Shown here: in pieces, positions 1 to 64,000 of the stretch
Position numbering within the stretch: position 1 is the stretch's first letter
Layout of the letters: every line of letters starts with the position of its first letter
From: Eledone cirrhosa
Lineage: Eukaryota
Assembly: GCA_964016885.1 (NCBI GenBank)
Contig: OZ024746.1
Location: forward strand, 37,882,001 to 37,946,000
Length of the DNA: 64,000 bases
Direction of reading: 5' to 3'
The notes under the pieces: generated by a model
What the model saw: the letters and a program-made list of their open reading frames with translations, nothing else
Told to the model about the DNA's origin: nothing
Database searches by the model: none
Made by a program: the position numbers and the translations under genes

Positions 1-1316
1 TAACGATATGTGCTTTTACGATTCTCTAGAGAGGCCGGAAGATAGGTAAATATTGCTGATGAGTTGTAACAACAACGAAACTAGTTCAATATTCCTTGTC
101 TGGCTTTCTGGAGAATAGAGGAAAGGTGTTTCCTCAAAAACCAGTATGACTCTAAAAACCGGTTTGTCTGTGTGTTTACATACAGAATAGCTGGCCACTC
201 ACAGTAAAGTGACCAGTGAAAAAACTTGGTACATCTACATATGTATACGTGTGTGTATTCATATACATACTAGTATTTCAGTATACATATATGGATGTAC
301 ATCTTTAACTTAATTGTTTAAGCGTCAGTCATACAAAAGTGAGTTACAAACGAAACGAAATTTAATTTCGTTTCGTTATTTGTTTTTATCGTCTCCGTTG
401 AACCGGTACTTACTCACACTCTATGCAAATTAGTCTGCCCACTACTAATTTTCATAGAAAAAGCATATAACGATATGTGCTTTTACGATTCTCTAGAGAG
501 GTCGGAAGATAGGTAAATATTGCTGATGAGTTGTAACAACAACGAAACTAGTTCAATATTCCTTGTCTGGCTTTCTGGAGAATAGAGGAAAGGTGTTTCC
601 TCAAAAACCAGTATGACTCTAAAAACCGGTTTGTCTGTGTGTTTACATACAGAATAGCTGGCCACTCACAGTAAAGTGACCAGTGAAAAAACTTGGTACA
701 TCTACATATGTATACGTGTGTGTATTCATATACATACTAGTATTTCAGTATACATATATGGATGTACATCTTTAACTTAATTGTTTAAGCGTCAGTCATA
801 CAAAAGTGAGTTACAAACGAAACGAAATTTAATTTCGTTTCGTTATTTGTTTTTATCGTCTCCGTTGAACCGGTACTTACTCACACTCTATGCAAATTAG
901 TCTGCCCACTACTAATTTTCATAGAAAAAGCATATAACGATATGTGCTTTTACGATTCTCTAGAGAGGCCGGAAGATAGGTAAATATTGCTGATGAGTTG
1001 TAACAACAACGAAACTAGTTCAATATTCCTTGTCTGGCTTTCTGGAGAATAGAGGAAAGGTGTTTCCTAAAAAACCAGTATGACTCTAAAAACCGGTTTG
1101 TCTGTGTGTTTACATACAGAATAGCTGGCCACTCACAGTAAAGTGACCAGTGAAAAAACTTGGTACATCTACATATGTATACGTGTGTGTATTCATATAC
1201 ATACTAGTATTTCAGTATACATATATGGATGTACATCTTTAACTTAATTGTTTAAGCGTCAGTCATACAAAAGTGAGTTACAAACGAAACGAAATTTAAT
1301 TTCGTTTCGTTATTTG

Positions 1317-1320
<4 letters not shown>
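1..1320 (+). repeat. Tandem array of 467-bp units (about 2.8 copies visible, runs off the left edge), retrozyme-like, one hammerhead per unit
   Basis: Near-identical units start at 1, 468 and 935. The array ends at a TA within the unit and runs into (TA)n at 1321. Confidence 0.95.
49..93 (+). ncRNA. Minimal type I hammerhead ribozyme (copies at 516-560 and 983-1027)
   Basis: AATATTG-CTGATGA-GTTG(taacaa)CAAC-GAA-ACTAGT-T-CAATATT: 7-bp stem I, intact core, 4-bp stem II, palindromic stem III, GUU cleavage triplet. Confidence 0.85.
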
Positions 1321-1348
<28 letters not shown>

Positions 1349-1417
1349 ATCATATATATATATATTTCATATATATATATATATATATTCATATATATCT
1401 ATATATATTTATATATA

Positions 1418-1481
<64 letters not shown>

Positions 1482-1487
1482 CATATA

Positions 1488-1842
1488 TCATCATCATCAT
1501 CATCATCACCGTTTTACGTCCGTTCTTCCACGCTAGCATGGGTTAGACGGGTTGTCCTGTTGTGGGCAGTGTCTGGTCGGCTGACCATGCCTTGCTCATA
1601 CAGGAACTGATCTGGCTTGATTTCTACAGCTGGATGCCCTTCCTAACACCAACCTCATTTACAGTGAGTGCTGGGTGCTTTTTCGTGGCGCCTACACGTC
1701 CACTTTACAGTGTGGGCTGGGAGCTTTTTTGCCGTGGCACCTCCACGACCACCTTGCGGTGGGGGGGGGGGGGGGCATATTGTTTATATGCTTCAGCATG
1801 TACCCATGGGAGGTCGGGTACCCTGTATTACTGCGTGACGCC
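1488..1842 (-). mobile_element. 3' end fragment of an RTE-clade LINE (duplicate of 2182-2535)
   Basis: Near-identical to the 3' part of the copy at 2182-3098, with a (GAT)n tail read as (CAT)n on the + strand, next to (TA)n. Confidence 0.85.
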
Positions 1843-2181
1843 ATATATATAAATATGGTGCTTGTTAAACTCAGATCCATGGTGAGGGTGCTGTTATACA
1901 CACTCTCCAAATATCAGAGTAACCATATCATCTGGCAGTGAATTAATTCTATAGGTGTATCGGCCTCTTTTACTGTGATACCAGTGCTACACGGAGCCAC
2001 CCTCTATGCTTTCTGTACAAAGCCCTTTCAAAATCAAATCAATAATTATGACTCTGAGACAAGACATTCCATTCATCACTGATTGTTGGAACATTCCTGA
2101 TTTACCATCTTATATCGCAGTTGGGCAACAATGATGATGGTTAATTCCTATTGTATGTACGTGTGTGTGTGTGTGTATATA

Positions 2182-3098
2182 CATCATCATCATCATCATC
2201 ATCACCGTTTTACGTCCGTTCTTCCACGCTAGCATGGGTTAGACGGGTTGTCCTGTTGTGGGCAGTGTCTGGTCGGCTGACCATGCCTTGCTCATACAGG
2301 AACTGATCTGGCTTGATTTCTACAGCTGGATGCCCTTCCTAACACCAACCTCATTTACAGTGAGTGCTGGGTGTTTTTTCGTGGCGCCTACACGTCCACT
2401 TTACAGTGTGGGCTGGGTGCTTTTTTGCCGTGGCACCTCCACGACCACCTTGCGGGGGGGGGGGGGGGCATATTGTTTATATGCTTCAGCATGTACCCAT
2501 GGGAGGTCGGGTACCCTGTATTACTGCGTGACGCCAGAAGTCACGGTCGTGTGTCATTGACTTTGAGAGGTGTAGTTGGGTAAGGTCGGCTTTTATCACC
2601 TCATCCCAAGTCATCTTGGGTCTCCCCACTCCGCGGTTTCCATCAACTTCTAGTGCTCTGCACCTTTTTATGCAGCTGTCATCCTTCATACGCATCACAT
2701 GTCCATACCAGCGTAACCGCCTCTCCTGCACGCAGCATTTGATTCCTCTTATGCTCAGTCTCTCTCTCAATTCATTTATGCTTTGTCGTTCACGTATATT
2801 ACTGTTACACATCCATCGGAGCATGCAGGCTTCGTTTCTCTCTAATCTACGTAAGTCTTCCACCTTCAGCGCCCAGGTCTCACTACCATGCAACATCGCT
2901 GTTCGGATACACGCATCATACAGTCTGCCTTTCATTCTGAGGGAGAAGCCTTTTGCAGCTAGCAGTGGTAGTAGTTCCCTAAACTTCTTCCATCCCGTTC
3001 TTACCCTAGTTATTGTACTTTCTGAGCACCCACCTCCGTTGCTAATTCGGTCACCTAGGTAGCAGAAGCTGTCTACTGTTTCTACAGGGCCCTCCCAG
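2182..3098 (-). mobile_element. 5'-truncated RTE-clade LINE
   Basis: The 2486-3098 ORF encodes a typical RTE C-terminus (FCYLGD, MLHGSETW, RRLRWYGHVMR, GRPKMTW). It is followed by a 3' UTR and a (GAT)n tail, and is flanked by microsatellites. Confidence 0.9.
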
Positions 3099-3116
3099 AT
3101 ATATATATATATATTC

Positions 3117-3148
<32 letters not shown>

Positions 3149-3205
3149 TCATATATATATATATATATATTAATATATATATTTCTTCGCCGTTATGGCA
3201 TTAGC

Positions 3206-6102
3206 TTGTGCCAAGCTGAAAGGTTATTGAAAGACACTCTTTTCTGTTATAAAAAAACTACAATAACAACCGAACAAATCCGCTTCTTAAAACAATGTGT
3301 TTCTTCCAAAATATACACAACAAACATATCAAAACAAGTAAATAATTTATTATTGAACAAAACACAAGCTGAACGACTAAAACACACAATAACAGTTAAT
3401 ATGAAAAGAACAACATACACAAAATTCAACGAACTTTACAGACAGAAACGCATTAACTATAAGGAAGTCCAAAATCTCACCACACCAAACGAAAGGGATG
3501 ACTTCATGAGCGTCATCCGACGTGAAACGAAATACGCCCGAAACGAATGCAATAGGCATTTCAATAAGAAATTAGAATGGATGAATAAGAAAAAACTACA
3601 AGAAAGGAACATAGAATAATCTCAAAAATACCCAGATAACATCAACAATATCCGTATGACTGATGTAAAACTACCAAGAAGAATTTACCAATGACCACAC
3701 AGTAAATATTTATGGAAACACTTTAATCAGTGAACAAGAACAACAAATCCTGCAGCTACCACCAAAATTTGCCATCTATAAAAAGATTAACCCTATTCAG
3801 TGCAAAACGGAGCTGGAAAAGTGTTTCACAAAAATACGTTGGAATGCAAAAGTAAACAACAACAACAACAATAATAACGGTCGTAGTAATATAAACAATA
3901 ATTCTGAGTATAGAAATAACAGCTATAATAGTAATAGCCATAACAATAACAATAGCAGGAGAGTGAGAAATAATAATAATGGTAATAATGCTAACGATAG
4001 ACTGAACAACAACAACAACCACAATAATAATAATAGAAACATTAACTACAGACACAGCAGCAGCGACCACAGTAGTAATAACGGTAACAATACGAACAAC
4101 AACAACAACAACCACAGTGGTAATAATGGAAATAATACATGTAGCAACATTAATGATAGACACAACAAAAAGAAGAAACATAATAAAAGTAACAACCACA
4201 ATGGTAGAAATAACAGTAACAACAACAATAACGGTGAAGTAAACAACAATCACAGCAACAATACATCTAGCAATCATAACAACAATACATCTAACAATCA
4301 CAGCAACAATACATCTAGCAATCATAACAACAATACATCTAACAATCACAGCAACAATACACCTAGCAATCATAACAACAATACATCTAACAATCACAGC
4401 AACAATACATCTAGCAATCATAACAACAATACATCTAACAATCACAGCAACAATACATCTAGCAATCATAACAACAATACATCTAACAATCACAGCAACA
4501 ATACACCTAGCAATCATAACAACAATACATCTAACAATCACAGCAACAATACATCTAGCAATCATAACAATAATAATAATGCTAATGATAGGAACAACAA
4601 CAACCACCATAATAACAATTATAGCAACACACACAACTATGACGATAGATATAATGACAACACCTTAGAGAAACTATTTTTTAACCCAGCTGACAAAACA
4701 TATATGATGGGTAATATCTATCCTACGAGGTTACCCTTTAATAAAAGAGTTTGCATACCACAACAAATATATGACGAGACAGAGGCACAGTTCACCATAG
4801 CTAGAAATAAGTTTAGACAAATAGTAGACCGATATACTAAGAGACAGAGCAGAGCAGAGGCCCAACACCTTGGGAGGAAACCTGTAGAAAGCGTGGTTAG
4901 CCTCAAGCAGCGCACAAGGTATGGTGAGGTAGTATGTCTACCCACGGATAAGTCTGGTAGCATGTCAATAGATATCATGCCGAACTACGTCAAGGCTATG
5001 CAACCCCACGTCACCAACACGAGTGACATTGCACAGCAAACACATGATGGGAGAGAGAAAATCATCAACGCTCACATGATGATGTGGATCGACATCATAA
5101 AGCCAAGCAGACGCACTGCCAACAACTTCCAGGCGTCTAACAATGGCATACCACCATTGTATGGGCTCCGCAAAGACCACAAGACAGTCGACGACCCGAC
5201 AACAGGACTACCAACAAGACCCGTATGCGGAGCAAATATAGCTAGCAACTCCAGGATCTCCTACTTCCTCTCTATGGTTATACGCCCCATAATCAAGATG
5301 TCCCCAGATGTATGTGACAGTTCAGAGGACCTCCTCAGCAGAATCTGTGAGTGCAACAAAAACAGGAACCTATCCAACTGCATAATAGGCAGCATGGATA
5401 GGGTATCACTGTACCCATCAATTAACATTGATTTTGCTATGGAAAAATGTGTGGAGATGATCATTGAGATTGAGGTGGAGTTCTGCGACGTCGACACAGA
5501 CGAACTGGGCCTCCTACTTAGACTTACCTACGACACTGACTACCTAGACAGCCATGACCTTAGACGTTTCTGCCCTAGTAGACCCATAAGACGTAGACCC
5601 CCCACCATAACCTCAATGGCTAAAAAGACTCCCATGGGAAGGTGGATTGGGTGGACCAACGCTATACGGACCCCCCCAAAACAATGATCAGGTAAGAAAA
5701 ATGGTCGCACATGCAATAGGGGCTAGTATTAAAACTACCCTAAAGGGCCACATATTCAAGTTCAACGAGAAGATCTACACCCAAAATGAGGGAGCAGCCA
5801 TTGGCGTCAGCATAGCTGGTGATGTTGCCAACCTTTTTATGGTATGGTGGGAAAGGAGACTTAAAGATCTCCTTAATGAGAGCTCCATAGACCTCATCAT
5901 GTACTCTCGTTACGTAGAGGATATCAATATAGTTATAAGAACATCCCCACTAGAGAGCACTAAGAAGTTTGATTTAGAACGTAGCACAATGGAAAGCATC
6001 CAGCAGATAGTTAATTCCATACACCAGAGTATAACTGTAACTATCGACTACCCTCCCAAACACCCTAACAATGGACAACCTGTATTAGACACGGAACTCT
6101 AG
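3206..6102 (+). pseudogene. PLE reverse transcriptase, disrupted, with a long Asn-rich insert
   Basis: ORF pieces 3206-3619, about 3720-5687 and 5647-6102. Frameshift near the poly-C run at about 5670, catalytic YVDD reads YVED, stop at 6100. Confidence 0.85.
4243..4570 (+). repeat. In-frame 48-bp minisatellite (two 24-bp subunits) encoding NNHSNNTS-SNHNNNTS
   Basis: Repeating aacaatcacagcaacaatacatct/agcaatcataacaacaatacatct. A Pro variant recurs 144 bp apart. Confidence 0.9.
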
Positions 6103-6156
6103 ATTAACACTATAGACGAGAGAGCCCAAATTCTCCACTCACACTATGCTAAACCC

Positions 6157-7068
6157 ATGGCCTCAAAATACCTGATACTCAAAAACTCTGCAATGTCCAG
6201 TAGTGCTAATTTTAATATTCTGGTCGCAGATTCGGTACGATTGATGAAGAATGTGTCCCGCATGTGCGACCCAACAGAAATGGAAAGACACATCCAACAC
6301 TTCATTAACTGCATGCAGTTCTCTGGCTACAACCAAAGAGACAGAGTCAGAGTATACGAAGGAACCATGGAGAAGTATAAGACCCTCATAGAACTGGGCA
6401 TGAAAGGAATTTGCCCATTATACAGGAGCAAATCATGGAATAGCTTAAATAGGGCTAGACATAAGATAGGGAAAGCCACCTCATGGTACGACAACCAGAG
6501 ATACCAGAGTGTCATGTTTGTGGACGCTACCCCTGGAGGGAAATTAGCTAACCAGTGTAGAAAGAACCTGAGAAAGACCCACTTAAAGATTAAGGTGGTA
6601 GAAAAGCCAGGAACCACCATAAAATCCCTGATCAGCCAAACCTACCCTTTTAAGAAAACCCACTGTACTAATGGGAAATGTATCATATGTAAGGTAAACC
6701 CCCAGATAAACTGTAAGACTAGAAACGTAGTCTATAGCATAAGATGTAGAGAGGGTACTTGCAGAAACATGACAACAACATACATAGGCGAGACAGCTCG
6801 TAGCATAGGTGAAAGGATAGACCAACACTGGGGGGAACTAAAAGGACGAAAAAACGGGTCAGTACTATACGAACATGCCAGGCAACGACACGGCGGTAAC
6901 ATAGACAACATAGAAATTAGAATAATATCTAAACATAGAAATGACCCAGCAGATAGGCAAATCAGAGAGGCCAGTGAAATAGATCTTAGAAGGCCAAGAC
7001 TAAACGGAAAGAATGAATGGAATAACAACAACACCCAAACAAACAACACTGACCTAAGAGAAGGATGA
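6157..7068 (+). CDS. PLE thumb/linker and GIY-YIG endonuclease (C-terminal part of the broken PLE ORF)
   Basis: CxxxxCxxC linker, NVVYSIRC...YIGETARSIGERIDQH, conserved His, REA...P.LN. Confidence 0.85.
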   Translation: MASKYLILKNSAMSSSANFNILVADSVRLMKNVSRMCDPTEMERHIQHFINCMQFSGYNQRDRVRVYEGTMEKYKTLIELGMKGICPLYRSKSWNSLNRARHKIGKATSWYDNQRYQSVMFVDATPGGKLANQCRKNLRKTHLKIKVVEKPGTTIKSLISQTYPFKKTHCTNGKCIICKVNPQINCKTRNVVYSIRCREGTCRNMTTTYIGETARSIGERIDQHWGELKGRKNGSVLYEHARQRHGGNIDNIEIRIISKHRNDPADRQIREASEIDLRRPRLNGKNEWNNNNTQTNNTDLREG

Positions 7069-7336
7069 ATAAATAACTAAATAAATAGATAAATAAATAG
7101 ATAAATACATACACAAGCACAATAACAACAAACACATATAAACACACGCTAGTAAAGATAGAATACATTTAACCAATACACAGTCACCCAATCACGAACA
7201 CACATCAAACAAACACTATACACACACGCAAACGCATGCGCAAAGAAGACAAAATAAAATAAACAAATAAATAAAGATATAAACAGACTAAATAAAGATG
7301 GCGTAGAAAATACTATATAACGGGAGGAAACAATAG

Positions 7337-7380
7337 CACCACTGACGATGTTGCAGATGTGCAACGAAAGAACTTTGATA
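7337..7380 (+). ncRNA. PLE pseudo-LTR hammerhead with a degenerate stem I
   Basis: CTGACGA-t-GTTGCA(gatg)TGCAAC-GAAA-gaac-TT. It occupies the same position as the better-paired HHR at 13052-13096. Confidence 0.55.
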
Positions 7381-7636
7381 AACTATATATATGTGTTTGT
7401 GGCTATATTGTATCTGTATTATTTTTTACCTTTGGTCAGTCAATGGCCACATTGAGGAACGAATAAATGAGTTTACCGATATAAAAGACACATAAGCGAC
7501 AAGCGAAAACCAACCAAACAGTGAGTGTGTTCTGTTATTAATTCTGGCAATATTACACACATATTACCCTCCCCAAGTATAAATAATATATATATATATA
7601 TTCATGTATATTCATATATACTCATATGTATATATA

Positions 7637-7713
<77 letters not shown>

Positions 7714-8146
7714 AAATGAAGTAATTCCATCGGAAAAGTCCAGGAAAAAAGAGTGCTCTATGTAGGCAACAGAGCTTAATTATTATTATTATGTAATAAA
7801 CAACATAAGGCAATTATTCCATTTACCAGTGGTTTCTTAAAAGCAAAAGGTTTTGCTTTCAATCCTCAGAACGAAAAAATCCTGGTTTGTTTATTGAATT
7901 TGGATTACAAAAACAAAAATGCAATCTATATGAAAGTGAGGCTGGAGAAGGGAGAAGGAAAGGAAAAATAAAATAAAATAAAACTACACATGCAAACACA
8001 CACACAAAAAACCCAAAAGCATACTTACACACACATACATATATACATATATATATGTACGCATACATATATACATATACACATAAGAGGACATTATCTT
8101 TCATGCTAGAAAAACTTTACTTTTTACTAATGATATTTGGCTTAAA

Positions 8147-9375
8147 ATGTCAAACCCTGAAAGCTCTTTTGATGTTGCAATGGGTTCATATGACAGTGCG
8201 GACGTGTGTGACTTAGTAGGATTATTCCTTCTTCACACACTCAAAGAGAAATTTCCGTCCCATAATATCGGTTTATACCGTGATGACGGATTAGCGGTTT
8301 CTCATACCACCAACGGCCATAATCTTGATAAATTCCGTAAAGATTTAATCAATACTTTTGCTAATCTTAACCTTAAAATTACTATAGATACGAACCTTAC
8401 TAATGCTAACTTTCTTGATATTAATATTGATCTACTTACTGCCTCTTTTAAACCCTATCATAAACCTAATGAAAATCTTAGGTATATACACAAAGAGTCT
8501 TGCCATCCCCCTATAGTTTTTAATAATCTTATTCCTAACATTAGCCGTAGGATTTCTACCTTATCTTCGTCTATAGACATTTTTAATAAAGCCGCCCCTT
8601 ATTATAATAAAGCCCTTAAGAACAGCGGTTTTACAGAAAAAATTCTTATTTACCTACTCCCCCCCCCCCTAAAACTAACCATAATAACAGGAAAAGGAAG
8701 ATTATTTGGTTCACACCCCCCTTCTCTCTAACTGTCAAAACTAATGTAGGAAGAAAATTCCTTGAACTATTAGACAAACATTTTCCTCCTATTCATAGAT
8801 ATTATAAGATTTTTAATAGGAATGTAGTTAAGATCAGCTACTCTTGTTGCCCATCTATGAAGTCCAAAATCACCAGTTCAAACCGTACGAGGATAAATCC
8901 AGGATGCAGTTGCAGGAAGCCGGATGAATGCCCATTGCAGGGTAAATGTAACACAAAATCTGTCGTTTATGAGGCTAAGATAACGCCAGTTATCAACAAC
9001 CAGCCAGCCAGGAGTGAGCGATATGTCGGTATGACCCAGGACAGGTTTAAAACCAGATTTTACTCACATGTCGCTTCTTTTAAGCACTCCGATAAACGAA
9101 CATCAACGGCCCTCGCAAGTAAGGTATGGGATCTCAAGGATAGTAATATCCCGTACTCTATTGATTGGTCTATATTAGACCATTCGAGGGAGTACCAAAG
9201 GGGCACAAAGAATTGTTCTTTGTGCACCACAGAAAAGTATAGGATTTTGCTAAACTTGAGAGCCACTTCCGCTTGACTTAACTCAAAGACTGAAATCTTC
9301 AGATGCTGTCTTCATCTGAAATCGCATCTGATCTGTAACTGGATTGACACTCCTATGATAAATCAACCGCCTTGA
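8147..9375 (+). pseudogene. PLE RT C-terminal half plus GIY-YIG endonuclease (frameshifted)
   Basis: DVAMGSYDSADVCDLVG, GLYRDDGL, FLDI, KRKIIWFTPPFS...SYSC, CSCRKPDEC (CxCx5C), VVYEA...YVGMT..RFKTR, CSLCTTEK. The frame continues past the TGA at 9274 as LNSKTEIFRCCLH to 9375. Confidence 0.85.
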
Positions 9376-9578
9376 ACTCCTTCCCTGCTCTTTACTTCTG
9401 CTACGGTTTTTATTTTGCTGATTCTACCTTCTGTACTTCTGTATATTTACAAAATTTTTATCTCCCTTACCTCCTTTTATATTTTACCTCCTCTTAGCCC
9501 ACCCCCATATATTTTTCTTGTTTTGCCCTTCACATACCTATGTGTATGTGTATGTATTTTTGTGTGTATATATATATG

Positions 9579-9653
<75 letters not shown>

Positions 9654-9668
9654 ATGTGTGTGTGTGGT

Positions 9669-9699
<31 letters not shown>

Positions 9700-9839
9700 T
9701 TGTATTTGGTTGTGCGTGTTTTTTATATATACGTATTTGCATGTGTATAATTGTTTAGCTATGTATGTATATGTGTGTTTACGTATATGTGTGTGTGTGT
9801 GTGTGTGCGTTTATATTTTTATATTTTTGTATATATATG

Positions 9840-9910
<71 letters not shown>

Positions 9911-9914
<4 letters not shown>

Positions 9915-10669
9915 ATAAATGCTCTGAAATAGCGATATATATGTGAAGATAGACATAGAATATTCGAAAATATTCTGTATGTTTATAATAAACATTTTGA
10001 AGACCTAATCGCTATAGAATAGAATACGTCACGTATTACAATTAGATTCTCGATAAAAGCAAGGGAAGTAACCTACGCGTTTCATTCTTATTAGAAATTT
10101 TCAGGATTACATATCCAGTGCTTTTATCGAGAATGACACAGCTAGATACGTGATGTATTCTATTCTATAGCGATTTGGTCTTCAAAATGTTTATTATAAA
10201 CATACAGAATATTTTCGAATATTCTATGTCTATTGTAATACGTGACGTATTCTATTCTATAGCGATTAGGTCTTCAAAATGTTTATTATAAACATACAGA
10301 ATATTTTCGAATATTCTATGTCTATCTTCACATATATATCGCTATTTCAGAGCATTTATTCCAATTTCTAATTTCTGCTGGACCGGCAACCGCTCTTTCA
10401 AACCAGTTCCTGTACACAGCTAAGTATTCTATAAGTCTCTAGCTGTGTCATTCTCGATAAAAGCACTGGATATGTAATCCTGAAGATTTCTAATAAGAAT
10501 GAAACGCGTAGGTTACTTCCCTTGCTTTTATCGAGAATCTAATTGTAATACGTGACGTATTCTATTCTATAGCGATTAGGTCTTCAAAATGTTTATTATA
10601 AACATACAGAATATTTTCGAATATTCTATGTCTATCTTCACATATATATCGGTATTTCAGAGCATTTAT

Positions 10670-10720
<51 letters not shown>

Positions 10721-10856
10721 CATATATATACAAAAATATAAAAATATAAATGCACACACACACACACATATACGTAAACACACATATACATACATAGCTA
10801 AACAATTATACACATGCAAATACGTATATATAAAAAACACGCACAACCAAATACAA

Positions 10857-10904
<48 letters not shown>

Positions 10905-11632
10905 CCACACACACACATACATAAAAAAATAATAAATACATTCTATAGCGATTAGGTCTTCAAAATGTTTATTATAAACATGCAGAATATTTTCGAATAT
11001 TCTATGTCTATCTTCACATATATATCGCTATTTCAGAGCATTTATTCCAATTTCTAATTTCTGCCGGACCGGCAACCGCTCTTTCAAACCAGTTCCTGTA
11101 CACAGCTATGTATTCTATAAGTCTCTAGCTGTGTCATTCTCGATAAAAGCACTGGATATGTAATCCTGAAGATTTCTAATAAGAATGAAACGCGTAGGTT
11201 ACTTCCCTTGCTTTTATCGAGAATCTAATTGTAATACGTGACGTATTCTATTCTATAGCGATTAGGTCTTCAAAATGTTTATTATAAACATACAGAATAT
11301 TTTCGAATATTCTATGTCTATCTTCACATATATATCGCTATTTCAGAGCATTTATTCCAATTTCTAATTTCTGCCGGACCGGCAACCGCTCTTTCAAACC
11401 AGTTCCTGTACACAGCTAAGTATTCTATAAGTCTCTAGCTGTGTCATTCTCGATAAAAGCACTGGATATGTAATCCTGAAGATTTCTAATAAGAATGAAA
11501 CGCGTAGGTTACTTCCCTTGCTTTTATCGAGAATCTAATTGTAATACGTGACGTATTCTATTCTATAGCGATTAGGTCTTCAAAATATTTATTATAAACA
11601 TACAGAATATTTTCGAATATTCTATGTCTATC

Positions 11633-11636
<4 letters not shown>
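9911..11636. repeat. 310-bp unit retrozyme-like array (one inverted partial copy, then + strand copies)
   Basis: Units recur at 10941, 11251 and 11561, with a further copy at about 10234-10674 and an inverted partial copy at 9911-10145. Flanked by (TA)n. Confidence 0.9.
10474..10516 (+). ncRNA. Minimal type I hammerhead (copies at 11160-11202 and 11470-11512; minus-strand copy at 10068-10110 has G8>A)
   Basis: GTAATC-CTGAAGA-t-TTCT(aata)AGAA-t-GAA-ACGCGT-A-GGTTAC, enclosed by a 16-bp outer stem ATTCTCGATAAAAGCA/TGCTTTTATCGAGAAT. Confidence 0.85.
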
Positions 11637-11691
<55 letters not shown>

Positions 11692-12165
11692 ATATAATTA
11701 CATATACATGTGTGTGTGTTTATATTGTGTACGTGTGCGTGTTTGTGTATGTATGTGTATGTATGTGTTTTTGTATTTGTTTATGTATATTTATGTATGA
11801 GAGTGTGTGTATGTGTTTACTATTTCGTACGTATGTATACGTGCTTTTGTGTGTATTACTTAACACGCGTGTCTGTCCTGTTAGCTGGGTCATGTATCGG
11901 TGTCAAACATTTTTTAATATATATATATATTTTTTTTTTCTTATATTTATTTGCGTGTGTGAATATGTAGAGGAGTGCATTCATGTATGTGTATGTATGT
12001 ACGTTTTGTATGTTTGTGTGAATGTATGTATGTGTGTATATATATGTGTGTGTGTATGGCTATGTTTGTGTATGTGTATGCTTGTACACACACATGTGTA
12101 TGTGGGTGTATGTGTATGTGTGTATATGTATATATATATGTATATATATATATATATATATGTAC

Positions 12166-12208
<43 letters not shown>

Positions 12209-26868: not shown

Positions 26869-26905
<37 letters not shown>

Positions 26906-27373
26906 GTATATATATATGCATGCTACTGTACGTCTGTATACATATATGTATGTACGTATACATACATACTTACATTTAAGTAAGTGCCATACTAAGAGTG
27001 AGAAATGAAATTCCGTTTTCATTTTTTTTTTCAACTAATCGTTTTCGGTATGCCTGACCGATTTAACTCACTCAATATGCAAATTAGGCTGCTCAGCCGT
27101 TAATTTTCATAAGGAAAGTATATACTTTCGAACGTTCAACTATCTGGCAGATGGGTAAACGGTGCTGATGATAGCTAACAAGCTTGAAACTAGTACATCG
27201 TTCCTGTGTCAGTGTTGAACAAAAAGGTGACGTGGTTGCCTTAACACCGTATGGCATAAATTCAGGCTGTTCGCTTTGTTGACAAACAAACGAACAAAGC
27301 GGCCGGCGTTATAATAAACGTAGGCTAAACTGATGCGTGCATATATGTATGTGTACCTGTATGCATATGTGTA

Positions 27374-27410
<37 letters not shown>

Positions 27411-27878
27411 GTATATATATATGCATGCTACTGTACGTCTGTATACATATATGTATGTACGTATACATACATACTTACATTTAAGTAAGTGCCATACTAA
27501 GAGTGAGAAATGAAATTCCGTTTTCATTTTTTTTTTCAACTAATCGTTTTCGGTATGCCTGACCGATTTAACTCACTCAATATGCAAATTAGGCTGCTCA
27601 GCCGTTAATTTTCATAAGGAAAGTATATACTTTCGAACGTTCAACTATCTGGCAGATGGGTAAACGGTGCTGATGATAGCTAACAAGCTTGAAACTAGTA
27701 CATCGTTCCTGTGTCAGTGTTGAACAAAAAGGTGACGTGGTTGCCTTAACACCGTATGGCATAAATTCAGGCTGTTCGCTTTGTTGACAAACAAACGAAC
27801 AAAGCGGCCGGCGTTATAATAAACGTAGGCTAAACTGATGCGTGCATATATGTATGTGTACCTGTATGCATATGTGTA

Positions 27879-27915
<37 letters not shown>

Positions 27916-28383
27916 GTATATATATATGCATGCTACTGTACGTCTGTATACATATATGTATGTACGTATACATACATACTTACATTTAAGTAAGTGCCAT
28001 ACTAAGAGTGAGAAATGAAATTCCGTTTTCATTTTTTTTTTCAACTAATCGTTTTCGGTATGCCTGACCGATTTAACTCACTCAATATGCAAATTAGGCT
28101 GCTCAGCCGTTAATTTTCATAAGGAAAGTATATACTTTCGAACGTTCAACTATCTGGCAGATGGGTAAACGGTGCTGATGATAGCTAACAAGCTTGAAAC
28201 TAGTACATCGTTCCTGTGTCAGTGTTGAACAAAAAGGTGACGTGGTTGCCTTAACACCGTATGGCATAAATTCAGGCTGTTCGCTTTGTTGACAAACAAA
28301 CGAACAAAGCGGCCGGCGTTATAATAAACGTAGGCTAAACTGATGCGTGCATATATGTATGTGTACCTGTATGCATATGTGTA

Positions 28384-28420
<37 letters not shown>

Positions 28421-28888
28421 GTATATATATATGCATGCTACTGTACGTCTGTATACATATATGTATGTACGTATACATACATACTTACATTTAAGTAAGT
28501 GCCATACTAAGAGTGAGAAATGAAATTCCGTTTTCATTTTTTTTTTCAACTAATCGTTTTCGGTATGCCTGACCGATTTAACTCACTCAATATGCAAATT
28601 AGGCTGCTCAGCCGTTAATTTTCATAAGGAAAGTATATACTTTCGAACGTTCAACTATCTGGCAGATGGGTAAACGGTGCTGATGATAGCTAACAAGCTT
28701 GAAACTAGTACATCGTTCCTGTGTCAGTGTTGAACAAAAAGGTGACGTGGTTGCCTTAACACCGTATGGCATAAATTCAGGCTGTTCGCTTTGTTGACAA
28801 ACAAACGAACAAAGCGGCCGGCGTTATAATAAACGTAGGCTAAACTGATGCGTGCATATATGTATGTGTACCTGTATGCATATGTGTA

Positions 28889-28925
<37 letters not shown>

Positions 28926-29394
28926 GTATATATATATGCATGCTACTGTACGTCTGTATACATATATGTATGTACGTATACATACATACTTACATTTAAG
29001 TAAGTGCCATACTAAGAGTGAGAAATGAAATTCCGTTTTCATTTTTTTTTTTCAACTAATCGTTTTCGGTATGCCTGACCGATTTAACTCACTCAATATG
29101 CAAATTAGGCTGCTCAGCCGTTAATTTTCATAAGGAAAGTATATACTTTCGAACGTTCAACTATCTGGCAGATGGGTAAACGGTGCTGATGATAGCTAAC
29201 AAGCTTGAAACTAGTACATCGTTCCTGTGTCAGTGTTGAACAAAAAGGTGACGTGGTTGCCTTAACACCGTATGGCATAAATTCAGGCTGTTCGCTTTGT
29301 TGACAAACAAACGAACAAAGCGGCCGGCGTTATAATAAACGTAGGCTAAACTGATGCGTGCATATATGTATGTGTACCTGTATGCATATGTGTA

Positions 29395-29431
<37 letters not shown>

Positions 29432-29899
29432 GTATATATATATGCATGCTACTGTACGTCTGTATACATATATGTATGTACGTATACATACATACTTACA
29501 TTTAAGTAAGTGCCATACTAAGAGTGAGAAATGAAATTCCGTTTTCATTTTTTTTTTCAACTAATCGTTTTCGGTATGCCTGACCGATTTAACTCACTCA
29601 ATATGCAAATTAGGCTGCTCAGCCGTTAATTTTCATAAGGAAAGTATATACTTTCGAACGTTCAACTATCTGGCAGATGGGTAAACGGTGCTGATGATAG
29701 CTAACAAGCTTGAAACTAGTACATCGTTCCTGTGTCAGTGTTGAACAAAAAGGTGACGTGGTTGCCTTAACACCGTATGGCATAAATTCAGGCTGTTCGC
29801 TTTGTTGACAAACAAACGAACAAAGCGGCCGGCGTTATAATAAACGTAGGCTAAACTGATGCGTGCATATATGTATGTGTACCTGTATGCATATGTGTA

Positions 29900-29936
<37 letters not shown>

Positions 29937-30004
29937 GTATATATATATGCATGCTACTGTACGTCTGTATACATATATGTATGTACGTATACATACATAC
30001 TTAC

Positions 30005-30064
<60 letters not shown>

Positions 30065-30075
30065 ATGTGTGTGTG

Positions 30076-30119
<44 letters not shown>

Positions 30120-33100
30120 TGTGTGTGTGTGTGTGTGTATGGGTGTGTGTGTGCGTGTGTGTGAGTGTGAGGGGATGTGTGTGTGTGTGTGTTCAATTAT
30201 GTGTGGGTGTGTCTGTGTGCGTGTCTATAATTTTATATACAGATTATATATACATTAGACCATATACGATCCCATGCACACTTAACGGGAAGATTGCGAA
30301 ATGTGCACATATCACTGTATGTAATTCGGTTTTTGTGGAGCAGTCTCCTCATTGAGAGAGTATCAGCTGTACACGGGTCTGCTGGAATACTTCAGGAGAA
30401 GTTTCTTCATGATAAATTCACATATAACAGAGCATCCCTTATCTGATATAGAATGTTCCATCATTCATTTACCTTTCAGTCTTTAATTCTCCTTGCAAAT
30501 GCTGTAGAAAATATCCCTCTAGATCTGTTTAATATTTAAACAGAACCATTGATATATATTTTCTTCGGAATAGGTTTGTGTTACAAATCCACAATTCGAA
30601 GAGGAGCATCTACAAGGAGCATCATACTAAATAATAAATTCCCAAAACACATGCTACATTCTCAGAAGAATATGTATGATACATAACATGTTTAGATACG
30701 TCTTGAGATAACTCTATATCGTGAGAGCTGGAATCTTAATCTAGAAAATTTTTTTTAATGAGCAAGTCAGTTTATATAAAACGGATATATTTACCCGGTG
30801 TTATCGTGTATGTTTTCACATATGTTCAACTACCAATGGTCAGTCCTATGGAAAGCCAAGGAAATGCCAACGAACAAATGGAAATTCAACATCATAGCAT
30901 GAATATCTAAGGATATCAATGAGATAAATGTTTTCTTATACTTTTCTATACTGACTCAATAAGGTATTAGCAGTGAAGTTTACAATCGATTACTATAGAC
31001 GATCCGCCAATGCATAATAAACGTTTAAACCGGAAATTAAAATACAGTCTTTAATCTCTACCTACTGAAACAATACACGCAAGCAAGATGAATATAGATA
31101 ACCATTCCGGAAATATAAAGAAAGTTAAATCCAAATGATGAATAAGTGTTACATCAACAATGAACAATACAACTTGAAGCATTTAGATTCTTAAAAGAGA
31201 AAACTATGTTCCGTACCAACTTGTATTAAATAAAAAAAATATAAAGCATTAGGTAAAAACATTTCTTGAAAAATATCGCGTTAAAAACTAACTGGAAATG
31301 TCTATATCAAAATACGAATTAACAGCATGGAAAAACGATATGCTATTAAAGAAAAAAATACAAATACTTTCTAAAAGCATTTCTGAAAATGTAACTAGAT
31401 ATAACAAAACTAAATCCTGGCTAGAAAAATATTGAGCATCAAATAAATGTGCAGAATCATTTCCACAAGGCATCACTGCATCCGATTTAAAACATGCGTC
31501 AAAAGATTTGAAAAAATGTTAATCCTTATCATAGACAACATTCAAATACTTGATTGTCATTTGGCATACTCTACTGGCAGGTGACCTTCATAGTCAACAT
31601 TCGAAATAAGTATGATGATGATACATACAAGTATTGCTACAGCAATTGTTTGTTCGAGATTTATATCCTGCTTTTATATTATCGAAACTCATGGTTAAAT
31701 ATTGCATATGGAAACCCTGCTTAAATCCTTTTCGAGTTGATCAGGTCGTACGCATTTTTCCAGAATTGTTTGAAGGGGATACAACATTGTGCAAAAGAAC
31801 ATGTCATAAGAAGAAAGCTCTATGGTCTCACAAATATGAATATTCAAATTGATGGGAGCGGAGTCAATTTGGTGATACAATGGAGACTTCCATTACTATA
31901 TGAACAAGAACATGGTTGTCAATATTTATCTAACCACATATATGATGCTTATAATGCCCATTTGTAATCAATATAATAACCTGTGTTGAGAAAATATAAT
32001 GGGATAGGATTTATTAGTTTCATCATCTGTCTTATGTAATCAAGCATCTAGTCCCTTCATGGTATGTTTAGTGCCTTTATTTTGCCATATAACTTAGCGA
32101 TAATATTAGGATAGCTTTCAGGATAGATACATGATGTAATAAATTTGGAAACGTTGACTTTAAAGGGCCATAACAATAACAGGAATATGGGCGTCATTAA
32201 TACACGTAGCAATGGCAATAACACATTTCTATTAGTGTTGGGGTGAAATGTAACAGATATAAATATGGAACTTAATAAATGAAGTGTACTAAACAAAAAT
32301 CAACTATTAAATAATAAATAATTTAACCAACGACAGGAGAATAGTTAAAGAAAACCTCGTCGTTGTCTACTGATCATCCGTTGAGGAATTTAACATTCAA
32401 TGAAAATATAACATGATGTGTTTATTAAGATTCACATAAATGTTATCAAATTGATTGTTTCCGCAGTTCTTCTCTCTGGCATAAATGGTAGGCATCAATT
32501 TTCACCACAGGAGCAATTTACTCAGAAAACGTTGATTACGATCAGATTTGAAAGTAATGAAAGAAACGTGAGTATAGAATTACGAAAATTGATGAATATA
32601 TCAACCGCGAAAAAGGGCATACATATGATATAAATGTTAAACATGCTGAACGCTAATATATCCGACAACTTGAAACACCGAAAATGAATAATAGAACACT
32701 AAATTTAGCTTTTATTTGCATATCCGACCTGAATAAGGAAATGCAAATATAATTCCGTAACAAAAATAGGCCATCCAAATTGTATTTACTGAAGTAACTA
32801 TCCACAGTTCTTAATACGAGGATGGCAAATGTCTTCTCTCTTCTGAAACTGTACCTCATGTTATATAAATAGGTCTTACACTAACTTCTAGGAAATTATT
32901 TGACAGCAGAATAACACCAAAAAGTGGAAGGATTTTAATATTTCTGTGGAAGCGAGATGAAATGTTAAATAATTCACCGACGTAACAAAACGTGAAGAAA
33001 TGAACACAGTTAAAGAATGTGTCAATCATGCCATTTGTACCTGACAGAAATGAAGCAATATACAGCTATTTCTATTAATACATCGCCAGAATACCTATTA

Positions 33101-33474
33101 CTTAATGCATAATAATTTTACAAATGTGACAATGGCAGAATCTGTAAATAATATTAGGACATTAGCATATACGTTCAATATTACTATTTTTCTTTTTCAA
33201 AATATAAGTAATTTCCTTCTTTGTGTAACAATGGAAATTCTTGTTTATATTTAATAAATCATGATGAATTAATGTAAACATAATAATCGAGACGGTTTTA
33301 TTAAGCCCGAAGGACATAAGCGTTATGGAAAAAATATTTTTGAATGAATTGACTGTTGCATAATGTGTTAAAAACAGTTTTTCTTTTCATGAAGAAATAC
33401 ATTATAAAATGTTGTACTTTTAATGCTGTACTTTAAACGGTATAGATATGAACGAAAAATAAGTGACTAAATAA

Positions 33475-33654
33475 ATAATTGTTTCTACTTTAGGCACAAG
33501 GCCAGCAATTATCCAGTGCATTACTGGTACTTTATTTTATCGACCCCGTAAGGATGAAAGGCAAAGTCAACCTCGGCGGGATTTTAACTCAGATCGTAAA
33601 GGGACGTAACTATGCTGGAAAGCATGGCGTCCGACCCTCTACCGATACTGCCAA
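33475..33654 (-). mobile_element. tRNA-derived SINE with a Nin-like central domain
   Basis: Reverse complement has an A box (TGGCAGTATCGG), a B-box-like GAGTTAAAATCC and the core CCGAGGTTGACTTTGCCTTTCATCCTT..GGGTCGATAAAATAAAGTACCAG. Six copies in the window. Confidence 0.85.
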
Positions 33655-35892
33655 TAAATAATGACATTTAATTTATCGTTCTACTTGCTCTGCTTTCGCA
33701 TTACACATAACATATAAGGGAAGCTCCATTTAATACATTCTTGTCGAATTATATATTCCACAAATTCAACCAGGATCACGCTCAAGATTTATGGTGTCCA
33801 ATTTTGGCATTAGCTAAACCAAAGACAGCAGCTCATTTAGAGGGACAAGCAGAAGAATAAAGCACCAGATAAAGGACGACCACATCTCTCAACCAAGGAA
33901 AGTTTCAAGATGTCGCTCAGGCCAGCGCCTCAGCAGCCACACCATTCCAAACAGTCTGTGCAAACGGTGATAGCAGGTGATGTATCGAAAGACTTCTGGA
34001 AAGCATACCTTCTACAAGAAATGAAACAGCAGATCTTCTATTATGGTGAAATGAATATTGGGTTTAATTGACGACAGGCAGGCGTTAATAATATATGATA
34101 GAGTATATGTATGCATTTCTCACATATATCCAACATTTCAGTTATAACTTCCTCTCTGATAACACATGGCTGATACTTGCTACCTTACTTGTTTACTCGT
34201 TCCAGAATCTCTTCATCTAGAGACTGGAAAGGAACAAGATCCCGATCAACTTCACCTGTATGTCCTTCCAGCTCATCGCAAAACATTCAGACACCATGAA
34301 CTAGAGACGCGAGATTTCAAAACGTCGTCCGCATATGTTCACACAGCTCTTCCTGACGTTGTTTTGAGAGGGGTGCCATTCAATTGTATCAGCTTCTCCA
34401 GTATGTCTTGAGAGTCAAGAATTACAGACGGGAAATGTGGCGCTAGTTTGATGTAGGTTTGGTTCTGTTACTATCATTATCCTTGTGTTTTTTCGTTCTA
34501 TTTGGTGATGTTGTGTTGGCAGTGGTTCTTCTGCATCAAGTCTTTTCACTGGTTAATAACTTGGTATAGCAGGTATTTAACTGGCATCTCAGGGGAATGG
34601 GGACTATCGAAGATTTGGAAAATATAAGTTAGCTAGCGCAGTAATCTGGAAAAAGTAGCCATGACCGAAGTTAAAACTAACTATCACTCCATACCGCAGA
34701 AATAGTAATTGAGGAGACAAACCCTTGCAAGTTACATATAGAACTATATATCTAATATCACCGAAGGTCGAACACGTTACCATATATAGCTTGGTTGTGT
34801 CTGGTAGCATAAAACAACTTAAAGGCCCTTTGCCAGGGCATTCCATGTCAGATGTGAGTATGATGATGCTAGGACCTACACTGAAACCAGGTGGAGTAGC
34901 GACAGCCACATCTGTAGTGGGATCAGCAGAATCAACAGCAGCAACAACGACAACACCAACAATTGTGGATGACATGTCACCGCCACGTCGTATTTATTTT
35001 GGATATAGATTATAGAGAGGGTAGACAGTGGCAAACTGTCTGACATAAATATAAACAAATTAAAAATTCCTGATTTCACCTCCCCACAAAATAATAAATG
35101 AGAGGAGAAAAGAATCCGATGACCTCAATGCTCCTATCACCAATACTTATATCAACCTCATCAACAACCACCACCATCCCCACTACAAATACCAGCCGAA
35201 GCACCACAGAGCCCAACAACATCTCACACACAACCCAACTGACAACCGCAACAACAACACACATTACAAAACAATAAAAATCCCTAAAATCACAAATCAC
35301 ACTTACATAAAGAAAAATATTTTTTTAAAAACCGCAAAAACATAAAGCTTGGCATAGAGAATAACAACAACATTACAGGAAGCAATTGCATCTTCCCCAG
35401 ATAATCACACTACTCACACACTTATAAATCATTCAAATTTACTAAAACACATTCACGAGGCTATAGACCATATACCCCGATGGAATCGTATAGTTCCGAG
35501 TGACTATAAAGAAAATAATTTGCAGCGATATTCTTGTGGGAGTTTCCACGATTACCCGGAAGGAAAGATCAAATTCCTTGTCACTGTAGTCGACTACTTT
35601 CAATTGGAGACAACCTATGTTCGTTTATACAATCGACTAACCAGCTTCCTTATGTAAGCCGACATGTGCAGAGTAAAAATATTATATGTCAAATTTCATT
35701 CACGTCATTTTCAGCTTACCCCCTTTTCTCATCCCTTCTTCTTCCTCCCCCCCCCCCTCCCGCTTCCTTTTCTTCTCGTAAACCTCCTCCCTCCAATCAC
35801 TATCATCATCATCATTCTCTGAACTCTCTTCTTCCTACACCTACTCCCAACAATACCACCTATTTTCTTCTTCACTATTTAATTATTTTTAT

Positions 35893-35960
35893 TGTTGCTG
35901 TGGTTGTTGTTGTTGCTACTGTTGCTGCTTTTGCTGCTGCAACTGCTGCCACTGCTACTG

Positions 35961-36030
<70 letters not shown>
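35893..36030. repeat. (GTT)/(GCT)/(CTA)n trinucleotide microsatellite
   Basis: Seen directly in the sequence. Confidence 0.9.
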
Positions 36031-36034
<4 letters not shown>

Positions 36035-37765
36035 CTTTTTTGTGTATCCTCAGAGCAAAGCGGAATTCAATTTAATAAATTGCTTTAGAAAGAAAAGCGG
36101 CTTAATTTAATTCGAAACATCTGCCGAAGAAGTCAAGAACAGAATAAAGAAAATTAAAATAAAATAGAATATAAAATATATCTGAAAACAAATTAATAAA
36201 GAACGATATTTCCTGCATCCATTTCTCCTTATTACCCTTTTCTTTCATTTCACTTCAGCGCTGCGTTTGATTTCTAAGCGCCATATTTGATTTATAGACG
36301 CCATATATGTTTGTCGTTTTTTATGTTTTAAGCAATATATGATTGTCATTTTTCTCTTGTTTGCGAACACCATGCTGCCATTTTTCTAGGCGCCATGCTA
36401 CGATTCTGAATGCCATAATTGTTTAATTTCTAATCGAAATATTTCACTTGCAGGGGCTATATTTGAATATTTAGGTACAGCATTGTATATCACCTTTAAC
36501 TAACAAGGCTCAACAATACCCAAGTGGCGTTTTTTAACGTTCTTGTTTTCATTGTAAATGATATTTAATTTTCGATCATATTCAAGTGGTAAATTTAAAC
36601 GTAGCTCTTATTTAATATATAGTTTAAAAGTTTGAATATTCACTCTTTCAATAATGTTTACAATCACATTTACTTTCTAAATACAATTTTTCTAAATCTC
36701 TGAACTCTTTTTAGTAACGATTTCGTTTTTGTAACTCAACATTTGATAACTTTTATCCCAAAATTGTTTTTTATACCAGAATAAGTTATTTAAAAAATGT
36801 AGATTTAATATTGCTGTTTAACCGTTAACACGTGATAAATATTAGTACTTTGGATAAACAGCTAAGCTTTAAATGAACTGAATCAAAGTGGAAGCGTGAA
36901 CTCATGGCTAAAGGCATAACATTTCACTTCATTGAAACCGATAAAGTTCATGAAAATCGCAGATACAATGCACCGGAACATTTCATGCATATGTACATTT
37001 TAACACAAACAATTGAAACAGTTGAGTATATTTATACCATGACATGTTGTTTGAAGGTCCTTCGTGAAACGTAAAACCCCACTCATAACAGAAATGTGAT
37101 GCCAGATTAAATGTATCACGTTATGCCTTTCCCCGTTTAATACAGTTCTGCAACAATTATAGTAATATCGAAATTCACTATTGCTTTGCAGATTTTGTCG
37201 CACATCTTACTGTAAAATAAACGAAAACCTACTCCAATAGTTTCATCAAGTGATGGTTGAATGAATGTTATCATATTTCATTCTTTGAAAAAGAATAATG
37301 TTTTGAATATTCAAAAGAAACGAATATGTATTGCCGTGTACAGTGGGGGGAATTTTAGAAGGCTAGAATATTGATTCTTAAGTAAATCAACGCAGGAAAC
37401 ATCAGTGTATCTTGAAACAAATATATTAATACATTTTTATAACAATCTTTGAATAATATTCTTATTCATTACAGATTTCCTGCAACAATTGATGTTTTAA
37501 CTCATAACATTACGTGTGCCAAGAAAATGACAAACAGAATATTAAACAATCATTTCAAGTGATACCCTTCGAAAAATTCTGGATTTCAGTTTACAGTCAG
37601 ATGTTTATATACGTGAACTGTATCCTTCCACATTCGCACACTCAGTGTTAGACAGAGACACAAACATCAACAAATGCACCAACATACATTTCACTCTGTA
37701 ACACATCAACGTAAAATGACAACAAGGTGTTACGTATATATTGCATTAATGAATATATATTAAAG

Positions 37766-37975
37766 GCGGTGGAATATATATTAAGGGTCGGACGCCATGA
37801 TTTGCAGCATAGACTAATGGCCTTTTATGATCTGAGTTCAAATCTCGCCGAGGTTAACTTTGCCTTTCATCCTTCAGGGGTCGATAAAAGAAAGTGCCAG
37901 TCACGCATTTAATCGACTGCCCCCCCCCCCCCAACCCTTAAATTCCTGGACTTGTGTCGATATAAGAAACCATCA
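37766..37975 (+). mobile_element. SINE copy (diverged)
   Basis: B box GAGTTCAAATC plus the same central domain. Confidence 0.75.
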
Positions 37976-38554
37976 TTGACTGTATATTAGATATGCACAC
38001 GCATATGCTTACACACACATACACACACACAATGTACGAAAACGAATTTTCGGATTTTGAAGCACTGAGAATATATGTATATAAATGTAAGTATAAAGAA
38101 AGTGGCCACGCACAAATTGTATAAAGATAGCTTATCTAGCCGGTATCGGGAAGACATGGGGTTCAATTTCTCATAGTGACTGACAACTTTTTTTATCTGT
38201 ATTTTAAGGGTCTTCAGCCTATTTTATAACATATTTTTATAGTATTTCAGTGCTTGGTCACTTTCTTTATACAAATAAACAAGCGCACACAAATACACAC
38301 ACACACACTCAGACACACAATCACACACACACACACACACACATATATATGTAGATATATATATATATATGTGTATATATATATTCTTATATATATATAA
38401 ATATACATATATATATATATATACAGAGGTATCCACAGTAAGTTGTGGGGTCTATTCTGCCTGAAGAACTCGATGTAATCCATATGTTGAAAATATAGTA
38501 TGTTAAGATAAATCTCGGAAAACAATAAAACATTAAAAGGAAAACAGTCATGAT

Positions 38555-39908
38555 ATAAGTTAAAACAATGAAATAAGAAATCAAGTCATTAGAGATATAC
38601 TTCACTGCTTTACGATTGTTTCTAGATGATGATAATACATCGTAGCTATACTCCGTTATTGATCTATGTAAGGTTAGTTACAAAATATCAGATAAAGAGA
38701 ATATTTACTTACATGCATATCACCAGCTGTTTTCAAAAGCAATAATAATTTTATTCAGAATTAGTAGGATGTTAGTATCATGTCCTTATTTGGAGGTAGT
38801 TGAAGAACTAACGAATCAAATTGTTTTGTTCATATGGTGTTAAGATGAAAACTAATACACTTTAGTTGAGGTCATGACTCTTGAACGGAATGGTTGAATG
38901 GTGTTAATAGTAGAATCGGCATACAAATCCATTAGGAGGAAAGTGATTGTCAAACTGATAGTTGAATGTATCTGGTATAGTGAAGTTAAAACGAATGTCA
39001 AAATAAATGGTGCTTTACCTGTCTCTATATATAGTGTGAATATATGCACTTTGTAATCTATGAAATGTATGTGTTTTAACTATGCCAGCATGTATTTATC
39101 TGAGTTTGATTATTTATGCATAAACATACTTGATAGTATTTTAGAGCGTATCATATGCTGTATTATACTAAGTGCAATTTACCACACCGTACTATATTGT
39201 GTTGGTTAAGTTGTATATTATCGTATTTCATTATTTTATGATAATCCCGCCGAGGTTAACTTTGCCTTTCATCCTTCCGGAGTCGATAGAATAAAGTACC
39301 AGTAATGCATTGGGTAAATGCTGGCCATGTGCCAAAAGTAGAAACAATTATTTTATTATAAATTTTATCTTTTAATATACTATCTTTCCTAGACATAACC
39401 TTAAGTTATATTCACCTAAAAACTCAATACAACACTAATCACCATTTATTGTGACATTCTTTTTAACTTCACTATACCAGATACATTAAACTACAAGTTT
39501 GACAATCCCTTTCCTCCTAATAGATTGTTATGCCAATTCTACAATTAACACCATTCAACCATTCCTTTCAAAGGGTCATGACCTCAACTAAAGTGTATTA
39601 CTTTTCATCTTAACACCATATGAACAAAACAATTTGATTCGTTAGTTCTTCAAATACCTCCAAATAAGGACATGATACTAACATACTACTAATTCTGAAT
39701 AAAATTATTATTGAATAAAATTATTATTGCTTTTGAAAACAGCTGGTGATATGCATGTAAGTAAATATTCTCTTTATCTGATATTTTGTAACTAACCTTA
39801 CATAGATCAATAACGGAGTATAGCTACAATGTATTATCCTCATCTAGAAACGATCATAAAGCAGTCAAGTATAATGACTTGATTTTTTATTTCATTGTTT
39901 TAACTTAT
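38555..39908. repeat. Large inverted repeat (about 460-bp arms, about 430-bp spacer containing a SINE fragment)
   Basis: 38555-39011 is the reverse complement of 39440-39908, with scattered mismatches and indels. Confidence 0.9.
39243..39350 (+). mobile_element. 5'-truncated SINE
   Basis: Central domain and 3' tail GGCC(A/T)TGTGCCAAAAGTAGAAACAATTATT. Confidence 0.8.
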
Positions 39909-40074
39909 CTATATATCTATATATATATATATCTATAGGCTTAAAAATAGAATGAGTGTAAGAAGAAAGCATGAAGGTGGGACCGCTGCAACAAGTATGT
40001 GAATCTGAGTAGGGAATATGTTGAATAAAATCATAATTACCTGATCTTTCCGCATTTTCATTTACCGGAACCCT

Positions 40075-40111
40075 AGAATGTCTCAGCAGCCCCTCGCATA
40101 TACGTGTTTAT

Positions 40112-40166
<55 letters not shown>

Positions 40167-40208
40167 CATACATACATACATACATACATACATACATACA
40201 TACATACA

Positions 40209-40242
<34 letters not shown>

Positions 40243-40284
40243 CATACATACATACATACATACATACATACATACATACATACA

Positions 40285-40315
<31 letters not shown>

Positions 40316-40338
40316 TCGAGAGGCTGCTGAGACATTCT
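40075..40338. repeat. 22-bp inverted repeats bracketing a (TA)n(TACA)n microsatellite
   Basis: AGAATGTCTCAGCAGCCCCTCG (40075-40096) versus CGAGAGGCTGCTGAGACATTCT (40317-40338), one mismatch. Confidence 0.85.
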
Positions 40339-41754
40339 TGGCTTTCGGTAAATGATAATATATATCCCATACTTTTTGAGTAAATGTATATATATATATA
40401 TGTACATATACTCAACACGCGTTGCTTATATATTTAAGTATATCTATCTATATGGCATATAAATATATAAATTATATCCGAAATCATTACTCCATCATCT
40501 TGTATGATTTAATCAAAACCGGAATCAGGTGCATGTAAAGCAATATTCAATCTTCATATCACTAATATACATCTTATTCTGATAAGAACCGTTTCAAAGA
40601 CACCTTTTCTATGTATGCTGTAGAAATATAATGATCATGTTTATTATGATAGTACTTTTCTTCATAAACTGCGAAGAGTTTCTTAATATTAGCAACACAC
40701 TTTGTTCCTATTGTGGTTCCCATTTAATATATTAGAAACGTTATTTCACCTTTGTCGGTTTTGACCTTCGATATATTATTCACACATTTCTACTTCCAAT
40801 ACCTTACCGAACAGCATCAGGCATCTATGAATAAGGAGGTCCTATTCTAAAATCCAATAATATACTCGCCGTAAAGAACCAAACTTATCGAAAATTAAAC
40901 ATTGCTTTTCAAATTACACTAAATAAATCCAAGCCCAATATTGATGTACTATTGTTCCATGCTCATCGCATATAAAAGTTACATCGTATACTAAACCCTA
41001 GATGACGATCAATTTGAAGTACCATCAAGCCGAACAGAGGAGTAAATTTCCGCTTCAAGCTATCTCATTTGTGTTGCGTCTAACATCTTTCAATAGTTAA
41101 TTACATCTATGTTGGCTTAAATACTAAAATACAAAAATGCCACTATTATACAGAAAGTTAGCACTGGAGGAATGAAGAAGATTTTCGTGGTGTCCGAATT
41201 TGCGGATTTTTTTTTTCTTAAATAAATCTTAGATTAAATAAGGAAGAGACTTTGCGAGAGTCGCTGATGTATTACATACTGATTTCACGTAATTCTCTTC
41301 AATTGATCGTTGTGATTAGGAAAATGAATACAGTGTTGCATTTTCAGCAAATAACTCACGTATAGAAATGTATCATTTACGATATACACAGGATTTATGT
41401 TTGCAATCAGCTATACCCGACTGCGAGTTAAATCTGTTATTGCTTCAATTCAAAAAACGTGCAAAAATAATTAAGTTTTTATTTTACTCAGACAAAAATT
41501 AGATCTAGCAATGTGCTACTTGAACGCAAGAAGACAAACATAACAATTAGTTTATTTTACTAGAAGATTGCGGATCTAGATGGATTTATTGGTAAACGCT
41601 TCTTGTGTGTGGGTATGTATGTGAGTGTGTGTGTGCATGTGTGTTAGTTTGTGCATGTGGTGTGTGCACGCGTTAAAACGTATGTATATTTACAGTGAGA
41701 GGGAAGTGATAAAGGATGAATGACCAAGCGGCAAACGTAGAAAAAGTAGAATAG

Positions 41755-41940
41755 ATAATTGTTTCTACTTTAGGCACAAGGCCAGCAATTACCCAGTAGA
41801 TTACTGGTACTTTATTTTATCGACCACGTAAGGATGACAGGCAAAGTTAACCTCGGCGGGATTTGAACTCAGACTGTAAAGGGACGTAACTATGCCAGAA
41901 AGCATGGCGTCCGACTCTCTACCGATACTGCCAACTCCCC
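41755..41940 (-). mobile_element. Full-length SINE
   Basis: Closely similar to 33475-33654, with A and B boxes. Confidence 0.85.
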
Positions 41941-43865
41941 GACCATTAAAAGTTGAATAGATAATGTTGCTATATTCATGCTCATAAACCTGGGCGAGAT
42001 TGTTCCTGATATATTTCTTCCGTTAAGGATGTTCCTTCTGCCATACTACCCGAGTCACCTACATTATTCATATGGATTTTAGATTTTAGGATTTTAGGTC
42101 GCGTCTAGGCTACATCGGGTTGAAATATAGCCTGCTTACGTCACCCATGTGGGTAATTTTTCCACCAACACCGAGCAACTTGCAAGTCCTCACATCTATC
42201 ACATTCAATTCTTGCAATGGCGGGCCTATGGTTAGCGATAGAAAGGGCTCAGCAAACGTTTTACGGGAAATGTGCTTGTTTGTTCAGTGAGGGTTCCGAT
42301 GAACATATTCTTTTGAATCTCCTTATTTTTCGGTCCATCATATCTGGCATTCTCGCACTGTCCATGATGCATATATCTATCAACTGACTGTAAATGTTGT
42401 ATCGTCGAACTGTTCATTTTGTAAGTTTTCGGGGCGTTGGCAGGTATTTTCCACATTATCTTTTGAAAAATAGGCATTTGGACTCAAATTCCATTCCAGT
42501 GGAAAATTGGATGTTGATATCCGATTGGCTTTTAATGCTGCTGATATTTGGCCTGTACTCCTACAGGTAATCTGGAAAAAATACTTTTGGATTCATTACT
42601 ATCCTCAATGTGTATGTATGTATGGTTGTATGTATGCCCAGATGTCAGTCATAATAAATATTGTAATAAATACTCATCTAATAGTTCCCCGGTATTCATT
42701 GTTTCACTAGCAATTTTGAAAGAAACAATAAATTCTTGGCTGCTATCCTATAGACCTACATTTTTGGTGTGTAGATTTCTCAAGGAAACTTTCGTGTAAT
42801 AAATATGTTGCTCATGTCATTAATCCGTCATCTTGTGAAAACACAATTATTGCAATTTAAATTATTCAACAATAAAAATACTTTTAGACACTTCAACATT
42901 TTCATAAAGACATATTTTCTTCTTATGACTAAATCATGGAAATATCTCCTCGTTATTTTCGATCATTTTGCCTTTGAATGTGTCACAAATAGCGAAAGTA
43001 TTCATTCTCTCACCTTAGAAACCCTCTCTTTATCTTTGGAGATATATCTGACTTATCTATTAAGTGTTCAATTCTAAAGTAGATCATATCCTCAATTTAT
43101 ACTATTTATCGACCTACCAAAATTTTGGTTGTCATAAAAATCTTTAATTACGCTCGACTCCAATTATAACCACCAAATTAATTATCAGTGAGTAGCAAGT
43201 CGTAAGCAATAAATATAATATAAACGATAGTGTTGAACAAAACATCTGCAAATTATCGCGGGAATTTCCTGAATTAATGTCTACATTGTGGCTTATATAT
43301 CTTTCGCCCCATTGTTCGTAAGAACTTATTATTTGTATGTATCACAGCAGTTATTATTGAGTTCATTCTCATGCCCCGCATTAACACTCATCTATTTCAA
43401 ATTTCCAAATTTGTAATATTTAACCCACAACCTTCTGAATTATCAAGTACTTCCTTAGTTTTCCTCGAACACACAGTAACTATGCATATACTTGCACACT
43501 TCATTCTTTGGCTACTGGGAATTGCCATTGTTACAATGAATCCAGAAATAGATTGAGTCCTGGACATTGGATATATTACCCGCCCAAAATATTGGATATA
43601 ATGTGATGGATGATTGAACAATTTAGCTAATATTGAGGCAGGCCCTGACGCTCATTGTTGTAGGTGAATGGAGGATAATTGAAAACATAGTCCTAGGGAA
43701 AAATAAAGTGCGGATGAGTATTCGGGACATCAAAAAATAAAAGCGATTTAAATAACGTAGTAAGTTTGAAAAACTCTGGTATATAGAGTTGATCGGAGAT
43801 TCGTGTGAAAGGATCAATCCTTGATATATCTAATTGTCTTTGACTTACAAAGAAAATTACGTTGA

Positions 43866-43927
<62 letters not shown>

Positions 43928-44004
43928 CGTTTCTGAATTTGGCAACATGACACTCCCAAAGTATAACAATATATATATATATATATATATAAACAAACAT
44001 ATAT

Positions 44005-44154
44005 TATTGATATTCGCATTTCGTCCCACGAAATAACGAAAAACAACCTCCGAGATGTGCGGCAAGTGCTCAATGATTCAGATGAACCAGAGCTATAACA
44101 AACGTTGAAGGCCAAACACACTGAGATGATGGTTAAACAAACATTCGCATAGCC

Positions 44155-44157
<3 letters not shown>
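44005..44157. repeat. Dispersed (TA)n-associated repeat (second copy at about 50065-50217; diverged inverted relative within 59048-59960)
   Basis: Shared ctccgagatgtg(c/t)ggcaagtgctcaatgattcagatgaaccagagctataac. Confidence 0.75.
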
Positions 44158-44204
<47 letters not shown>

Positions 44205-44466
44205 AGTGTATATATGTGTATGTGTGTCTCGAAAAACCTACGCACGTATGTATGACGTATTTGTGTATTACGATATAGTGAGATTTGGAAATCAAAATGT
44301 GTTAATAAATTAGACGTATTAATTGTTGTTTTAGTTAAAATGTCAAGATCGATAAATATACTAAAACACATATATTGACAAAGCAGCATAAGCACACCTT
44401 CACATATGTGTATATACATGTATGTGTGTCTACGTGTGTGTCTGCGCGTGTAATTCTTGATATGCG

Positions 44467-44522
<56 letters not shown>

Positions 44523-44581
44523 CATATATATATACATATATATATACATATATATACATATATATATACATATATATGTAC

Positions 44582-44662
<81 letters not shown>

Positions 44663-44876
44663 TATATACATATATATATATATACATATATATATATACA
44701 TATATATATACACATATATATATACATATATATATATACATATATATAAATACATATATATATACATATATATAACTATATATATATATACATATATATA
44801 TATATACTATATATATATATACATATATATATTATATTTCGTTTCTGAATTTGTTTAGCAAGATTCTTTATACGTT

Positions 44877-44975
44877 TATAAATTCCTAAATTCATAAATT
44901 TAATTTTTTAATAAGTTGAAGTGAAAGCTTTGGTGCGTGTGTTTCTTATTGACAACATGACCCTACCAAAACAAT

Positions 44976-44980
<5 letters not shown>
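44877..44980 (+). mobile_element. Solo 3' terminus of PLE family 1 (related scraps at about 43938-43970 and 15942-16010)
   Basis: Matches the terminus at 20655-20756 and ends in (TA)n. Confidence 0.7.
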
Positions 44981-45037
<57 letters not shown>

Positions 45038-45280
45038 GTTCTGTCAGTTGTAAAGGCTATTTCTCTCTATCTATCACTCATTTCTCCTCCTCTCTCATCC
45101 TTCCTTCTTATACTCCCCCCTCCGTCATCCTTTATTTTCTTTCTTACTCTTCCTTACCTTTTCCTACCCTACCCCTCCTTTTTTCCCCAATCTCATATAT
45201 CCATCTTACTTTATTTTTCATATGTTGATTTAACACTTCACTGCTCGCAGGTGTTTTTTAAGCTTCATATCATGTCTCCC

Positions 45281-45351
45281 TATTTTATCTGATGAGAACG
45301 CAAATATCATCCCATGTTGATATTTGTTTTTGAAATGCGCATAATAAAATA
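45281..45351 (+). ncRNA. Intact type I hammerhead in a solo (TA)n-flanked element (about 45035-45385)
   Basis: TATTTTAT-CTGATGA-GAACGCAAATATCA(loop)TGATATTTGTTTTT-GAA-ATGCGCAT-A-ATAAAATA. Confidence 0.85.
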
Positions 45352-45381
45352 CTTGGAACTCTTTTAACCATCTTTTGATCT

Positions 45382-45451
<70 letters not shown>

Positions 45452-45460
45452 CATGTATAC

Positions 45461-45491
<31 letters not shown>

Positions 45492-45557
45492 AATAACTTA
45501 TCGACACCATATTAGTCATGCTGGCCAGCCAGTGACATACCACAGAACCAGCTGGAC

Positions 45558-45641
<84 letters not shown>

Positions 45642-45653
45642 TTAATACAGATG

Positions 45654-45704
45654 AGATTCTACAGGACTAGAACTGTTTAATTCTTTAGAAATCATCAGGA
45701 ATCT
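45654..45704 (-). ncRNA. Hammerhead with a core mutation (G12>T) at the end of a decayed PLE-like 3' remnant
   Basis: Reverse complement reads AGATTC-CTGATGA-t-TTCT(aa)AGAA-t-TAAA-CAG(ttctagtc)CTG-TA-GAATCT. Confidence 0.65.
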
Positions 45705-45908
45705 GGGTATCAAAAAATAAGTATGGTATTTATAGGTCTCTTCAAGTGGTAGGAGAGGGTAGGGAGTGGGATGGGTGTAGGTCATTGTTTGATAGAAAAG
45801 GGAATTCATTAAAAGCTAATTCTTCAAAGCTATAGTTTATTGTTAGAGTAACAAAGGCAGAAATAATTCTATAAACAAGTCCAGGATGGGGTGCCACTCA
45901 TTATTTTT

Positions 45909-46053
45909 AGACGCATAGAGTTACGGCCCTTGCCATTCTGAGTTCAAATCCCGCCGAGGTTAACTTTGCCTTTCATCCTTATGGGGTCGATAAATAAAGT
46001 ACCAGTAATGTACTGGATAATTGCTGGCCTTGTGCCAAAAGTAGAAACAATTA
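45909..46053 (+). mobile_element. SINE copy
   Basis: B box, central domain and tail as in the other copies. Confidence 0.8.
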
Positions 46054-46336
46054 TTTTTAAGTTTCTCTTAAGCTAACAGGTGTCTATAAGATCAGTGTGG
46101 GTCAGTCATGGTTGATGGATTTAAAGGAAAGGGAGATTCTTTAAAAGCTAAATTCTGTAAAGTTCTACTATGTGACAGAGGCCTAGAGAATTCTGTAGAC
46201 AAATTCAAAATATTGAGTGCATATCATACGATTATCTTCAAATTTCTCTTAAACTATCCAACTATATGCCAAAAATCAACAGACACATTCACAAACACAC
46301 TTACTCACACACTCAAGCGCATCCATAAACACCCAC

Positions 46337-46423
<87 letters not shown>

Positions 46424-46494
46424 CACTCACATACATGTATACACACACATATACATATATATGTATACATATATATATATACACATATATATGT

Positions 46495-49400
46495 ATGGGT
46501 ATGACATTAAACTACATCCTGTGGCAAGGCTCCAGTTCGGGAGTTCAGGAGATGTGGGGAATGTGGAGTTACCCCTTAGTTGTCATGACTCCCAGGTCTG
46601 CCCTGGCCCGGGGTGGTAGTACCTGTTAGGGCTCCATTTATGGGTTAAATAACTACCTTATTCGAGTGGCGCCGGTAAGGTATTGTCAGCCATTGAAAAG
46701 AAATATGGAGAGTCGATCTAACAGCACTAGGGTTAGAGCCCCTAATTACACTGTCAAGGAGCAGCCTGGTCGTTATGACTCTGCTGGCTTAGAGCCACAG
46801 AGAGGGCCAGTGGATGATGGATCAGCTGTCTCTGAGACAAATATAAAGAATGCAGTTTTGTCCTGCAGAAGAGCCATCAAAATGGGCACTTTGAATGTGA
46901 GGACTATTCGAACGCTGGAGAAGAGAGAGGAGTTGGGACATCTGTTCGAGGAGAGTGGTATACAGATACTTGCGATCCAAGAACACAGGATTCTACACGA
47001 TGAGCCCGTGAGGAGTGTGATGATCGGGAGGAAGAGCCAGCTCATCACTACATCGGCAGTGAAGAACACAACAAATGCTGCAGTAGGAGGAGTGGGTTTT
47101 GTGTTCAGTGCAAAAACCAATCTGTTGGTGAGGGAAATAATGCCTATCTCCCCGCGAGTGTTGAGGGTGACCTTCAACGGAAACCCAAGACTGACAGTCA
47201 TCTCAGCCTATAGTCCAACCGAGGGGGACAGTGATGTGAATGCCGAGGAGTTCCATGAGGAGGTGTGCAGAGCTGTCAACACCACTCAGGCACACAATAT
47301 CCTGCTTGTTTTGGGGGACTTCAATGCACATCTGAGTAAGGAGGACAGTGAAGATCCTTGCTGGTACTTCCATAACAACACCAACCGAAATGGAAGACTA
47401 CTGAGAGACACCCTGCTGGAGGCGAACTTGATGGCGACCAACCTAAGGTTTAGGAAGAATCTGGGGAAGATGTGGACCTACATCTCAGATATGCATCTGT
47501 CCAAGTCCCAGATTGATTTCATTCTGGTGAGGAAAAAGTGGCGGAATAGTGTTCTGAACACGGAACCATACAGCTATTTCAGTACACTGGGTAGTGACCA
47601 CCGGCTTGTTATGAGTGAGGTCCGCGTGAGCCTAAGAAAGAGCAAGGCTCAGCCCCGGAGAACAATCTATGACTGGGGAGCTTTCAAGGAAGATGAGAAG
47701 CTACAGGAGAGGTTCACAGTGGAAGTGAGAAACAGGTTTAGTGCTGTGTGGAGAGTCAGAGGAGAGAGAGATTGGATGGACTGAGGAGAGTGTGACGAGG
47801 AGGTACGGGCACTTCACCAATGCAGTGGCGAAAGCAAGTGAAACCCTGGTGCCGAGGAAAAAGAACAAAGGGAAGCACGTCAGCTCTGCAAACCCAAAAG
47901 TGTGTGCAGCCAGAGAACATCTGAAAGCTGCCAGAGACCAATTCTATGCTGATCCTACGGAGGAGAGGGTGGAGACTGTGGAGGTGATGAGGGAAGAGCT
48001 CTGTACCGCTTACACTGAGGTCAGAGAGGAGGCACTGATAGAGAAGATCAGAAGTGTGGAGAGAGCGGTTGACAGATCTGGATGTAAGGAGAGCTGGATG
48101 ATCATCAACGAGATCACAGGGAGGAAGAAAAGGTGTTCGAGTCAGATCCAGGGAACGGGGCCCGAGGATAGGAAGAGGAAATGGCTAGACCATTTTAGGA
48201 CCCTACTAGGAGAGCCACCCTCCACAGCCCGTAGAACTGGGGAGATCAGGCGGCTGTTTGAGGAACTGGATGTTGAGACAGAGCCCTTCACCAGAGAGGA
48301 GCTTCAGAGAGCCAAGAAGAGTATCAAGGAGGGCAAGGCTCATGGAGTAGATGGAGTCGCATCAGAGGTGATGAAGAGGTGTGATTTTGATGATATCATC
48401 CTGGGGTTCTGTAACGGGGCACTGGAGAAAGGAGTTGCCCCGAATCAGTGGAGGATCAGTAACATCGTCCCAGTGCCAAAGAAGGGAGATCTCTCTAACA
48501 CCAACAACTACCGGGGGATCTCACTGACGTCACTTGTGGCAAAGACCCTCAACAGGATGATTCTTAACAGGATCCAGCCTGAGATGGAGAAGAAGCTCAG
48601 GGACAACCAGAACGGCTTCAGAGAGGGTAGATCAACCACCAGTCACATCCTGATGCTGAGGAGGATATTAGAGGGAGCTAGAGCAAAGTGCCTTCCTGCG
48701 GTCATGGTTTTCATTGACTTTAGGAAGGCCTTTGATTCTGTGGACCGTTACTGCCTGATGAAGATCTTGCAGGCTTATGGAATCCCCAAGAGGATAGTGG
48801 ACCTGATATCACTGCTCTACACCAACACCAAAGCCCAAGTCATTACACCTGATGGGATGACAGAGTTCTTTGAGATACTGGCTGGAGTGCTCCAGGGAGA
48901 TATATTGGCTCCCTACCTTTTTATCATCGTAGTGGACTATTGTATGCGCCTTGCACTGGAGAAACACCAGGACACTGGCTTTACTGTAGCACCGGCTCAG
49001 AGCAGGAGAGTTGGGGCGAAAAAGGTATCGGATGCTGAATTTGCCGACGATATAGTTTTGGTGACAAATACAGTGAAGGAGGCAGAGGATGTGATGCGGG
49101 AGGTTGAGACTGTGTCGATGAGTGTGGGGCTGAGAATGAATGAGACTAAAACAAAATATCTGGTAGAGAATGTTGAGAAGCCAGAGGGGATCACTAATGT
49201 AGGCGGGAAGCCGCTGGAATTGGTTGAGGAATTTCTGTATTTGGGAGCAAAGATTGGGAATACGGAAGATGATGTGGTTGAGAGGAAGAGCAAGGCCTGG
49301 GCGGCGTGTCACCACTTGAGATCGGTGTGGATGTCGGACCTTCGTAGAGACTGAAAATCCGCCTCTTCATTGCTGTAGTGGAGTCTGTGCTGCTGTATGG

Positions 49401-49805
49401 GTCTGAGACTTGGACACTGACCAATAGACTCACTCAGATGGTGGATGGGTGCTACACGAGAATGCTGAGGATGGCTCTGAACATTAATCAGTATACACTG
49501 AGGATGAAAAACTCAGAGCTGTATGGGAGCATCCCAAAAGTCAGCTCAAAAGTGACACAGAGGAGACTGAGGTTGGCTGGACATGCTCACCGACATCCAG
49601 AGTTGACATTGCACTCAGTGCTCCTTTGGGAGCCCCTACATGGACACACTAGAAGAGGAAGACCAAAGTTAACATATGTTGATGCCCTAAGGACAGACAC
49701 TGGTCTGTTGGAGATGCAGGATATGGCAGCGATAATGAGGGACAGAGACCGCTGGAGAGGACTCGTCCATGGATCTCGGGAATTTTACCCGCCTTAGATA
49801 GATAT
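46495..49805 (+). mobile_element. Near-intact full-length RTE-clade LINE
   Basis: 5' UTR, single APE-RT ORF, stop codon running into a short (TAGA) tail and (TA)n. Confidence 0.92.
46705..49797 (+). pseudogene. APE endonuclease-reverse transcriptase polyprotein with two frameshifts
   Basis: APE motifs GTLNVRT, LAIQEHR, GDFNA, SQIDFIL, SDH. RT motifs NYRGISL, QNGFR, FIDFRKAFD, GVLQG, FADD, FLYLG. C-terminal LLYGSETW, RRLRLAGH. Frame changes at about 47745 and about 49350. Confidence 0.9.
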
Positions 49806-49903
49806 ATATATACACATACATACACACACATATATACACATATATATATACACACAAATATACACACACATACGTACACGCATACACACATACATATACA
49901 TAA

Positions 49904-49944
<41 letters not shown>

Positions 49945-49985
49945 TACATACATACACCTACATATACACATATACACACATATAT

Positions 49986-50061
<76 letters not shown>

Positions 50062-50558
50062 ATAAATCATCGAGATTCGCATTTCGGCCCATGAAACAAC
50101 GAAAAACAAACTCCGAGATGTGTGGCAAGTGCTCAATGATTCAGATGAACCAGAGCTATAACAAACGTTAAAAGCCAAACACACTGACACGATGGTTAAA
50201 CAATCATTCGCATAGCAAAAAAAACGATCAAGTAATTCGGGTATTGAAAATTTACCCGGACCCCTGGAAGGTTGGTAAAATCCAGTATTTGGGTTTCTGC
50301 GGCTCCCAAATCAAGTACCGTCTGCTTACATAAATAATGTCAGACTTCTGGTAAGATGATTGAACAAGGAAGCCACTTTCTCAACAGGTTTTAGTTCAAT
50401 GTTAATACAAGGGCTGACTATTGCTGACTCCACGTGGGGATCGGCAAGGGAGGCAGCCCCTATATCAGGCGAATAAATTCAGTTGTGTATATTTTTGCAA
50501 GAATGCAAAAACATCACAAATCGAATAGAGTTCTCAACAGAGGGTTAAAATTATATAC

Positions 50559-50593
<35 letters not shown>

Positions 50594-51237
50594 TATATGT
50601 ATATGTATTTGTGTGTATGTGTGTGTGTTTGTGTGTGTATGTGTTTGTTCTCTTGTGTGCGCTTGTAATTTGTGCTATGCTTATGCCTGCATGCACACGG
50701 ACATAAATCCGCCCTGGCAAATCACGATATTGAAACTTACACAAATATACGCTAAATATTTCGAGAGGAATATTTGTTGTTAAGTGTAGAAAATTGTGGT
50801 AGGCAAACATTTACCTAAGACAATTGTATGTTTGCAGAAATATGTTTCTATTCCGTTAAATGAAACAATAATAGTAATATATATTTGACTGAAGTAGTTT
50901 CTACAATACGTCAAGGAATTACAAAAGAACAGACCATTACAATTATTATAATAAGAAACTGCGAAGAAAAGTTTGTGACATTGTTCTATAAACATAATGG
51001 AAATGTAGATTCGAAGTCGACGCTATTTAGGTAAGTTTTCCTCTTCGTATATATAATTATAGATAAGATATTGTTTTTTGTTGTTTTCAATTCTTTAAAT
51101 AAGCATAGTGTAATTTGAAATATTGGGAATTCAGTATACCCGAAATTAAATACATTTACATACCATATACGCATGCACACATACAAAACACGTATACGAA
51201 CAAAACTGCCACATATAGAGACACAAACTAATATATG

Positions 51238-51295
<58 letters not shown>

Positions 51296-51370
51296 TATAA
51301 CTTCTACTAGAACTGTTTCATACTAATGTATTGAGAACATCACTTACTGTGGTTAACCCCGAATAAATCC

Positions 51371-51427
<57 letters not shown>

Positions 51428-51825
51428 GGAGGTAGATATAGATATATGTGTGTGATTGGGTGTGTGTATGTGTATATGTGTGCGTGTGTGTGTGTGTGTG
51501 TGTGGCTGCGTATTTATTTTTGTAGGTACCTGAACCTGTGTGTGTGCCTATTCATACATCTGTGTATATAGATGTCAGTAAGGTGTGTCATTAGCACTCG
51601 ATGCTGTCGTGTACAAAGTGTAAATAGAATAAATAGTATCGAAGTCAGTGTCGCAGCCTACGTAAAAAGTCTATTGACATATTACAATTCTTTCGATATT
51701 GATCAACTTAAGGAACAATCATTATGGCGTCATTATGATGCTACGCTGTGTCAATCGATATTGAAACGATTGCAATATGCCATGGTATTTGCACCTACAA
51801 ATTTTCCTCTGAGGCATAGGTCCGG

Positions 51826-52020
51826 GGGTGGATTGGCAGTATCGGTAGACGGTCTGACGCCATGCTTTGCGGCATAGAGTTACGCCGTTTTACGGTCTGA
51901 GTTCAAATGCCGCCGAGGTAAACTTTTCCTTTCATCCTTACGGGTCGATAAAATAAATTTAAGTTCCAGTAATACACTAGGATAATTGCTGGCCTTGTGC
52001 CAAAAGTAGAAACAATTATT
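51826..52020 (+). mobile_element. Full-length SINE
   Basis: A box TGGCAGTATCGG, B box GAGTTCAAATGC, central domain and tail. Confidence 0.85.
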
Positions 52021-54471
52021 TAGAGTTTTTGGGGTGGAACAAAACAGGAGTTATAGTAGCTTGTCTTTATTTGTTTGTTCTTTTGTTTTGTTTACTTACT
52101 ACATAGTTTGCTAGTTTGAATATTCAGTAACGGTTTATTTATAATGTCACATTAGTAGACACTATAGATCTGTTCGCGAAGTATAGTGTATGCTTTAGGA
52201 GGGCGTGTGGGCAAGTATTACGCCAAACGGACAATATATAGGAATTATAGCGTTTTACTATGAGTATAGTGGCCATTTGAATATTTCAAAATATACAGTT
52301 ATGGAGTGTAAATGATGTATGTGAGGAACGTTTGCTAGACCTTGGTAACAAATGTCCTTCTAATCAACTGCTACACATGAAAAAAAACATTAATTTTATC
52401 ATGAATCATGTAGATGTTATGTATGTCTAAATTAATACAAATTGCTGCTAAATGAGGTATCATATTACTAAGTGTGCTCCTTACTAAACTATTTACTAAT
52501 TCTGATATTCTGGAAATATTAAACGGGTAAAAGAGCCTTGAGCACCAACATCAAATTTAATGTTTCCTTTACTGGCATTTTAGGCAACGTCATTAAAGGT
52601 GATGTATGTTAATCTCATTCGCATTTCCATCCACCGACAATCATTTAAATGATTGATGAAGCAGGGGCTAGTGATTAAGCATCGTATAGGATTTGGCTTC
52701 TTTAAAAGGAATTCAATAAATTAAACTTCCTTTACTCAACTGCAACAAAATCATGCAATCACAAACGAGTCCACCTCCTTTCATGTCACATATCTAGAAG
52801 TTAAGACTATCGAATTCTATGAGTGCCAATTGCTAATGGATGTTATAAATGACTACATTAATTAAGTGAAATCGCTAGACGTGTGGAACTCAAAAGCATG
52901 TATGTGACGTTCATCGAATTTCATCGCTACTTTACTTGGAAAATTTCCTGATTTGTAATTTCTTTACATATAGTAATATTAAATCTGAAATGGTGTAACT
53001 TCTAAAATGGCTGGAAACTCGAACATTGTTTTTATGGCCCACGATTCCCCGTCATTCAACATCACTTGAAGGTACATATACATATTGTGGCTTTGTTATA
53101 TATTAAGAGACGTAGTATATAAGGGGTATATAGTCCTTTCCCAGATATTATCGTGGATTAAAACCATCTTGTCTTCCTTACATATATAACACACATATTT
53201 AAAACAGGTTTTAATGTAAGTTACAGTAAAATGTATTGGACTAATTATTTGTGTCTCTTTTATAAAGCTAACAATATACTGTTTAGAAAATTCTAATAAA
53301 ATACACAATATTGTATCCGTTAAATTTCCTATTTACACCATTACTATTAAAGACTCGTCTCATGTAAGGTCCCCAGAAATGTTGTGAAATTTTGTGAAAT
53401 TGTAATAATATGCTTCATCAAAAAGCGCCTTGTTGGTCCGTTTCTTTGGTACTAGTGCTACACAACCATGTTTTCTTTTATTGTGAGATGGGTACTTGAA
53501 TATTTCGAGTATTGGCTATGGAAACCTGATGTCCATCTTGGTGATTTGTGCTCGTAAAGCCATATGGTAAAACACAAGATATATATGAAATACAAATATC
53601 TCTGTTTGTAATCACCAAGGTGCGCTTAGCTTTCGCAAAAATATCAACAGCAAATTCTGAAAAGAATTATTTAAATCGAATATAAAATCATAAATATTGC
53701 AACATAATTCAAAATTAGAAAAGAAAATAGATGAATCTGGTGGAATTGTGATGAATAAGGACAGATATAAAATTTGATTGATATTCGCTGCAATTTGTCA
53801 TGGTTATGTGGGAGAGAGTTAGAAATACGGATTGGCGGAATGAATTGTATCCAAGAAAATTAACTGATGAATATTTCAACTGTCAAAGTGGTAAGTGTTT
53901 CGGAAATAAGTTTATTATTAATATTTATTGCTGCTATATTCATTTTTTTTCTTTTGTCTAATGCAAAAATACTCACACTTGATGAATAGAATGGGACATT
54001 ATAAGAATAGAACGTCTGATGGAATCTGCACATGCTTGCATGCATAGAGACCCAGTAACACATACATATCGAAAGATACATTCACGAAAATAGATACATA
54101 GATAAACTCGTATGTGTATTAGAATGTATCCATTTGTGTGTGTTTATATATGTGTATAAATGTGTAGGCTGAGATTTGAATATGATGTATATATATATAT
54201 ACTAATATGCTCATATTCTTTCAATACATAACTATATGTAAAGCTTCTAAATTTCGGTGATTTTGTTTTATGTTGTTTCAATCAGTGAAAGAATTTTCAG
54301 AAATCATAATAAACATTACTAGCAAATCTTCTTTTTCTATTATCGAAATTGAATTGAAAAATATTTGACAACTTCAGAAGTGTCCGCCCAATTAAATACC
54401 TATATATCTGTTGTTGTATCTATCCGGTAATGTCTTATTTCTCTCTTGTTCCCTATCTTTCTCTCTCTCAT

Positions 54472-54472
<1 letters not shown>

Positions 54473-54538
<66 letters not shown>

Positions 54539-54583
54539 ATATACATGTTTCTCTATCTATCTGTTTATCTATCTATCTATCTC

Positions 54584-54656
<73 letters not shown>
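54473..54656. repeat. (TCTA)n plus (TA)n microsatellite
   Basis: Seen directly in the sequence. Confidence 0.9.
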
Positions 54657-54659
<3 letters not shown>

Positions 54660-54835
54660 TATCTATCACTCTCTCACTCATATATATGTGATTATATACA
54701 CACATATATTTATTTGTCTAATCAATGTTGAGAGTTATATTTGTGTGTGTTTTCTCAGCCAAATTGAAACTGTCTTACCATGTGTTTGTTTGCTTAGTCT
54801 CTAATTCATTGCTTGTCGCCTAAATGATTGTCTAT

Positions 54836-54901
<66 letters not shown>

Positions 54902-56665
54902 ATATATATACATATATGTGAGTGAGTGTCTGTATGTATTTGTGCATAAACAAGTTTAATAATTAGAGTGATCGACTTTAGTAGTATAACAAGAAGAATA
55001 GTTAAGGCTGAATGCGGCATTATATGAACAATCATGTGTAGCAAATATATCAAGGTAAAAACCATAGAGTAATTTCCATTAACTGCACATGTGTAACGTA
55101 ACAGCATGTAAAAGGTATAATAAACCAAGGATGTATTTGAATTTAGATATTTTATTCCCTCTACGCGGGTTTCACCGATAGTAGAGAAGAGAATATTTCT
55201 TAAAAGTATTATATAAATTTGTTTTCAAAACCAAAGTATCCCTATATATTATACAACACTAGTCATAGGATTTTCAAAAATATCGACAGACGAGATGGAA
55301 CTGAACGAAGAGCATCTGCTATGGAGGAGACATTAAAGTTTTACTGTTACATTTTCAAATCAAGCGAGAGAGTGAGAGATGTAAATACTATCAGAAAAAT
55401 GCTTTACGTCAATATGAAAGCAAGCTATAAAGAAATGGTGATTAAAAAATGTGAAATGACGAAAGGGAAATAACACGTTACACCCCACGAAAATCTAATT
55501 CCACGAGATATTATACACACTTAAAAACGAACGAGAATATAATAAAATAAACATATATATGTGTGAAAAAAATTTGTCTCGTGCATATATAATTACTATA
55601 CATAAGAGTAGCTGCAAAGTGAAACGTGAAAACCTACTCAGATTATTTGTGCTTGATATAAATTAGCAACTACTGCAACAAACCACCTGCAAATCTAATG
55701 ACACCAATTAAGTTTCAAATCTTTTGATTTGCTAATCACTGGGATTTTATACTTTGCTCTTATTTCGTTTTTTCGCTCACCAATATCAGAACTATTCAGG
55801 ATAAATATTTATCAAATCTGCTCTAGAACTCATGACTCATTTATTTGAGTTCCACCATACACTTAATTTCAATCAGGCTAGAAGCTTGTAGTAGTTAGAA
55901 TTCTATGATAGATGAAAACTATTGCTTGCACTACACACAGCATACAGCAATGATTAACTTTCTATTAATTCTCTATAAATTTGCTTCTTTAGGGCGAATA
56001 TAGTATTGTAATTTTGAACAGTACATCCTTATTCATGCGGTCACCTCATTTCATGTGATAACTACATATTGTCTTCGCCAGCAATTCAATGATCATGTTT
56101 TTTTAAAGCCAATTTATATTATAACATCAGATTGTCTCTTGGTTATTAGAATATGACTTGGAGACACGGGAATATTCTTCAAATACAATTGTTGTTATAA
56201 AGATTGCTGTTTATCATACCCATTGTGGAAATTGGCATATTTCAGTGGGTCAGTAATAGTGTAAAAGACATGGTTTTTCCACAACATATACTTTGCAAGT
56301 GTGACACGGGATCCAGGAAAGTTAAAACGGCTTTCTTTTGTATTCTGTTCGATTTTTAGCGAAATGTTTGTGTTAAAAAGAGGAAACTGCATTTGTGTCT
56401 TGTGAAGGGTACCAAATAATATCCATATATCTGATTGTTGCTTCGTAATTAATTGCGTCTCGAAAATCACACGCCCATTCGTTAAATACAGAATCATTAG
56501 TGTGGTGAAATCGAAGGTTGTTGCGTTTATTATTGATAAAAATGCAGATTGCGTTTGAATTTAGATTGTTTGTTGGTCATGTTTGTGACACATTTTCCAA
56601 CACTTTATAATTTCAAATCCGTAATATTAGCGCTACGAAAAGGTGTTTGTCAGAGGGTTGCGTAC

Positions 56666-56746
56666 GAGAGAGAGTGAGAGAGAGAGGGAGAGAGAAAGAG
56701 AGAGGGAGAGAGAGAGATAGGGGGGGGGGGAGAAATAGAGAGAGAA

Positions 56747-56815
<69 letters not shown>
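56666..56815. repeat. (GA)n microsatellite
   Basis: Seen directly in the sequence. Confidence 0.9.
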
Positions 56816-57802
56816 TGGAGATTAAGTTTTGCTAGGTCTCTTTCTAAAATATGATCCGTTCCATATGTCATATAAATGAGTTACCAAATCCCTGACCCGT
56901 TTCCTGAATGTTGTCTTACAGATTGCCAATGTATTAATTTGCATTACAGAACTCTGGGAATGTCGATCCCATTATATTTCAAACCACAAATCCATACCTT
57001 TTAGATTTTCTATTGGTGTTACCCAACATTTCCATTAATTTCACCCGTCAAGATAATAGTATCAATATTATTTATGATTGAGGTAATATGCAACTGAAAT
57101 TCACTGAAGTAAACCATCTATTTCATTTCAAATCCAGTTCAAGGTGAATATATAAAAAGAATCGTAACAGTTTTATATTATATAATTAGTCTATAGTTAA
57201 TTATCCAATCAATATCTCCGGCTGTCTTGATTAACGTTCTAGCACATCTACAATGTCGATGCAGTGAGCTACTGTATTGCTGATGTTGAATTCCGAAGTT
57301 TAGAAACTGATTGAAAGAATTATACTTAGTTACAGGTAGTGGTTTCATACCTATTGTCCGATGTATTCAAGTGGGGGTGACTGATTTCATCAGATTATAT
57401 ATAACGCAAATATCCTAGAACTAGACGTGCTGGTTTGTTAGGATGTGGACCGAGATCATCTTCATGGAAAGAGGTGGTAAGGTGCAAGAGAGATGTTATA
57501 TATCCCGAGGTTCCGCGCATAAACATAATATATATAGCTTTCGAACTAATAAATAATTGTTATTTGTCTTATGATAACAGATCAAATGAGTATTACGCAA
57601 CCAATTGGATGTCATATAAATGTGTCTAGCATCATTATATAATAAAAAAACATGTATATTCTACTATATCAGATCATTCATGTATGTTATCTTACATTCA
57701 TAGAAATTATAATTTTTTTCTCCCGTATATACTTCAATCATTGTGTAACATGTATCCACTAAATTGTGATGACATTCTTCTACCAACGTATGTCACTCCG
57801 TT

Positions 57803-57886
<84 letters not shown>

Positions 57887-57888
57887 AA

Positions 57889-57999
57889 CCAGTAAGACCC
57901 CGAGAGCTGAGCTCAAGCCGTTTCGACGGCTAATTCTGGACTCTGAGTCCAGAATTAGCCGTCGAAACGGCTTGAGCTCAGCTGTCGGGGTCTTACTGG
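57889..57999. repeat. Near-perfect hairpin, 55-bp arms, 1-nt loop, next to (TA)n
   Basis: Centre GGACTC-T-GAGTCC at 57944, one mismatch. Confidence 0.95.
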
Positions 58000-58082
58000 C
58001 TCATATTGCCCACTCTACTACCTCAAGTATTGAGTACTTTGGTGCGTTATGGTCCACCTGGTTCCTTACCACATTTCCTTCG

Positions 58083-58118
<36 letters not shown>

Positions 58119-58483
58119 GATAACAAGTTATCGTTATAGGTAATCCAGTTAGAGGTTATGAATACTCCGTACTGTGGATAGTTTTAGCGTACGGCGTAGT
58201 TTGACTCAACAAGAGCATTCCTTAGGTAGCGAGTTTATGAGTTCTCGGAAATTCCTATGTAAATTAATCTTGGAGTAATAATCTGATGATTTGGTCAAGC
58301 ATACATCGTATTTAAAATCGAGTGACACAACTTCAAGTGAATAGCAATTTTAAGACAACTTAATCAATGAAACAATTGTTAATACTGTAAATAAAACCGT
58401 TCTTGTACTGTTGACCATGTTATTCTTCACTCTTTCACTATATATATATATATAAGAACATTTCGCTCTACATGGCTGAAAAC

Positions 58484-58993
58484 AATAAATGTAATCTGAG
58501 TTTTTCGAATATTAATAATAACATTCGATTAGTTTGCAATTATGCAAACAAGCCTCAATTTTATAGCCATGTCAGTAGAATGAACACTTCGCTCTTGCTG
58601 TTGTGTTGGCATTCGAACAGAACTGCAGACACTAATGTCTCTGGGTATCACCCTTTATCATACAGCTTACTGTTCACCTGGCAAACTGTCAGAGGTAGTG
58701 AAATGATATGCTATTTTCAAAAATACACAGTGTAGATCGGACTGATTTGCATATTTGCAGACTGGCTGATCAGTCAGTATATATTTTCACTAGCTCTGAG
58801 AGTTTGGCAGGTGAACAGTGAGCTGTACTGACGAAGGGTGATACCCAGAATCATCAGTGTCTGCAGTTCTGTTCGAAGGCAAACACAAGAACATGAATGA
58901 AGTGTTCATTTTACTGACATGGCTATAAAATTGAGGCTTGTTTGCAAACCAACCGAATGTTACTGTTAATATTTGAAAAACTCAGATTACATT

Positions 58994-58997
<4 letters not shown>
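58484..58997. repeat. Diverged fold-back element with a decayed hammerhead in each arm
   Basis: 58484-58710 is inverse to 58778-58997. Right arm reads GAGCTGTA-CTGACGA-a-GGGT(gat)ACCC-a-GAAT-CA(tcag)TG-TC-TGCAGTTC at 58820-58869. Confidence 0.8.
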
Positions 58998-59029
<32 letters not shown>

Positions 59030-59047
59030 AATGTAATCTGAGTTTTA

Positions 59048-59960
59048 AAGGATTTACAGAAACCCAAGAAGCTAGATTTACCATCTTTCTAGCGGGTCCG
59101 GGTAAGCTTTTTACATTCATTTGATTTATTGATTTATTGATATTTTATGTGAGTTTCCCGAATCTTCCAGATCGTAATTTTTCGGTTGTATGGTTGATTT
59201 TAGACATGTTCTATGTGTGTCGGTATTTTAACGATAGTTATAGCTCTGATTTATCTGAATTATTGAGCCCTCTGCCGCTCATTTCGAATTTTGTTTATCG
59301 TGAACTCGTGCGCCGATTTTTCGATACTCGATTATTCTACTATATTTAGCTCTAGACTTAGCTATTGACCAGTTAATTTTATTGTTCATTTTTTGTCGAT
59401 TCTATTAAATGATGAATAGCTCCTGTTTATTTTAACATGTCTATTGAGCACTCTTATTCGATATGTGTATTTCCACATTTTCCCGAATATTTTTTGCGGA
59501 TATAGAGGTTATTTCCCTGGCTGAATTCCATGTGCGTTTCTTCAACTTGGGTTATGCCTTTCTATTCGTTCGGACAAAAGCTCGTTGAGGAAGTAAATGT
59601 CAGTCCGCTGCTTTCTAGAAGTCTTATATATTTTTATGTGGGCTGTTGGAGGGCGGTTTAAGGATTTACAGAAACCCAAGAAGCTAGATTTACCATCTTT
59701 CTAGCGGGTCCGGGTATGCTTTTTACATTCATTTGATTTATTGATTTATTGATATTTTATCTGAGTGTCCCGAATCTTCCAGATCGTAATTTTTCGGTTG
59801 TATGGTTGATTTTAGACATGTTCTATGTGTGTCGGTATTTTAACGATAGTTATAGCTCTGATTTATCTGAATTATTGTGCCCTCTGCCGCTCATTTCGAA
59901 TTTTGTTTATCGTGAACTCGTGCGCCGATTTTTCGATACTCGATTATTCTACTATATTTT
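59048..59960. repeat. 1.5-copy direct repeat of a 612-bp unit between (TA)n tracts
   Basis: 59048-59347 recurs at 59660-59960. Confidence 0.9.
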
Positions 59961-59989
59961 ATATATATATATATATATATATTTATAGA

Positions 59990-60108
59990 AGTGGTTACAC
60001 AACAGTTTGTTCACCATACCGAGAACAATTGTTTCACCTTAGAGCTGAGGATCCGCTAAGGTGAAACAATTGTTCTCGGTATGGTGAACTAACTGTTGTG
60101 TAACCACT
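59990..60108. repeat. Fold-back hairpin centred on a hammerhead core (60042-60077)
   Basis: 53-bp arms. The centre reads GAG-CTGAGGA-t-CC(gctaa)GG-t-GAA-ACAATTGT-T-CTC. Confidence 0.85.
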
Positions 60109-60200
60109 ACTATCTAACTCGTCCCATGGACTGAGTGCTCTACAACTACGGATATTACCTTCCAGTGTTCTACCACTATATATATATATATATAAATATA

Positions 60201-60262
<62 letters not shown>

Positions 60263-60705
60263 AAGAATGAAGAGTACATGGTTGACTGTACTGAGGTACT
60301 GACAATTGTTTCATTGATCTGGTGAGTCTAGGGGTCGCTAATCGCTTGACGTTGCGTCACTCGATCTCCAATACCATATTTACCTCTGATCAACACATCA
60401 GAGTACGTAGATATATCTACGTACCCTAGAGTCGCAGAATCAATGAAACAATTGTCAGTACTTGAAATAAAGCCCCTTATTGTACAACCATACATGTTAC
60501 TCTTCATGCTTTCACTATTATTACTCCAAGTATAACCTACATAGGAATTCTCGTGAACTCGCTACCTAACTATGGAAACATCTTGTTGAGTCAAACAAAG
60601 ACGTACGTTAAAACTATCCACGACGCAGTGTACTCACAACCTCTAACTGGATTACCTATAACGATAACTTGTTATCCCATATATATATATATTTATATAT
60701 ATACG

Positions 60706-60777
<72 letters not shown>

Positions 60778-60785
60778 TATATATA

Positions 60786-60826
<41 letters not shown>

Positions 60827-61892
60827 TATATATATATTGGTGTGTGTGTGTATGTATATAACTATAAATTTCGATATGAGAAACGTATAATATATATAGC
60901 GTAATTAAATGGATACGTTTTGGTGCGGTGAGATGAGAAGTGAACGTTCACATTGATATTTCGTTGAGTACATACGTGGAGTTGAATAAAATATTGACTC
61001 TTACTTGTAATCATATAGACCTATTTAGCCTCTTACTGGGCGGTGGATATTCTAAAATGAGCTTAATATATTACTACAATGAACAATGTCGGAATTTTGG
61101 CAATTTACATCGATATCCTAAACAAACAGCAACAATTTTGCCGTCTGTCAAAATATCATTGAACTATTAACTGCAGAATTCCACCGATATGTCAAAGTTC
61201 AGTTGTATCATGTACTCTGGAGAAGAATCAAAATCTTCTTTACATGATCATATATCACTGCTCACTTCCAATTGAATAACTTCATTCCTGATATTAATTA
61301 CTTTGTCTGGTAGCATTTGATATCATCAGAAAGTAATATCTGTCATATGTCGAGTGAAGGTTAGAATCACGTTGAAAATTACTGAGTGCTACCGACGTCT
61401 TGGTGTACCGGATTGATGATTTGTTCTGTGAAAGTTTTTAGATAAAATTATATATCAGTATAAATACTTGGCATTTATAAATGTACTTACTGGTTTGTAA
61501 CATTGCTCTAGACTTATTGGTGCCAACGAGGTTGAATTGTCTTGTATGAAATAATATAGATATCAATGTAGCTATATCTAGATATTTTTCTCTCAATGTT
61601 TGTGATTCTTCTTTCTTTACCGTTAAATATTTACGTGTCTGAATATATACATACACACAAACACATACACACATTAGTATATATCTCCTTCTTGATACAT
61701 ACAACCCCCACACTTAGATACCTCCACCACCATCACACCCGCCACCCACACGCACGCACGTAGACACCCACTCACACACATACACACGCACACACATATA
61801 TATATATATATATACCTATGTAATGTGTACGTATATGGATGTATTTTGTGCGTGTATGTGTGTGTATTTTTGTATAAGTAGCATTGATGTGA

Positions 61893-61960
<68 letters not shown>

Positions 61961-62206
61961 AGAGTGTGTGTGTGTGTGAGAGAGAGAGAGAATTTTCAAT
62001 ATCTGCAGATGCTGGACTAGGTTCAAACATATATAAATGTCCATATGTTTACTATATATGTTCATTAATGTTGAGGCATCGAGAGAATTCTGTCTCTATA
62101 AGTGTGTGTCTGCCTATATATATATATAGTATTAGAAAGTGAGGTTTTTTTCACAAAATGAAAAATAACCAGGGTGTCCTACACGAGTGAAAGTATAAAA
62201 AAAAAG

Positions 62207-62534
62207 ATGAAATCGAAAATGCAACTGGAGTCTTATTTAAAAAAATATATATATATTTATTTGGTTCCTTTACCGGTTTCGCAGTTCTTCTGCTTTTCAA
62301 AAGTAGAGTTGAGATGGAGGGTCTGTGGTTATTTTTACATCTGGTTGGTCTCTGAATGTTACTTCTTTTATATGGAAAAAAGTAAGTAACATTCAGAGAC
62401 CAACCAGATGTGAGAAAAACCACAGACCCTCCATCTCAACTCTACTTTTGAAAAGCAGAAGTACTGCGACACCGGTAAAGGAACCAAATTAATATATATA
62501 TTTAAAAAAAAATAAAACTGCAGTTGCATTTTCG

Positions 62535-62541
<7 letters not shown>
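62207..62541. repeat. Fold-back element, about 158-bp arms, 19-nt spacer
   Basis: 62207-62364 is inverse to 62384-62541. Confidence 0.9.
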
Positions 62542-62870
<329 letters not shown>

Positions 62871-64000
62871 ATATGATTCTTTATGAATCTTTATATTGAT
62901 AACATAATGAGATATCGTTGATTATTTTTGCACTGTTATCAATAGAGGTAGCGAGCGTGTGAGTTGTCGGCAATATTTAATTCTAACATGTATTTGTCTT
63001 TCTAGTCTTGCTATAATGCAGATTTTAATTGTAAAACATTGCTGTTACAATGCACTTTGCTATAGCACAGACAAAATCAGGAAAACAAAGCAACATGCCG
63101 TGTCCTGTGTTGATACAATCCATCAGCAGGTGTATTCTTAAGTTTATTTTCAGTAAGGTGTTGCGCTTTATCTAAGCACAAAGAAGAAAGTTGCGTAATT
63201 GCTAGGGCTTGGAAACAGATTTCTCCTCGCATATTAATTTCACGTTAAGGCCATGTTTTCAAACAATAAGTTATATATATATTCTCGGTTATAAACGTTA
63301 CTAAATCTTAAGCAATTCTGTTTAAATGATTGGTTATAGGCATGGACTTTCCAGGCTCTCTCTATGTGTTTATAATAAGCTTAATTCTTGGATTAACTGA
63401 GTTAATATTTTGTTTTGAATAGCAGCATATTTCAACGCCGAGTTATATGATTGACTTAAAATAATAAAAACAGGAATGTAAGACAGTGTATTATGCAGTT
63501 CACTCCTTGTAAAGAAAACCTGGAGTTGTTTTTGTGTATAAAGAACCAATTCAGGAATCGAAATAATTATGAAACATTTGAAAACTTCATCACATATGGA
63601 TGAAATATTGATGGTTAATGGAAGACTAAGTTTTATAATAAAAGTACTCCTAACACCACATTTCACGAATGGACTGGCTTTCAATTTAGACTTAATCGCT
63701 TGCAGAAAAAATATGTTAGAACCAAGTACTGTAAAATTCGTAAAGCTATGAACTTCTTGTTATCACTAAATGTAATCCATAAAAAGGGAAATACTGAAGA
63801 AGAAAAAATAACAGAAGTAAAACAAAACAAGCAAAAAAGAAAAGATATACAGACACATAGTTGTATTCACAACATAATGCATTATCCACTGATTAACTTC
63901 ATGGTACTGTGTATCAGATATAGACAAGCAGGTAATGCTTTCTCCTTCATAATATCTCAAGTATTTGACAAGTTCATGCCATTTTAATATATATTTTTAA

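Follow-up and report, generated by a model that had tools for sequence, protein, structure and literature searches.

A putative Pol II snRNA-type promoter within hammerhead retroelements with Penelope-type insertion marks in Eledone cirrhosa

Short hammerhead-bearing repeats in the genome of Eledone cirrhosa share a conserved block upstream of the ribozyme, and on the evidence of their sequence this block is probably an snRNA-type promoter for RNA polymerase II (Pol II), lying inside retroelements that are probably mobilised by Penelope-like machinery. Tens of thousands of such repeats are thereby likely to drive their own transcription. In the proposed mechanism, each protein-free unit would carry a copy of a host snRNA promoter of the build found in U3 and U1/U2-class genes. 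Pol II would start about 72 nt 3' of the octamer, where helix I of the ribozyme begins or slightly ahead of it, and the first hammerhead would remove the short leader. Retrotransposition does not usually carry an snRNA promoter along, since the RNA starts downstream of it. Here, the unit-length RNA, either linear or ligated into a circle, would contain the promoter of the next copy because Pol II would read through the U-tract and that next promoter to the next hammerhead. A Penelope-like reverse transcriptase would then copy this RNA into TA microsatellites. A hairpin formed by the octamer in the self-paired RNA may act as a second, looser constraint on the same letters.

Repeat families and their octamer block

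The window, that is, the whole 64,000-nt stretch of contig OZ024746.1 analysed here, contains 24 octamers, 17 of which lie inside elements of three families, A, B and C (Table 1). The octamer ATGCAAAT of family A (467-bp unit) occurs at 423 and 890, 100 nt from the CTGATGA cores at 523 and 990, and that of the family B array (505-bp unit) occurs at 14 places, for example at 26067, 88 nt from the core at 26155. Family C has its octamer at 58752 on the minus strand, 92 nt from a decayed core that begins at 58660; the distance is 93 nt in intact family C copies. Our re-measured distances of 100, 88 and 92 nt bear out an earlier note on this DNA, which had placed the octamer 88-100 nt 5' of the hammerhead core in all three families. 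Two other points of that note did not hold. The units had been taken as otherwise different, but all families can be aligned to one another at roughly 40-50% outside the block and form one lineage, so the block is common to them by descent. The GG.AGAT.GGTAAA stretch immediately 5' of the core, which the note had included in the block, belongs to the ribozyme as the 5' arm of its helix I and is no part of a promoter.

Table 1. Positions of the main features; coordinates are those of the window, except for the reverse transcriptase (RT) frames in the last two rows, which are numbered within their own loci
Feature	Position	Strand	Remarks
Family A tandem array (467-bp unit)	1-1323	+	ends 3' at T5 run, then (TA)n
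Family A hairpin and T5 run	349-387	+	hairpin 349-377, T5 run 383-387
Family A octamer+TAG element	423-433; second copy 890-900	+	matches host proximal element
Family A inverted partner arm	445-455	+	can pair with octamer in RNA, one mismatch
Family A TATA-like box	463-470	+	41-43 nt after octamer start
Family A predicted transcription start	494-497	+	TATA + 30, from host geometry
Family A type I hammerhead, extended helix I	500-582	+	core 523-553
Family B minus-strand arm, 7 cores	22445-25921	-	3' end 6 nt past T10 run, then (TA)n
Family B plus-strand arm, 8 cores	25944-30009	+	head-to-head with minus arm; short 3' end, then (TA)n
Family B block	26067-26114	+	octamer+TAG 26067-26077, YCAG core 26083, partner arm 26091-26100, TATATA 26109-26114
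Family B predicted start	near 26139	+	from host geometry
Family B hammerhead	26135-26215	+	core 26155-26185
Family C decayed arm	58455-58777	-	octamer 58752-58745; TATA-like box 42 nt on
Family C second arm	58778-58997	+	head-to-head; 5'-truncated at TATA box
Long RT frame, locus L171	3006-5822	-	938 aa with C-terminal GIY-YIG domain
Long RT frame, locus L173	1275-4565	+	second RT frame

The family A array extends 5' beyond the window, where its minus-strand head-to-head arm is located. A 25-bp direct duplication marks the junction of the inverted family B arms (25914-25969). In family C, the minus arm has its core at 58660-58628 with three core changes and its long 3' end at (TA)n; the plus arm has its core at 58828-58861 with one core change and its short 3' end at (TA)n. 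The window also holds LINE-type endonuclease and RT frames (46630-49354, plus strand) and a fourth hammerhead-like family with the core CTGAAGA at 10480, 11166 and 11476 (plus strand), which includes a 310-bp repeat at 10940-11645 and has no octamer upstream.

Genome-wide searches refer to the 3.0-Gb assembly. A pattern made of octamer+HAG, 70-95 nt, the core and GAAAC has 25,930 matches (13,263 + 12,667), and its reversed control has none (0 + 0). Anchors independent of the octamer are matched exactly 6,610 (A), 27,161 (B) and 2,301 (C) times. Further relatives, B2, D, D2 and E (391 and 413 matches), come to light with other spacings and with ATGCAAATGAG; because the octamer itself served to find D and E, it is bound to be invariant in them. 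The units (467, 505 and ~400 nt) are tandem and dispersed over many loci, no non-repeat open reading frame of 150 aa exists within the arrays, and DNA contigs from four runs gave nothing beyond variants. The octamer block is tandemly duplicated in families E (41-bp repeats) and C (32-33 bp). Family C (L187-L216) has 2-4 of these repeats, 30-130 nt 5' of the octamer, and every one contains an octamer-like word together with a GATCAGTGG word, the latter as in a host U2 promoter. In a structure-based census of 1.3 Mb of sampled DNA, the octamer is absent at other hammerhead families, the 310-bp repeat of the window included. The 30 best Rfam Hammerhead_1 matches make up one further family (L058-L087) with no exact octamer upstream, and two of its loci (L078 and L087) adjoin long open frames that look Penelope-like by eye.

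The block is conserved above the neighbouring unit sequence, as the earlier note had supposed. In the alignment of families A, B and C, octamer+NAG is invariant in 10 of 11 columns, against 10/58 columns upstream and 21/79 downstream, or 31/137 in both flanks together (a background of 23%; binomial P 3e-6, uncorrected for position). This is on par with the ribozyme core, and 6 of the 9 columns of the TATA region are invariant as well. The octamer-to-TATA distance is fixed at 41-43 nt while the TATA-to-core distance varies by 8-12 nt. Among 36 family B arms found without the octamer, columns with shared variants number 0/8 in the octamer and 18/54 downstream, which is suggestive for a small sample; families A and C have no such octamer-versus-downstream contrast within them.

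The block beside host small-RNA promoters

The repeats were compared with the host genes for U1, U2, U3, U4, U5, U6, U6atac, U12, MRP, RNase P, tRNA-Sec and SRP and with a 7SK candidate, whose polymerase classes we take to be those of other animals and those indicated by T-run ends. The spacing table leaves out eight further U6, three U3, three tRNA-Sec and seven U6atac matches, which have no promoter words and were treated as pseudogenes. Near-identical copies within arrays are omitted too, as are five copies of the U6 array whose promoter is interrupted by an insertion. Another U2 gene, L474, with its variant core, went unscored. For U6 and RNase P, the polymerase class follows the available text of PMC1761439 and PMC3499247.

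Two host promoter classes can be told apart by spacing. All seven distinct U6/U6atac/MRP/tRNA-Sec promoters have ATG(C/G)(A/T)AAT(T/G)AG at -76 to -79 with the TATA box 46-48 nt on, and RNase P and the 7SK candidate have the U1-type core at long spacing (YCAG 32-33 nt before TATA). Genes of this Pol III class end in T runs, and the four gene types checked contain no internal T4. In U1, U2, U4, U5 and U12, YCAG stands at -55 to -58, and 23-28 nt before TATA in 13 of the 14 scorable genes (16 examined). The octamer of U3 genes is degenerate and stands at -71 to -74, TATA follows 40-42 nt on, and T4 runs occur inside these genes. A TATA box is common to both classes, and its distance from the proximal element is ~6 nt longer in the Pol III class. 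A distal word of TTAYYTCCC type occurs near -260 in 12 of 22 host genes. In five of the 11 examined copies of the U6 array (L015-L025), a mobile element has inserted in the interval that separates the TATA box from the start of U6. Many U6/U6atac pseudogenes (L120-L126, L466-L473) are flanked by microsatellite or repeats, and one locus of this set, L123, abuts a reversed family C copy.

The repeats share the words of these promoters at the host spacing. A TATA-like box lies at +41 to +43 from the octamer in 8/8 family representatives, and YCAG (YTAG in one) lies at +16 in seven of the eight, 26-27 nt before TATA in B, C, D and E; family A has no YCAG core. On the octamer matrix, the repeats score 14.0-18.0 and the host genes 12.6-17.6 in leave-one-out scoring, with two background sites in 55 kb; no upstream region of U1, U2, U5, RNase P, U3 or SRP scores above 8.3. 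On the Pol II core matrix, family A reaches -8.7 and family B 0.7, against 5-16 for the host genes left out one at a time. When aligned at TATA, A and B come closest to the U3 promoters, with 25-27 of 50 positions against a median of 19, and C and D to those of U4/U2/U5. Like the host U3 and U1/U2/U4/U5/U12 promoters, the repeats have an octamer-like word at about -73, a core at about -57 and TATA at about -31; unlike them, they have a perfect octamer and no distal TTAYYTCCC-type word (0 of 4 units tested). The best 3' box scores are 4.7 (A), 1.2 (B), 6.5 (C) and 10.5 (E), most host genes scoring 9-19, and the absence of a 3' box from A and B fits read-through.

Word and spacing point in different directions on the polymerase. 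Letter for letter, the octamer of the repeats is the one found in the host Pol III-class genes; thus the 423-433 element of family A matches the proximal element of U6, U6atac, MRP and tRNA-Sec, and matches the variant word of U3 with mismatches. The spacing of 41-43 nt, in contrast, agrees with U3 and not with the Pol III-class genes, and this short octamer-TATA distance argues for a Pol II rather than a Pol III-class promoter. An initial reading as a U6-type Pol III promoter was dropped once U3, U4, U12, RNase P and 7SK were compared. Host geometry would place the start of transcription at about +72; in B, C and D, the extended helix I begins at this point, and in A it begins ~5 nt later. 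No accumulation of the 5' ends of genomic copies marks this predicted start (4/55 in B and 1/35 in C within 65-79; 1/45 in A, at 78).

The earlier proposal of an internal snRNA-like promoter is thus upheld in part: the octamer, YCAG and TATA words and their spacing match the snRNA genes of this host. Its other part, that the octamer is the distal element, has to be given up, because the host has its octamer at -71 to -79, where it is proximal, and another distal word near -260. The octamer is distal in human genes, as far as the available sources describe them.

Insertion marks, ribozymes and competing explanations

Judged by the structure of their copies, the families are non-LTR retrozymes with Penelope-type insertion marks, namely 5' truncation, an inverted partner, two 3' ends and (TA)n targets. 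The arrays of A, B and C are arranged head-to-head with both 3' ends at (TA)n. Insertions of family A have a long 3' end just past the T5 run and a short one ~70 nt earlier; 13 ends fall at unit positions 350-369 and 15 at 430-439, and 26 of these 28 are followed by (TA)3. In family C, 37 of 72 ends fall at 260-279 and 22 at 300-319. The tail is 59-74 nt long in A and B and ~40 nt in C. The genome has autonomous frames that combine RT and GIY-YIG domains (150 GIY-YIG matches scored), among them a 938-aa frame with RVT_1 and GIY-YIG. No pLTR sequence is shared with the repeats in 46 GIY-YIG and 32 other loci sampled, where the matches are inserted copies or microsatellite, and the true partner may lie outside this sample. 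Several autonomous-type loci have a TATA-like word ~25-35 nt before the hammerhead core and no octamer.

The ribozymes of families A, B, C, D and E have a type I core, three paired helices and an NUH triplet, with GUU, GUA or GUC as the cut triplet by family. Family A has a short palindromic helix III and a predicted cut after 553 (GUU); family B has U-U at the base of helix II and a predicted cut after 26185 (GUA). At the gathering threshold, Rfam gave no match in the window; the HH9 model scored 37.7 bits on family A (E 5e-8), below its gathering value of 52, and an E-value run on three loci returned microsatellite noise only. The helices of family C are the strongest (z -4.4). Its predicted cut leaves position 127, and 10 of the 58 arms at risk have their 5' end within positions 126-130 against 1.7 expected (P 6e-6), in a 5-nt window that was set after a first pass, with ends uncertain by ~2 nt and paired arms not fully independent. 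The pile-up suggests in vivo cleavage, although it could possibly reflect a stall of the reverse transcriptase instead, and genomic 5' ends at a cut site are a rare hint of hammerhead action during transposition. There is no excess at the cut site in A (1/45) or B (~1/60, by eye), as would suit weak ribozymes of the dimer type and long arrays. Another pile of family C ends, at -130, was discarded as an artefact of the reference end.

Could the conserved words be features of the RNA, such as hairpin arms or a site for a Penelope-like protein, in promoterless units that owe their transcripts to read-through from a neighbour? We consider this unlikely, even though folding lends it some weight. 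Hairpins take in both the octamer and the TATA box, and pairing in circular monomers reaches 64-69%; the octamer hairpin forms in A, B and D (z -1.3 to -4.6) and is weaker in C and E. The block is also found 35-45 nt downstream of the long reverse-transcription start, and the RNA required by an anole element reaches ~55-60 nt beyond its start sites (available text of PMC11167929). Moreover, a 2020 review from the Cervera/de la Pena group states, in its available part, that metazoan retrozymes seem to have no promoter (PMC7761336). However, two-sided changes are found in 0 of 9 pairs of the octamer helix, whose pairing (63%) is no better than that of shuffled sequences. The octamer arm is invariant while its partner arm changes, and the pairing register shifts between families; 9 of the 12 rows of this hairpin alignment were found through the octamer and bias it towards invariance. 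One host U6 region also folds. Purely RNA-borne features would predict no match to host promoter words at host spacing, and they would have to accommodate the absence of the block at the hammerheads examined beside autonomous RT/GIY-YIG frames, although these frames may not include the true partner.

Quite improbable, in our judgement, is a U6-type (Pol III, type 3) promoter, of which most transcripts would stop at the T-run, ahead of the next promoter, while rare read-through RNAs would become stable circles that spread. Besides the octamer+NAG word of the Pol III-class genes, what recommends it is that the units are free of T4 for 354 (A) and 371 (B) nt from the predicted start, and that the long 3' end of insertions falls at the first T-run. 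But a stretch free of T4 is no more than chance allows (P 0.05-0.8 in five units), and the TATA box is 4-6 nt closer than in 7/7 Pol III-class octamer genes. Most templates ran through T4-T10: among the family B arms found without the octamer, 44/60 extend past the octamer and 29 past the hairpin and T-run, and 22/45 family A arms pass -117. Arms that span the T-run are hard to square with a Pol III that stops at T4-T10. Furthermore, both 3' ends overlap the (TA)n target by TTTA-type sequence, which explains the T-run as a priming site. That the block is an inherited relic or a chance word with no present function is very improbable: the families do share ancestry and the octamer contrast is confined to the small family B sample, but core-like invariance over the background and a TATA spacing that stays fixed while the ribozyme distance drifts both speak against it.

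If the Pol II promoter reading is extended to the history of the elements, three parts can be joined, a combination we regard as conceivable yet somewhat doubtful. An animal retrozyme clade would have taken a host snRNA promoter, which would then have been mobilised by tandem read-through and ribozyme cutting. The promoter would be a hybrid that sets the strong Pol III-class octamer at the shorter distance typical of Pol II and so lets transcription run on through U-tracts. Finally, ribozyme strength would decide whether a family spreads as hammerhead-cut monomers (C) or as long arrays (A and B).

Relation to known hammerhead repeats

Newt satellite 2 is a hammerhead repeat that uses an octamer. 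The internal promoter of this satellite (Coats, Zhang and Epstein 1994) is of snRNA type and used by Pol II, according to the available text of PMC2220036 and PMC6765202. The repeats described here resemble it as hammerhead tandem repeats with an internal snRNA-type Pol II promoter, in their case predicted from sequence, and differ from what is described of it in their proximal octamer and host U3-type layout with a TATA box. The promoter of the Schistosoma Sm-alpha repeats is of A/B-box type. In these hammerhead SINE-like repeats, a Pol III promoter inside the unit drives the next unit (PMC6765202, in part); the same dependence on tandem copies is proposed here, although the block is of the upstream snRNA type.

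Among metazoan non-LTR retrozymes, no promoter is described in the accessible portions of Cervera and de la Pena 2020 (PMC7229834) or of Li, Clavereau and Pollet 2026 (10.64898/2026.07.22.740005). Our repeats agree with the retrozymes as portrayed in such sources in having a type I hammerhead per short AT-rich non-coding tandem unit and in the co-occurrence of Penelope-like elements, and their weak helix III or U-U at helix II recalls the motifs reported from axolotl, but unlike the retrozymes described they carry a predicted promoter. Penelope-like elements themselves are characterised by 5' truncation, an inverted 5'-truncated partner, a tail, AT-rich or microsatellite targets and a promoter in the upstream copy, the tail of 30-40 nt arising from two reverse-transcription start sites (Craig et al. 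2021, PMC8557442; Frangieh et al. 2024, PMC11167929; both in part). The repeats share the truncation, the inverted partner, the two 3' ends and the (TA)n targets, and their predicted promoter would likewise lie in the upstream copy; unlike the elements in those accounts, they have no open reading frame, and their tails exceed 30-40 nt in A and B (~40 nt in C). In addition, the available text of Frangieh et al. reports no reads that end at the ribozyme cut, a position at which many family C insertions have their 5' end.

The repeats would work like newt satellite 2, and our literature search, which stopped short of subscription papers and bioRxiv supplements, found no account of this promoter or of these families. 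The spacing rule that separates the two host snRNA promoter classes, and the U6 promoter sequences, are useful in themselves. In the sources available to us, the newt and schistosome repeats are old exceptions to the promoterless view of animal retrozymes, which are transcribed in all tissues. Our analysis gives a testable prediction of promoter, start site and polymerase for an invertebrate retrozyme. If the capture of a host promoter is real, the Eledone repeats and newt satellite 2 would represent a repeated solution, which would explain constitutive retrozyme expression and show how protein-free jumping RNAs get expressed.

Follow-up and report, generated by a model that had tools for sequence, protein, structure and literature searches.

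Hammerhead motifs with a U3-A8 pair in the core have already been published for Penelope-like elements, including the exact UUGAAAA core in Schistosoma (PMC4209133). The Cercyon Penelope-like elements of Schistosoma mansoni carry U3-A8 hammerheads with ~1,300 hits (Cervera and de la Pena 2014, PMC4209133), and the supplement to that paper gives UUGAAAAA in one element-linked row and UUGAUAAA in another row. According to the same source, Penelope-like motifs show no activity as monomers and weak activity as dimers. Natural U3-A8 cores, with in vitro activity in earlier work, also appear in PMC3088659. The motif of a lizard element, Poseidon of Anolis carolinensis, cleaves only after protein addition; insertion in vitro does not require cleavage, and none of the reads had its end at the cut site (PMC11167929). 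General background is given in PMC6765202, PMC6431247 and bioRxiv 10.64898/2026.07.22.740005.

The DNA analysed here (the window, a 64-kb stretch of Eledone cirrhosa) contains three such motifs, which belong to families called A, B and C below (Table 1). The first-pass annotation had read them as minimal hammerheads with a U3-A8 core that a CUGANGA pattern would miss, and this reading was borne out: all three have exactly the sequence first described, at the positions and on the strands given for them (62300-62271 on the minus strand for motif 1, family A). A structure-aware pattern matches the window at four sites and has no match in any of 60 dinucleotide shuffles. No hammerhead family is reported at the three motif sites among the 150 of 308 Rfam matches listed. 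The ACA of the family C copy at 21152 is a G12A change from the family form GCA, which is found in 97 of 100 listed copies. The other arm of this insertion, described as having GCAA, does start at GCAA (~21193) but lacks a UUGAAAA core.

Table 1. Positions of the motifs, fold-back insertions and ORF overlaps (window coordinates unless a locus is named)
Feature	Position	Strand	Description
Family A minimal type I hammerhead motif	62268..62303	(-)	motif 1
Family A motif, stem I	62303-62301 with 62270-62268	(-)	3 bp here, 4 bp in most copies
Family A motif, core U3-A9	62300-62294	(-)	
Family A motif, stem II	62293-62281	(-)	
Family A motif, G12-A14	62280-62278	(-)	
Family A motif, palindrome	62277-62272	(-)	
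Family A motif, A17	62271	(-)	predicted cut between 62271 and 62270
Family A second motif, inverted arm	62448-62477	(+)	GAC instead of GAA (A14C)
Family B motif (motif 2)	14964..15001	(+)	core intact, C17, stem II 5 bp, stem I 2 bp
Family B second motif, other arm	14644..14681	(-)	intact
Family C motif (motif 3)	21122..21152	(-)	stem I 3 bp; family form G12-C13-A14 (A13C), plus G12A here
Family A direct arm	62115..62380	(-)	5'-truncated 3' pLTR and tail, ends in (TA)n; 92% identity over 268 nt to full-length family A 3' end
Family A inverted arm, without tail	62384..62541	(+)	holds motif 62448-62477
Family B fold-back insertion	14479..15113		arms 14479-14817 (-, with tail) and 14817-15113 (+); 97% identity to full-length family B 3' end
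Family C fold-back insertion	20940..21393		arms 20940-21191 (-, with tail) and 21190-21393 (+, ends inside motif)
ORF1/ORF2 overlap with U-run heptamer	L063:4992-5079, L131:4816-4900, L132:4707-4773		relatives L283-L360

The three motifs sit in fold-back insertions that had been taken for unrelated elements. If three unrelated elements (e.g. MITE-like DNA transposons) had converged on, or exchanged, a new hammerhead variant, this would agree with arms that share no sequence outside the motif and with the likeness of the fold-backs to terminal inverted repeats in the raw window. Such an origin is extremely improbable, as full-length RT+GIY-YIG elements provide a 3'-end match for every arm, and families A, B and C form one clade of the RT tree (support 96) with families I and J and unlabelled relatives from other samples; I and J are two of the three further U3-A8 families (H, I and J) found in the genome. 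The window fold-backs are evidently 5'-truncated, inverted copies of three sister families of Penelope-like retrotransposons, whose ORF proteins are 56–57% identical. The motifs themselves correspond, by all sequence matches, to the 3' pseudo-LTR (pLTR) ends of these elements, a placement that the annotation had missed. Identity to the full-length family C element at its 3' end is 99% for one family C arm and 89% for the other.

In the fold-backs, the direct arm carries a tail and the inverted arm does not. Across 30 family A loci the 5' ends vary, the 3' end is mostly at one of two fixed positions beside (TA)n, and there is often an inverted copy in which the final ~65 bases are missing. A truncation, inversion and tail pattern of this kind has been described for Penelope-like elements (PMC8557442, PMC3846280). 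One family A locus extends into the C-terminus of a GIY-YIG protein, which was used as a genome query and gave 150 scored matches listed of 10,603 candidates, many of them in a 775-residue open frame. In 29 of 30 loci picked by the endonuclease protein alone, an intact family A core lies 1.0–1.4 kb downstream. Non-LTR retrozymes were considered as carriers and rejected, since the copies derive from coding elements, as their solo or inverted ends, and are not head-to-tail non-coding units of a few hundred bases.

Full-length elements have intact RT+GIY-YIG ORFs of 775 (A), 777 and 784 (B and C) residues, and the motif is located ~1 kb past the end of the ORF and 170–195 nt ahead of the (TA)n target. 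A pLTR position downstream of this ORF is found in families A, B, C, I and J; for family H, an upstream ORF is absent in all 12 stretches examined. Pfam places GIY-YIG above its cut-off in the A and C proteins and RVT_1 in C only; it finds neither domain in the family B protein, and no match in eight broken window ORFs or in three ORF1 proteins. All three proteins contain a C-x4-C-x2-C linker ahead of the nuclease. In this linker and in the domain order, the elements resemble Neptune-clade EN+ elements (PMC8557442, PMC3846280); the linker is shared with Nematis (PMC8557442). The elements differ from the Neptune-clade EN+ elements described in the same sources in a 3' UTR of ~1 kb, a tail of 40–65 nt and an ORF1 that overlaps ORF2, with a predicted -1 frameshift between them, whereas a single ORF is described for canonical EN+ elements. 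Broken Penelope-like ORFs are also present elsewhere in the window, at 3669-7068 (+) and 8087-9276 (+), the former with a long asparagine-rich insert made of a 24-bp repeat.

In families A, B and C, an upstream ORF1 (409–455 codons from stop to stop) overlaps ORF2, and each overlap includes a UUUUUUA-type U-run heptamer in the -1 register. This heptamer is found in register at 24 of the 26 clade loci and at none of ten more distant loci, in lists that were picked after a first look and include some near-copies and one site further upstream than the others. We take the heptamer to resemble retroviral slippery sites, and the endonuclease-containing Penelope-like elements described here are predicted to use a programmed -1 ribosomal frameshift. 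A splice acceptor was considered as an alternative explanation of the signal and rejected, because an AG is missing at six of the 24 sites, these six ending in G. The literature consulted gave no other description of an ORF1/ORF2 frameshift, which may nevertheless be known: a figure legend in PMC8557442 mentions an ORF1 frameshift, with no clade named in the accompanying text.

The pattern search with a U3-A8 core that the annotation had suggested, run genome-wide, finds ~26,600 exact matches in the 3.0-Gb genome (with slight overlap), where N7 is A, U or C, in at least six families. Cores with N7=A and GAA account for 16,896 exact matches versus one for the reversed pattern, and ~2,054 of them belong to family B. 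Family C contributes 6,306 exact matches (control, 0), and U3-A8 cores with N7 other than A give 3,412 (control, 49). CUGANGA-based counts thus overlook ~26,000 motifs in this genome. Mismatched cores are rare, with 269 U3-G8 and 407 C3-A8 matches (~1–1.5% of copies), which is about the level expected from later point mutation. The canonical core combined with the same palindrome gives 124 matches versus 171 in controls. Canonical motifs are frequent with other palindromes: a sample of evenly spaced stretches totalling 600 kb yields 32 hits, of which 23 are C3-G8 and five U3-A8 (reversed control, six hits), a ratio that understates canonical motifs because the sample filter needed a perfect palindrome and missed the canonical family D. 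U3-A8 cores with other stem III palindromes give 1,551 matches versus 469 in controls, with no further convincing family among the 100 listed; these are damaged family A copies, stemless repeats or junctions of a canonical family. The motif search gave no assignable motif for family G, an older relative in the genome (~40–50% identical).

Comparison of the six families almost certainly identifies the motifs of A, B and C as hammerhead homologs. All six share G5, A6, A8, A9, G12, A14, A15.1 and U16.1, along with the U3-A8 Watson-Crick pair and the ACCGGU palindrome, although the search patterns demanded the palindrome and core conservation is partly built in, since copies were mostly chosen by motif pattern. 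G12-A13-A14-A15.1 and U16.1-H17 are found in A, B, H, I and J; C lacks A13. N7 is A, U or C across the families. Stem II is 4–5 bp long, and its sequence differs between families yet remains paired. The closing pair 10.1–11.1 is G-C in A, B, C and H and U-U or U-A in I and J. Stem I, which the annotation had called short, measures 2–4 bp, compared with ~3–6 bp expected for minimal type I hammerheads of Penelope-like elements: 4 bp in 70 of 91 copies of A, 3 bp in 50 of 52 copies of C, and 2 bp in all 46 copies of B, 23 of 24 of H and 14 of 19 of I, while family J pairs GCAA with UUGC (4 bp). The family consensus and covariation check proposed there shows that stem I both pairs and covaries, and the lack of pairing named there as a refutation is not seen. 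Its two strands change together (CCUU/AAGG, UUU/AAA, AU/AU, GCAA/UUGC), and pairing within the own family is the best of 720 assignments, a total reached by six of them; the families are related and represent approximately four independent stem I states.

These data also bear on the idea that the motifs are relics of an ancestral hammerhead that lost its function in an AT-rich lineage and is now drifting. The weak stem I, A13C and the U-U at 10.1–11.1 in I and J would suit such decay, and the C-to-U and G-to-A changes fit an AT bias. Against it, flanks and stems have turned over between families whose proteins share just 56–57% identity, yet core, palindrome and stem pairing persist, and U10.1-U11.1 is a tolerated natural variant (PMC3088659). 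Judging from the compensatory changes, the relic reading appears largely refuted, and we regard it as quite improbable.

The annotation had proposed a variant hammerhead lineage; the variant is real, but its UUGAAAA core was already in print for Penelope-like elements (PMC4209133), and the U3-A8 finding as such therefore matters little. The Cercyon families Sm3 and Sm4 resemble the families described here in having a type I minimal pLTR motif with U3-A8, UUGAAAA/UUGAUAA spellings, G10.1-C11.1, a palindromic stem III, and solo and inverted copies (PMC4209133). In contrast to Cercyon, the carrier here has a Neptune-type Cys linker, and families A, B, C and H lack an extra base between positions 9 and 10.1. 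Furthermore, the stem III palindrome is 6 nt long here versus 4 nt in Cercyon, N17 is mostly A versus U or G in two Cercyon rows, there are ~26,000 copies versus ~1,300, and family C has acquired A13C (PMC4209133). The natural U3-A8 core variants of Perreault et al. (2011, PMC3088659) provide several examples of the same compensatory pair; that paper's core-variant section contains no A13C, and its examples do not appear to be tied to Penelope-like elements. The Poseidon hammerhead shares with the present motifs a pLTR position shortly before the start of the ORF that follows in a tandem and two 3' ends that define a tail, but it belongs to another clade, has a canonical C3-G8 pair and cleaves only with protein (PMC11167929), whereas cleavage here is a prediction.

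Because families A, B and C are related, their three U3-A8 cores represent one inherited change and not three. Over the RT tree as a whole, the core label changes between C3-G8 and U3-A8 at least five times, and relatives from other samples have a C3-G8 or a U3-A8 motif at the same position in the element, with an A3-U8 motif on one outside contig. By this reconstruction, the 3-8 pair has switched several times among Penelope-like elements. The tree is a quick IQ-TREE analysis of 56 proteins with SH-aLRT support only, in which 19 are labelled C3-G8, ten U3-A8 and 27 are unlabelled; family H is absent, family G is unlabelled and one core label was taken from a 5' copy.

Partial tandems (loci L061, L063 and L127-L132) contain two same-strand motifs ~4–5 kb apart, the first located ~200 nt upstream of ORF1. 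In a tandem transcript, two motifs would pair via their ACCGGU palindromes to form stem III, with the U3-A8 pair standing in for C3-G8, and a cut after N17 would trim the precursor RNA just upstream of ORF1 of the next unit. The protein of the element may help a weak dimer cleavage. We predict that solo and fold-back copies, the window ones among them, are by-products without activity. Fold prediction makes dimers 5–10 kcal/mol more stable than two monomers for all eight motifs considered; most of these dimers pair via the palindrome, which the best dimer of family B does not. The hammerhead fold is the lowest-energy monomer only for family A and one outside motif among the eight. In B, H and I, a stem I of just 2 bp counts against strong activity; the annotation had rightly called activity uncertain. 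The motifs are probably pLTR hammerhead-fold elements of three sister Penelope-like families with a shared U3-A8 core, which would likely self-cleave only as dimers, weakly and with the likely assistance of protein. For families A and B, we put measurable dimer cleavage at roughly even chances; for family C it seems unlikely.

The reservation about family C stems from C13, which is present in 51 of 52 examined copies as well as in 97 of 100 listed ones. GAA is retained in the sister families I and J, which makes A13C a derived change. The change is predicted to cripple cutting, but family C has reached ~6,300 copies with intact ORFs, and A13C therefore did not stop its amplification. By this substitution, family C would be classed as a derived hammerhead homolog and not as a canonical member. 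An incomplete literature search met no description of A13C in hammerheads, and novelty is not claimed.

A second potential impediment is A17, which is able to pair with U3 in A, C, I and J as well as in the majority of H copies (B has C17); the fold program does form a U3-A17 pair in family A. A C3-G17 pair has been proposed as a trap of minimal hammerheads (PMC3884650), and U3-A17 could trap the motif as C3-G17 does. In the solved hammerhead core A13 pairs with C17 (PMC7092961), so that, speculatively, C13 and A17 might be a reversed version of this pair.

The fold may be kept for a job other than cutting, for instance as a pLTR handle for dimerisation or protein binding, with a core conserved for its shape and with U3-A17 pairing or A13C switching off catalysis at no cost. 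We consider this possible but less likely than the weak dimer cleavage set out above. It would accommodate the fixation of A13C in family C next to sisters that retain A13, a 2-bp stem I in three families, an A17 facing U3 in all but one of the six families, and the absence of an effect of catalytic mutants of a related element on in vitro insertion (PMC11167929). The handle reading accounts less well for the eight core nucleotides that are constant in six families, for a 3-8 pair, important for the catalytic fold, that stays Watson-Crick across the tree, and for the lack of an amplified family with a mismatched 3-8 pair among the matches listed. More specifically, we tentatively entertain that an active Penelope-like clade keeps a catalytically locked or lost hammerhead (U3-A17, A13C) as such a handle, or that C13-A17 is a working reversed A13-C17, a natural core for which no published description was met. 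If either were true, the reason why these elements keep hammerheads would be directly testable in a natural series (B with C17; A and I with A17; C with C13 and A17). The six families form a natural mutant series on whether such ribozymes need to cut, and weak, likely protein-assisted dimer cleavage remains our preferred reading of the three window motifs.

Several other hammerheads and repeats were seen alongside these elements. A head-to-tail 467-bp repeat at window positions 1-1323 carries canonical hammerheads at 56-86, 523-553 and 990-1020 (+) with a 7-bp stem I; it is retrozyme-like and has a weak Rfam HH9 match. Family D, at 20567 (+) and 13091 (-), is represented by minimal hammerheads with the canonical CUGAAGA core, one additional base and a stem I of 4 bp; endonuclease-like fragments lie upstream of them, at 20077-20445 and 13491-14276. 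Canonical-core hammerheads with a stem I of 7–8 bp occur in other repeat families at 12513-12558 (+), 7869-7824 (-) and 45289-45343 (+). Outside Eledone, two metagenome contigs (L338:8401-9080 and L355:5667-6011) contain a distant element with clustered hammerheads that have C3-G8, U3-A8 and A3-U8 cores, and Penelope-like elements in bacterial genome bins (L359-L361) most likely represent contamination with animal DNA. Finally, the window includes non-LTR retrotransposon ORFs at 46630-49797 (+), judged by eye to be endonuclease- and RT-like, and, at 22445-30009, a 505-bp unit in an inverted array with arms of up to 1,840 nt at 100% identity.
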